From contig OZ251222.1 of NCBI GenBank assembly GCA_965240325.2, positions 3,100,001 through 3,164,000 of the forward strand: 64,000 nucleotides of DNA, given 5' to 3'. The position numbers and the translations under genes are program-made. This stretch comes from Rebecca billardiae RCC1528. Lineage: Eukaryota > Protista > Haptophyta. The notes beneath the pieces are model-generated. The model was not told the DNA's origin and searched no databases. It saw nothing but the letters and a program-made list of their open reading frames with translations. This document shows positions 1 to 64,000 of this stretch, piece by piece (position 1 is the first letter of the stretch; each line of letters starts with the position of its first letter).

Positions 1-2030
1 TGGCCGCCACGGATTGATGAGATGCCCGCGTCCGGAGGCTGGTGTCGGGAGGGTCCGTAGCGGGCGCTTGGCGCCTGCTCGCATCGTCCACCCGCGCCCC
101 AGGCCCTCGCCCACTTTCCGAGCGCGAGCCAATGAGGCCCTTCAGGGCCCCATTCGACGCGTGCCCTGATTGGCTGGAGTTGGAGCCTCTTCTCAGCCCG
201 AGCACGCCAGCTCGCGCGCCAGAATCCCGCCGCGAGGAGCCCACGAAGCGGAACGTGGACGCGAGCTCCTGCAACGTGCCCCTGCCGAAGGGCGGGCTGG
301 ACGGCGTGTCGTGTGGCGCGCCGCTCTGCGCGCGCCACGAGCTCGAGCGCGACGCCTCGCGCTCGAGCATGCGCGTGTTGAGGCGCTGCGTCATCTCGGC
401 CATGATCTTGGCCTGCAGGCTCTCCTCCGTGTGCAGCTCGAGCCACGTCTCCTTGAGCAGCCGCTCAAACTCGTCGTAGTCCACCCAGCCCTGGTTCTGC
501 TTCTTCGTGTACCGGTTCATCAGCGCGCGCACCGTGCGCATGTTCACCGGGTGCTGCGGGTCGGCCTCGTCCGGGTCGGGTGGCGGGAACGTGTCTTCGA
601 GCAGCAGGCCGCTCTCGTACCCGAGGCGCAGAAACATGGTCAGCTCGGCCGTGGTGATCTGAGCCGCGCGAGCCGGACGGGAGGCGCGGCGACGAGGGCG
701 GCGCGGCGCGGCGCGGCGCGGCACGTCATGCGCGGGCACGGGCGCGGCGACCACCGACGATGCTCGGCGCCCGGCGCGGTCCGCTCCGGCGCTGCCGCGG
801 GCGCGGGCCCACCTTGCCATCGAGCGTCGTGTCGGCCAGCTTGTACAGCGCGTCGATGCGCGTGCGCTCCTCGAGCAGCGAGGTGAATGTGGTGCCGAGC
901 ACGGTGATGGGAAGAGCCATGATGATGATGCCCACCATCATGCACGCGGTCGCGATCGCGTACCCGCCGTCCGTCACCGGATACGCGTCGCCGTACCTGC
1001 GAGAGGCCGCGCGCGCGATGTCACACGGCACATCCCGGCGCCCGGGGCTTCAGCGGAAGCGGCTCGGCGCGGAGCGTGCAGGGGTTGGGCGCGCGCGCAC
1101 ACCCGACGGTGGTCATCGTCACGAGTGTCCACCAGAAGGCGCGAGGGATCGTCTCAAATGTCTCGAAGACGCGTGGATCCCCAGATTGCCCCCTGCGTGC
1201 CACCGCCGACGTGGTGTGGGTGTGGGGCTGTGAACCGATGGGGGCTGGGCAGTGCAGTGGGCGACCTCGCGCGCCCGCGAAGGGGACATGGCGCGGGCAC
1301 GGGCGCACGCGCGCGCGCACTCGACGAGGTGGATGAGGGAGGCGAACACCACCATGGCAATCGCAAGCAGGAAGAAGAGGATGATCAGCGGCTCGGACGA
1401 CTTGGTGAGTGCCATCACAAACGTCTGCATCCCTTTCGAGTATCGCCCAAACTTGAGCACGCGGAAGATCTTAATCAGGCGGAGCACGCGGAGCACGCGC
1501 AGGTCGAAGCGGCGCGAGGTGCCCACGCCGAGCGCGGCGATCAGCGCCCACTCCACCCACGACGGCACCACCGACAGCAGGTCGATCCAATTCATGGGCG
1601 AGCGCATGAACGCGGCGTGGTTGGGGCACACGGTGAACCGCGCGGCCAGGTCGACCGAGAAGATGATCACCATGATGAGGTCAGACCAGAACCACCAGTC
1701 GAACATGTCTAGCTCTTCTTCGGGCACGTTGTGCTTGAACTCCGTCTCCGCGCAGTACAAGATCGTCGAGAGAGCCGTGCAGAACATGATGAGCAAAATC
1801 CAGACCTGCGACACCAGGCTGTACGTCGGGTCCTCGAGTGTCTGCCACGCGATCTCGCGCCAGCTCGGCGGAATCTCCTCGCGCATCTCCTCGATGTCGT
1901 CGTCTCCCAGGTTGAGCAGCTCCCGGAGATCTGCGTTCCTGCGTGCCGCAATCGCCTGATGCTGATCTCGTGGCGATGGCCTAGGGCTGGCCTTCAGCCG
2001 GGGGTTGACGCCATGGATCATCGGCGGCAT
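1..2030 (-). CDS. Voltage-gated K+ channel (6TM, Kv-like) with C-terminal EF-hand pair; 3' end runs off window
   Basis: Exons 2030-1321, 1192-1103, 996-813, 658-<1 joined by GT-AG introns 1193-1320, 997-1102, 659-812. S4 is LRVLRVLRLIKIFRVLK. Splicing rebuilds the pore signature AFWWTLVTMTTVGYGD. S6 is MALPITVLGTTF. EF loops DTTLDGKITTAEL and a weaker QNQGWVDYDEF. No stop before position 1. Confidence 0.93.
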
Positions 2031-3015
2031 GGCCGCCGCGGCGCGTTCGGGGGGACGTGCCGCCCCCCAACCACGCCGCGCTGGCGGACGAGCAGGCGCG
2101 CCCTACTGAGGGCCGCGAGCGCGCCGGGTGAGGAGTCCACCCCTCCTCCAGCCAGGAGGTGGGCGACGACACCGACGTCCGTAAAGATTGTGCAGCGGTG
2201 AGTCGGCACATATGGAAGCCATGATTGAACAGCTGGCGCTAATATAGGCCGTTACCCAGATGAATACTACCGTATGCTGCGAAAAATTGGCATAAGACCT
2301 ATCATACCCGCCCAGTTCCCTATGATTGTTGAATCTTACGAATGTTGCTCAAATACCCCCATACTATGATACTGCACCGCGATGGCGCGATGTTGATGGG
2401 GACTTCGGAAGGGAAGCCATGGCGGGCGTGAAGTGCCCGTCCCACCGCGATCCACGGCGCGTGTGGCACGTCCGGGACCGGGGGGCGTGCCACACGCCGG
2501 TCGGCGTCGCCGCACGATCACGTGGGGCTGAGTAGCGGCTTCCCTTCCGACTTTTCGACCACTCTTACGTCCACGTCCACGTCGTCGTGTGACCGGCGCG
2601 CATGAGGCTGCCGCGCATGGGAAGGATGGGCAAGTAGCGGCCAGAATCACCCTTTTGACGGCCGTGCTGACCTCTGGGGCCTGCCAGGCGAGGGTGCAGA
2701 CCAATCAATGCTCTGTCTGACCCCACAAGTCGTGAGTCTGACGATCAATGTTGGCCGCGCGGTGAGTCGTGCGCCCCAACGGCGGGGTGTTCAACGACCG
2801 GCATGGCTAGCAAGCTGGTCAGGGCTGGTAGCAGCTTTCTCTAGGACCACGCCACGCGATTTGGCGACCTCGCATGGCTCAATTCCCGTCCAGAGGCACG
2901 GACATGCCGCACTTCCTGGCCATCGACGCCATCTGATCATTATAATTATATATATATATTATAAAAGTAACTACCCGCCACGATCTGGCCGTACCGTGCG
3001 CTTCTACAATACTGT

Positions 3016-3075
3016 TCAATCTCGCCTGCCTGAGCGATCCGAGCTGTGTGCGACTCTCATTCTGAGTACACTGTA
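3016..3075. repeat. Dispersed repeat, probable Tc1/mariner-type TIR end (copy A)
   Basis: TCAATCTCGCCTGCCTGAGC..TGTGTGCG..TCTCATTCTGAGTACACTG-TA matches 19167-19217 and 16761-16838. The reverse complement starts TA|CAGT, typical of Tc1-like termini. Confidence 0.55.
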
Positions 3076-4264
3076 TGCGCTGGTCTGCCGCTGGAACACC
3101 ACGCGACCGTCGGAGCGGGCTCGGCCGACGACGCCAAGGCGACTGGTAGCCGCCACGATGTCGGGCTCGCGGCAGGCCTTCCAGTAGGTAGCGGGCCACG
3201 CACGCTGAGAACGTGGGTGTGCCTAGCACGGACGAGCTTGGATGGCTCCGATGGCGTGGCAGAACAAGTCGTAGTACCTGAGTCGGTTCTTGCGGTCGCT
3301 TGGGCGAGAAAGCCACTCCCAGCGATTGTCGCCATTTCGTATTGAGCCCAGCCATCTTTTCACACGCGTCGCTCACGAACGCGTACCTTACGCTTGGGCT
3401 TCCATGAGATTGGCCGTTCTGGGGCACGGGCTCGGACGGCGCACTGTCCGCGGCGCACTACGGCGAACAGAGGCCCGGTTTCCGGTCTAAGCGTAAGCAG
3501 CCCGACGGGAGAGCTTTCGGCCCTTCGCCCGCAGTGCGGGGCGCGCTCAAGATTGCAGAGCCATACTTTCCCCAGCTAGCCAATGCCACTCAGGGGCGAC
3601 GAGCGCAAGTTACGCCGCGTGACTGGCGCGACATGCTGCCAATCCCGAAGCTTGATCATCGACGGCGGCGAAGGCGGAGCCATTGCGATCAGCGACGCGA
3701 GATTGAGATCGATTGTGATCAAAAACCGTTCGACACAGGTTTGACGACGTTCAAAGGTTATTCATCAATAATCGCCAAATGATTATGGGGGCGCCGGGTC
3801 GACGTTCCGGCCGCGCAATATTGCCGAAGATGCCACCTTCTCCGGTTCTCTGTCGCTGTCTGAGGGTTTCTGCGCACCTTGGCTCGAGGATTCCACCTTT
3901 CCGCACGGGTCCTTTCGTCGAGCACACAGGGTCTGACGTCGGGTTTCGGCGCTCAGTGCGTTCCCAAAAAGCACGAAGCAGTGTGTGGTCGCACCGTGTC
4001 CTCGTCTTTGGACGGCTCATCAACCCCGCCCTCCGCTCCGCTTCACGCGAGACCCGGAACACACCGCATATGCTGCGCTCACGACGACCAGTGGCATCAT
4101 TGGCAGCGCCAGGCGCTCTCGTTGCGGTGCCGCGCATTCGTCTCACTGCCAAGCCTCCCGACGCCGTCGCCGATCAGCTCTGGCATTCGCTAGCAATCAG
4201 CGAGCGCACGCAGGCGATATCACCGGCCAGGCAGTGTGGCCGTGAGCTCTCGCCGCACAAGCGC

Positions 4265-4620
4265 ATGGCGCCCTCTGACGATGTGGAGTCTGACGCGCAA
4301 GACGGGTGTGAACGCCCCAATGCGCGCAAGCTCCGGCGAACATCATCCTTCTACAACAACCTCAACCATCTCTCCGAGCTGCCAGACAGCGCAACTGCCG
4401 CAGCGCCTGTCCCGAAAACCGTTGACCTCCATTTCTCTCTGCACAGGCGGTACAAAAACCTCTACAGGGGCGCATCACCGCTGGCAGCCCCCTTTGCGCC
4501 AGCATCAGGGCCATGCCCTATCGACGCAGCGCATGGCGGCTGACCATCCACGCAGTTGGCTCGCTGTCGCCGGAGTACCCGTTTTACCCGACGATGCATG
4601 TTTTCAGTCAGTCAGATCCG
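4265..4620 (+). pseudogene. Possible 5' gene fragment that decays into scrambled DNA
   Basis: Coding-like MAPSDDVESD...LHRRYKNLYR. A possible GC-AG intron joins it to VGSLSPEYPFYPTMHVF, after which the sequence becomes ORF-free. Confidence 0.25.
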
Positions 4621-5881
4621 CAACCGCCCACGTACAGATGGTCCGCAAGGACAGATGATGATCATGATCATCATCATCATCATGCCTGCCCCTGCTAGGC
4701 CCTGCGAGGCCTGATCGGAACGGATACGACTGTTATAAATAGTGTTAAGTAAATGATTAAGATCTAATCGGATTACACTTACAGCGGTAACTGCACCAAT
4801 CCTGAGACGGCGTCAGCCCTGTCTTAATTAAATGATTAATGAACCGCGTCGTCAGTCACTCAGTGGTCCCGCGAGTCCGTATTACCGAACTGCGGTTCAC
4901 ATGAGCTTGAAGTTGAGCTGCGCCGTGAATGCCAATTAATGTCAGTATTGTCATCACCGGGACCGCGCCGGAATTGGCTCATAGCGGGCTGCGTAGTGCG
5001 TAGTCAGTGACGCAGTTACGGAGTATAAGTCAGTATAACCGCGTCCGCGCCACTATCACTGACACTAGCACTGAGTCTGAGCACTCCACATTTACTACTG
5101 AGTTCCTGGCGTCCGGACCGGGCGCCACTCGGACCGCGCACCCGCCTCCGACTCTGCCAGCCTAGTGGACTGCTCCGAAGACGTACTGGCTACTGATCTG
5201 AGTCAGGCTCCGGGTCACTGACAGTACTGACTAGTTACCAGTGAGTCCGCCGCCCTGATGACTGACGTCCGCGGGCGACGCGCCCCCGACGCCGAACGGC
5301 CTCTTACTTACCTAACTGAGTAACGTACCTGGCATATCTAGATAGTGTCAAATTAGCAATCCGAGGCACTCAGCAGGCTCCCGGCTGTGCCCGCGGCTGA
5401 ACCGGGCCGAGCGCAGAATGGCCAGACACTGCAGACTGACCGATGACAAATGAACGATCGCCGTGCATGACGACGCTGCTCAATCAGCTCGTCGGAGTCA
5501 GCTCAGTCAGTGCGCCTGCCCGGCGGCGGCGCGGGCCGAAAGTCGTATAACAGTTATACCGTTACACCGCCAATAGCTTAACCGTAGAGTACCGACGTAA
5601 AGTAAGGAGAGTCGGCCCGTCATAAATCGTAATGCTGCATAAGGACTATCTTGACTGCGCCCTGGCGATGCTGCATAGTGCGCATGACCGGACTACTTAG
5701 TACTTATTGTCAATCAATGACTAGCTTACCTAAGCATGCGCGCGCACCGTTTATAACGCGTGAACGCGCCACTAACGGCGACCGCACGGTGCCTCGGAGG
5801 CACTGACTGCTTTGCAGCGTTGCAGCGGCACGGAGTAACTACGTGACGCCGGGCGCCCAGCCGCTATACACACACACACAC

Positions 5882-5926
<45 letters not shown>

Positions 5927-6603
5927 GGCACTGGCACCCTCTTACTCCAGCCGGCCGCCGGCTGCATCGCCTCGGGGGGCGATGCAGCAGGTGGACGCCG
6001 CTGCACCCATCTGGCCCTTGGCGCTGGCCTCCTCCGTGCCCCACGCTCCACCCTAGGTGGGGCAGGGGGTGCGGGGTGTGACGCGCCCGGGGGGCAGGTT
6101 CCCCAGCATCAAGCACTGCATCTGCAGCAGCCCGCCGGCGGGCCGGGCTGCGCACATCGACTACAACCTCATCTGCTTCATCGCCCAGAGCGCGCTAGGC
6201 GGCGCGCTCACTCTCCAAGCCCCTCTTCTGCAGCTGCGCGCCGCTTGGCCGGCGCGCGGCGACGCGTACTACGACCTCATCCTCATCCAGGCGCCCACGC
6301 GGGCGCACGGGGGCGACAGCCGCGGCTGCCGCTTGCCGGAGCTACTCGCCGCTAGGTCAGCGGGCAGCGACATCGACTACGACCTCACCCTCATCCAAGT
6401 GCTCCGGAAGGCGCTCGGCCGCGGCGGCATCTGCCGTCGCCGCCGCGTGCCCCAGGCCGAGGCGGTGCTCCATCCCGGCCCCGCTCCCGTAGGGGGGCAG
6501 GGCTGCGGGTGGCGCACTGTCTGACCTGGACGGAAGGCGCGGACGCATTCTATGTGTCTGTTGCACTCTGAGCCTGACGCTTGTCCGATGCTGCCACGTC
6601 GTT
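5927..6603 (+). mobile_element. Dispersed element flanked by (TA)n tracts (longer copy)
   Basis: 6171-6603 is nearly identical to 21259-21694. TA-rich microsatellites lie directly on both sides (~5880-5926 and ~6604-6640). Confidence 0.75.
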
Positions 6604-6928
6604 AAATATATATATGTGTGTATATATATGTAATATATACTTCACGGAGCGGTTTCTCGGGTTTCTGATTCGAGTTTCGACGACAGTGATTCCGAGAAGA
6701 GTCGGGCTGAAAGTTAGTCATCTGGGCGGCGCGGTACCGCGCGGATAATATGGGAGTAGACTCCGATGATGCTGCACTGACAATGCTAGTGACAATGCTG
6801 CACGCGTGAGCTGCAACTCTGACACAGGAGAGTTGCGACGGACCGCCCGCGGGCGCGGCGAGTGTGTGAAGCCTGTGCCCCGGCCTGCCTCGGGGCCACC
6901 CGCGATACACTCGGCACAGCCAGTGCAT

Positions 6929-8050
6929 TCAGGCAGCACGCTCTAGGTGCGCCCGCCATTCGTCATCCGTGAGAGTGTGCGGCCACGGCACTCCGAATCG
7001 CCCGGACGCATAGTCGCGCGACGCCTGGTCCAGCTCTGCCTGCGTGTTCATCACCCACGTGCCATCAGCCGCGATCGGCTCGCGCGTCGGCTCACCAGCC
7101 AGGAGCACGACCTCCGCATCATCCGTGTCCGACGGGTTGCTCACGAGCACGCCGTCCGTGCCGGCTGCCACGCGCGCCGGCAAGTACGCCAGGTGGTGCA
7201 CGTCGAGCTCCTCGCCCGCCACATCCACCAGCCCCCGCGCACAGTAGAGCACAGCGTTGTGCGTGGCCGGCACCGCGCACCGCCACACGGCGCGCGGCGC
7301 GAGCGTGGCGCGCAGTAGCAGCACGTCGGTGCCGAGCACGTCCACGTCGGCCTTCGCACTGGCGTGCGAGCCGCCCATCACGCGCACGTGGACACCGGCT
7401 TCTTGTGAACCCTCGCCAGTGCCCTTGCCGGCGCGCTCGCCGACGGACACTTGCGCAGGCGCAAACACCTGGATGCGTGGCGCTGCCATCTTGTGCTTTG
7501 ACGGCAGGTTGAGCCACAGCTGGTAGAGCTCGGCGCGGCCGCGCTCGTCGGAGGACCACATCTCCTCGTGCAGAATCCCTTCGCCTGCCGTGAGCCACTG
7601 CACCTCGCCGTCGCCATACCGCTGCTTCACCCCCAGGCTGTCTCGGTGCACGAGGCCACCGTGCACGGTCATGGTGACCGTCTCAAAGCCGCGGTGCGGG
7701 TGCGCGGGGAAGCCCTCGGGCAGGAGCAGGCGGAAGATGGGGCGGATTGGATCCCACGGCGAGAAGCGATGGCGGTGATGCACGAGGAGCACGAAGGGGT
7801 CGGCGTCCCGCGCATCCAAGCTCATCGGCGCGACACGGCCGCCGAGCTGCTCCTCTAGCCGGGCGGCGTCTCGCTGGCGGCCCAGCAGATCGAGCGCCGT
7901 AAAGGCGAGGCCGTTGAGGACGGGCCACACGGGAAGCCGCGGTGGCTTCACCACGCGCGCAACCGGCCGCGGCGCAGTCAGCCCGACCGAAGGCGTCGCG
8001 CACTGGGCCAGCAGCACAAGCAGCAGAGCACGCGGCACGGTCGCCGCCAT
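6929..8050 (-). CDS. Pirin family cupin protein with N-terminal signal/transit leader
   Basis: Pirin motifs DPFVLL, GFPAHPHRGFETVT, GEVQWLTAGEGILHEE, QLWLNLP and C-terminal GEPTREPI...VMNT. Likely start MAATVPRALLLVLLAQC (hydrophobic leader). Confidence 0.92.
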   Translation of the reverse strand: MAATVPRALLLVLLAQCATPSVGLTAPRPVARVVKPPRLPVWPVLNGLAFTALDLLGRQRDAARLEEQLGGRVAPMSLDARDADPFVLLVHHRHRFSPWDPIRPIFRLLLPEGFPAHPHRGFETVTMTVHGGLVHRDSLGVKQRYGDGEVQWLTAGEGILHEEMWSSDERGRAELYQLWLNLPSKHKMAAPRIQVFAPAQVSVGERAGKGTGEGSQEAGVHVRVMGGSHASAKADVDVLGTDVLLLRATLAPRAVWRCAVPATHNAVLYCARGLVDVAGEELDVHHLAYLPARVAAGTDGVLVSNPSDTDDAEVVLLAGEPTREPIAADGTWVMNTQAELDQASRDYASGRFGVPWPHTLTDDEWRAHLERAA

Positions 8051-8486
8051 CGTGTTCGTCGATGTAGGGAGCACGGGCGCGTCCTCGCCTCCTCGGAAAC
8101 GCGAGAGCTTTCTACCAGGAATCTTATATTTGTTTTTTAAACGGCCAGGGGGCTGGGGCGCGCATCGACGAATTCCTATGGTACAATAAATAGAAGTACC
8201 ACCAGCCAGTTTACTTTTTTTACCCACGATGGGTATCAGGCTTTGATCTCACACTGGTACAGTACTGCACCGAGCTCGGGTCCTTGCTTGACCTGACGGA
8301 ACATCTTGACATAATGTGGACCCCAACATGACCAAGGTGACCATCAACTTTTAATCAACGAGCCAATCACTTGAGGTTCTGCCCTTGCTTTTGCAGGTGT
8401 GCGGCCGGGACGGAAACAAGACGTGCGCCACTCGTTGACGACACCTCCCACTCGCACGCCAACGGACCCGACGCGCGCGCAGGACG

Positions 8487-10076
8487 ATGGGCAACCGCGT
8501 GGCAACCCCCCGACGGCCTTTCCGCAACCCGTCGTACACCATCGACATCGTCGCGACACCGACCTCGGAGCAGGCCGACGACAGTGGTGACCCGGCCGAC
8601 CGGCCCCGCCTGACGCTCGCGTCGAGCGAGCCGCGCATGGCGTTTCCGAACGATGGCTCAGCGCTGCACGAGCGGACTGTCAAGTCGATCTGCGTCGGGG
8701 GCGAGTACGTGTTCGTGGGGAGCTGGGACCGCACCGCGTCCATGTGGGAGCTCGCCACTGGCGAGTTCGTCCGCTCCTTCCGCGGGCACAAGCAAGACAT
8801 CATCGGCATCTGCGTGTACGAGCAGTGGCTCTTCACGTGCGGCGACTGCGTCCGCATGTGGGACACTCGGACGGGGGACCAGCTCGCGGCTTTCGGTTCG
8901 AAGGACGAGGAGGTGACGGCCACGTTCTACACCGCCATCTGCGACTTCAGCGCGCCCGGCCTCATCGTGTGCGGGTTCTGCCGCGGCCCGCTGCAAATCT
9001 TCGACTTCCGCGCCATTGCGGACAAGTACCCGCAGCGGCGCGAGAGGGCGGCGGTCGCGGGCGAGCGGATGCGCCCGCAGTACGGGATGCGGCCTGTGCA
9101 CATCTTCGAGGGCCACACGGCGGGCGTGATGGGCATGGACCTGGGCAACGTCGGTGACGACCGCCTGCTCGTCAGCGCCTCGATCGACAAGACGGCGCGC
9201 GTGTGGTCGATCCGGCGCGGCGTGTGCACGCGCACGCTCGTGGGCCACGAGGCGCCCCTGCGCGACTGCAAGCTGCACCTCGGGCGCGTGTACACCGCCT
9301 CCCTCGACAAGACGGCGCGCGAGTGGGACGCAATCACCGGTGCGTGCACGCGCATCTTCCGCACGCCGGAGGGGCCCGTGCGCGCGCTCGCCCTTGTCGG
9401 CTCCGTCCTCTTCACGGCTGAGGCGACGCAGCAGCGCTCGCTCGACCAGCCGGCGTCATACGCCGTGCGCGAGTTCGACCTCGAGTCCGGCGAGCAGGTC
9501 GCCGCGCACGACGCGCTGCACGACGGCGGCATCTTCTGCTTGCACAAGCACGTCGCGCCCAACGGCACCGCCACGCTCTTCACCGGCTCGCAGGACCGCT
9601 TTGCGAAGCAGTGGGCGCTGCGTGAGCCTGGCGACGAGCCCGCGGCGACCGTGCGGCCGCCTCAGCCGGCGAGCGCGGAGCCCGCCGCGGAGGAGGAGAA
9701 GACGAGCGACGAGCACGAGGGCGAGGTGAGGCGCGAGCGCAGCAGCAGCAGCAGCAGCTACGCCTCGGCCAGCGCGCTCTCGCGCATGCCCTCCGAGGCG
9801 CAGAAGCTGCCCCCGGTCGACAACGCTGCGCTCAGCAGCGCAGCGCATGGCGAGGTGGCCCCTGAAGAGGCGGTCAAGCTCGTCGAGGCGGCACGCGCAC
9901 GCATCGAGGAGCTGGAGGAGACGACGCGATGCTTTGTGTGCATCGAGCGCCCAAAGAACGCGGCGTACATGCCGTGTGGCCACCAGTCGTGCAGGCGGTG
10001 CGCAGAGCGCTTCCGCACCAGCAACTGCCCGCTCTGCCGCCAACCCGTCACTGGCGTGCTCGCGCTGTACGGCTAG
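8487..10076 (+). CDS. WD40-repeat protein with C-terminal RING (C3HC4) finger; putative E3 ligase
   Basis: Repeated GH...SxDKTAxxW(D) WD40 units. C-terminal CFVC..PCGH..CRRC..CPLCR. The MGN start is a possible myristoylation site. Confidence 0.92.
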   Translation: MGNRVATPRRPFRNPSYTIDIVATPTSEQADDSGDPADRPRLTLASSEPRMAFPNDGSALHERTVKSICVGGEYVFVGSWDRTASMWELATGEFVRSFRGHKQDIIGICVYEQWLFTCGDCVRMWDTRTGDQLAAFGSKDEEVTATFYTAICDFSAPGLIVCGFCRGPLQIFDFRAIADKYPQRRERAAVAGERMRPQYGMRPVHIFEGHTAGVMGMDLGNVGDDRLLVSASIDKTARVWSIRRGVCTRTLVGHEAPLRDCKLHLGRVYTASLDKTAREWDAITGACTRIFRTPEGPVRALALVGSVLFTAEATQQRSLDQPASYAVREFDLESGEQVAAHDALHDGGIFCLHKHVAPNGTATLFTGSQDRFAKQWALREPGDEPAATVRPPQPASAEPAAEEEKTSDEHEGEVRRERSSSSSSYASASALSRMPSEAQKLPPVDNAALSSAAHGEVAPEEAVKLVEAARARIEELEETTRCFVCIERPKNAAYMPCGHQSCRRCAERFRTSNCPLCRQPVTGVLALYG

Positions 10077-13000
10077 ACTCTAGGAGACGGGCGCCCAACT
10101 CCGTGCCCACCCGCACTACGGCCGCAGTCTGCCACCACGCATGCGGCATGCTTCCGGCGCCGGCAGCGCGGACCCGGAGTCACCTCGGGTCCGTCACTGT
10201 CTTTAGTGTCCGTGCGGCGCCGCGTCTGAGCCCGCGTGCCGCCGGCCCGGGGCCGCCGCGGCGCCCGCCGCCGGGCGCCGGGCGGGGCCGCGGCCGAGTC
10301 CGGCTCCCACTGTCAGTCAGTGTCAGTGCCCGGCCATTGTCAATAATATTCATGAATAACTCTTGAACTTATGACACTCCGAATAACGCATATGTCTAAT
10401 AATCTCACAATATCATCAGTGGCAGACCCTGATTAATTAGAGCGCCGGTAGCCTGGTCCATCCCGATTTTCGCCACTGAAAAAGCATTTTTCGGATTTTG
10501 GGCGCCTCATTTCTCCCGATTTTCTCGTCGCTCGCTCGCGCTCGAAAAATCGCCACCGGCCGTCCGACGGCTCGCCGCGACGGAGGTTGGAAGGGGCTCA
10601 AGAGCCTCGACTGGACGACTGCGCCGCCTCATGTCAGGTGTAGTGCTGGACACATCGTTCGGGTGCCCCGGCGGTGTGCGTGCACACCTTGAGCGACATG
10701 TCTGCGTTGCTTCCGCCGCCCGCGGTCCGTCGCCAGGTCGACTTCTCGCCCGACGGCGCGCGTCGAACGCTCAGCTGCTGGGTTGCGCCGCGCCTTCGAG
10801 AAGGGGCACCTCCGGGAATATGCGCGGCACGCGACGGCTCGCATGGGGCACCGCCTACCCCTAGCATGTACTCGATGCCACCACCAGCGTTGGGCGCGCT
10901 GCGCATCGCCAACGCTTCATCCGGCCAGTCCCGTCACGTTCGCGCATGGGTCGTCCAGAGCGGCGGCAGTCGATTTGTGCTGCTCGTGGAGCTGTATGAC
11001 GGGCTGGGGGCGATCAGGATGGCTCGCCTTGCGGAGCTGGGTATGTACAGTCACAGTGTAGTGGCTGCCGGCTGACTCCCATCCCCTGGGTGCTGCTTTA
11101 CCGTCATGGCCTTTGCTGCGAGCACAAGGTCGAGGATCGTACCACGGTCTGCGAGGCAGAGTCGACGGAGTCGTCGCTTGAAGATGGTTGAGAGCGCTCA
11201 TACGTCTTCCTTGGTGCCGTGCAGCTACTCCAGCACGCAAGGCTTGCGCTCTGGCGCCTGTTTGGTGTCCATGGGTGGCACATTGTGCCATTCGGGTGGC
11301 TCGGAAGCACGTGCTCGGGTGTCTTTCCCGTTTACGCGCGGTGGGCCATGTCACCACGCACGGCCAGAGCATGTCATGGCACGCGGAGGGTGCCCATGAA
11401 CGATCCCCACCCCGGTGGTGGCCGTAGGCGCACTCAAAGCGGTCGCATCGTCACCCGCGGATCACATCAGTCCGCCGTTGAGGTTGTCGGGCGAGCAAAG
11501 ATGTGCGATCTGACCCTTCGACGGGCAGTTAGAACCGCGATTTTGCCTCGTCTAAGGACGCACATGTCGTCGTTGTAGGCAGTACTGATGCCCCACGTGA
11601 AAGGGCGGGCGTGGCACGCGACTTGACAGCTTGAATGACTCGATGCACGCCGCCATGGACACGCGATCCGGATCCGTTGCGAACCTGCCGTGTGGCTCAC
11701 GGCGGCGCACGTTGTGCCGCATATCGGCCAGTCGCCACGCAGGAGATGGTCTCCAGACTAGGTCCAGCACCTGACCGACTGCCGCACGCCTGGCCGGGTG
11801 GGAGTCCGGCCCTCTTCTTGCCTGCAGGAGTGCGCGGAAGGCCAGGCGAAGCCTCGTCCGACCACTGCACCCCGAGCGCCGCACTAATCGTGCAGCCTGG
11901 GACAGCTACCCACCTATGGTGAATATGTAACGACATAGTGGCATTGTAATTAATACAGGTCCAAAACGCATATTCACGCGGGTACATTTTCCATAATATG
12001 CGGGTACAAATGGGTAATATATAGTCGATCTTGCAGTAGTTGCATGAGTACGGCCACTCAGCGCAAAGACCAGAGCCCATCCTAATGGCCTGTACCAAGG
12101 TTCATGCTCACCTCGACGTACGTCAATAAGTAAGTTCGTGCGTTTGGGCTCATTTCGGCTAAGTACTTACCCACATTCAGACTGACGATTCTCTATGTGT
12201 CCATAGTTGTCCGCGGCGCGCGCGCGCACGCTCACGACGGGCCGCGGATGCGATATTTTTAGGCCGAAACCTTTGCTCCGCCCGGCGGGCTGGGCCCATT
12301 TGTTACGTTGTTTCCGGGTGTGAGCGCGTGCCTAGGGGCCCGCATTCATTTGGTGATAAAATCCCCGAAAGTGCTCCAGTGCGTTACTAGCGTTTGGACC
12401 AGGCTGTGACAGTGATTTACTTTAATGGCACTTACTTGAATCAGATAATGAGTAATTGACATCATAGGTTGCTAATAATGCTATTATAATTATTGAATTA
12501 AGTTATTTTTAAAAATAAGCAGTAATACCAATTTACCAAGTAACTAGAATTCGGGCGCAGCGCCAGCAGCATATATGAGCATTGCAGACGCGGCACTCTG
12601 AGAGTCAGTCTCCGCACGGACCGCCGGACTCCGGATGCCGACGGACTGTAAGTTAACTTAGCCATCACAGCCTCGGCGCGCTGGAAGCAGGGCTCGCATG
12701 CTCAGCGTGGACCACTCCGGCCACCAGCAATCGCCGACTGAACCGGCTATTGGCAGGCCAGTGAGTGCTGAGCCGCAGCGGCCCGTCGGAGCCGCGTGGC
12801 GCCGAACCGCGCTGACCCCATCTGAAGTCAGCCACGAGAATGACGCCACCGTGCTATCCATCGTGAGACCATCCATCGGAGGCATGCGTCCGTCGAAGCG
12901 CACGTGTCAAGGCGTGATGGCCTGCGCGACAGAGCGCCAACTTGAAGCCAAGAGGCACCTTGCTGCCAGCTTTGGAGCTTGTCGTGGCCACAGCACAGTC

Positions 13001-13635
13001 GCGACACCTTGTCTCTACACGCGCTCGTGCGTGCAGGGGCCCACATGTCATATCAGCCCACGAGCTCGTGTTCGTTTGGCTCGTGCGCGTCACTCAGGAG
13101 CGGTGTCAGCGTGTGTGGGCTGCCTTACTGGAAGAGGTGCTGCATGATGTAGACGATCAGGAAGCACGTTCCGAGGCAGAGCGGCATGCGGAGGGGTCAG
13201 GGGATCGAGAGACAGAAAGCCTCGACCATCCCCACCTGCCGCGTGCGCGGGGCTCATTTGGACTCGCCGCAGCCATCATTACCGCATTGCGGCACCGAAG
13301 CCCAGGTCTTGTCCGCCGCGTGCATCGGCAAAGGGAGGCTGTCCCCTCCCTTCATGCTGGAGAAAGGGGCGGCAGCCGGGCAATCGGCACTCGGCGGCTG
13401 CGCTTGTCGACGAACCGGCGCATATTGATGAATATTATTCAGCCGATCTCCGTCGCCGAGATAGGCTCCCGCGCGCCGGGGCCGCCCCCCCGCGCCGGGC
13501 GGGGCGCGCGCCCGCGCTGCTCGCGAGCTGCTGAAATAAATCTCAAAATCGTCGATCTCGGTTAATATTCGACGACGACTCACGAGCGACGAATTTCAAT
13601 ATCGATCGAAGCGTGCGTGCTCGAAGACGATCACG

Positions 13636-14447
13636 ATGGCAGCTGCGCCGCAGCCGATGGCGCAGGCACCTGTGCCTCACCCCATGCCTGAGGCACACGT
13701 GCCAGATGGGCACACGATGATGCTCATCACAGTGCCCGACAACATGTCGGCGGGCTCGCAGATGCTGGTGCAGACTCCGTCCGGCGCACTCTTCGTCGTG
13801 ACCGTGCCGGCCTCGTGTGGGCCCAAGGAGCAGTTCCAAATAGCTGTGCCCAACTCGGCGGCCTCCATCGGTCCGCAGAGTCTCGTGCCACTCGACGCCG
13901 ACCCGGCCGGCAAGAAGAAGGGCAGGAGCAAGAAGGACAAGGCTGGTGCGTGCTGGTGGATGCCCGCGGAACGCGCGCACGCGCCGCACCTGCAGTACAG
14001 TGCGGGCTCGCACTCACCCTGGACGTCCCCATTTCCACTCCTGTGCGCAGATCGGCCGCCACGGGATCCCAGCGCATATAACCTCTTCATGAAGACGGAG
14101 GTCGCCAAGATCAAGCGCGAGCAGGGTGAGCTGTCCCACCGCGAGGCGTTCAGAACAGCAGCCAAACGGGTGCGCGCGCGAGCGCCGAGTACAGTTGCCA
14201 GCACCCCTGCCTCACGACCCTCCCGCCCTTCCGCCATTGCGACTGTCACGCCGGCGCTCCCACCGTGCCACAGTGGGCCGACTCAGAGCAGAACCCGAAT
14301 CGAGGCAAGCGGGTGCGCGCGAGTGCTGCCGCCGGTGCAAAACCACCGGACGCCAGCAAGCCTGGAGGCGAGGATGACGGCGAGGAGGGCGGCGAGGAGG
14401 CGGAGCCGGATGACGTCGAGGAGGGCGAAGAGGACGCAGCCGAGTGA
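13636..14447 (+). CDS. YABBY/HMG-box-like DNA-binding protein (~200 aa)
   Basis: Exons 13636-13945, 14051-14169, 14274-14447 (603 nt, GT-AG introns). Spliced [46 protein letters not shown] fits the YABBY domain pattern. Acidic tail. Confidence 0.88.
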
Positions 14448-14772
14448 GCGTGAGCCCCGCGCGCAGGCCGCGGGGCACTGCGCGTACGTGCGCAGTGCTA
14501 TGGGCAGTGCATAGGGCATGCCGCACGCCACACCCTTGCAGCGGGTGCGCGATTCCTTGCACGTGCAGAATGGATTGAGGTGGTGGCCGTACAATCCCGT
14601 ACATCTAACCGACTATGAGTACTAAGACCTCCGCACCGCCGCGGTTTATTCGCGGAGTGTCGGAGCTACTATGGCTCATGCTGCTGAGCTGCACGCTGCT
14701 CACCTGCGCGGCGTCGTGCCACACGGCTTGCCGCTCGCGCAGAGCCCAGTGCTCTACGGCCGCTATCGTGCG

Positions 14773-14880
14773 ACCTCGGCTGGGCACAATGCTATGCTGT
14801 ACATCTATCTGTTCCAGTTCATGAGTACCTCGGCTGGGCACAATGCTATGCTGTACATCTATCTGTTCCAGTTCATGAGT
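14773..14880. repeat. Exact 2 x 54-bp tandem duplication
   Basis: ACCTCGGCTGGGCACAATGCTATGCTGTACATCTATCTGTTCCAGTTCATGAGT occurs at 14773 and 14827. Confidence 0.95.
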
Positions 14881-15038
14881 ATTGAGTCACACTGACACTC
14901 CGGATGCAGTACTCCGGATGCTGAACCGGAAGGCCTCTGCTTGTCAGTCGTCCGTTGGCACCGGTTGCGGAGAGACTCGGACGCTTTTTTGATGCGCTTC
15001 CGTCCGACCTGCCTGCTCCGATTCTTGTTCTGGTCACA

Positions 15039-16010
15039 ATGGCGCATCGAAGAATCTGGCGATGGCGCGCGGAAGCCGTCATCACGGTGCTCCTGGCACA
15101 GGGTGCGCCAGCCGGCGTCGTGGGCGGGATGGGTGGCGTCTCTACTCGAGCCCGCCTTTCCCCTGCGTGTGCCTGCGCCGCGGGTAGCGGCAACCCGCCT
15201 CCCCGCGTGAGCGCGAACAGCCCGGTCTCAGTGCGCAAGCAGATCCAACTCGCGCGCTACTTCAAGCAGCTCGAGCAAGCGGACACGAAGAAGGGCAAGC
15301 AGCGCGTGAAGACGCGCTTTCGACGAGCAAAGTCGAACAACCGCAGCGGGCCATTGGGCGACGAGGTGGTGTCTCCTGGGCAGGCTCTGCCTACTGTGTT
15401 GCTAGTTGACGGCTACAATATCATCGGCTATTGGCCTACGCTCAAGAAGCTGCGAGATGACGGGCAGATGGCTCGGGCCCGGGATATGCTACTCGCAAGA
15501 ATCACAGACTATGCCTACTACATGAGCTGGAAGGTCGTGCTCGTCTTCGATGCTGCTGGCAATGCGGATCGTGCCAGCGGTGAAGACTCAGTGGAGACCA
15601 CGCCGCAGGGCATCGAGCTTGTCTTCTCCGCAGAAGCGGCGGACACGTACATCGGCGAGCAGAGCAAGGCCCTTCTGACGGAGAGACAAGCAGCGTCGGT
15701 ATTTGTGGCCACCGCCGACTTTGCGCTGCAGCAAACCGTCGAGGGCAACCGTGCACATGTGATCAGCGCACGCCAACTCGTCAACCAGGTGACGGGCCTG
15801 CAGAAAACGATCGCGAGGCAGGTGCAGGCCAGCAACGTCGAGGCTGCGGCCGGATTCGGTGCGTTTGCGGATCACCTGGACGCCAAGTCCCTAGACGCGC
15901 TGTCCCAGATCGAGAGGAAGCTCGCAGCCTCAGGTCAAAGTGCGAAGCCCAGGAAGGCCCGGCCGCAGCCGCTCGGGCATCACCAGTCTCGTCAGTTGCG
16001 TCGCCGCTGA
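15039..16010 (+). CDS. YacP/Rae1-like NYN-domain ribonuclease, probably organelle-targeted
   Basis: LLVDGYNIIG, VVLVFDA, ADTYI and VATAD motifs of the NYN_YacP family. Long basic N-terminal extension. Start chosen at the first in-frame ATG. Confidence 0.88.
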   Translation: MAHRRIWRWRAEAVITVLLAQGAPAGVVGGMGGVSTRARLSPACACAAGSGNPPPRVSANSPVSVRKQIQLARYFKQLEQADTKKGKQRVKTRFRRAKSNNRSGPLGDEVVSPGQALPTVLLVDGYNIIGYWPTLKKLRDDGQMARARDMLLARITDYAYYMSWKVVLVFDAAGNADRASGEDSVETTPQGIELVFSAEAADTYIGEQSKALLTERQAASVFVATADFALQQTVEGNRAHVISARQLVNQVTGLQKTIARQVQASNVEAAAGFGAFADHLDAKSLDALSQIERKLAASGQSAKPRKARPQPLGHHQSRQLRRR

Positions 16011-16327
16011 ATTCTGATATGAACCTCAGCGGACCTCTGGTGGCTTGCCCCATAGATTATCGGACTGCCGGCATGAAGACCGCATATGCGGCGGCGAAAT
16101 GCAGTCCGCACTCAAGCCATGCTCAGATAGTAGATTCGGAAAGTGGCGCCGACTGTTCGATCCGGGCGGCACACTCCGACTCATCCGTCATCGCCATCGC
16201 AGGACACTGTGCCTGGCTCGGCCAGTCGGCCACCGGGATCGGTCCCGAGTGACCGCCGGGACCGGACGATGCTGTCGGATGTCTGCCACCCGAACAGGCC
16301 ACCTTGTCCTTGATGATGAGTAGTCGC

Positions 16328-16339
16328 ATATATATATAT

Positions 16340-16413
<74 letters not shown>

Positions 16414-16430
16414 GAGAGAGAGAGAGATCG
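16328..16430. repeat. Compound (TA)n(GA)n microsatellite
   Basis: Direct reading. Confidence 0.95.
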
Positions 16431-16760
16431 GATAGATAGATCTATACAGATAACAGAAACAGTCAGCCCAATGTCATTAGACGGACGAGCCATCACTTTA
16501 TCTTATTAGCAGTACTTCGTGTAATCGCTCGGGCCAGTCGTCACTGATCGGGCGACACTGCATGCCGCCGACGACGAATAAGGAGACCTGCGCAGTCCTA
16601 CCTGTGTCGTTAATTCGTCATACCGCAGAATAACAGAATTGATCCACATCAGATCGGCTGGAACCTGGACCGGGAGGGGGAGGTCGTAGACAGTCTGAGC
16701 TGTGTGTGCTGTGCCTGCATGCCTTCAGATCGTCGCAGGACGCACTGAGCGGCACTGACG

Positions 16761-16838
16761 CAGGTTCCAATAGTAGTATTACGTACTCGCCTGTCTGACT
16801 CTGAGCTGTGTGCATCTCTTATTCTTAATAGTGAACTG
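16761..16838. repeat. Insertion-scarred copy B of the Tc1-like terminal repeat
   Basis: Aligns to 19161-19215 with three short insertions. Confidence 0.55.
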
Positions 16839-18307
16839 AGTTTGGACGACGACGTTTGTGGACGATGGTGGGGCGAGGACGACGGGCGCTGCCGCTGGCG
16901 CGCCGCGAGGCGGCCGCAGCCCTCATCCAGGCCTCGCAGGCGGACGGCTGAACAAATCTTCCGACGGCGCCACCATCGGCGACGGCTTTATGGGCGGTGA
17001 CAGTTGGCGGGCGTCAATCCTGGCGGGTTGAGACCCCGCCTTTTCTGACGAGCTCCGCGCTGGCGCGGAGCGGCGGGCGCTTTCCAGTAAAAGCGTCCGG
17101 CCGTTTCAAGCCCCGCCGCACCGGAGCCAGCATGGCGCCTCGGCCCTGCTGCGCCGTCCCCGCTTCCGCCCTCGCGCTGTCGCCGCCCCCGCGAGCGCCT
17201 ACGCCTCCGCCGTCCGCACTGTAACGCGTTCCGTCCCTGTCTGCGCTGTCACCTGTGCTGATGCCACCCATGTTGACAGCCTCACGCCAGCTCACGCCGC
17301 ATCATGTACGCTCAGTCTCACGGCACCACGGCCCGCTGCGCCGGCTTGAGCACTCCTGTGGACACACGCGCGCCGGCGAGCCGAGCGATCACGGCTCCAG
17401 TGGGCTCAGTAGATAGCCAGCACGTTGTCGCGGACTGCCATGCGAGGGCCGTGCAAACGCGCGATCGTCGTGAGTCCCGTCCGCGCCAGTGAGGCACTTG
17501 CTGCAATGATGATCATGATGTTGCACGTCGAACGTCGAGAGCCCAAGCTGTGACACAGGCTGCTCCTCGTGTTCACGGCAGAAGCAGATAGGTGGAGCTT
17601 TGGCAGCTTCGCCCACTCCCATGCTTCAGAGACTCAGAGTGCGTCCTGCTGTGTCACGAGGCCGCGTTCAGCTGACAGTAGCACCCGCAGCACGCACACG
17701 GTCACGCTGCGGCTGCGAGTCATGCAGTATAGGCGCACTGTCTCGGCGCGTCACTCTTCAGACTGACCAGTGTCGACGCATAACCAAGCCGTGCCGTGTG
17801 AGCACGGTGAGTATGGCGCGCATGCGGCGTAAGCGGCGTAAGTGCCGAGCACGAGGCTTCGCCCGGCCCATCCAAGCTGATGGTCTCCGACTCGCGCGGA
17901 GAGCACGCAAGAAAGGCACCGCCGCGCGGCGGCGGCACTCGCAGCTAAGCTACCTGTTCGCTGGCTCTTGCAGCAGGCCCAACGCAGGGTCGCCGGTCGA
18001 GATGTCACTTCGTAGGCCGACGCGACGACGCCCGGGACGGTTGCATCGAGCTGAGCAAGTTACAGTAGCTTCTGTTGTTGTCACACTCACAGCGTCCAAC
18101 TCATCTTCGCGCGCGCGCCGGTATCGTCCTCGTCCGTCGTCGTTTAAGTCCTCGTGGCGAGGGTGCTTGTCAACGGCGGGTAGCGCGGCTGGGGTTATTA
18201 TGCCGGCGTGCGGGGGAGGCGCGCCACCACCTGCTGAATGCTGCTCATCGACTTGCCCTCCGCACGCCGAGACTGGGGCACCTCCGCCGAACCGACCGTT
18301 GAGGCCA

Positions 18308-19217
18308 GATGTGCACCGCATGAGTGAGACGACAGATTGCGGCCGAAAACCAAACAAAACCAACCCAGTTTCACATGGGCCGTGCCAAGTATGACCCCCA
18401 CCAGCCCTCCCAGCGCGTCAAAGTGTGTCGAAGTGTGTCATACGGCTGTTGTTGCCCGACCGATGTGCCCGTCGCCAACCGCTAAGCCATCCCGGGTGGC
18501 GACGAACGCAATGCTTGCGCGGTGAACGCGGTGCGCATGCTACTCATCTGGCGAAAAGGCTGCCATGAGGGCTCCACCCGGCCCATTCTAGTGGATGGGA
18601 CTGGTGCACGTTGAACTGCTGAGGACACTCACCAGCTCGCCTGGCGTGCGCGGACGGCGGGGCGCAACGGGAGCGGCCGGATGCGCACCGCATGAGGGAG
18701 ATGACGGATTGCGAAAATTAGCCAAAAACGGCCAAGCCAGTTTTGCGTGGGCCGTGTCAAGCATGACCCCCACCAGCCCCCCCAACGCGTCAAAGTGTGT
18801 CAAAGTGTGTCATACGGCTGTTGTTGCCCGACATGTGCCCGTCGCGCCCAAAACCACCCGGGTGCAAACAAGCAGCGCGCGTGCGGTGAGCGCGGCGCGC
18901 ACGCGGCGCGCACCTGGCGAGACAGCCGGCCCAGACCCACCCGGACCGCTCCGATTCGCGGCGGCGGCGCGCGCGCCGTCATTGGCGCCCCCCGCGCCTC
19001 CGCGCGAGGGGCTTCGCTCGACGAGGTTGCGCTTCGTGCGCCGCTTCGCCATCGGCACGATGGCGGCCTCTGAGCCGCCGCTACTGGAAAGTGCCAGCCG
19101 CTCCGCGGCGTCGCCAGAAAATCGACGTCGCGGAGATGAAACGGCTGGGTCTCAATCAGCCAGGCGTCAATCTCGCCTGCCTGAGCTGTGTGCGTCTCTT
19201 ATTCTTAGTAAACTGTA
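18308..19217. mobile_element. Non-autonomous DNA-transposon relic with internal diverged duplication and TA|CAGT-type right end
   Basis: 18308-~18556 and 18680-~18920 are diverged direct copies (…ATGACCCCCACCAGCCC…GCGTCAAAGTGTGTC…CATACGGCTGTTGTTGCCCGAC). The end is …TCTCTTATTCTTAGTAAACTG-TA at 19215-19217. Left end not found. Confidence 0.5.
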
Positions 19218-19260
19218 TTGATGGAATAATCACGGCCGCGGCTCCCTGGCGTGCCCCACG

Positions 19261-20766
19261 ATGCCGGTCGCTCTCAGTCTCGTAATCATCGCATCTACGA
19301 CGCGCGTGTCGGTGCGCTCAGCAACGGACGTCTCCGAGCTGTGGGCGGCATCGCGCCTGCTTGCGACCAGCTTTGCCGATAACTCACCGGTATCCACGCC
19401 GTGGCGGCTCTGCACTCTCCGATACCCGGCGCTCGAGGCCAACGTCTTCTTTGACGTCGCTGGAGATCCAGCGATCGGCATCGCGCAAGCAGACGGCGGC
19501 GAGGTCGTCGGCTGCGCGCAACTGATTCCAGCACGCATGAAAGGTCCGTACGCCGCCAACACGCCGCCCACCGTCGCCTTCGTGCAAAATCTAGCCGTTG
19601 CTCAGCCATGCCGGCGGTCAGGGATAGGACGTTCGCTGATGGAGTGGTGTGAGGCTGCTGCAGCCGACGCGGGCCTGCAGGAGCTCTGGCTCGCGGCGGC
19701 CGAGGATCGGCCTGAGGTCGGCGCTTTCCATGCGTCGCTGGGCTACGAGCAAGCCGCGGCCGCCGCCGGTAATCGGCTGCTTCGAAAGCGCACGCCCGTC
19801 GGCGGCGCCACGCTGCCGAGCTCATCAGCAAACAGCAGCCCATCATCCCGCAAGGCCGTCCAAGCAGCTGATGGGAAGACCGAGCCTGCGGCGCGCTCTG
19901 ATGAGGGCATCTGCTTCACTGCCCTGGCCACTGAGATGGGTGTTCAGCTCATGTACGCCCTCGTGGCATCGGCGGGCATCAGCCTTCTCATCGCACCGCT
20001 GGGCGGACGCGGCTTGGATGCACTCTGTGCCATCGCGCCGCCGGGGGCGAGCTGGGTCCCTGCTACGGCGGACGGCGCCATCGGCCTCGTGTCGGCCGCC
20101 TGCATCCTTGGCCTGCGCCGAGATGAGTGGCTCGCTGAGCCGAGCGCGCCCATGACCAGCGCAGCTTCAGACGACGATGACGTTTCGGAGCGCATCCTCG
20201 AGCAGTCAGCTGTGGCACAGCTTGCGCCTGCTGCGCGGATTCTGCGCAGTGAGACGCGCAGTGCGAGCATCGTCGCTGCTGTGTGCGCCTGGCAGCTGCC
20301 TATCGCCGTCGCCGAGGAACTCTACTATCGCGGGCTGGTCCAGAACGGCTTGCAAGGCGCGCTGGCCGCTGGGCTCAGTACGCTCGCCGGCGCTGGCGAG
20401 GCGGGAATGGGCCTCGGCGCCACAGCCTTGGCTGAAGGTTTGGCTCTGGCCGTGTCCTCCCTCCTGTTTGCCATCGTGCACACGGCGTGGGTAGACGAGG
20501 TCAGTGCCGGCATGCCTGACGCACCGCCTGTTGTAGAGCTCGAGGAGGCCAAGCGCCGCTGGTTGGTGGAGTCTGGCGGCGCCTCGCTGGTGTTCGGCGC
20601 GCTCTTCATCGCGACATCGCACACGCTCTTTGCGCCTATCGCATGCCACGCTGCTCTGAACATTGTGCCCACCAGTGCACGTGAGCTGCGTCAGCGCCGC
20701 CAACGCGGCTCGTCAGGTGGCAGTGCCACGCTGCAAGCTACGGCAGCTGGGAGCGTTGACGATTAA
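19261..20766 (+). CDS. GNAT acetyltransferase fused to CPBP (Rce1/Abi-type) intramembrane protease
   Basis: GNAT motif A NLAVAQPCRRSGIGRSLM and ...FHASLGY. CPBP motifs EELYYRG, LLFAIVH and CHAALN with hydrophobic helices, all in one uninterrupted ORF. Confidence 0.85.
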   Translation: MPVALSLVIIASTTRVSVRSATDVSELWAASRLLATSFADNSPVSTPWRLCTLRYPALEANVFFDVAGDPAIGIAQADGGEVVGCAQLIPARMKGPYAANTPPTVAFVQNLAVAQPCRRSGIGRSLMEWCEAAAADAGLQELWLAAAEDRPEVGAFHASLGYEQAAAAAGNRLLRKRTPVGGATLPSSSANSSPSSRKAVQAADGKTEPAARSDEGICFTALATEMGVQLMYALVASAGISLLIAPLGGRGLDALCAIAPPGASWVPATADGAIGLVSAACILGLRRDEWLAEPSAPMTSAASDDDDVSERILEQSAVAQLAPAARILRSETRSASIVAAVCAWQLPIAVAEELYYRGLVQNGLQGALAAGLSTLAGAGEAGMGLGATALAEGLALAVSSLLFAIVHTAWVDEVSAGMPDAPPVVELEEAKRRWLVESGGASLVFGALFIATSHTLFAPIACHAALNIVPTSARELRQRRQRGSSGGSATLQATAAGSVDD

Positions 20767-21157
20767 GTCTTTCTGCTCGCCGACGGCATCGCTGAGCAGG
20801 CGGCGCCTTCCGAGCAGAGCGTCGCGCTTTCCGACGACTGACGCCCGCTGTTCCGTCCGGTGCCCGGGAACTATTGGATGATCGATGAATCATGAAATCC
20901 GGGCCGGCAGGCCGCGAGCGCGACCGCCACCGCGTGAGCCCGGGCCGGGGCCGGGCCCGGGCTGCGGGGCCAGGCCCAGGCCGGCAGGAGCCAGTCGCCA
21001 TTGGCAAGCTAGACGACAGGGACCCTCCAGTAGTGCGTGACTAATGTACAAGTACTGGCACACTTCACCGACTCATGGGATAACAGGCGCGGCCGTTGCC
21101 CGTGACTCGGTCGGCGGCGCCTGCGGCACCCGCGACACTTGAAAAATATTTAAAGAC

Positions 21158-21159
<2 letters not shown>

Positions 21160-21252
<93 letters not shown>
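21160..21252. repeat. (TA)n microsatellite
   Basis: Direct reading. A second TA tract lies at ~21695-21784. Confidence 0.95.
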
Positions 21253-21255
<3 letters not shown>

Positions 21256-21258
21256 ATA

Positions 21259-21694
21259 ATCTGCTTCATCGCCCAGAGCGCGCTAGGCGGCGCGCTCACT
21301 CTCCAAGCCCCTCTTCTGCAGCTGCGCGCCGCTTGGCCGGCGCGCGGCGACGCGACGTACTACGACCTCATCCTCATCCAGGCGCCCATGCGGGCGCACG
21401 GGGGCGACAGCCGCGGCTGCCGCTTGCCGGAGCTGCTCGCCGCTAGGTCGGCGGGCGGCGACATCGACTACGACCTCACCCTCATCCAAGTGCTCCGGAA
21501 GGCGCTCGGCCGCGGCGGCATCTGCCGTCGCCGCCGCGTGCCCCAGGCCGAGGAGGTGCTCCATCCCGGCCCCGCTCCCGTAGGGGGGCAGGGCTGCGGG
21601 TGGCGCACTGTCTGACCTGGACGGAAGGCGCGGACGCATTCTATGTGTCTGTTGCACTCTGAGCCTGACGCTTGTCCGATGCTGCCACGCCGTT
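21259..21694 (+). mobile_element. Dispersed element flanked by (TA)n tracts (5'-truncated copy)
   Basis: Near-identical to 6171-6603 with the same 3' end (…GATGCTGCCACGYCGTT then a TA tract). Confidence 0.75.
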
Positions 21695-21728
21695 AATATA
21701 TGTATGTATGTATGTATATATATATATC

Positions 21729-21786
<58 letters not shown>

Positions 21787-21975
21787 CGTGTTATTTAGTC
21801 CGCACCTGCAGCAGTTGTGGCGAGTTGGTCGACGCTTGGCATCGGAGTCATCAGTCTGACAATAGCTTAGCAGAGCTCTGCTGTGCCGGTCAGTAGCTAC
21901 GGGCTGCTACGGCGGCGACCGACCGTTCGTCTCCGAAGACCGAACTCTCCCCGACACCGTGTACGAAGCAATCCT

Positions 21976-22545
21976 TCACGGATTCTTCTTCACAGCCTCG
22001 TGGAAAAGCATCTCTGCAGGCTCTTTGGAGTACCAAAGCTTTCGATTGTCGCTCATGCCGTAGTACTTGGGCCCGTCGACTGTGTTGACGTGCCGATCGA
22101 GCACGGCTGGCTCACTGCAGCCCTCGCCGATGGCGCCAAAGTTCACCATCTTTGGGTGGATCTCGAAGCCCAGCTGGTCTTCGAGATCCTTCCAAGTGAC
22201 GTTGAACTGACCAGGCAGCACTTTGTGGCCCTTACGGCCTGTGCGCATCGGGTCCTGTGCAACCTCAGTCAGCTTGGCGTGCTCCTCAGAGGACATGTGC
22301 GCCTTCTTCACGGAGTACGTTGCCGACGTGCTCACCGGCGCATCGGTCGTGAATTTCTTCGGAGGATCCGGCCTTGGATCGCATGCACGCGGCACGCGAA
22401 GGTTCACGGAGAAGGTCTCGATGCAGTCCTTCTCGTACAAGGAGTCCATGAGCCCCATCGCGCCGGCGATCTCCTTGACGATGCAATGGTAGCTCGCGTA
22501 ACGACGTCCCCCGAGGAGCAGCGGAGCGGCTGAAACGATTTTCAT
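21976..22545 (-). CDS. Hypothetical protein (189 aa)
   Basis: Balanced amino-acid composition, GC3-rich codons and the same GGCGCC-ATG start context as the TRP gene. No domain recognised. Confidence 0.6.
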   Translation of the reverse strand: MKIVSAAPLLLGGRRYASYHCIVKEIAGAMGLMDSLYEKDCIETFSVNLRVPRACDPRPDPPKKFTTDAPVSTSATYSVKKAHMSSEEHAKLTEVAQDPMRTGRKGHKVLPGQFNVTWKDLEDQLGFEIHPKMVNFGAIGEGCSEPAVLDRHVNTVDGPKYYGMSDNRKLWYSKEPAEMLFHEAVKKNP

Positions 22546-22798
22546 GGCGCCGCCAAGGGCCGTGCCGCGTTCGCTCCGGGGACGTTCCGATTTTTATTCG
22601 CTCACGAACGACGACGGCGTCCAGCCAGGCGATGGTGCTACCAAGGGCCTGCTACTTGCTAGATACTGATATTGAGTCGTCAGTCGTCACCGGCTGCTGC
22701 CAGTCTGGCTGACAGAACTCGTATCATCGTGCCACTGGTGAGTCGCCGTCTCGCCGGTCCGACTCCGCCCGATGATCAAGCAGAGTCATCAAAGTAGC

Positions 22799-25427
22799 CT
22801 AGGCTGCGACCTGGCCCTGAGCTGCGGCAGCGTCGAGGTGTGCCGCTGATTGCTCCAGTCGGGTCCCACTGATGCCAAGCGTGGCGGTCCACGCGATGAA
22901 GGAATGCGACTCCGTCTTGGACACGAGCACGTCCACGGTGCCCCGCGCCGACTTCATGGCAGCGCAGACGAGTTGATGCGCGCGCGCCACGGGCTTGTCG
23001 GCATCGCTCGGCAGGCCGCCGTCCGTGCCAGCTGCATCGCTCGGCGCGCCGGCGTTCGTGGGCATCTGCGCCACGAGGGCAAAGCAGCCGACGCTCACGT
23101 CCGCCCCGCGCAGCTGCGCCGCGGTGTCGGGCGTGAACTCGTCGAAGCGCACGTGCTGCCGCTTCTGGTGCAGCAGCACAAGGTCGCCCACATCCGCGGT
23201 CACAATCTGGCGGCGCATCAGGCCCTGGCCCACCAGCATCGAGAGCCCCTCCTGGCACAGCCGGAACGAGCACGAGATGTGCTTGTGCGAGGTCCACTCG
23301 AGCAGGCGCACGCCCGTGTGTATGACGAGCATCTTGGCACGCACGTCGCTCTCGAGAAGGTGCCGCACCTCGCGCTGCGCAAGCGCGGCAGGTCGCGCGC
23401 GCGGTCGCACGCGGCGGCGCGATATGAGCCAGAGTCGACGCGAAGCTGCGCGCCTGGGGAGGCGATGGGCGCCGCGCGCACGGCGGTAAGGGGGCGCGCC
23501 GCTCACCGCGATGTAGTAGATGCTTCTACTCGTCTCAGAGCGTGCGACGAGCAGCTCGAGCGGCAGCCGCTCCGTGTCGAACCCGTAGAAGCTCGCGATC
23601 TGCTCGACGAGATCGTGCTGCAGGTCGAAGAGCTTGTCGTACGCACCCGCCACCTCGCCCGTGCCGTGCAGCACGCCGCGCACGCGCGAGACGGCCGTGG
23701 CCGCGGCGGGCGCGGCGCACGCGGGCGCGGCGGCGGGCGCCGCGCTCGGCGCCGCGCCCGGGCGGGCGCTCGTGCGCGCCGCGGCCGCGACGTCGCCCTC
23801 GGCGGCGGCGGCCGTGCCCGCGGCGCCGTCGCCTCGCTCAGTGGCCGGCCGCTCCGCTGCGGCCGCCGGCGCGCCCTCTGCCGCGCCGTCCGAGGGCAGT
23901 GGCGCGAGCTTCTCGAAGAGCGCGACGAAGAAGCCGCCCGTGTTCTGGTGGTGCGGCATCACGCGCAGGCACTTGTCCAGCCCGAGCTGCGCCACCTCCG
24001 CAGCGGGCGGCGGGAACATCGTGCGCGCAATGTGCGAGCTCCTGGCGTGCGCGGCGCGCGCCTCTGCAGGCAGCTCCTCCCAGCTCGAGTGCCACACGCC
24101 GCCCCAGCGCACGCGCCACGAGGTGACGCCGGGCGCGCGGCGGAGCGCAGGCACGCTCGGCGCCGCGTCCACCAGCCTGAGCGCGCCCTGGCTCTGCCGC
24201 AGCAGCGCGCACACGATCGCCTCGTTCTCGATCGGGTTCATCGAGCAGGTCGAGTAGACGAGCCGGCCGCCGACCGTGAGCAGCTGCGCGCCGCGCGTCG
24301 CGATCAGCAGCTGCAGCCGGTGCACGCCCAGGGCGAACTTGTCGGCCCAGCGCTTCCACAGGTCGGGCGACTTGCGCAGCGTGCCGTCGCCCGAGCACGG
24401 CACGTCACACAGCACGCGGTCGAACTCCAGCCGCATCCCGCCCAGGTTGGACGGGAACGACTGCGCCTCGTGGTTGGTGATGAGCACGCGCGGCGAGGCG
24501 AGCCTCTTCGTCTGGTGCGTGAGCAGCCGACAGCGCGACATCTCCGAGTCGTTGGCCACGACGAAGCCCGTGGGCAGCTGCGCTGGGTCCGCGTCGAGCT
24601 GCTCGATCAGCTGCAGCGTCTTCGAGCCCGGCGCGGCGCACATGTCGAGCACGCGGTGGTGCGGCTGCACGCCGAGCACGAGCGGCGGAATCATCGAGAC
24701 GACTTCCTGACGGCTGACCGCGCCCAGCTCCTGCTCGCGCATGAGGAACTGGTGGAAGCCCTGCATCGCCGGGTCGCGCGGCGGCGGCTCAGCCGGGCGC
24801 TCCCCACCCGGCAACGACTTGCCCTTCCCGCGCAGCTCGGCGCGCGACACGTCGAACGACCACGCGAGCTCGTGCGGATAGAACGGCACAGGCGTGGGGC
24901 AACGCCCGTCCGACTCCGACATCGCGCGGAGGTGGAGGCGCTTCATGTAGTCGCGCAGCGCGAGGACGGATGGGTCGGACGCGCAGCCGGTGAAGCGGAA
25001 GGACACTGGCAGGGGGGAGCGCAGCGTCGACATCAGCGCGTCCCACTCCTCGTCTGGCACAATCTCCTGGCCCTGCTCGCGCACGGACGCGCGCGCGGAG
25101 GAGAAAGCGCAGCTGGGGCGAGCAGGTGAGCCGGCGGGAGGGGCCGAATGCTTGCGCGGGAGGTGGGGATGTCCCCGCCGATTGCCATCACGCCCAGCCG
25201 CCGCGCGTCACGCGCGCGCATGTGTGTGTGCTGCCTGCCGGACGCACCTTGTAGTACGAGCTGAAGTGCAGATTCTCGACCAGTCGTGCGTCGGACCACG
25301 GCCGCTCGTCGTCGTCCTGCCGAGCGGTCTTCGGCACGGTCTTCGGCGCGGCGGACTCGTCTGCAGGAGCACCCGCTTCCGTCGCCGGCCGCTGGCGCTT
25401 CCCCCTGAAGCCCTTGCGCTTCCCCAT
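22799..25427 (-). CDS. NSUN2: tRNA (cytosine-C5)-methyltransferase NSUN2/Trm4
   Basis: Exons 25427-25248, 25072-23507, 23374-22799. Motifs YYKGQEIVP, RQEVVSMIPP, VLDMCAAPGSKT, FDRVLCDVPCSGDGT, YSTCSMNPIENE, PHHQNTGGFF. Confidence 0.95.
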
Positions 25428-25526
25428 GCCGGGCACGCGAGGCCGTCCACGGGCGAGCGATGGAGCTCGGGGGCCGGAGCGGCGCGTCGCCGCACGACGG
25501 TCGGCACTCGGCAGCCATCGTTCGAG

Positions 25527-26146
25527 ATGTCGAGCGGCTTCTTCCGAGGCACCTCGGTGGACCAGGATGCGCGCTTCGGCGACAAGGAGCGCAAGCAGCT
25601 GAAGCGCATGCGCTTCCCCGACCACTTCGCGACGAAGGTCGACATGAAACGCGTGCAGCTCGAGGCGATCGAGCCGTGGGTCAACAGCAAGGTGAGCGAG
25701 CTGTTGGGCATCGAGGACGACATCCTGGTGCAGTACGTCATGTCGCAGCTGGGTGAGGCGCACGTCGACCCGAAGGTGATGCAGCTCAATCTGACGGGCT
25801 TCCTCGAGTCGCATGCGCCCGATTTCATGAGCGAGCTCTGGCAGCTGCTCGTCTCAGCGCAGGATGCCGTCGGCGGCATCCCGCCGCAGTTTGTCGAGCG
25901 CAAGAAGGAGGAGATGCGGCAGAAGCGGCTCGAGCAGGAGCGGCTCGAGGCCGAGCTCCTCGCGCGGAAGCAGGCCGCGGAGCAGCAAGCCCTCGCCGAG
26001 CGCGCCAAGCTCGAGGCTGCGCACGCCGATATGAGCGGCCGCAAGGCGGCGCTCGAGGCGAAGATTGCGGCGCGCGCGGCCGGCGGGCAGGCGCTGCCAC
26101 CCGCGCCGCTGCCGGCTGTGTCGTCAAGCGCACCGGGCATCTCGGT

Positions 26147-26179
<33 letters not shown>

Positions 26180-26933
26180 TCCGAATCAGCCGCCGCCGCC
26201 GCCGCCGCCGCCACCCCCGCCCGGGGCCGCGCCCTCGGGCTCCGCCCACCAGCCGGGCGCTGTGGCCGCTGCCGCGCTGCTCGCGGAAGCCCTGCGTGCG
26301 ACCAGCGCACCGGAGAAGCCCGTGGCTGCGGCAGAGACACGGCGCGCCTCGCGCTCGCGCTCTCGCTCGCCATCGCCCCAACGCCGCCGTCCGAACTCGC
26401 GCTCGCGCTCACCCGATCGGCGGGCACCGCGCGGGCCCAGAGCGGCCGGGCGATCTGCGCGCTCGCGCTCGCGGTCTCGCTCGCGATCGGCTGGCAGAAG
26501 GCGAGGGCGCTCCGACCGCCGCCGCTCGCGCTCGCGCTCGCGCTCGCCATATGGCGATCGACGCGGCGCGCGCGCGCGCGACGAGTGGGCGCGTCGGCAC
26601 CGTCCCCGAAGCCGCTCGAGGTCCAGGTCCCGCTCGCCTCGGCGGCGCGGACACAACGCGCGCAGACCGCCGGGCTCCCCGCCAATGCGACGGCCGAGGT
26701 CGCCACCTCGTGGGGGGCGCTCTGGCCGCAGCGCGCCATCGCCACCCCGCGGTGGCCGCTCTGGGCGCAGCCCGCCGCGATCGCCAAGGGCGAGGTCGAC
26801 ACCCGATGCGGGCAAGGCCGCCGCGCGGGAGGATGACACCGAACGGCGGCTGCGAGAGCGCGCGCTGCAAGCTGCGGGCGCGCACACGACCGCCTCGGAA
26901 AGTGCCGCTGCCGGCGCCCCTGAGTCCGCCTGA
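25527..26933 (+). CDS. SRRM1: SRRM1/SRm160-like PWI-domain splicing factor
   Basis: MSSGFFRGTSVDQDARFGDKE..., PWV, LGIEDD, QLNLTGFL and ELWQLLVSAQ (PWI domain), followed by polyproline and RS repeats. Confidence 0.93.
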
Positions 26934-26952
26934 TGGCTCCAGCCACAGTCAG

Positions 26953-27865
26953 GGACGTCCACTGACCCTATGGGGGGGGTGCATTTAGACGAACCCCTGG
27001 GAGCCAGGGAGCGATGAGGGTACCAATCGAAAGATCTCCGGGGCGGCGGACGAAGCCGCAGGTTCAAAACCGAAGCCGCAGACGATTTCGTATATGTTTC
27101 TCTGTCCTTGAACGCGTCGTCACAGCCGAACACGGAGGACTCCATCGTGCTGAACTTTTTTTTGGGCTCCCGGACCGGTCTCTCGCACGATGGAGCTCCG
27201 CCGAGCGGGCGAGGAGACGAGACGCCTTGGAGGCCTTGATCCGGGCGCATCCGCTGGTTGGCCGCGGCACCCTGTCGCGCTCGCGCCCCGGGTGCACCTT
27301 CGTGCACTGAGAGTCACCGATGGGCGAGAAGCTGCTCGTCGACTCGAGCAAGCTGCGTGCGGTCCGCGTCGAGCTGCTCGCGCCGGCGGCCACACCTCGC
27401 GGCGGTGCGGGCGTGCGCATGAGCTTGTCGGCTTCTAGCTGCTCGCGCCCCGGGCCGCGCCGTCAGCTCGTGGTGCCACGGGTATGCGCACGAGCTCGTG
27501 CTTGGCTGCAGCTCCTCAGAGGACTGCCACAGCTGGCTGGCTCAGAGCTTGTTCGCGAGTGCTGAGGTGCGGCGTGGCCTGCGCGGTGCGCCGCAGCGGT
27601 CAATGCGTTGCTCGATCCTGCACTGCGCTACGTCTTGACTCGCGAGGGAGGCGCCGATATCGGGGCTGTGTGTAATGCGTCATGGCCGCCCGGCGCAGAG
27701 CCGACGCCGCACGACGCAGCCCTCAGCCAACACCAGCGAACACGGTCTGCTATGCGAATTCTGGCGAGTTGGGGCCTTATTGAGGCGTATTTGGTCCTTC
27801 GATCGGCTGGGGGGAGCCCCCCCCAGACCCCCCCAAATGGTTAAATGCACCCCTGCTGGACGTCC
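26953..27865. mobile_element. Possible hAT-like non-autonomous element (~0.9 kb)
   Basis: Inverted GGGGTGCATTTA (26976-26987) / TAAATGCACCCC(TG) (27842-27855). The 8-mer GGACGTCC lies outside both ends (26953-26960, 27858-27865). Subterminal G/C hairpin at ~27807-27826. Left end disrupted. Confidence 0.4.
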
Positions 27866-28075
27866 CGGACAGTGACCAGAGCCTGATCGGCCTGTGACTC
27901 CTGCGCCTGAGACTGAGTCCTGAGCCTGATGAGGGCGTGAGGGCGCCTCGTGTGCCACATCCGTGGGCGCGCGTGATGATCGGGCATCGGCGGCGCCATC
28001 CGAGTGATCGATGCGGGCGCGCCGCCGGCGCCCGGGCCGCGCCGCCGCCGGGAGCCTAGAAATTTAATTAATTTA

Positions 28076-28078
<3 letters not shown>

Positions 28079-28124
<46 letters not shown>
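28079..28124. repeat. (TA)n microsatellite
   Basis: Direct reading. Confidence 0.95.
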
Positions 28125-28128
<4 letters not shown>

Positions 28129-29622
28129 CAACGAACGACAGCGGGCGCTGGCAGCGGCGTGGCGGTTGAGCTGCTGCCCGAGGTCGAGAGGGCGCCCGCG
28201 ACGTCAGTCACTGAGCAAGGTCGATTAAGGCTGATGGCTCGCTGACACTGCAGTGCTTCCATATCGGCCGCCAGAGGCCGAGGGTGGGCGGGCGGGCAAA
28301 CGATGAAGCGTGCGGGTTGACGCGACAGCGGCGAGAGCAAAAGACCACATTGCATGAGGGGCGACGCGGCGAAGACAGTAGATGATGTCGTCGCGCCGCC
28401 GAACGATCAGGCGGGGAGCCGGGCCACACAGACAGCCAGCGACCTTACCGAGCAGAGGGGCTGCGGCGACTGCGGTGCACCGGCCTCCTGCAGCTGAGAG
28501 TGCACCCGGCAGTGCTCGATGCAGGCGATTCCCTTGCCCAGCTCGGCGCCTTCGTCGTGAGCAGCCCCATGGCGCCCCCGCGAGAGCGAAGCCTGATCGA
28601 TCCGATGTGAGCGGTAACCAACCGAGTCCTGCAGGTGCGCCGCTGTGGGCCAGATTGGCAGCGCACCAGGACTCCTGCGCGCGGCGGTGCGCGCGGGACA
28701 ATGCAGGAATGCCGTGCGAGCCGGATTCTTGGCGTCGCTCATAGACACTCAGTTATAGGTTTCCTATAACGCCACATATAGTATTATGATAAACGACGAC
28801 TAATACTAATGCGCCATCAATTTTTGGCCACGTCATGATATATAGATTCATGATGCCGTCGGCCCATCAATTATAGATCAGTGCCATGCCGCGCGCGATG
28901 CGTCGTGACACTGACTGATGATGTCGATGGTAACGCGGAGTGATTCGTCACGGACCGTCGCGTGTCTGTGAAGTCACTAGCGCGGGCTTATATACTGATG
29001 CTGATGATTAGTCGCGCGGTTATTGTCGATCTCGTCGCGGCCGCGACTCGCGAGAGGCCTTGCTGTCGGACGGTCAGCGTCGTCCAAGACGAACCGTGTC
29101 GGCGCGCGGGTTGCATTGACCATCACCGACACGTCGTCGTATTCCAATCCCTTCCGGCCTCTGCTGAGCAAGCATGGGCACCACAAGAAATGCGCTGGCG
29201 CTCATCACGGCACCGGGCACCGGCCACGGATCGTCTTCCGGCACGGTAACGGTTGCCAAGACTCTTATGCCCTAGGTATATACTAGTTACGAGCCGCTTA
29301 CTTACGCTGCTGGTGACCTGCCTGGTGATGCTGAGTAGTAGGTGAGTTCACCATCCGACTACCGTCCGACTTTGGACGCGCCGGCGGCGGACGATCACTC
29401 TCGTCAGAACTTACGTCTTAAGCGGGGACGTCTTGGCGCTGCTGCTCGCGCGCGCGCGGCTCGATCGGGTGCGAGCGCGCACGCCGATCCCGAGGCTCGG
29501 CGCGTCCCAGCGCCACCATCGGCGCGCCGCCGCCGTACGCCGGGGCGGCCGGGTGCGCGCCGTCCCTCTGGAGCGTGCCGTGCCGGGCGCGCCTGGTGCG
29601 CGCATGTGATTGATGGCGGGTG

Positions 29623-32600
29623 CTAATCCGAGTCGGAGTCCATGCCCTCGAGGTCGCTCAGGTTGGCCGTGTCCGAGCCCGCCACGGAGGCGATCTCGTT
29701 GCGCGAGTTGCCCACGTCCGCGCGGCGCAGGCGCTCCTCCTCCTCCTCCTTCTGCTTGCGCTCCGCCGCCTCCTTCGCCTCGCGCGCCGCCCTCTCGCGC
29801 GCGAGCTTCTCCTCGTTGACCTTCTTGTCGATGCCGTGCACAACCTTGACGATGTCCGACACCTTGGCGTCCATCGCGACGACCTCCTCCTTGAGCGCGG
29901 AGGTCTTGTCCGCGATCTCGCGCTGCGAGGGCAAGGGCGCGCGGGGCGCGCGTGAGCGCGCGCGCGCGCGCGGCGCTGCCTGCCGCGCGCCGCGCGCACC
30001 TTGATGATGGTGAGCTGGCCGGCCCACTCGCGGCCGGCCACCTCCTCGTTGTCCTCCGTGCCCACGCGCAGCACGTGCGTCCACGCGAGCGTGCGCTCGC
30101 GGCGGAGGCGGAGCAGAGGGCCCATCGTGTTGTAGTACTCTGCGGGGCGCAGGGTGCGCGCGCGCGCGCGCGCGTGAGCGCCATCGGCACGGGCCGAGCG
30201 ACCGTCGGCCCAGTTTCGCGCGCGGTCGGTGCGCGCGCCGCGCCACGCACCGACGATGCAGGTGGCGTACAGCCGCAGCGTCTGCTCGGCGCGCTGCTCC
30301 TGCACGTGTGCGTACGAGTCGCCGAGCAGCGCGATGAGCGCGTTGAGCGCGACGACGCCGACGATGAGCATGAAGCCCACGAAGAGGACCCTACGCGTGG
30401 GCAGCGCGGCGCAGCGCCGCGAGGGCGGCGGCGGCTCAGCCACGGCGCGGCGCGCGTGGACGCGCGCGCGCGCCGCGGCTGCGCGCGTATTCGCAGCTGC
30501 GCTCATCACCTGAAGATGTCGGGGTTGATCGACGCCTCGAACTGGTCCGTGTCAAAGTCGCCGAAGATGCCCATGTTGAACGTGACGAGCAGCGCCTCCT
30601 TGAACGAGCCGAAGCCCTCCGGCTGCTTCTCGAGCGCGGCCGCCAGCTCGGACGCGACGGCGCCGGTGTCCATGGCCGTGGCGGCGGCCGCGCCCGCCGC
30701 GGTGTCGGCAGCGCCCGCGGCCGCGTCGGCGGCGCCGTCGGCGCCAACCTCGGCGAGGCGGCGCGCTGCCGCCACCACCGCGGACTCGAAGGGGAAGAGG
30801 GTGAGGAAGGACGAGGCGAAGAAGACGATGATGGTCGAGAGCACGACGATGAAGCCGAGCATGTCGCGCAGGTTCTGGATGAGCGCCATGATGAGCCAGC
30901 CGGTGAGCTCAAAGCCGCGCAGCACCTGCACGACGCGCACGAGCAGGAAGAGACCCGAGAGCGCGAGCAGCCCGGCGACGTTGTAGTGCTTGCCCTCCTC
31001 CACCGAGTAGAGCGGCAGCGTGTCGTACATCTCGCCGAACGTCGCCCACGAGAGCGAGATCACCAGCGCGATGTCGAAGAGGTTCCACGGGTTGAAGAGG
31101 AACTCGAAGGTGCCCGAGACGAGCCCCTCGACCAGGTCGTCGTACGCCTCGATCGCGCCGTACAGCTGCAGCGCCGAGTTGACGAAGGTGATGAAGAGCG
31201 TGACGAGGATGATGCGCCCCATCGTCGCCATCGTGTGCGCCACGCTCTCCGTCTCGTCCGAGAGCAGCGCCGCCTCCGACGTCGCCGAGCGGTGCCCCTG
31301 GTGCAGGTGGATCACGAAGTACATGTACCCGACAGCGGTGGCGAGGACGAGGAGCGACTTGATCACGTGCAGCGCAAAGAAGTGGTTGGTCCACAGCGCC
31401 TTCACCGTCTTGCCGATCGCCTGGTTGTCGAAGCCGCCCTCGGGCAGGTCGCGGATCATGTAGAGAAAGTGCTTCGACGAGAGGTGCGGCAGCCCGACGC
31501 GCAGCGCCGTCACCTCCGACTTGCCCGGCCGCTCCTCGTCCGGGTCTGGCTTCTCGGGCGGCGTCGGCTCGATCGGCTCGTTCTCCCACACCCAGTCCTC
31601 GACGTAGTCGCGGGAGCCGCGCATGAAGGGCGGGAGCGTCACGCCGCCGACCGTCCGGTCGGGCAGGTGCTCCGACGTCTTGTCCGCGCACCAGTGGAAC
31701 GCGGAGAAGACGTAGTACACGAGCATCTGCAGCAGGTAGGAGAGCGTCGCCAGCCGCACGTTCTCCTTCCACCAGAGCACAAAGCTCTCCCACCGCTCGA
31801 TCAGCCACTCGAACGCCTCGGCGATCAGCTTGCGGATGACGAGGAGGCCGCGCATGAAGGCCACGTAGTACGGGCCGCACGAGCCCGTCCACGCGGGTGC
31901 GACCACCGTCTCGTCCGCCGCGCGCACGCTCGCCGGGTCCTCCGCGCCCACGCCGCGGTTCTTGAGCGCCTTGGCCGCGCGGTGCCGCGTCGGGTCGGGG
32001 TCGTACTCGAGCCAGACGAGCGAGCCCTCGCCGCCCCACGTGGGGTACATGATCATCGTCTCGTCGCGCGTGAGCGGCCGGCCGTTCTTGTCCACCGCGT
32101 ACCCGATCGACGCGTTCGACATCTCGAGCTCGAGCTCGCTGAAGAAGTCGCTCACCGTGTTGACCATGCCGGCCGAGACGAGGTAGGGCAGCACGCGCTT
32201 GGCGACGGTGGCGCGCAGCAGCACGGGCGCGCGCGCCGAGGCGTGCAGCAGCGACTTGAGCACGTGGTGCGCGCGCACGCGCGCCGCGATGTTGAACGAC
32301 GGCAGCATCGGCGTGCCGCGCCGGCCGAGCCGCGAGATCATGTGCGGCACGAGTGGCAGCGCGGGCGCGTGCTTGAGCACCTCCTCGCACGCGGCGCGCT
32401 CGCGCTGCGAAACAAGCACGTCGAGCATGCGGCACTTGGAGTTGGGGTCGTCGAGGCCGGCCTCGCGCAGCTTGGACGCGACGTCGTCCTTGAGCCACTG
32501 CCCGCTCTCCTTGACCGGCGCGCGGTTCGCGCGCAGCGCGGCTCGCGCGCCCGCCGAGCCGCGCCGGTCCGACTGCGCGGGCGTCGGCTGAGAGGCGTGG

Positions 32601-35460
32601 CCGCCGTCCTCGACCGATTTGCGCGGCAGGATCGTGCTCGAGAGGCCGAGGTTGCCCTTCACGAGCGCGCCGAGGTTGGCCGCGCGCTCGAGGTCGAAGC
32701 GGCGCTTGCCGCCGTCCATCTTCGCCGCGAGCATCGCCGAGAGGTCCACCGGGTTGACGAGCGCCTGCTCGGTGCCGTCGATGGAGAAGAGCGTGCCCTT
32801 CTTCTCCTTGTTGGTGTCCAGCAGCACGCTCGAGTCGGGCGAGAAGCTCAGGCCGCGCGGCGGGTACTCGCGCTTGCCGCAGCGCTTGACGAGCATGTGC
32901 GTCATCACGTCGATGACGTACACGCCGCCGGCGTGCCCGCCCGCCGCGAGCAGCGCGTCGTCGCTCGAGAACGCGAGGGCGATCACGACCTCGCCGGGCA
33001 TCTCCGTGCGGCCGATCGACTCCTTGCTCTCGACGTCCACAAACACGATCACCTTCTCGCCGCCCACGGCGACGACGTCGCCGCGGTTGGAGCCGGCGAG
33101 CGCCTTCACGTCGTCCCCGCCGCCGAGGTCGAGCCGCGACTGGCGCACGAGCAGCTTGAGCTCGTCGTACGTCTCCGTCTTCTTGAGGAAGGCCAGCTCC
33201 GGGATGCGCGGCACGCGCGCCATCCACGTCTTGGGCCGCGCGCGCCGCAGCATCAGCGTCGCGCTCCGGTGCACGGCAGCGTCGACGTTGTACACGGCGA
33301 GCGTGTCCTCGGTGACGACCGCGAGCTCCCTGCCGCGCGGGCCGAACTTGAGGTCCTGGACCTCGCCGGTCAGGAGCTGCGACTCCTCCGCCGCCTTGAC
33401 CGTGATGTCCCACTTGGCGTTGACGCCCTTGGCGCCGCCGCTGTCGGCCTTGCCGTTGGAGTCCTTGTTGAGCGCGCGCACGTGCACCTTGGAGCGGCGC
33501 ACCTTGTCGGACGAGCCGCCGCCCCACGCCTGCGCGATGGCGAGCGAGCGCCCGTCGGGCGAGAAGACCAGCTTGACGATCTCCTCCTCGTGCGGGTAGT
33601 CAAAGTTCTTCGTCTCGGACGACGGGAACTCGCCGTTCGAGCCGCGCTCGTGCCCCTTGCCCGGGATGAACCTGAGCTCGAGCCGCGTCTGCTTCGTCTT
33701 GCCGACGTTCCACGCGTACGCAGTCGCGATCCAGCGCGAGTTGTCGAGCATCGCCATCGAGACGGCGAAGGCAGTCACCTTGCTCCGCGTCGCGAAGGTG
33801 CCGCGCTCCTGCCGGTCCGTCATCAGGTCGTACTTGACCAACTCGCCCTTGGTCGTCGCCGTGAGCAGGTGGCCGTCGCGCGTGAAGGAGCACACCTTGG
33901 CGAGCGGCACGTGCTCGTTCGTGCCCTGCGAGGTGGGCAGCTGGTGCAGCTTGGCGAGCGCCTCCTTGCGGTCGAAGTCGCACACGTACGCGGCCGCGGA
34001 GGACGCCGCCGCGCTCTGCTGCTTGGTCGCCGTCACGGTGGTGCCCATGCACGCGAAGAGCTGCCGGCCGCGGCTGGCTTTCTCGACGTCCTGCATGTCA
34101 TCGGAGGTGGCAGCGGCGGCGTCCTTGTCGCGCGGCGGGTGTGAGAAGGCGATAGACCACACGGCGGCCGACTCGAGCGCGATGCTGTACTTCACCTGCG
34201 CGCGGCACGCGCCCAAGGGGCGACGGGCACGCGCTTGAGCCCGGCCGAGCCCGGCGCCGGTCGCTGGTCGCCGGTCGCCGCGCGCGCACGCGAGGCGCGC
34301 GTGCGACTGCAGGCCGGGTCGCAAGGGGTGCACGCACGCGCACGCACCTCCCACTCCTTGGTGCTGACGAGCTCGACGCGGTAGCCGGCGGCCATGCCGA
34401 CGGCCAGCAGCGAGTCGTCCTCGTTGAAGTCCATGCACGTCACCTCGTGCTCGATGATCACGCGGCGGATGTAGTCCTTGCGGTCCTCCACGCTGCCCTT
34501 GTTGCTCGAGCTGTACACAAAGAGCTCGCGCTTGTTGTTGCCGCGCACACCCTGGTTGGCGGCGAGCACGAGCCACTTCTCCTGGTTGGCGTAGGTGATG
34601 ACGGCAGAGTCGAGGTCGCGCACGAATTGCGGCACGTTCATCTCGTTCGCCGCGCCCTTGTTCACCACCGAGGAGCCAGCGAGCGTCGGCTTGTACAGCG
34701 TGAGCTTCACGTCGCTCTTCTGGCCGCTGCCCGACAGCTTCTGCTGCAGCTTGCTCTTCGGCTTGGTGAGGAAGGCGATGGCAAACCTGTCCGCACTGGG
34801 GCTCACGGCGACGTAGTAGATCTTCTCGATATCGCCCGTCTTGGCCTGCAGCGGCACGTTGACGCCCTTGCCCACCGACGGCGCCTTGCCCGACGAGGGC
34901 GTGCTGAACGCGTACAGCCGCACCTCCTTCTGGATGCGCCGGTCCTTGCTCTCGTGCTGCTTCACGTTCTTGTCCTCGCCGTCACCCGCGCCCGAGAGGT
35001 GGTACATCGTGCCGCTCGTGCTCGTCAGCCACACCACGAGCAGGCTCGTGCCGCTCGAGGACGTCGCCATGGCCACGCGGTGATACGAGGTCGAGGCGCC
35101 GGGTGCCTGCGACTGCTGCACGTCGGCGAGCAGCTCCGGGCCCTTGAGCGCCTTCGCGTCGCTGTTGATCACCGCGAAGCCGCCTCGCCCGCCGACGGCG
35201 CAGACAGCGCCCTTCGATCCGATGTCCGACATCGACGAGACCGACTTGAGACGCACACTGCCACTCTGCCCGGCCAGCGGTGCGTACTTGATTGCGCGCT
35301 CGGCGAGGTTGGCATCGACAAACTTTGCCGCCGGCGTGTCAACGGGGGTATCTTCGGCGGGGGTTGGGTCCTCGAACTCGTCGCTCGTCTCGTCGTCATC
35401 GTCGATCAACGCCTCATCGTCCATCCCGTTGGAGCTCTTCGACCGCATGAACTTCTTCAT
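29623..35460 (-). CDS. TRP-family cation channel with large N-terminal WD40/beta-propeller region (~1792 aa)
   Basis: Exons 35460-34348, 34195-30510, 30390-30251, 30139-30000, 29922-29623 (5379 nt, all GT-AG, frame kept). WD-like blades FSPDGRSLAIA, ALAFSSDDALLAAGG, LSFSPDSSVLL. Channel motifs NPWNLFD, LRGFELTGWLIMALIQNLRDM, pore FNMGIFGDFD and S6/TRP-like LNALIALLGDSYAHV. C-terminal coiled coil. Confidence 0.88.
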
Positions 35461-36630
35461 GGCGCCAAGGCCGCTCGCGTGAGCAGTCTCGGTCGCGCGC
35501 GGGCAGGTGCGCGGCTAGCTTTTCGGCGGCCCGGCCGGCCGCCAGCCGCCGAGGCGAGGCGCACTCTAATAATAATCAGGGTTCGTCGGCGCCTACGTAC
35601 CCGCCATTGGATGCACCGAAAAGTCAACAGCGGGCACGGCTGTTACTCAGGCGGGTGTGGATTACTATCACCGCCTTCTAATGACCCTGTAACGGCCGGC
35701 GGGTCGCTCTGCGACCCGCTGCAGAGGCGCACAGTGAGTAGAATTAAGGGGCGGACCTACGGCCCGCCATTCGATTGGGTTGCAACGGTTGTCAATAAGT
35801 AAGTCTGACGACATATCGTCATTCAGCCGCCATAACAAGTCGCTGACGTCTGGCTGAATCTCTATGTGAGTATGTGACACCGAGCCGGCGCAGTCGGCAG
35901 TAGCGCGCGCGCACGACCGCGCGACGGCGCGCGGAGTCGGTTTTGAGTGCTTATTCCGACGGCTGGGCTGGGCTCTGGAACATATTTGCAAGTGACTCCG
36001 CGAGCGCCACGCTCGTCAGACACCTACATGACATGGTTGTCGAAATCACAAATCAATGCCGGCTGCTGTCATGCCTCATGGTCATGCGGACCGCCCCTAC
36101 TCCCTTAGACTGAGAGACTCGGACCGCAGGTCCGCGGCGGGTCGGGGGTCCGAGCGGGGTGCCAGCCACTGGGCAGCCAGGCTGACTCGTCCCGGGTGAC
36201 CCGCCGGCGGCCTGCTAAAGAATTCAAGATTGGCTACTGCTGGTTCAGGAACACCGTTCACTCTTTCAGAACCCGCGGGCGTGCGGGCGCGCGGCTCACG
36301 CGCCAGAATCATGTCTCCATTTTAAATAATATAATATAATTGTTTTCATCTCCGAAATCAAAATGACGCCCGCGGACACTCAACGGTAGCAAACAGTTTG
36401 TCTACGTCGCCTGTGCCATATCGTCGACTCTGACTCTGTGCCACATCTAGCTGAGGACTGTGACGTTCGTGGCCAGCTGGTAAACGCGCTGTATAAAGTC
36501 GTGTGTGCCCGACGTGCGGTGCCAAACGCGGCGTCAGCCACGAGCCGCAGAACTCGACGGAACGGCTATGCCGGCACGATGATGCTGGGGGCGTGGGATG
36601 GCTGTCGGCGCGCACAGCTTGCGAGCGAGC

Positions 36631-37386
36631 TCAGGCTCCATCCTCGGGCAGCAACACCCGATCCACCGTGAAATGGCCAACTCCGTCGATGAGACGAAAC
36701 GAAGCGTGGACCTTGACAGCATCACAGCCAAAGTCGTAGCGACCGCCATCTACGCATCGCCTGTACGCCGGCCGCGGGTCCGCGGCGAGGATGTCTCGAA
36801 TCGTCTGGGCTAGCTCGTCGCTGTTGCGTGCGAGGCGCAACTTGCTCGCTGGCACTGCTGCCACGTCGTCGAGAGCAGCCGGGGTGAATTGAACCTTGCA
36901 GAGGGGCTCACCAGCACCCTCGACCCATTCAGGTACCGCGACTGTGCGCGAGTCTGGGCGATCGTAGGCCGGAATGTACGGCTTGATGTCCACGACGGGG
37001 GTGCCGTCCACCAGATCCACGCCGCTCAGCTCGAGCATGTCGTCGCAGATGCCCTCAAGACGTGCAAGACTGAGGCCGATGTCGTTCGGCCGATGAGGGG
37101 AGCGTGTGGCGAACACGCCGATGCGCTGCCCTCCGAGACGGGGCACCTGGATCTTTGGCCGGAGAGGCTGCTCGACCACGTGGTGGAATGAGAAGAGCAG
37201 CCACACGTGCGAGAAGCCTCGGATGCCGGCGAGTGTGTCGCGCGCGTTCACATTCACTCCTGGCAAGCGCGAGATGCGCAGCCGTGCGCGTGTCGACGGG
37301 CTGTATCGCCCTTGCCGAGGCGTCGCGAACTTAGTGGGAAAGGCCGTCTCGATGAAGCCAATGGGCTTCCAGGGGCGGACGACCAT
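36631..37386 (-). CDS. TRMO: tRNA (N6-threonylcarbamoyladenosine(37)-N6)-methyltransferase TrmO/TsaA
   Basis: PIGFIET..KFATPRQG, GFSHVWLLFSFH, GVFATRSPHRPNDIGLS, GVDLVDGTPVVDIKPYIP, DPRPAY. Start at the first in-frame ATG. Confidence 0.93.
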   Translation of the reverse strand: MVVRPWKPIGFIETAFPTKFATPRQGRYSPSTRARLRISRLPGVNVNARDTLAGIRGFSHVWLLFSFHHVVEQPLRPKIQVPRLGGQRIGVFATRSPHRPNDIGLSLARLEGICDDMLELSGVDLVDGTPVVDIKPYIPAYDRPDSRTVAVPEWVEGAGEPLCKVQFTPAALDDVAAVPASKLRLARNSDELAQTIRDILAADPRPAYRRCVDGGRYDFGCDAVKVHASFRLIDGVGHFTVDRVLLPEDGA

Positions 37387-37803
37387 GGCAAGTCCCCGAT
37401 GTACAAGTAAAGGGAGGCCCTTTACTTCTCGCGAGGAGCGGCGGCCATCGTACTCAGCTTCGGGGATTTCTCCGACTCGATCGTCGCAGATTCGTGAGTC
37501 CGTTACTCTGCGCCGTAACCGGCAACCGCCAACGTGCGTCACTGCGTCCGCAGCCCACGACGGCGCGGCCCCGGGTTCCGGCGCGAAAAGCAGCCCGGAA
37601 GACCGGCAGGTGACCGTTATCCGATTGTACGCGGCCTTAATTCGCAGGCGTGATGAACGGTGCGGCGCCGAACGAACACAGCGGCACGGCCGGTGCGCTT
37701 GCGGTCGCCCACCGCAGCAAGGCGGAAAGCGTGCCGCTTCGCACAGTGGACGGCATCAACGGGCAAGCGGAGAAGCGCGCCCTTTGGCGGCAACGCAAGC
37801 ACA

Positions 37804-38886
37804 ATGCTGGAAGAGCAACACGCTGACGCCGCGGACGAGGAGGAGATGTTCGAAACCACGCACACCCACATGGACACGCCGGCGATGACCCTCTCCGCCT
37901 TCTGGCCCGGCCCGCAGATCGAGTCACGTGCGCGCTTTGCGCCCTTCGGTTTCTCACGTTGTGCCCGCTGCCGAGGGCGGCACGCGACGTGGCGCCCGTG
38001 CGGTGTGAGGTGATGGGAGGGTGCGGGGAGGCCGCGCGAGGAGAATATCGACTGTGCCGCGTGCTTTCAGCCACCACCGCCCCCGCCTCTGTGACCACGG
38101 CCCGCCTGCTCCCTTTCCCGTTTCGCGCTCGCCGCAGCATTCAATCCGGCTGCGCATTCATGGATCATGGTACCCAACGAGGAGGCGGCCCCCGTGGCTG
38201 ATGAGGTGGCCGGCGACGTTGATCGTGCCGACGAGGACAACCGCGTGCTGGCCAGCTTGGGAAATCTCGCGCCACCCCTGAACGCTGCCACGCTCCCTTC
38301 ACCAGCGACTTCGGAGGTCGCGCAGCTCGTTGAGGGCGCACGCACATCCGGATTCGGCGCCAGCGAGGCGGACATTCCGGATGGTGTGCCTGCGTGGACA
38401 CAGCAGTGCGGCACCGCGCTGCAAGACCAAATGAGCGCGTCGATGGACTGGGTGCACGCCCAATGCGAGGTGCGCGCGCGCGCATTTCGCGGCTGCAGCC
38501 GCGAGCGGGCAGGCCCCATGCTCATCTCGCGCCCGCGCCTCTCTCCTGCGCCGTCTACTCTCGCGCAGGGCGAGCAGGCGGCAGGCTCGCTGCACGCATG
38601 CAGTGCGACGGGCCCCGCCTCAAAGCATGTCCGCGCATCTCTGGACACCGCAGCGGGAGCGCACAAGCGGCAACTCCACAGCGAAGGCGAGGGCAGCAAG
38701 CTGTCAGCGCTCATCGCCAACGCGTGCTCGTCGGACGTCAAGTGGCTGCTGATTACGCACGCTGCCACGCTGATCGTCGGCGTGTACTTCGGTCATGCTT
38801 GGAGCTCGGCGTCGTCGTCCAAGTCCACCGTTTGCGCCCCTTCGACCGGAGCGAGGGAGGCCCTGCCACAGCCACGGGTTGCCTGA
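37804..38886 (+). CDS. Hypothetical acidic protein with a single C-terminal TM helix
   Basis: Exons 37804-37927, 38138-38469, 38569-38886 join in frame via GTGCGC...GCAG introns. Hydrophobic WLLITHAATLIVGVYFGHAW near the C-terminus. Confidence 0.65.
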
Positions 38887-41096
38887 GCCGAGGCCCGGCA
38901 AGCACTAAGCAGCGCGCCCTGGCTGCTGGCAACTGCCCCGAATGCATGATACTGTATGCATATGCAGCCTGCGCGGCAGTGTCGTTGCACCCGGCTAATC
39001 GACCTCAGGTTAACGTGACCACGTGCGATCAGGGTCGCGAAGTTGCGCGAATAAGCGATCGCTGCGATGAGGCCGAGTGTGCCCGTCAGTGTGCGAAGCC
39101 GAGCCAAGCGCGGCCACCGCTTAAGTTTAACAGTGCAGGGCAACGCGCCGACTAGTGACTGTTGTACAGCCACGCCGGCTCTAAGCCCGCGGTCCGTCCG
39201 AATCCCGGACACCCGGACCCGGCGGACTCGGGGCACCCGGGCCCAGGGTCCCGGGGCCGCCGGGCGCCGGGGGGCGGACCCGGCCAAGAGGCAAGAGTGT
39301 GTCGTGTGAAGTGACGAGTACGGACTACGGTGACTGCTCACCGTGAGGCCACAGAGTATAGGGGGGCCAAAGTGGCACTGTAGCGTTACTGACGGCCACG
39401 AGCGCGGGTCCTAGCGAGTGTTTAGAGCTGATTTCGGGCTGGATCATTTGCCCTCTGGAGGGGTCTGGGCCGGCCACGTAAAAAGATCAGGTGCACATAC
39501 CCTGAATATAGGGCGTAACGGCTAGCATATTTACTTATTAGAATGAGCCTGAACTTATTGGAAACGGCATGTAACGGTCGTCCTATATGTGACATATAGA
39601 CCATGTCGACCTCACTTTGATAGAGCATCTCAGCGAGATCGTTCTGAGTCCCCAGCAGCAGCAGGTCCCAACATGCGATATAGGCTGTGTACTGGCAGGC
39701 TGTCAAATATGTAGTTTCCTAGAAGCCACCGGTCGTTACATACCCACCGTGTATATAGGCGCCATGCTGATGAATACAGTCTCGTCTGATCTCGAGCTGC
39801 GAGATACGTTTTCAGACTGTGTATACGGCCACGCGTACAGCGTATTGCAGACATAGTAGACCCAAAGCACCGGCCCCACGTCCTCAGCCCGGGAGTGCTC
39901 TCGGTCATAGTCAAGGTTTAAAGTCACTCGAGCCAACCGTCACCGCTCCCTGGCCGAGACCTACGAGGCAGGTCAAATCTGTCGTCGTCGCAGTGCGGCA
40001 CAGTGCCGAGCATGCGATTCGGCAGCAAACGTCTGCTCCAGGCGGTGGCTGGCGTGTCTGCACCAAACCAGGCTGGATGGGATCGGTCCATATAGGTACG
40101 CACTACCCTGTTCCGCGCTATTTCTGGGCTTAGGGGCGGATATTCGGCCTACAGAGGCTGATCCGGCGCTGTTCGGCGCTCCTGGCTGGCTTCGCGGAGC
40201 CCAACGGCACGCGCCGGCGTGTGCAAGGTGTCAAGATTGAGACGGTCTCTGACGCTCCCGCCGGTCTTGGGCGCACCAGGGTGCATGAGGGCCCATCTGC
40301 ATCTGCTTCTGCAGGCATGAGCGTCACAGGGGCGCGCTTGCAGGCACGGTCGAGTGCACGTCGGAGGCTGTCGAATGAGCCAACCGCTGCCTGCGAGCAC
40401 GTCCGCGACGTCCTGAGAGGCGAATGGGAGGCGCCCAGACGCCATCAGAGGGCACACGTGACCCATACCCAACGTACTGACCATCGCAAGTGCCACGGCA
40501 GGTGCAAACACGGGCCCTACAAGCGGAACATGACAGTTGCGAGCTCCGCGGAGGTGTTGCGCGCGAGCTCGCGCCGGTCTGCTGACGGCGATTCCGGCGC
40601 AGTAGGGCAGGTTAGGCGAGTTGACCATGCACATACATACCTAGACACCTGCTCCGAGCACCGATCTCACCACTCCGAGTTGATCATGACCCACACCGAG
40701 CGGTAGCGTGACGGGCGCACGCAGCGCGCCAATTCAAGCCGGCCGACGCGCGCCGCGCACGGCGCGAGGTGGCCAAGAAGCGGGTGGTGAGCCGCTGGTG
40801 GCGCAAAGGCACGGGTCAGTAGCGCCAACCAGCGTCACGCGCGCGCGCACCCGAGACCATCTCGGCGTCTCAAAGGTCGCGAGCGCGCGGCGGTCCACTG
40901 CCTCCGGCCGCTCGCGCTGGAGCGGAACCGAGCTCTGAGCGTCCGAAGGCGTCGGAGCTCGATTTTCGAGCGGGGTCCGAGAAAAAGGCTCCGCGCCACC
41001 CTAAAAGGCCGAGGGCGGAGCGAAAATGCGACGCGACTTTGCTTTTCATTTTTAAATGGGCGGTTTGGCCCCCCTACAGAGTATACAATCCGGATA

Positions 41097-41532
<436 letters not shown>

Positions 41533-42565
41533 TAGCGGAATGACTCTGGCGCACGGCCCCCCGAAAGGTCTCGGAGCGTGAGCGAAAGCCGGGGGGGGGG
41601 GGGCGCACGTGCGCTCTGCAAAATCAAAAAAGATATTAAAGTGGCGCGCGTGATGCGCTGGTGGGGATCAGTTTGATGTACTTTTAGCAGCCTCAGGGAC
41701 AGGGGGATGAAAGCTGCTGCTAATGAATGACATTCAGCCCCCTTGATGACGGCTTGATTGCGTTCGTACTATCCGATTACAGGCAATCGCGGGCAATAAG
41801 AAGTCAGAGATCTCAATCAAGGCTAGTCGAGCGGTTTCTTAGCCGTTCGGTAGCCCGACCGCCTACGGAGTCTCAGTTTCTTAGCTAGGTCCGCCCGCCG
41901 CGCAGGCACGGGGGGTGCAGGGGGGCTTCGGAGCCCCCCGCTGAGTCTTTACGGGCCCGGCCGGCGGCGGCGAGGCCGAAGAAAATAACATTTCCAGGGC
42001 CATTTTGGAGCAAAAGTCCGTGGCATGATGTTGCATGGATGCTGCGGTGCACTGGCCAGGAGTCAGTCATCAGGAGAAGTCGGGAATCCTTGACCTGTAC
42101 TCGTAGTCGGGCCGCGCGCCGCCGGTCCCATGGGCACTGCGCCTCGGCGGACCACTCGTCAGCCGCCGGACGACATAGTACTCCCGGTTTCTTAGTGTGA
42201 CTAGCTACTCTGACTCATGCGTATAGCGCAGCACTGAAACCAGCCAATCGCTAGTCTCAGTTTCTAGGCCAGATCCGCAGATAGCAAGCCCCAGTTTCTT
42301 AATGTGACAGCTCCTTATCAGTGCATGCCCGCGATTGCCTACTCGGTATTCCCCTGCTCGTATTAATTAATCTCTTATTTCGATTTTGCAGCATGGATAC
42401 TAATATAGGACAATTCCCTCGCTGATTAATAGCAACAGCACTGAATGGCCTTGGTCCGCCGTTCTTGGCCCAATCACTCCAATGCGGGTGGCATTCCGTC
42501 ACCGACGCGCGGTGCAAGCCGAAGCCCGAATGAAGTTGCCGATAGGCTGCGTTAGACTCCTCGGC

Positions 42566-43912
42566 TCACTGCTTATGACGCGATCGGGAAAATCTTCGTC
42601 TAGGCCACGTCGCACGACTGCAGCTGCGGCGGCCCGTGCTCAACGAGCGCTGCGACTCCGTGCCCGCGCGTAGCCTGGGCCGTCTCGGCGCCAGACCGCC
42701 ATCGGGCTCGGAGGCAGCTTGTGCGCGTCGCCGCAACGCTCCGATGGCACGCGTCAGCGCGGACACCGAGAGCCGCCTTGGCGACGATTCGGAGCCGCGA
42801 CCCACGGCTGCCTGCCCGTTCCCGCTCGCCGCAGGATTGGGCGTGCCAGCGCTCGAGGCGGACGTCGGCCGCGCGCCCGGAGCCGTGTCCGTGGTGATGG
42901 CGGAGGCGGCGTCACGAATGGCCCCCATCGCAGAGCGCGTGGCGTTCGAGAAGCCCTCGCCAAGGGCGACGGCCAGGGCCACAGCGAGTGGCGGGTTTGT
43001 CGTCGTCAGCACCATGCGCTGCGAGCTTGAGCGCGGTGGGAGCACGACGCCTGCGGCGCGGGCCAGCTCGCCCAGTGTGACGCGGCCGTCAGCATCGATG
43101 TCGGCACCAGCCAGCACCGTCGAGCCTCGCGCGGCGCCGTCGCGAAGTGCGGTCACCAGCGTCTCGAGCGTCACGATCAGCGGCGCCGTGACGAGCATCT
43201 GTGCGGCGTCGAGCACGTTCGCGTCCAGGGAGCTGCGGAGCACGACCTGCCCTCCCACCGCCTTGCGCACGCGCGACGGTATGGCGGAGGGGGGCGCCGC
43301 GCCTCCGGAGAAGAGGTCAATCAGCTCGTCGATCGTGACTGCGCGGTCACCATTGCGGTCGGCGCGCTCGAGGAGGTCCTCGGAGGCGCGGTCCACGTCG
43401 AGCACCAGGTCCTTGAGGTCGTTGAGAAGGCGAGCGAGCTTGCGCTCGCGCCTCCCGCTCTCCGTGTCCGCGCTCATGATGTCCTCGATGTCGACCTCGC
43501 CCACAAGCACCTTGTACAGCTGCACGGGCGACAGCTCGAGCATGATGAGCTCGCGCACGAAGCCGCCGACGATGGGCGAGAGCACAGGCTGCGGAAGGCG
43601 CGCTCCGAGCGTGCCAAGGGCGTTGTACACGATCGCCCTGAAGGAGGTGCGCTCGAACCGGTACTCATGTTCGGAGGGGACGGGGGACGACAGCCACACG
43701 CTCCCGGCGCTGAGGTCAACGCTCCGAGGTCGAAGAGTCTGAGGTGCGCGCGTGCGTGCTCGGCGCAAGGCAGAGGCCGCGGTGCCGCCGAGCCGTGTTG
43801 GCGCCAACACCCCAACGAGCAAGGCTAGCACGAGTGCGGCCAGGCGGGGTGCTCGCAGGCGATGTCGGCGCAACGGAGCGTGGCTGCCCGATCGCAGAGA
43901 CACCGACACCAT
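42566..43912 (-). CDS. EF-hand protein with N-terminal hydrophobic leader
   Basis: EF loops DRNGDRAVTIDEL and DIDADGRVTLGEL. Leader LAALVLALLVGVLAP. Start at the first in-frame ATG. Confidence 0.7.
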   Translation of the reverse strand: MVSVSLRSGSHAPLRRHRLRAPRLAALVLALLVGVLAPTRLGGTAASALRRARTRAPQTLRPRSVDLSAGSVWLSSPVPSEHEYRFERTSFRAIVYNALGTLGARLPQPVLSPIVGGFVRELIMLELSPVQLYKVLVGEVDIEDIMSADTESGRRERKLARLLNDLKDLVLDVDRASEDLLERADRNGDRAVTIDELIDLFSGGAAPPSAIPSRVRKAVGGQVVLRSSLDANVLDAAQMLVTAPLIVTLETLVTALRDGAARGSTVLAGADIDADGRVTLGELARAAGVVLPPRSSSQRMVLTTTNPPLAVALAVALGEGFSNATRSAMGAIRDAASAITTDTAPGARPTSASSAGTPNPAASGNGQAAVGRGSESSPRRLSVSALTRAIGALRRRAQAASEPDGGLAPRRPRLRAGTESQRSLSTGRRSCSRATWPRRRFSRSRHKQ

Positions 43913-44754
43913 CGGCAGCGCGGCTGGCACGGGCGCGGCATACAGGTCGCTGCTTCGTTTTTCGGACTGCTTCGTTTTTCGGACCCGGGCGATGGCGACA
44001 GTGGCTCGCTCATCGGCGGGTGCGTGGCGGGCGCGCCGCGGCAGGGCTGAGCAGCCTGTCGGCGCGTGGGGTGACGTGCCCGTCACTATACGTCACCAGT
44101 CGGGTCGCGGTGCCTGCTGGCATCGTCCTCGGCCGCTCGCAGCTCAGGCGCTGCGCTGATCGGTACGCCCGCGCTTACGCTGTGCGCGCCGGCCGGGCCC
44201 AGCGCAAGCGCCTCGATGAAGGCGGCTAAGGGCGTCAAGCCGTACTCGGTTGAGGCGAACGCGGAGGCCTACAAGATATAGCGCGCGGTAGTTGCCCAGA
44301 AGGCGGCTGCCATGCGGTGGTGTTGGGGCGCGCGGCTGCGTGCTCGGCCGACAACGAGCCCTCTGGCGTGCTCGCATCATCGAAGTTGAGTGTGTTCACA
44401 GCCACGCCGGCGGGGATGCGCTGGAAGATTGCTCCAGCCTTCCGCGCCAACGTTGAGCTTGCCAAGCAGTAGTCGGCACGCCAGGCCGCCAAGCTCGCGC
44501 GCCTGCGTGAGCAGCACGAGGCCGAACTTGTTGACGTGCGCTAGGCTGAGGCGGTGAGGTTCGACGCGGCTGAGCTCGCCGACCAGCTCGGTATCCTTCC
44601 TGTACCCGCCGTAGAGGTCGCCGCGCCGAAGCCGGACAACATGCGGCTCAATGATGGCCAGAATGACTCGTGGTCGTTGCGGGAAATCAACCAGAAGAAG
44701 GCCGCGCGAGCTGCGCAGAAGGAGGCGGAGGCAGCGCGTGCGCGTGCTGGCCCG

Positions 44755-45445
44755 CGGTCCGAAAGTTCACCCGGTCGACGTCGACGGCGAACGCCGGACG
44801 GTGCCCGCGTCGCAGGGTCTGGAGTCGCTGACATCGACAGTCGCCTGGTGAGCATGCTTACCTGCCCCTGGGATTGGCTGCTACACGCACGTGATGTCTG
44901 GAATGTATGATGCCGTCAGCCCGACTCGAATGGCCTACCAGGCCGCAGCTGCTAGCAGACTCCGCGTGCGTGCTGAGAGCATGCGGTCCGAAAGTGGTCG
45001 ACGGTGCCCGCGGTGGCGCAGCCGCAGCTGCCGCCTGGGGCTGGCGCGGAAGCTGAGTGAGCAGGTTCGTCCGTTCCTGAGGTGGTCTACTGCATGTATG
45101 TAATGTCTAGAATGCATGCATGATGCCGTTAGCCCGACTCACACGGCTCACTGAGTCAGACCGCTCACCAGGCAGCGGCTCTGACTCGGCGCGCGCGCTG
45201 AGAGCCCGCGGGTCCGAAAGTTGAAGCATGCCGTCGGCGGCCCCGTCGTGGACCTCGTGGCGTCCGTGGGGCACATGGTAGTGGAACAAAGTCGTCTAAA
45301 TGGCACATAGCCGCTGGGTTGTACCTCAGGCACACCCTGGGGGTGCCGCCAGACGCGATCTCGAGCCCGCAGACCCCCGTGGGCGCCGCCGCCATGGTGC
45401 ACAAAAAGTGAACAGCAATCGGGTCCGAAAGTTGAAGCAGCGACC
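44755..45445. repeat. Degenerate tandem repeat, ~210-230-bp period
   Basis: GGTCCGAAAGT recurs at ~44756, ~44985, ~45211 and ~45422. TGATGCCGTYAGCCCGACTC recurs at ~44908 and ~45121. Confidence 0.65.
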
Positions 45446-47856
45446 TGTAGTCGGCGGGCATCTTTGATACGGACGTGCCATTTTGGAATTGTTGACGGAC
45501 GATAAACCGATAATAAAACCACTATACTACGATGCGTGGGCGGAAAAAAAACCGAATCGAAATAGCCATGACACCGGCCACGGAGCCTGCGGTCACCACC
45601 ATGCGTCGGTGTCTGTCACTCATCACTCATCAGCCGCGCAGCGCCGTTCAATACGCGGTACTCACAGCAGCGCCGATTCCGATCACGAATACGGGCTACT
45701 GCGAGATTAATTAGAAATATAGAATAATGACTTGATGTAGATTGTAGTCTCGCGATGTGCTGCCGACGCGCGGTGATCGTCTCGGCATGAGCACGGTCTG
45801 ATCCGACTCCGGACCGACTGGCTGCAGTGCATCGCCGACGGAGCCGTGCCTGTCGAGTGTCGACGCAAACCCGATACCGTATCGATATATATATATACAC
45901 AGCGCAAGATTTCGGAAAAGATGTCGTTACGGGCCCCCCCCTGCACCCGCCCGCTCGCGGAAATTCAGCATGGCGACGCGCGGCGCGCTGAAGGGCGGGG
46001 AGCGTGCGCGCGCAGTCCCAGACTACCCCGACGAATTTCCCCGAGCGTCTCCCCATCGATCCAAGACACCCCGCCCTGCCCACAGCTCGAGATCGGAACA
46101 GGTGCAGTTGAGGTCGCGTGCCGCGCGGGCGGCTCGGGCGCCAGTGCGCACCTGTTTTTATGGATGGCCACAGAACACCCTTCTTCCTCGGTGAGGAGGC
46201 CATGCACGGCAGCCACAGGTGCGTATGCATTCGACTGAAGCCTGATCCGCAGCCGGCTGCTGCTCCGAGCACGCACGCCGCTCGAGTTTGGAGCTGCGCG
46301 GCACTAGCACTTCTCCGAGGCGATGATGCCAGGCGTGTGGGGTCAGATCACTGCGATGGCGCGCGAGGAGGGCGGCGACTAGGCGTCGCCGCCCGGCGAT
46401 AACGGCGGAAGTTGTTGCGGCCCCGCCTCTCGCGGCCCCGCCTGCAGCACTCCGCTTACGGCGTTCGTGTCCACCGCCCAGATCGAGCCCTCAGAGCGGA
46501 TGCGGCTCGACGCCTCACACGGCGGGTGCAACCTGCAGCGCCGCCCCGCATGACCCAGCTGCCCGCGCGGCAGCTGCCGAGACCACGTGCCCGCGGCTCG
46601 ACCCCTCCGTGTTGACCGCCGTCGTGTCACTACCGCCGCCTGGCCGTGCCGACTGCCCGCTGCCCTCACCCTTCCACCTCCCTGCTGCCCGTGCAAGCCG
46701 GAGCTCGCCACCAGCTGCCCGCACTCGTCGACGAGACGCCGATCGCTGGCCCGGCCCATCGCTCATCGCCCGCCACCCGCCCGCCCGCGCCGCGGCGCCC
46801 GCCGCACGGCACGCAGCTCTCGGCGGCAAGCATTGCTGCCGTGGACGGCAGCGCCGACCTGCTCGCGATCCACGTTGCCGAACTGTCGGAGGCGAACGTG
46901 CGCAAGAGCTGCGAGCTGAGCGCCGTGCCGAGACTCGAGAAGCAGCTGCACGCGGAGCACGCTGCAGCAGCCGAACGGACGGCGGCGGCCGCCGAGACGA
47001 TGGCTGCACGTAGGGTGCTGCTCGGCGTGGCCGAGGCCAAGTGGCGCGCAGCCTCGGCCGATGCCGCCGCGAGCAAGCCTGCTCGGCAAACCGCTGCGTT
47101 CGCGCTTGCCGCTGCTGCTCGGCGTGAGGCGCGCGCGCACGTGGCCGAGCGCGCTGCCGCGCGCGAGGAAGGCGCGGAGGAGCTTGGGCGGCTCGAAGCG
47201 GACCTGGCTCCTGCGCACGAGGTGACACGTGCGGGGTGTGGGCGCGCGTCCCAGGCGCGTGCAAGCTCGAGCTCGCGCGCGAAGGACTCGGCGCCAAGCC
47301 TCCGCGCACGAGAGCGCGGCGGAGGCGGTGGCGGCGGTGCGGCGCACGAGCAGCGAGCAGCCGCGCCATCCAGTCGGACGAGCAGTGATGAAGTGCTTCA
47401 AAGCTCGGAGTCGGATTCACCGTTCACGTCGGTCACGGCCTGCCACGCAGCTGTCGGACTGAGTCCCGGTCCCGGTCATCGTCCGGCGCTGAGTCGTGAC
47501 TTGTGGCAGCAGCCGCGCCCGGCGGTGCGCGCGGTCCGAGCCCGGGCCCGCGCGGCTCACTGTAGTAGCAGTCGCCTGACCAAGTGAGAGTCGTGTTATC
47601 GACCAGTAGGACCGTACGTCGTGAGAGTCATCGAGGAGGCTGCTGAGTCAGCTGCGCCCGACCCGCTCCGCGCCTCCGGTCAGCCTCCGCGCCCGCTGCC
47701 GCCTCCGCCGCGGGGCCGGCCGATCGTCGGGCGGTCAGCCGCGTAGTCCGCAATGAAACTCGACGTCCAACCGGACAGATTCCCGGTAGTCCGCTGAGTA
47801 ACCGGTCATCGTAGTGTGAGCCGTGCTGACTGCGTGACGCCGCGGCCGGGCCCGGG

Positions 47857-47950
47857 CGCGCGGGTGCCAGTAGCTATACTATAGATACTAGCTAGGCCCC
47901 GGGTGCCAGTAGCTACTGGCACCCGGGCGGTAGCTACTGGCACCCGCGCC
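47857..47950. repeat. Perfect 30-bp palindrome with flanking half-copies
   Basis: CCCGGGTGCCAGTAGCTACTGGCACCCGGG at 47898-47927. Extra arms at ~47857-47876 and ~47930-47950. Confidence 0.9.
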
Positions 47951-49413
47951 ACCGGTGACCCGCCCTGCCGCGGCCGCGGCCGCTCGGCCATTGTGACCCG
48001 GCGGCGAGTGAGAGTCCCCGTAGTCAGCTCTCATGATGGCCTCACGCGAGGATCGCGCCGGTACGGACCGCTGCGACGACTGGTGGCGCGCGCCGACTTC
48101 TGTCTGTCTCGTGCAGCGAGCGAGCCGCGGCGCCGGCGGCAGCGGCGGCAGCCGTCGCGCCGCCGACTGCTGCGCTGGCTGCTGCGGCGGCGGCGGAGCT
48201 TCAACGGCGGCGAGCCGCGCGGCCCGCGCGGTCCGGGCACAGAGCGGCTGAGCTGTGACACGGGATGCCGGACCGTCCCGCCGAGCGGCAACGGTCGTCA
48301 CGGGCTGCACGTTGGGCTCGGACACGGCCGTGGTGAGGTTGACGAGCGCAAGTACGACCTCGCCGTTGTGCATGAACTTGAGCGAGATGACCGCGCTGAA
48401 CGAGCAGGCCAAGTCTGTTCGGCACGCCGCCTAGGGCTGCGCGCTCGCCGCGTGCGTCGAGGCCGAGGAAGGCTGGGTTCTCAGGAACGGTACTGCAGGC
48501 GACAGCAGTAAGCAGCTTGCCCCTGACCGGTCACGTCGCCGAGTCACGCCGCAGCCGCTCATGAATCTTGCGCACCTGCGCGACGAAGAGGGCGGCGCTG
48601 CACGCGGACATGCAGATAACGAGGAGCGCGACGTGCAACGCGTTCATCGCCGTCGCCAGAGCGCTACCAGACCCACACATCGCCTGCCATGCCGCCTCGA
48701 CCGCCTCGCGCGAGCTCCACAAACAGTGCGCTTCTGCCGCGCGAGCACGCTCTGCTGTGTGATCTGGTTGGTGTACCGGTGAAAATGCATCGAGGGGCCC
48801 TTCGTATGCGGCATTAGACCTCGCACGTCCTTCTCCCCGCCCTTCTTTCACGCCAAGTGTCTGCGCGCGCGGCGATCCGCGGCGGCGGGCAGATGCGGCC
48901 ACATGCAGGCGAGCAGCAGAAAGGGCGCGCGTGCATGGTGAACGCGTCAGATGCAGGATACGTGATGCGCATTTTGGGCATCTACACTCCGATCCCGCCC
49001 ATCGCCACTTATTCGCCAGACCCGCATCTCCAAGGGGCTCGGCGCTGTGCGCGCCTTCGCGCGCGCGAATGTTCAAATCATGGCCGCGCGTGCAAACGGG
49101 GTGCAGGTGGACGATGGATGCGGCGGAGCGATTCCTGCGCCGCGCCGCAAATGCGGGGAACTGTATTGCGCAGCTGAAGCGCACGCACCATCGCGGCCCA
49201 GCCAAGCCGCTCGGTCCCAGGCCGACGCCAGCTGGCGACGTTCGTCGCGCGATGGGCGATTTCGACGACATCGCGAAGCGCTCGACCAATTCGCCTCCGG
49301 CCGTCCGCCGGCCGCGTCCAACTGCCGGCGAGGGAGCCGGGTCGGCAGTTATCGCATTTTTTTAATGGGTTCGCCGAATTAGCTTACGGTCGTGGCTGGC
49401 GGGCGATCCTGCG

Positions 49414-49610
<197 letters not shown>

Positions 49611-49612
<2 letters not shown>

Positions 49613-51323
49613 ATTTATTATTTTTTTCATCATCAGCATCCGTATCGGAGTAATCAGAGTGCTGAGTGCATGCCGCCCGCGAGTGCGACTCAATCTTCGC
49701 CCACAAGGCGCGCAGTTTGCACGCGCAGTCAGCAGCCTCCTCAGGTGGCCACGCCTCGCCGTCCGATGCTGTCGGCCCAAGCTGCGCCAGCCGCGTGACC
49801 TCGGCGCGCACAAGCCGTTCGAGATCGTGCAGCGTCTCGCTGTGCGCAATCCAGCCAGGTGGCCGCGACGCACCGGACGCACCTTGCGGCTCTGAGGACC
49901 ACGCGCGCGCGGCGGCAGCGGTGAGCTCTGGCACGTCCGTGAACAGAGGCACGGGCGCATCGGCGGCCCGGCGCTCGGTCCAATCGGCGATGTGGGTGGC
50001 CGCGCCCACGGCCGCGAGCACGAAGTCGTCCGCGGAGCCGAACGCACAGCCCGCTTGGGTGCTGAGCGTGTCGAGCAGCTGCCGCTCAGTCCCGTGCTCG
50101 CCCTCGGCGTCAGCAGCGAGCTCGAGCCAGTGCTCGAGCTGCACGTGGTGCACAAAGACACTCGCCCAGTGCTCGGGCCCCAGCACTCGGCGCATCGCCG
50201 GGAGTATGCGCGGCAGCCGCGGGAGCGTCTGCTGCGGCCCGCCGCCATGCGCGCTCGACGTGTGCGCGTACACGTGGCGCAGGAGGTTGTCCGCCGCGTG
50301 CTCGAGAGACGCCTCCCACTCGAAAAGGGACGAGGCCGCGCTCGCCTCGCCTGGCGCACGCAGCGGCCAGGGCTCGCCCTCGTCGTCGCTTGCAGCGGGC
50401 GAGACGCTCACGTCCACGTCCGCGTCGGTGAAGCAGCGGCCGCATGCGTCGCACAGCCACGTCCCGTCACGCTCAGCACGCGTGATGGAGCCGGCGGCCC
50501 TGACGGAGGGCCGCAGGACCCCGTCCGCCGTGGCGAGTGGTCGCGACGGGAGGAGCCCGTCTGAGCCGCGCGGCATGCACGCCGGGCATGGCAACGCGCG
50601 CAGGCTGTCGCGCTCGGCATCGCAGCTGGCGCAGTGGCAGACGAAGCACTTGCTCGCGCGGAGGAGCGCGCGCCGCACTCGCGTCGCCGCGTACTCCCAC
50701 GGACCGAGGTAATTCGTTGTGAGCACCTCGCCCTGGCGGATTCGGCGGAGCGCGCGGTGCTCCAGCAGCCCGCCGCTCACATGCGCGAATGCGCAGTTGG
50801 CGGAGAGGCACGCGTGCGTGAATTGACTGCCCAGGGCGTACATGGCGCCGCGGTGGCGGTCAGTCGCATGCGGCGCGTGATGCGCGTTGAGCGCATAGGT
50901 GGCGAGCGCCTGCTCGAGCTCGGCGGGGGACGGACGGCCGCACGGCATGGAGTCCGCCCACCAGCGCGCCACGCGCACCGCCTCCTGCAGCGGCTGCGCA
51001 TCAGCGCGCTCGGCGTCGGGGACGGCCTCCATGCCACAAAATGTGCCGAGCACGCGCTCGCGCACGTCGTCGGGCGCGTGCACGAACGCGTGCGCCGCGC
51101 ACATCAGGTCGATCGTCTCGCAGCGCGCCTCTCGCGCGCCGCGGATGAGCACCTCGCGCTCGGACTTGCTGAGCTCGCGCATGGCGGTCATTGCGAGTAC
51201 AGGTGGCTCGCGCACTAGCAGTGCGCCCGCGGGGATGTCACACGCGGCCCGCAGGATGCGCCCGAGCGCCGGATGCACGTCGTGCACATGCAACTGGGGC
51301 CCACGCCCGGCCTGGGCAGCCAT
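49611..51323 (-). CDS. SMYD-like SET-domain protein
   Basis: [50 protein letters not shown], post-[12 protein letters not shown], then CPAC...WLCDAC. Confidence 0.85.
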
Positions 51324-51417
51324 CCTGGCGGCGCCATTGATGAGCCAAATACAGCGTTTTAGCGTTTCATTAACGTGCCAACGTAAAGTTTACCCGCAAG
51401 GTCTGCGTGGCCCAATC

Positions 51418-54400
51418 TACACCCCAGCTCGCCGCCGCTGCGGTGCTTTCGCGCGAGCCCCAGCGGGCAACTCGGCACCCCCGTTTGGCGCGCTGGCGGG
51501 GCTGGGACGGCCGGGGCGCGGCCGCAGCTGCGCCCGCATGAGCGCGCGCTCGGCCGCGTGCGACGCGGCGGAGTCGCGGCTGACATACCCCGGGCCCTCC
51601 TTGCGCCGCGCAACGCCGCCCACACGCATCGCCGCTCGCACGCGCAGGCCTGCCACGCCCGGCTTGGGCTTGTCAGCACAAGCTCGGCGGAGGCGCGCGG
51701 CGCCGAGGGCTCGGCCGGTGATGCGGCGCTCGCCCAGGCGGAGACTTGGCGGATGCATGGGAAGTGCCTTCGCCTGACCGGATCCCGGGCGTCGCCGTCC
51801 GTGTGTACACGCGAGGCGCGCCTGTAGTGGTCGACAGGTGACGGGCGCAGAGTGCGCTCGCCCTCGAGCAAGCAGCGGACGTACCGGTAGGTGCGCGCGC
51901 ACACAGCGGGGCTGTCGAGCTGCCTCCGGCTGGGTAGATCGACGGTGCATGCCCTAGCCCTGGTCTGGGAGGCTTGCGCGGGTTCGGAGGCCGGTGAACG
52001 CTCGGCGCGGACCCACGTGTCTTGCCGGGCACGGCGGCGCGACACTCACACTGCTCGACTGCCAGTCTCGAGGATGAGTGGCATCAGAGCGCTTGCCGGC
52101 GTGCTGGCGGGCTCAACCGCCGCGCCGACGGCCACGCCTTGGCCAGGACACGATGAGCTCGCGAGTCCTCCGTAGCCGCCTGCTGCTGTGGACCCGCCGC
52201 CCAAGGCCCGCGGCCGACCGGCGGCCGTTCGGAGAGGCCAGCCAGCTGCCAGGCGATCCGACGCCGGGCTGGGGGGCGGCGAGGGCGATGGGGATGGAGG
52301 CGGGCTCGGCGTTGGAAGGGGCGGCGGCGGGCTTGGTAGCGGCGACGTTGGCGGCGATGTCTATGGGCGGCGTAGTGGGATTGAGCCCGGAAGCTGCCAG
52401 TGGTGATTGTGGCTCGCTGACTGACGGTGGCTGGCTCGGCGGCTGGCTCGGCGGCCCCGAAAGAGATGAGCTGTGAGGCGGAGCCTAAAGCCACTGTTTC
52501 ACGGCGGGCTCGCTGCGTCACCGTCGCTCTCGGCCAGCAACCTGGCGGTGATGCAGCCCGGCCAAGCACGCGTCGGGCGTGGGCGCTGCCGCTAGTAGGT
52601 TGGCCACAGGCCACCCACTCGGCAAAGCGCGCACAATAACGCCGATGACCCAGAAATTGAAAATGCAGTAGGGCACTGCGGGCTCGCTGTGTCTGCTGTG
52701 AAAGACTGTTCAGTCCGCGAGAGAGATGATTGTCACTGCCAAGTCTGTCAGGGTTCGATGAGTCGTCTTAGACTACTTAGCGACCGTAGGCTGCTGCTCG
52801 ACGTCGTCATCATCATCTGACCTGCCGCGCGCGCGGTGCACTATCGATTGAGTCATAGTATCAATAATCATAATTGCGTGGACCAGCCACATGAGATGTC
52901 ATCGCGACTCAGAGTTCGTCATCACTGGCCACTCAGCCCGCGTCCCGCTCGCCCCGCTGTCCACTTAGATACGCGCCTGCTGACGATACCGTGCATCAGC
53001 AGCACATGCTGCGCTCCTGCTGAGTGCTGGCTGATGACGCTGATCTGTGATGATCGCGAGACAGCAGTCGCAGCATCACGATCATCGTATTATCAAACGG
53101 AGCCATGCGCTGCTGCACACTAGCCATCATCAGTGTCCGATCAAGCAGTGCTACTGGCTGCTGCGAGGAGTCCACGTGGCAGCGTTACGGCTAGTTGCAG
53201 CAAGGCGCATCCCCAGCTCACTGCAAGTGTGCGACAATTCCGCAACTCAAATGCGCATAGGTCAAGCCGATCGGAACTGATGACGATCAGAAGCTGAGAC
53301 GAATGCGCGCACAAGTCTCGTCTCGTCCGCCAGCTTTGGCGGTGAGCTTTGCGGAGCCAGCTGCTGCGTAGTGCGTACGTGATTTGCGCGCTGGCGCCGG
53401 GCGCGCTGGCCGAGCGCTTGCATCCGCAGGCGGAGTAGTACTACATCACTCAACAATCTTGCCAATACGTTACTAGTTAGCTCCGGCGGACGCCATGAAT
53501 AGCTGCTGATCCTGATACTGATGATACTTTGATATAGTGATGCTCATGCTGCCCGCTGCCGCGGGCCGCGGAACGAATCAGACAAGCACTAAGCAGCCTA
53601 GCCTGGTGGGTGAAGCTGCGGCAGCTCGTGGAAGTCTAGCAGGCCTGGCGAGGACCTCCATCACGAACTCAGCCCTCTCGTGGTGACGTAACGTAGCGAG
53701 TTTGCGGCCACTACGGCCCGACTGGGTTCAGCCGCTAGCTCGGACCGCGACGGCACGAGCTGTCGCAGTGTCCGGGACAGTGGCGCGGCCCGTTGGCCAC
53801 GGGCCTTGGGCGGCGGGTCCACAGCAGCAGGCGGCTACGGAGGACTCGCGAGCTCATCGTGTTCTAGCCAAGGCGTGGCCGTCGGCGCGGCGGTTGAGCC
53901 CGCCAGCACGCCGGCAAGCGCTCTGATGCCACTCATCCTCGAGACTGGCAGTCGAGCAGTGTGAGCCAGTGTCGCGCCGCCGTGCCCGGCAAGACACGTG
54001 GGTCCGCGCCGAGCGTTCACCGGCCTCCGAACCCGCGCAAGCCTCCCAGACCAGGGCTAGGGCATGCACCGTCGATCTACCCAGCCGGAGGCAGCTCGAC
54101 AGCCCCGCTGTGTGCGCGCGCACCTACCGGTACGTCCGCTGCTTGCTCGAGGGCGAGCGCACTCTGCGCCCGTCACCTGTCGACCACTACAGGCGCGCCT
54201 CTCGTGTACACACGGACGGCGACGCCCGGGATCCGGTCAGGCGAAGGCACTTCCCATGCATCCGCCAAGTCTCCGCCTGGGCGAGCGCCGCATCACCGGC
54301 CGAGCCCTCGGCGCCGCGCGCCTCCGCCGAGCTTGTGCTGACAAGCCCAAGCCGGGCGTGGCAGGCCTGCGCGTGCGAGCGGCGATGCGTGTGGGCGGCG

Positions 54401-54596
54401 TTGCGCGGCGCAAGGAGGGCCCGGGGTATGTCAGCCGCGACTCCGCCGCGTCGCACGCGGCCGAGCGCGCGCTCATGCGGGCGCAGCTGCGGCCGCGCCC
54501 CGGCCGTCCCAGCCCCGCCAGCGCGCCAAACGGGGGTGCCGAGTTGCCCGCTGGGGCTCGCGCGAAAGCACCGCAGCGGCGGCGAGCTGGGGTGTA
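51418..54596. mobile_element. Fold-back/long-TIR element, 3179 bp, with ~800-bp near-identical inverted arms
   Basis: 51418-~52220 is the reverse complement of ~53790-54596. Termini TACACCCCAG…CTGGGGTGTA. AATC lies directly outside both ends (51414-51417, 54597-54600). No transposase ORF. Confidence 0.88.
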
Positions 54597-54697
54597 AATC
54601 GGCTGGCCAAGACGTCGACGACCCTATTTGACGGACGCAGTCAGTTCCCGGAATCGGCATTCAACCTCGTGAGCCAGAACGTGCCCGCCCTCCCAAC

Positions 54698-55693
54698 ATG
54701 ACCCGGCCGGTGTTGCCCATGCGCACGATTGTCGCCCTATTGGCCGTGGTCGCGCCGGCGGCGACGATGCGATCGGCTCGCTCAGCCCGCATCGCTCGGC
54801 TTGGCGAGCACGCGCGGCGAGGTGCACTCGCGATGCAGGCGGACGGGCCGAGCGTGGACGTCGCGGCGGCGTTCGTGCGGCCCTTCATCATCGGCATTGG
54901 CGGTGGCTCAGCCTCGGGCAAGACGACCGTGGTCGAGAATATCATGTCTAAGATTGGACACCTGGACCACGTCGCGAGCATTTCGCAGGACTGCTTCTAT
55001 CGGGGCCTCAGTGCCGAGGAGATTGCGAACGTGGGCGATTACAACTTCGACTCGCCCGATGCGATGGACTTTGACGAGCAGGTGGCGGTGCTCCGTGCGC
55101 TGCAGCAGGGGCAGCCCGACGTGCACGTGCCGAGCTACGACTTCGTCACGCATTCGCGCCTCGCCCCGGAGAACGACGTCGTGATCAGCGCGCCGGCCAT
55201 CGTGATCTTTGAGGGGATCCTCGCGCTGCACGACCCGCGGCTGCGGGACATGTTCGACCTCTCCATCTTCGTCGACACGGACAGCGACCTGCGGCTCCTG
55301 CGGCGCATCAAGCGGGACATCGTCTCGCGCGGCCGCACGCTGGAGAGCGTGCTAGAGCAGTACGAGCGCTTCGTGAAGCCCTCGCACGACCAGTACATCG
55401 AGCCGTGCAAGGCGCACGCCGACCTGGTCGTGCCCTTCAACAAGCACAACATTGTCGCGATCGAGCTCATCTGCGACCACATCAACCTGCTCCGCGAGCG
55501 CTGCACGAAGCTCTCGGAGGACTTCCATGACCACGCCGCCGCGCGCACGCGCGCGCTCACGACGGCGTTGAACTCGCACAGCGCCGCGGCGAGCCTGACT
55601 GTGCCGAATGCGCCTGTGAACGGCCGTGTCATGCCGACCGCTGCCGCAACCCTCAACGTGAACCGCGGCGGCAAGCACTACCACGCGCAATGA
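54698..55693 (+). CDS. Uridine/cytidine kinase with N-terminal signal+transit-like leader
   Basis: IIGIGGGSASGKTTV (P-loop), ISQDCFYR, NFDSPDAMD, IIFEGIL-type strand (IVIFEGIL), RLLRRIKRDIVSRGR, YIEPCKAHADLVVP. Leader MRTIVALLAVVAPAATMRSARSAR. Confidence 0.95.
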   Translation: MTRPVLPMRTIVALLAVVAPAATMRSARSARIARLGEHARRGALAMQADGPSVDVAAAFVRPFIIGIGGGSASGKTTVVENIMSKIGHLDHVASISQDCFYRGLSAEEIANVGDYNFDSPDAMDFDEQVAVLRALQQGQPDVHVPSYDFVTHSRLAPENDVVISAPAIVIFEGILALHDPRLRDMFDLSIFVDTDSDLRLLRRIKRDIVSRGRTLESVLEQYERFVKPSHDQYIEPCKAHADLVVPFNKHNIVAIELICDHINLLRERCTKLSEDFHDHAAARTRALTTALNSHSAAASLTVPNAPVNGRVMPTAAATLNVNRGGKHYHAQ

Positions 55694-55755
55694 CTAATCC
55701 GATGAGACTCCCCGGAGAGACTCAGGCGAGGGCTCGGCCGCATGCTGACAATACG

Positions 55756-57863
55756 TAAAGAGGGTTCAGGAAAGGTTGTGCCCCCGGCTTCGGCGGGTTC
55801 CCAGTGGCGGCATGCCGCCCGGCTCGTCGCCCCCACCACAACGATTGCCGGGTGGGCGGGTGGGCAGTTTTCGTGAATTCTCAAACGAAAGAACGAGTAC
55901 CCACATAGACAAACGAACTTACAGCCGTGCAAAACACACGCAGATGCCCGTTCTTCGGCAAAGAAAGGGGAGCCAAGCGGTACAAGCCGTACAAGTGATG
56001 AAAGTTGAAAGTACTTCGTTGCGCGGGTGGCGGGATCGCGAGGGCCCGCGGCGAATTGGAAACACCGAAAGACGGGCAGACGGCCGCGAAGGCGGCCAAA
56101 AGTTGGGTTGTGGGCGATTGCGGGGCGAGCGGTCTTGCGTCGCATCGCACGGGGCGCGCGCGGCCGTGCAGCTGGAAAGTGGTCTGGAGCGCCATCAGAG
56201 ACGTGAACTAACAGTAGCCAGCGTCGCTCGCTGCTACCTTGCCGCCTCTGGTCAGTGTGCGCGCCCACGCTGCCCGAATCGGCGAGCAGCGGGCGCCGCC
56301 GATCGCGTGCTGCAGCCGTGTGAATGAGTGACACTGGACAGTCAACGAGGAGTGAGCGAGGGCTGCTGACGGTGTATAGCCCTACTCAGTTGCGCGCCAT
56401 GCGGCCTCGCACGTCTGCGCAAGAGCTACAGCACGAGCCGTCGTAGCTTTTCAAAGCGTTCCGACTAGCCACAAGTCCATCCGTGGCCGAGCCGTCTCAC
56501 GAGGAGCTGTAGGTGAGCGGGTTGCGAATACTGCCCTGAGCGCATCCCATGCGCACATCCTGCAACCAGCAATGCCGCACGAGCATGCAGACGTTTGAGG
56601 CATTATCCATCTGTGTCGCCGTCGCGTCGCGGGTACGGCGGTTCCGCTGACTAGCTCGGTTTGGCGCAGGCGGCCTCCTGGACGTGTGTGCTTGGATTGG
56701 TGGCGTACTTGTCGTGACTACGGGGGACAGCACATTGCGATTGCATGTGTACATAGCCACGCCGAGCTGCACAGCGCGCCGCGCGTCAGCCCAGCAGTGC
56801 ACCACGCTCTCATCGTGCGGCCCGCCGCCACAGCGGGGCGCCGCTTTCACCGCGAGAGCGGCCGAGACTGTACCCAAGCGACGTTGGGTGACGGGGGGCA
56901 CGGCGCAGTGGGACGCAACCAATCAATCTGAGGCTGGCAGGCCGCCTACACGGGCACGTCGGCAGCTACACCAGCGCGCACCGCGCACGGCAGTGCCGCC
57001 CCCCCCTCGCTCGCAGGCTACCGCCGTGCGCCTGCCAGCCGCCCACCTTCGAGCCCCCCCGAAAGCTCGGGGCTCGCGGTTTGCCCTGGCTTCGCGCAGT
57101 GGAGCGCTGGCAAAGCTTTGAGCCAGGTTGGAACTCCTAATCAAAGCGCTTGGCGAGAGCCTGAAATAATTGAAGTACTCCGATTACTTGGGGTACCCCA
57201 AGTAAGTTACTGGCTTAGATTCAGGGTCTGAAATGCCGTTTTCGATTCTCACGAAAATTGCCTCCCTCCCCACCCGGCAATCGTTGTGGTGAGCGCACCT
57301 CGCCTGGCTACTGTGAGCGCTCGGAGTCCCGGCGTCATCGCCGGATCGTCCGGCGGGGTGGATGCCGGGCAAGTAGACACCGATTGGAAGGGCATGCGCT
57401 GCATCGGCATGCTGTCATCTGTCGTCTCTGCCACCTTGTCCTCGACGCGCGGTCTGCACTTCAGTAAAACGTGACAGCTTGCACGTGCTGCCCGTTGCAC
57501 GCCCGAAATAGGTGTGTGTGCTTGCTGACGCCGCTGGAGTAGCAACGCGCAGCGCTTTGGCCCTGGTAGAGAAGAGCCGAGCGGCTGATGCGTCCTGTAG
57601 CTGCTCTCATTTCTATTTTGAACCGTGCACGCGATGACGATCGGCATCCGATGGCTGCCGCGTTGCTCACGGTGTGGCTTACAGGCTGTCGTGAGAGGCG
57701 TGAGAGGGCTACTCGGCTGGACGGTGGGTATGGGGCGATGCTAGGGCCTCTCTAGCGACGCGCAGGCCCGACAGCGGCGCGTGGCGTTGCGCTCATCGCT
57801 ATTTCAAGCGGCCATCGGCCGGGCGGTCGCTGCTGGGGCACAACCTTTCCTGAACCCTCTTTA
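55756..57863. mobile_element. Non-autonomous TIR DNA transposon (~2.1 kb) with probable TA target-site duplication
   Basis: Perfect 30-bp inverted match GTAAAGAGGGTTCAGGAAAGGTTGTGCCCC (55755-55784) / 57835-57864. Best read as 27-bp TIRs plus a TA TSD within a GTAC site. No transposase inside. Confidence 0.85.
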
Positions 57864-58037
57864 CAGCTCGCCGAACTTTGGCAAGGACCAACGATATTCA
57901 TACTATATCCATGTTTGTTTTATTCAGCCGTAAAAAAAAATGCTCCAAGGCTGGGTCACGCGGTGCCGCCGCCATCGTGCTCACTTCGCTGCACGCGGGT
58001 GTACGATCGGAGGCCACCGCGCGCGGGACCAGGATCC

Positions 58038-59004
58038 ATGCCGCGCTCCGAGCCTGGTGCGGAGGTGACCTTCTCGCTGCACGTGCGGAACATTCCTTAC
58101 GACATATCGTGCGTGCGCTGCCTCCTGGCGTTCACCTCCATGCGCTCCCATGGTTCACCCGCAGCCAAGAGGTCGAAGAGGCGGTCTTGGCTGAACGCTC
58201 CCATGACCCAATCCTGCGCGCCCGCCCTCCCCACACTGCGCAGCCAAGACCGCCTCTTCGACCTCTTCGGGGAGCACGGAAAGGTGACTGACGTGTACAT
58301 ACCGAAAGACTACCACACGGGCCGTATCCGCGGGTTCGCGTACGTCCAGTTTGAGAGCAAGGAGGGCGCAGAGCTGGCGCGCTCGAAGTGTGATGGCATG
58401 AGTGTTGATGGCCGCGCGCTCGGCGTGGAGTGGGCCCTCGGCACGCGCAAAGCCAGCAGCGAGATGGCCGCACGGGATGGCGACACTGGAAGGTAGCAGC
58501 GCGTTCCGATATCTGCGCACACCCCTGGCACCACCCGCGACGCCTGCCCATCGCACTCACGCGGCATGCGACCGCTCTCGTGTCCGCCGCTGCGCGCGCA
58601 GGGGCGGTGGCTACCGGCCGAGTGGCGACCGCCGAGGCTACGACCGGGGCAACCACGAGTCCAGCAGCTACGATCGGCGTTACGATCGGCGCGAAAGGGG
58701 GGGCGAGCGGGACTACTGTGACCGGCGAGACCGGGACTACGACGATCGGCGGGACTACTCCAGGCGGCGTGAGTATGACAGGCGCGGCGACGACCGGCGA
58801 GACTATGATGAGGACAGGCCTCGGCGCGACTACGACCGGCGCGACTACGACCGCTACAGCGACGATCGGCGCGACTATGATCGGCGTGACTATGATCGAC
58901 GCGACTACGACCGACGAGACTCCCGCGAAGATTCGCGCCCCCGCGAGCGTGCTCCCAGCGACGACGAGGACGGCACTCGCGACCGCCGCCGCCAGCACGA
59001 CTGA
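58038..59004 (+). CDS. SC35-like (SCL) SR-family RRM splicing factor with RD/RDY-rich tail (240 aa)
   Basis: Exons 58038-58108, 58244-58492, 58602-59004 (723 nt). RNP2 SLHVRNI, DVYIPKDYHTGRIRGFAYVQF (RNP1), then RKASSEM and DRRDY repeats. Confidence 0.92.
58161..58267 (+). promoter_or_regulatory. Intronic antisense copy of the 3' splice site plus duplicated upstream acceptor
   Basis: 58167-58193 is the exact reverse complement of 58241-58267. GCAGCCAAGA is present at both 58161 and 58240. Confidence 0.6.
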
Positions 59005-61345
59005 TCAGTGATCTTGGTTGGAATGCGGAGTCGGAGGGAGCACTTGCGTATCATCGTGCATTTGGTCCAGTTTGGTTTGCCGAGGACCAGCGACGGTCGC
59101 TGTGTTCGCGTGGCAATACGCTGCAGCGGTCTCAGTCTTCGAGTGCGGCGCGGCAGCCGTTTGAGTTTGGCCGGTGCCATCACCTACTTGTGAAGTCGGA
59201 CTTGACTCTTTGAGGGTGCCCAGCAGGTAGGTGCCAGGCCGCACCGCGGCCACCGGGCCGGAGCCGGAGACGGCGGGGTCCACGACCACGGCCCGCGGGC
59301 CGCGCGGACCGGGCCCAGGCGCCCGCGCCCGGGCCCGGGGCTCGGCGGGCCGCCGGCCGGGCACCGCGGCCGCTGCCGCGGCCGCCCCGCTCAGCCGCTG
59401 CGCTGAGCCGTGACCCCCGTGACCCCGTGACTCACTGACTGACAGTGACACGCCTTGCACGGCTCGGTGAGTCAGTCGTCCGTCCGTCCGTCCGAGCCTG
59501 CGCCGGTCTGGCACGGCAGTAGCATGATTATTCGATTGCAAACGTTTTTAATAAAATTATAGCTGCTTATTAATAATTATTATAGCTATATATATACTGA
59601 CTACCGCCGCTGCCCGAACGGTACTGGCTACTCTCGTGCTCGGCGCCGGCACGGTATTACGACGTCACGGTATAGGCCGTATAGGGCTGATAGAACTAGA
59701 AGCCTGACTGAGCCTGAGTCCTCACGGAGAATAATATATATATATAACCGCGGGTGATGAATGCCATACCCGTGGTTCATTCCGATACTCTAGTCGTCAA
59801 TCAACTGATTGAGTGATAGTGGTAACCGTCTCTCACTCTCTGAGCCGTCTCCGAGCTCGGAGCTGGCCGCGCATCATCAGCGAGTACTTAGTAACTTACT
59901 CTGTTAGACTTATATAGTCCTCTCTAGTCTGTTACACGGTATCTAGCAGTAGAGTCTTATACGCGTTATACTTAGATGACGAGAATAGAGACTAGAAAGT
60001 AGACTTTACTTGAGTTAGCAGTATTATCATCGACTATATCGTCGCCTGCCTGGAAGCCTGTGCTGTAAGCAAAGTGCGTCTAGCTGATTAAGTTCTCAAT
60101 CTGGTCGTTGACGACGAATAATCGGTGCTACGACGATAGTAATTTAAGTAAACTGCCTGCTAATAAGCCTGTTAACTGAGTTACTCAGAGTAGTCTGCCG
60201 CATCTTGGCAATCTGTCGGTGTCGTCGTACCGCGTACGTCATCTGCTTCTGCTGATCACGTCATTTACGACTCCGGCGTCATACGAATAGTAACAATTAT
60301 TATTACTAAACTTGGAAACTTAATTCGCGTGGCCCGCGGGCGCCGCCGGCAGGCGGACGCCTCACTGGTGACTACTAACTGGGCCGCTGCTGGGTCATAC
60401 AGGTACGGTAACAGGTGCCACTGCCAGGTCCGGTGACGCCACGGGTCGCGCGTGATCTGGATATCAGCAGTCATACAGGCAATCTAATCACTGTCAGACT
60501 CATCACTCATCAGCAGTAGGTAGGCGCCTGTACGGCCGGACCGAGTGAGTCGTGACTCCGTATTATTACAGTATAGAGTGAGACTGTGAGTAGCGGCAGC
60601 GCTGCTGCCATCGGACGGACGAATCATCATATATATATGTTAATTAATTAATTAATTAATGGCGTCGTCGTACGACGACTCGTCACTGCTAATAGTATAT
60701 ATAATAATGGCCCGCGGTGCAGGGCGGAGCGCGTAGCGTGGAGCCCCGCCGGGGGCCCTCACTACGTTGTCAAAAAGACTCTTTTGATCAAAGAAAAGGG
60801 GACGGGGGACGATTTTGACGAGGGCTTTGGAGGGTGAATTTTCGCTAATTTTCGAGGGGTACCGTACATTGCTGTCTATCCGCAAGGAGCGATTGACGAA
60901 ATAGGCGCGCCCGGACGTGAGTAATAAGAAAGATCGAAGGCCGTCACATTGTCAGTAAACGAATCTGCGCCATTGTGGTAATGCCCGGGGCCGGACTCCG
61001 CCCAGCACCAGACAACAGTGATCCACTCCGGACTAGGGGCGGTCCGGCGATCGCTCCCCGCGATGAGTCGATGACCAGTGGACCTCTCGACCCGCAGTCA
61101 AACGCCGGCGTGACGCGGCGCGGGCGCGCGCGCACTTGTTTGTCGCGCGCAAGACAGATCAGAAATCCTGATTCCTGGACGCGCACGCGAACCGGCTCGG
61201 CATGCGGAACGCGTTGATGCGCTTGGGGACGCACGCGACATCGGGCCGTTCTGAAACGACACCGGGCGAAACTCTACCGCGTGCCACGCGCGGACCGCAG
61301 GCCGCGTGACGACTGCGACACTGCGCGACGCGAACGAAGGAGCAG

Positions 61346-62780
61346 GTGCTGGCGCCGCAGATGGCGGTGCGGGCGTTCTGCTCGAGCTGCAACAACCCGC
61401 TGCTCTCGGGCCAGGTGCATCAGCGCATCCAGGACCGCCGCTGCCACGTGCTAACCAAGGTGGTGGGCATGAGACACGCGACCGTGTGCGAGCTGAAGGC
61501 GTGCCAAGATGATCGACACGGCGAAGCAGGTGGTGATCGAGGCGCTGAGCCTGATCATGGTGAGGCGCATCTTCTCGACCTGCCCGACGCGCAGACCACG
61601 CAGGCGTCGCTTCCGGGCGCGTGGGACTCGCGCACCAAGACGGTGTGGCGCGTGGACCCTGTCGCCAAGGCCGGTCAACTCCGCCTGGCCGCTGGAGGTG
61701 GTCGCTCGCCGCGCCTGGCCAAGCAGCAAGCTGGTGCACGAGGGGCCAGCTGATGGCGGCGGTGGTGCCACCGATGAAGCTGATCTTCGTGCAGCGCAAG
61801 GACGCGTCGGGCCCGTTCTCCCACGTGCTCAAGATCGTCTTCCGCGTCGCGACGATGAGCGTGGCGGCCCCTCACAACCTGCAGCTGCCGGCGTCGCTGC
61901 TCTGTGCGCGGCGCGCGCGCGCGCGTGCGCGCGCGACGGGCACGTGGCGCGCCGACCAGCCGTACGGCGCTGACTGTTGACGCACCTCGCGCATGCGCTA
62001 CCCCGGCCGCGCCGCCGCCGCCGCCGCGCAGGCATGCTCTCGTAGGAGGAGACGGCGGAGCTGCACGCACACATGGCCGCGCGCGGCTCTCGGTCGGACG
62101 GTCGGCGATCACGGGCGCGCTGCCGGCCCGGCGCGCCGCTGAACGACGAGTAGGCCGCGCTGGAGGAGTACGTCCGCCGCCGCGCTCCGCCTGCGCGAGC
62201 AGCGCTCCGCCGCGCCCGACCCGCTGGCCGAGCAGCTGCGCAGCGACCGCGCCATCGATCGCAGAGCAGCTGCAGGCGCGAGGAGATGGCGGCACGCGCG
62301 GGCGGCGCGCCCGTGACGCTGCACTCGGCCGAGGTCGACGAGGACGCGCAGATGGCGCTGGCGCTGCTGCTCGTGTGCGAAGCGTGCGACCAGGACACAC
62401 GCGCGCTGCGCAACGCTGAGCGCCGGATCCGTTTTCGGCGCCGTAAGGTACGCAAGGCGCTGGCAGCGGAGCGCACCGGGGCGGCGGCGCATGCGCGCAC
62501 GCGGCGCGCTCGCGGTCGATGCGCGGCAACTCCAACCGCCTCGGCAAGCGCAAGCAGCGGGACGAGGGCGGCGCCGCGGCGGCGGGTGCGATGAACAAAT
62601 CGGACGAGCGCGCCAAGTCCCGACGCATCGCCAACGCCGCCAAGCTGTTCGAGGACATGGACGGCGACGAGATCGCGGCCGCGGCGCACGCGGCGCCGGC
62701 AACTGCTGCTGGACTGCCAACTTGCCTCGCAGACTGCCACTGCCACTGGGCCTGGCCCATTATAAATCTTCATACGACAT
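61346..62780 (+). pseudogene. Fragmented hypothetical gene or relic
   Basis: Coding-like segments in shifting frames (FCSSCNNPLL, MKLIFVQRKD..., EVDEDAQMALALL, KSDERAKSRRIANAAKLFEDMD). No consistent splice model found. Confidence 0.3.
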
Positions 62781-63053
62781 TGAGCAGCCGAGCAGCCGAC
62801 GGAGGGTGCACCGCGGGCCCCTAACTGCGTTGGTTCTACGGAAGGACCGCGGAACGCGGTCATATTCGTCACGGACGCCAGCGCTGACGGTATTACTATA
62901 TTGCTGAGACATGTGTAATATCTGTTATTGTGTTACTGTCTTGAGCCCTAGCTCTGTGACTCAGATGTGAATAAGCGTCTGCTCTTAGTTAGGCCGGACT
63001 CGTCCAGGCGTCCGTCACGGTCTCCCCGAGGCACATCCATGATTGGATTTGGA

Positions 63054-64000
63054 TCATCCCTGACTCTGAGGCTTCGCGGCCGGGCCATCTGTGGCAGCAG
63101 GATCAGGGAGGTCGAGGATGCCTGCATCATCTGGCAGGGGAGTCGCCCAGCCCGAGCGCATCCCCTCGCACGCATACCACAGCTGGGTGACCAGCCGCGT
63201 GCCATTCAGGATGGGCAGTGCTGCGTGCATGTTCTCGACTCCCGACGAGAAGACGAGCAGGCGACCCCGCGACGGCTCAATGCGCAGGCCGCGCGAAACG
63301 AGCCTGTCCGCGCCCACCTCGTCCCCAATGCCGGTCTCACCGCCCTCGAGGCCGTCCTCTCCGTGAGTGCAGAGGTAGAGGATCGCGGTGTACACGAAGA
63401 GCATATCCGTGAGGAAGTCGCCGTGCAGGCCGACAGGCTTCCACGGTTGCGGGTGCGGCTGGTTGTGGTAGTATGGCGGGCTGTGCTTCGTGTTCGCCCG
63501 GATGATGTTAGTCCTGTAGAACTTGACTGACGGTGGGACATCGTGCTTCTCGATCAAGAGCTGCCTAACATCCTCGGCGAGCGCGTTCCACGCATGGTAC
63601 CCCAGTGGGATAGACCAAGTCCACATCTTGATCTCATACCCGTGCGGCGAGTTCTCGATCGAGGGTGCGTTTGCCTCAATCTCCGCGATTGCCCCTTCAG
63701 AGGCGAAATGGTCGTAGACGGCGCGAAAGCACGGCCCCTTGCTGTAGCACGAAAGGCCCTCGCGTCGTCGAAACTTGCCCTTGCGACTGACGTTCCCTGT
63801 GTAGTTCACCATTTTCACGTGCTCAGCCTTCTTGTCGATGCAGGGCACATCCTCGTGGAACGCCATGCGCATCGGTCCCCGCGGCTGACCCGCCAGCGAC
63901 GCGAGCTGCACCACGCCATCAGGATCGATCCGCTCGGGTGCTCCGTCGGGACCGACGGCGAAGGTCTCCGACGCCGCAGATTGCAGCGCAGGCAGGATGC
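63054..64000 (-). CDS. 2OG-Fe(II) dioxygenase (prolyl-hydroxylase/OGFOD3-like); 5' end off window
   Basis: LHGD (HxD), YTAILYL, GGET, PSRGRLLVFSSGVENMH, GTR..QLW. Confidence 0.85.
   Translation of the reverse strand, partial: ILPALQSAASETFAVGPDGAPERIDPDGVVQLASLAGQPRGPMRMAFHEDVPCIDKKAEHVKMVNYTGNVSRKGKFRRREGLSCYSKGPCFRAVYDHFASEGAIAEIEANAPSIENSPHGYEIKMWTWSIPLGYHAWNALAEDVRQLLIEKHDVPPSVKFYRTNIIRANTKHSPPYYHNQPHPQPWKPVGLHGDFLTDMLFVYTAILYLCTHGEDGLEGGETGIGDEVGADRLVSRGLRIEPSRGRLLVFSSGVENMHAALPILNGTRLVTQLWYACEGMRSGWATPLPDDAGILDLPDPAATDGPAAKPQSQG

Follow-up and report, generated by a model that had tools for sequence, protein, structure and literature searches.

An intron–exon inverted repeat over the first splice acceptor of an SRSF2-like gene points to a young duplication-inversion

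Introduction

Structure in a pre-mRNA can mask a splice site, as in the 3' splice-site thermosensor of yeast APE2 and the stem at MAPT exon 10. In genes for SR and SR-like proteins, unproductive splicing followed by NMD is well known from the autoregulation of SRSF2/SC35, the intronic GAAG repeats of plant SCL33 and the ultraconserved poison exons. Concealed branch sites and a poison exon are controlled by RNA structure in SF3B3 (PMC11162794), and the intron structures of HsfA2 are temperature-dependent (PMC8824230). Non-productive alternative splice sites are widespread as splicing noise in S. cerevisiae (PMC3983031), and single template-switch events are documented as a source of perfect RNA hairpins (Monttinen & Loytynoja 2022, PMC8794818; for de novo miRNA hairpins, PMC10710096).

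Here we describe an SRSF2-like gene in a 64-kb stretch of DNA (hereafter the window, meaning the whole stretch that was analysed) whose intron 1 carries a perfect antisense copy of its own acceptor and of the start of exon 2, next to a spare acceptor. Its hairpin has in common with those of SF3B3, HsfA2, APE2 and MAPT that a stable local stem lies over a splice signal and could bias site choice. Those structures have been probed experimentally; they are conserved and moderately stable and, as a rule, imperfect, whereas the hairpin described here is perfect, extremely stable, lineage-specific and known from sequence and computed folding. With the unproductive splicing of SR genes the locus shares an RRM of the SRSF2 type, an alternative acceptor that is predicted to bring in a premature stop well before the last junction, and purine-rich GAAG-type motifs adjoining that acceptor; it differs in a tail that is RD/Y-rich, not RS-rich, in the lack of conservation in a distant ortholog and in being predicted from sequence. 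In its nearby duplicate site, with frameshifted, NMD-prone products predicted and no regulatory purpose implied, it also resembles the splicing noise of S. cerevisiae and, if yeast is assumed to be relevant to haptophytes, the spare acceptor would be expected to be a site of this noise type (PMC3983031). As in the hairpins attributed to template switching (PMC8794818; PMC10710096), a reverse-complement copy lies tens of bases away, the arms are perfect, there is microhomology at the switch point and the new stem could have formed in one event; the present case differs in that one arm consists of coding exon and splice acceptor, and in that direct duplicates were also left, which would make the event a duplication-inversion.

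Results and Discussion

The gene encodes an SRSF2-like protein

The gene model comprises three exons (Table 1). The RRM, uninterrupted when read from the productive intron 1 junction, matched Pfam RRM_1 (E 4e-16) with its key motifs fully conserved, and the closest solved single-RRM chains were those of SRSF2 (2lea) and SRp46, with Tra2-beta and SRSF10 coming next. The tail, 135 residues long, contains 45 R, 36 D, 15 Y and 9 S; its dipeptides include 3 SR, 12 RD and 17 DR and no RS. By the definition that Manley and Krainer are said to have given in 2010, an SR protein has one or two N-terminal RRMs and, reportedly, a C-terminal RS domain, 50 or more residues long, whose RS/SR content exceeds 40%. 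An N-terminal RRM is present here, and the RS content is not reached by the Arg-Asp-Tyr-rich tail, so the gene is SR-like and not a canonical SR gene. The first-pass annotation had spoken of an SR splicing factor; its SRSF2-type RRM stands and the canonical SR assignment does not, and, judged by motifs and composition, the product is best named an SRSF2-like RRM protein with an RD/Y tail.

Intron 1 has a length that is a multiple of 3 and holds no in-frame stop, so that its retention would add 45 residues to the protein. Such an mRNA would escape NMD, and the RRM it encodes would carry the 45 extra residues between strand 1 and helix 1. This openness is probably a coincidence, since by base composition the chance of 45 stop-free codons is ~0.3.

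Table 1. Coordinates in the window of the SRSF2-like gene and of the repeats and splice sites around its intron 1
Feature	Position	Strand	Description
Whole gene	58038-59005	+	three exons, 240 aa (translation)
Exon 1	58038-58108	+	ATG 58038-58040; ends after 2 bases of a Ser codon; encodes RNP2 strand of RRM (translation)
Intron 1	58109-58243	+	GT..AG, 135 nt
Upstream direct-repeat unit	58143-58170	+	28 nt; ends in spare acceptor plus 6 exon-like bases
Spare ('decoy') acceptor	58160-58170	+	exact 11-nt copy of 58239-58249; AG 58163-58164
Small hairpin	58162-58193	+	9-bp stem 58162-58170 / 58185-58193, 14-nt loop; buries spare AG
Intronic arm	58167-58193	+	antisense copy of productive acceptor CAG plus first 24 exon 2 bases
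Long-hairpin loop	58194-58240	+	47 nt; C-rich tract without AG; UGAC branch-point-like motif, A at 58206
Exonic arm	58241-58267	+	CAG (last 3 intron bases, with productive AG 58242-58243) plus exon 2 bases 1-24
Exon 2	58244-58492	+	remainder of RRM, SRSF2/SC35 type
Premature TGA via spare acceptor	58289-58291	+	frame +79 (translation)
Intron 2	58493-58601	+	GT..AG, 109 nt; ortholog has an intron at the equivalent place
Exon 3	58602-59005	+	Arg/Asp/Tyr-rich tail; TGA stop 59003-59005
Read-through ORF across intron 1	58038-58493	+	P0121/P0122, 152 aa

Intron 1 holds an inverted and a direct copy of its own acceptor

A repeat finder returned a perfect inverted pair linking intron 1 with the start of exon 2, 27 nt long, 100% complementary and with its arms 47 nt apart. 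Among inverted repeats of normal complexity with spacers of up to 300 nt this pair is the longest in the 64-kb window, the runner-up measuring 19 nt. Inverted-repeat maxima in 30 second-order Markov shuffles of the window were 12-16 nt, and among 20,000 simulated intron interiors inverted matches to the acceptor/exon stretch reached 13 nt at most. The repeat is real and far beyond chance. Direct matches of at least 11 nt, the length of the exact copy at the spare acceptor, arose by chance in 34 of the 20,000 simulated interiors. A second direct repeat (58196-58205 = 58143-58152; on a wider reading, 58143-58159 against 58196-58209) is collinear with the first, and by eye the two direct units (58143-58170 and 58196-58249) differ only by length changes of 4 nt and 30 nt. 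The arrangement reported in the first-pass annotation was thus recovered in full by the repeat finder: the antisense copy with its 47-nt loop, the duplicate acceptor, and the alternative 9-bp pairing that makes the two hairpins mutually exclusive. No earlier description of this intron/exon hairpin came to light.

The intronic arm contains two GAAGAGG motifs, directly downstream of the spare acceptor. Purine-rich motifs of this type are bound by SR-type proteins, so feedback through them is conceivable. Within the loop, the A of the UGAC motif lies 37 nt upstream of the productive AG and, as we read it, would be the branch point. Elsewhere in the window, overlapping perfect inverted repeats of 15-19 nt occur on one GGGTGCCAGTAGCTA-like motif at 47858-47949, the only short-range inverted-repeat cluster above chance besides the 27-nt pair.

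Both the inverted repeat and the 152-aa ORF through intron 1 were present in two independent Logan assemblies (runs ERR14847148 and ERR14847151), which settles an earlier concern that the inversion might be private to the genome assembly. The two contigs are collinear with 57835-59366, one being 100% identical and the other carrying four SNPs (58141, 58584, 58759 and 59202), none of them in either arm. The T>G change at 58759 replaces Ser by Ala in the RD/Y tail, and the remaining three fall in introns 1 and 2 and in the 3' UTR. All three exons keep their reading frame in both read sets, and both arms are unchanged between the two haplotypes or strains, leaving no variation able to show covariation. 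We take the contigs as DNA because both span both introns and intergenic DNA and end at repeats, and because no RNA run was listed as a source of the sequence.

The repeats are consistent with a template switch

The last four bases of the direct acceptor copy, AAGA (58167-58170), are complementary to TCTT (58264-58267), and the inverted copy runs on from exactly that point back to 58241. The locus therefore combines a nearby reverse-complement copy beyond chance (27/27 at 47 nt) with 4-nt microhomology at the switch point and a junction of the kind left by a single jump. The 27/27 identity, the 11-nt direct acceptor copy and the second, collinear direct repeat together point to one young duplication-inversion by template switching, its youth being suggested by complete identity between the exon and an intron arm that is free to drift. 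Such an origin had been proposed in the first-pass annotation, and the microhomology and second direct repeat lend it support.

In the event that we propose, the growing strand would have copied the acceptor and six exon bases, jumped to the opposite strand at the AAGA/TCTT microhomology and copied 23 bases backwards. Copying would then have resumed upstream and taken in the 3' part of the intron again, with the outcome that a direct spare acceptor, an antisense copy of the acceptor and exon start, and the original acceptor stand in a row. The two length differences of the direct units weigh against this proposal, as they need either a multi-step single event or later mutations. Two histories of the ancestral intron could accommodate them. 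It may have been ~56 nt long, with the spare site as the original acceptor and a later gain of 30 nt, or ~82 nt long, the upstream copy having lost sequence later; the latter is mildly favoured, since the intron of the ortholog described below has 80 nt. A mobile-element origin of the intron was considered unlikely, because no other copies were present in the 64-kb window: the intron, the loop and the 79-nt segment between the two acceptors had no second copy there beyond chance matches of 9-12 nt, and the multiple dispersed copies that mark an introner or MITE were not found within it.

A distant ortholog shares the intron and lacks the hairpin

The best 150 matches of an exhaustive representative search were dominated by multi-RRM proteins, and the sole usable one among those listed was a single-RRM protein of the same architecture (P0266), 57% identical over the RRM. 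Its gene lies on a genomic Logan contig of 3.7 kb (L005) and has the same three exons, and the protein ends in the same kind of tail. Intron 1 of this ortholog (2462-2541, 80 nt) interrupts the same codon in the same phase after the same exon 1 end, and intron 2 (2797-2897) lies at the equivalent place. No intron/exon inverted repeat and no duplicate acceptor were found in the L005 gene, and the corresponding region folded no better than shuffles (z = +0.79). The two first introns could not be aligned, their similarity being no greater than in 141 of 1000 shuffles; a 16-nt intron similarity near the upstream direct unit, entertained as a clue to the ancestral acceptor, was dropped as being at that same chance level (141/1000).

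Other homolog searches used partial queries, namely exon 2 alone and the 152-aa read-through ORF. Exon 2 alone found no relatives in a word search, the read-through ORF returned its own two alleles only, and the JGI metagenomes held nothing closer than 49% identity. The uridine kinase gene that neighbours the SRSF2-like gene in the window has a counterpart in Pavlovales sp. CCMP2436, and within 10 kb of that counterpart there was no SR-like gene.

On this comparison intron 1 is old and the hairpin lineage-specific, since the position and phase are the same in L005 and the repeat is absent there. The conservation looked for in an autoregulatory element was thus not found in this distant ortholog, which at this distance shows that the hairpin is not an ancient conserved device; a young function within the lineage would remain compatible with an ortholog at 57% RRM identity. 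The best inverted pair within the L005 gene itself joins exon 2 bases +4 to +17 (2545-2558) to a stretch of intron 2 (2823-2836) that holds an acceptor-like GCGCAG|G, with 13 of 14 bases complementary; this pairing is probably due to chance in GC-rich sequence.

The long stem is computed to succeed the small hairpin during transcription

When folded, 58160-58270 adopted the long stem at -60.3 kcal/mol (z = -8.35; 0 of 200 shuffles as good), which by computation places a stable stem over a splice signal, as in splice-site masking. The small hairpin alone reached -18.4 kcal/mol (z = -2.1), leaving a gap of ~40 kcal/mol between the two. In the long-stem state the productive AG was computed to be unpaired with a probability of at most 0.005 at 20 and 37 C, and the spare AG was often free in the equilibrium fold. 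We also folded a nascent-chain series at both temperatures, in which transcripts began at the ATG and ended at successive 3' positions. The small hairpin, with the spare AG paired, dominated while the 3' end lay at or before ~58250, and the long stem dominated from 58256 on, so that ~12 exon bases suffice.

Of the two claims made earlier about the fold, that the stem buries the productive AG and that the RNA has two states to switch between, the computed pairing agrees with the first and the energies do not support the second, as the long stem takes over once those exon bases exist. Because the energies are so one-sided, the model has no equilibrium bistability and predicts an ordered co-transcriptional succession, with the changeover occurring within ~10 bases of transcription. 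The small hairpin comes automatically with the two copies: direct and inverted copies of the same 9 bases are necessarily able to pair, so it is not independent evidence of design. The productive AG forms the second and third base pairs from the loop end of the long stem. In our reading of the model, its recognition would need opening of the top 3 bp alone, since the AG lies at the loop-side end and the AG-free C-rich tract and the UGAC motif are in the loop.

Splicing across the hairpin and its possible meaning

Translation confirmed the coding consequence described in the first-pass annotation: use of the spare AG is predicted to add 79 nt, shift the frame and end at a TGA upstream of intron 2, ~200 nt before the exon 2/3 junction. 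In silico, this stop lies beyond the ~50 nt upstream of the last junction (58492) at which NMD is expected. The intron ending at the spare acceptor would measure 56 nt, of which 25 nt separate the donor from TTCAC, the branch-like motif in the best place, and would be shorter than the three other introns on which this comparison rests (80, 101 and 109 nt).

We favour, with moderate confidence, the view that a young, lineage-specific duplication-inversion is a tolerated or mildly costly accident, which may modulate splicing efficiency and is not an evolved switch. Such a tolerated footprint is the most economical reading given the intact frame in both read sets, the perfect arms and the absence of conservation. 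The nascent transcript would first fold the 9-bp hairpin over the spare AG, as computed, and after ~12 exon bases would refold into the 27-bp stem of about -60 kcal/mol, in which the productive AG lies next to the loop while the branch-point and pyrimidine region stays within the 47 nt of the loop. We infer that productive splicing still predominates, because that region could be bound before the exon arm is made, only the top 3 bp must open, and helicases may assist. The spare acceptor would then give at most a minor frameshifted product, removable by NMD. Several points weigh against this reading. The modelled equilibrium fold, with the productive AG paired and the spare AG often free, would at face value favour the unproductive site, and the sole ortholog is distant (57% RRM identity), so that absence of the repeat there would be compatible with a lineage-specific function. 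The GAAGAGG motifs of the antisense arm, which make feedback conceivable, and the two length changes between the direct units count against it as well. If splicing simply copes, which we think likelier, the locus would be a natural test of spliceosome tolerance in vivo, posed by a perfect 27-bp stem starting at exon base +1. It is also an example of how duplicate splice sites arise.

We consider it unlikely, if still worth keeping in view, that the structure is an evolved poison-acceptor switch in which the gene's own product, temperature or helicases balance the small hairpin against the long stem. Under this logic, the long stem would lead to use of the spare AG, a frameshifted mRNA, NMD and lower output, and the small hairpin to productive splicing. 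The geometry and frame consequences are exactly as such a switch requires, including a premature stop ~200 nt upstream of the last exon junction, and the computed folding order (small hairpin first, long stem later) and the GAAGAGG motifs directly after the spare acceptor fit as well; structure-controlled poison splicing is moreover known in splicing-factor genes, for example SF3B3 (PMC11162794). A gap of ~40 kcal/mol, with the productive AG unpaired at a probability of 0.005 or less and no equilibrium bistability, is however hard to reconcile with a balance between two states, and the small hairpin follows by necessity from the two copies. The feature is also absent from the nearest ortholog, its perfect arms indicate youth and not long maintenance, and the spare intron of just 56 nt would leave 25 nt between donor and TTCAC.

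It is quite unlikely, in our estimate, that the locus is instead a newborn regulatory device, in which one template switch made the poison acceptor, the masking hairpin and the competing 27-bp stem at once. The choice of acceptor would then be kinetic, and candidates for setting it are transcription speed, helicases or the gene's own protein bound to the new GAAGAGG motifs. If this were true, an unproductive-splicing feedback loop could arise in one mutational step; and should splicing use the spare acceptor, with the stems biasing the choice, the locus would be a natural splicing-control structure from a single mutational event. It would link template-switch mutagenesis with the unproductive splicing of splicing factors, fields that rarely meet, in a case from the haptophytes, where splicing regulation is almost unstudied.

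We likewise give little credence to a crippling insertion, with the 27-bp stem mostly blocking the productive acceptor of a poorly expressed, paralog-backed and decaying copy. The equilibrium fold that buries the productive AG would agree with this, as would the amino-acid-changing SNP in the tail (58759) between haplotypes or strains; yet a single SNP in a low-complexity tail says little, neither read set shows a break of the frame in any of the three exons and the key motifs of the RRM are fully conserved.

That the hairpin serves as a small-RNA source, its 27-bp duplex being diced and the strand from the intron arm, antisense to the gene's own exon 2, silencing the gene, is very improbable. 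A perfect 27-bp stem with a 47-nt loop has a suitable form, and new miRNA hairpins have been documented to arise by template switching (PMC10710096). The Rfam miRNA matches, hairpin-shaped and on the minus strand, were all sub-threshold, however, with best scores of 23-24 bits far below the gathering thresholds of 71-84, and the feature is not conserved in L005. Finally, fold-back artefacts are known in long-read assemblies, but a chimeric read or other assembly or sequencing artefact is effectively refuted here, because the same sequence is present in the independent assemblies of ERR14847148 and ERR14847151, one of them from a different haplotype or strain.

Surroundings of the gene

The lineage appears, from the sequence of the window, to be a pavlovophyte-like haptophyte. 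The uridine kinase gene next to the SRSF2-like gene shares 65% identity with its counterpart in Pavlovales sp. CCMP2436 and 57% with that in Prymnesium. At 64.7%, the GC content of the window is below that of Diacronema lutheri, for which 73% has been published (PMC8379373).

The space between the SRSF2-like gene, on its promoter side, and the uridine kinase gene contains a 2.1-kb segment (55756-57865) with perfect 30-nt terminal inverted repeats at its ends (55756-55785 and 57836-57865) and additional, imperfect inverted similarity in sub-terminal positions. A target-site duplication was not clearly recognisable at this segment, and Logan contigs break exactly at its terminal repeats; it is probably a non-autonomous fold-back or TIR element. 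On the other side of the gene, Logan contigs end in a very GC-rich low-complexity block (59230-59400), which precedes a sharply AT-rich stretch (59540-59600) ~500 nt past the stop codon. Long pure (TA)n microsatellites stand out in the 65% GC window at 41145-41287 (~140 nt) and 49419-49529 (~110 nt). Three large single-exon ORFs encode unusual domain pairs: WD40 with a C-terminal RING finger (8487-10073), a GNAT acetyltransferase with an Rce1-like CAAX protease (19261-20763), and WD40 with an ion-transport domain (30509-34576, minus strand).
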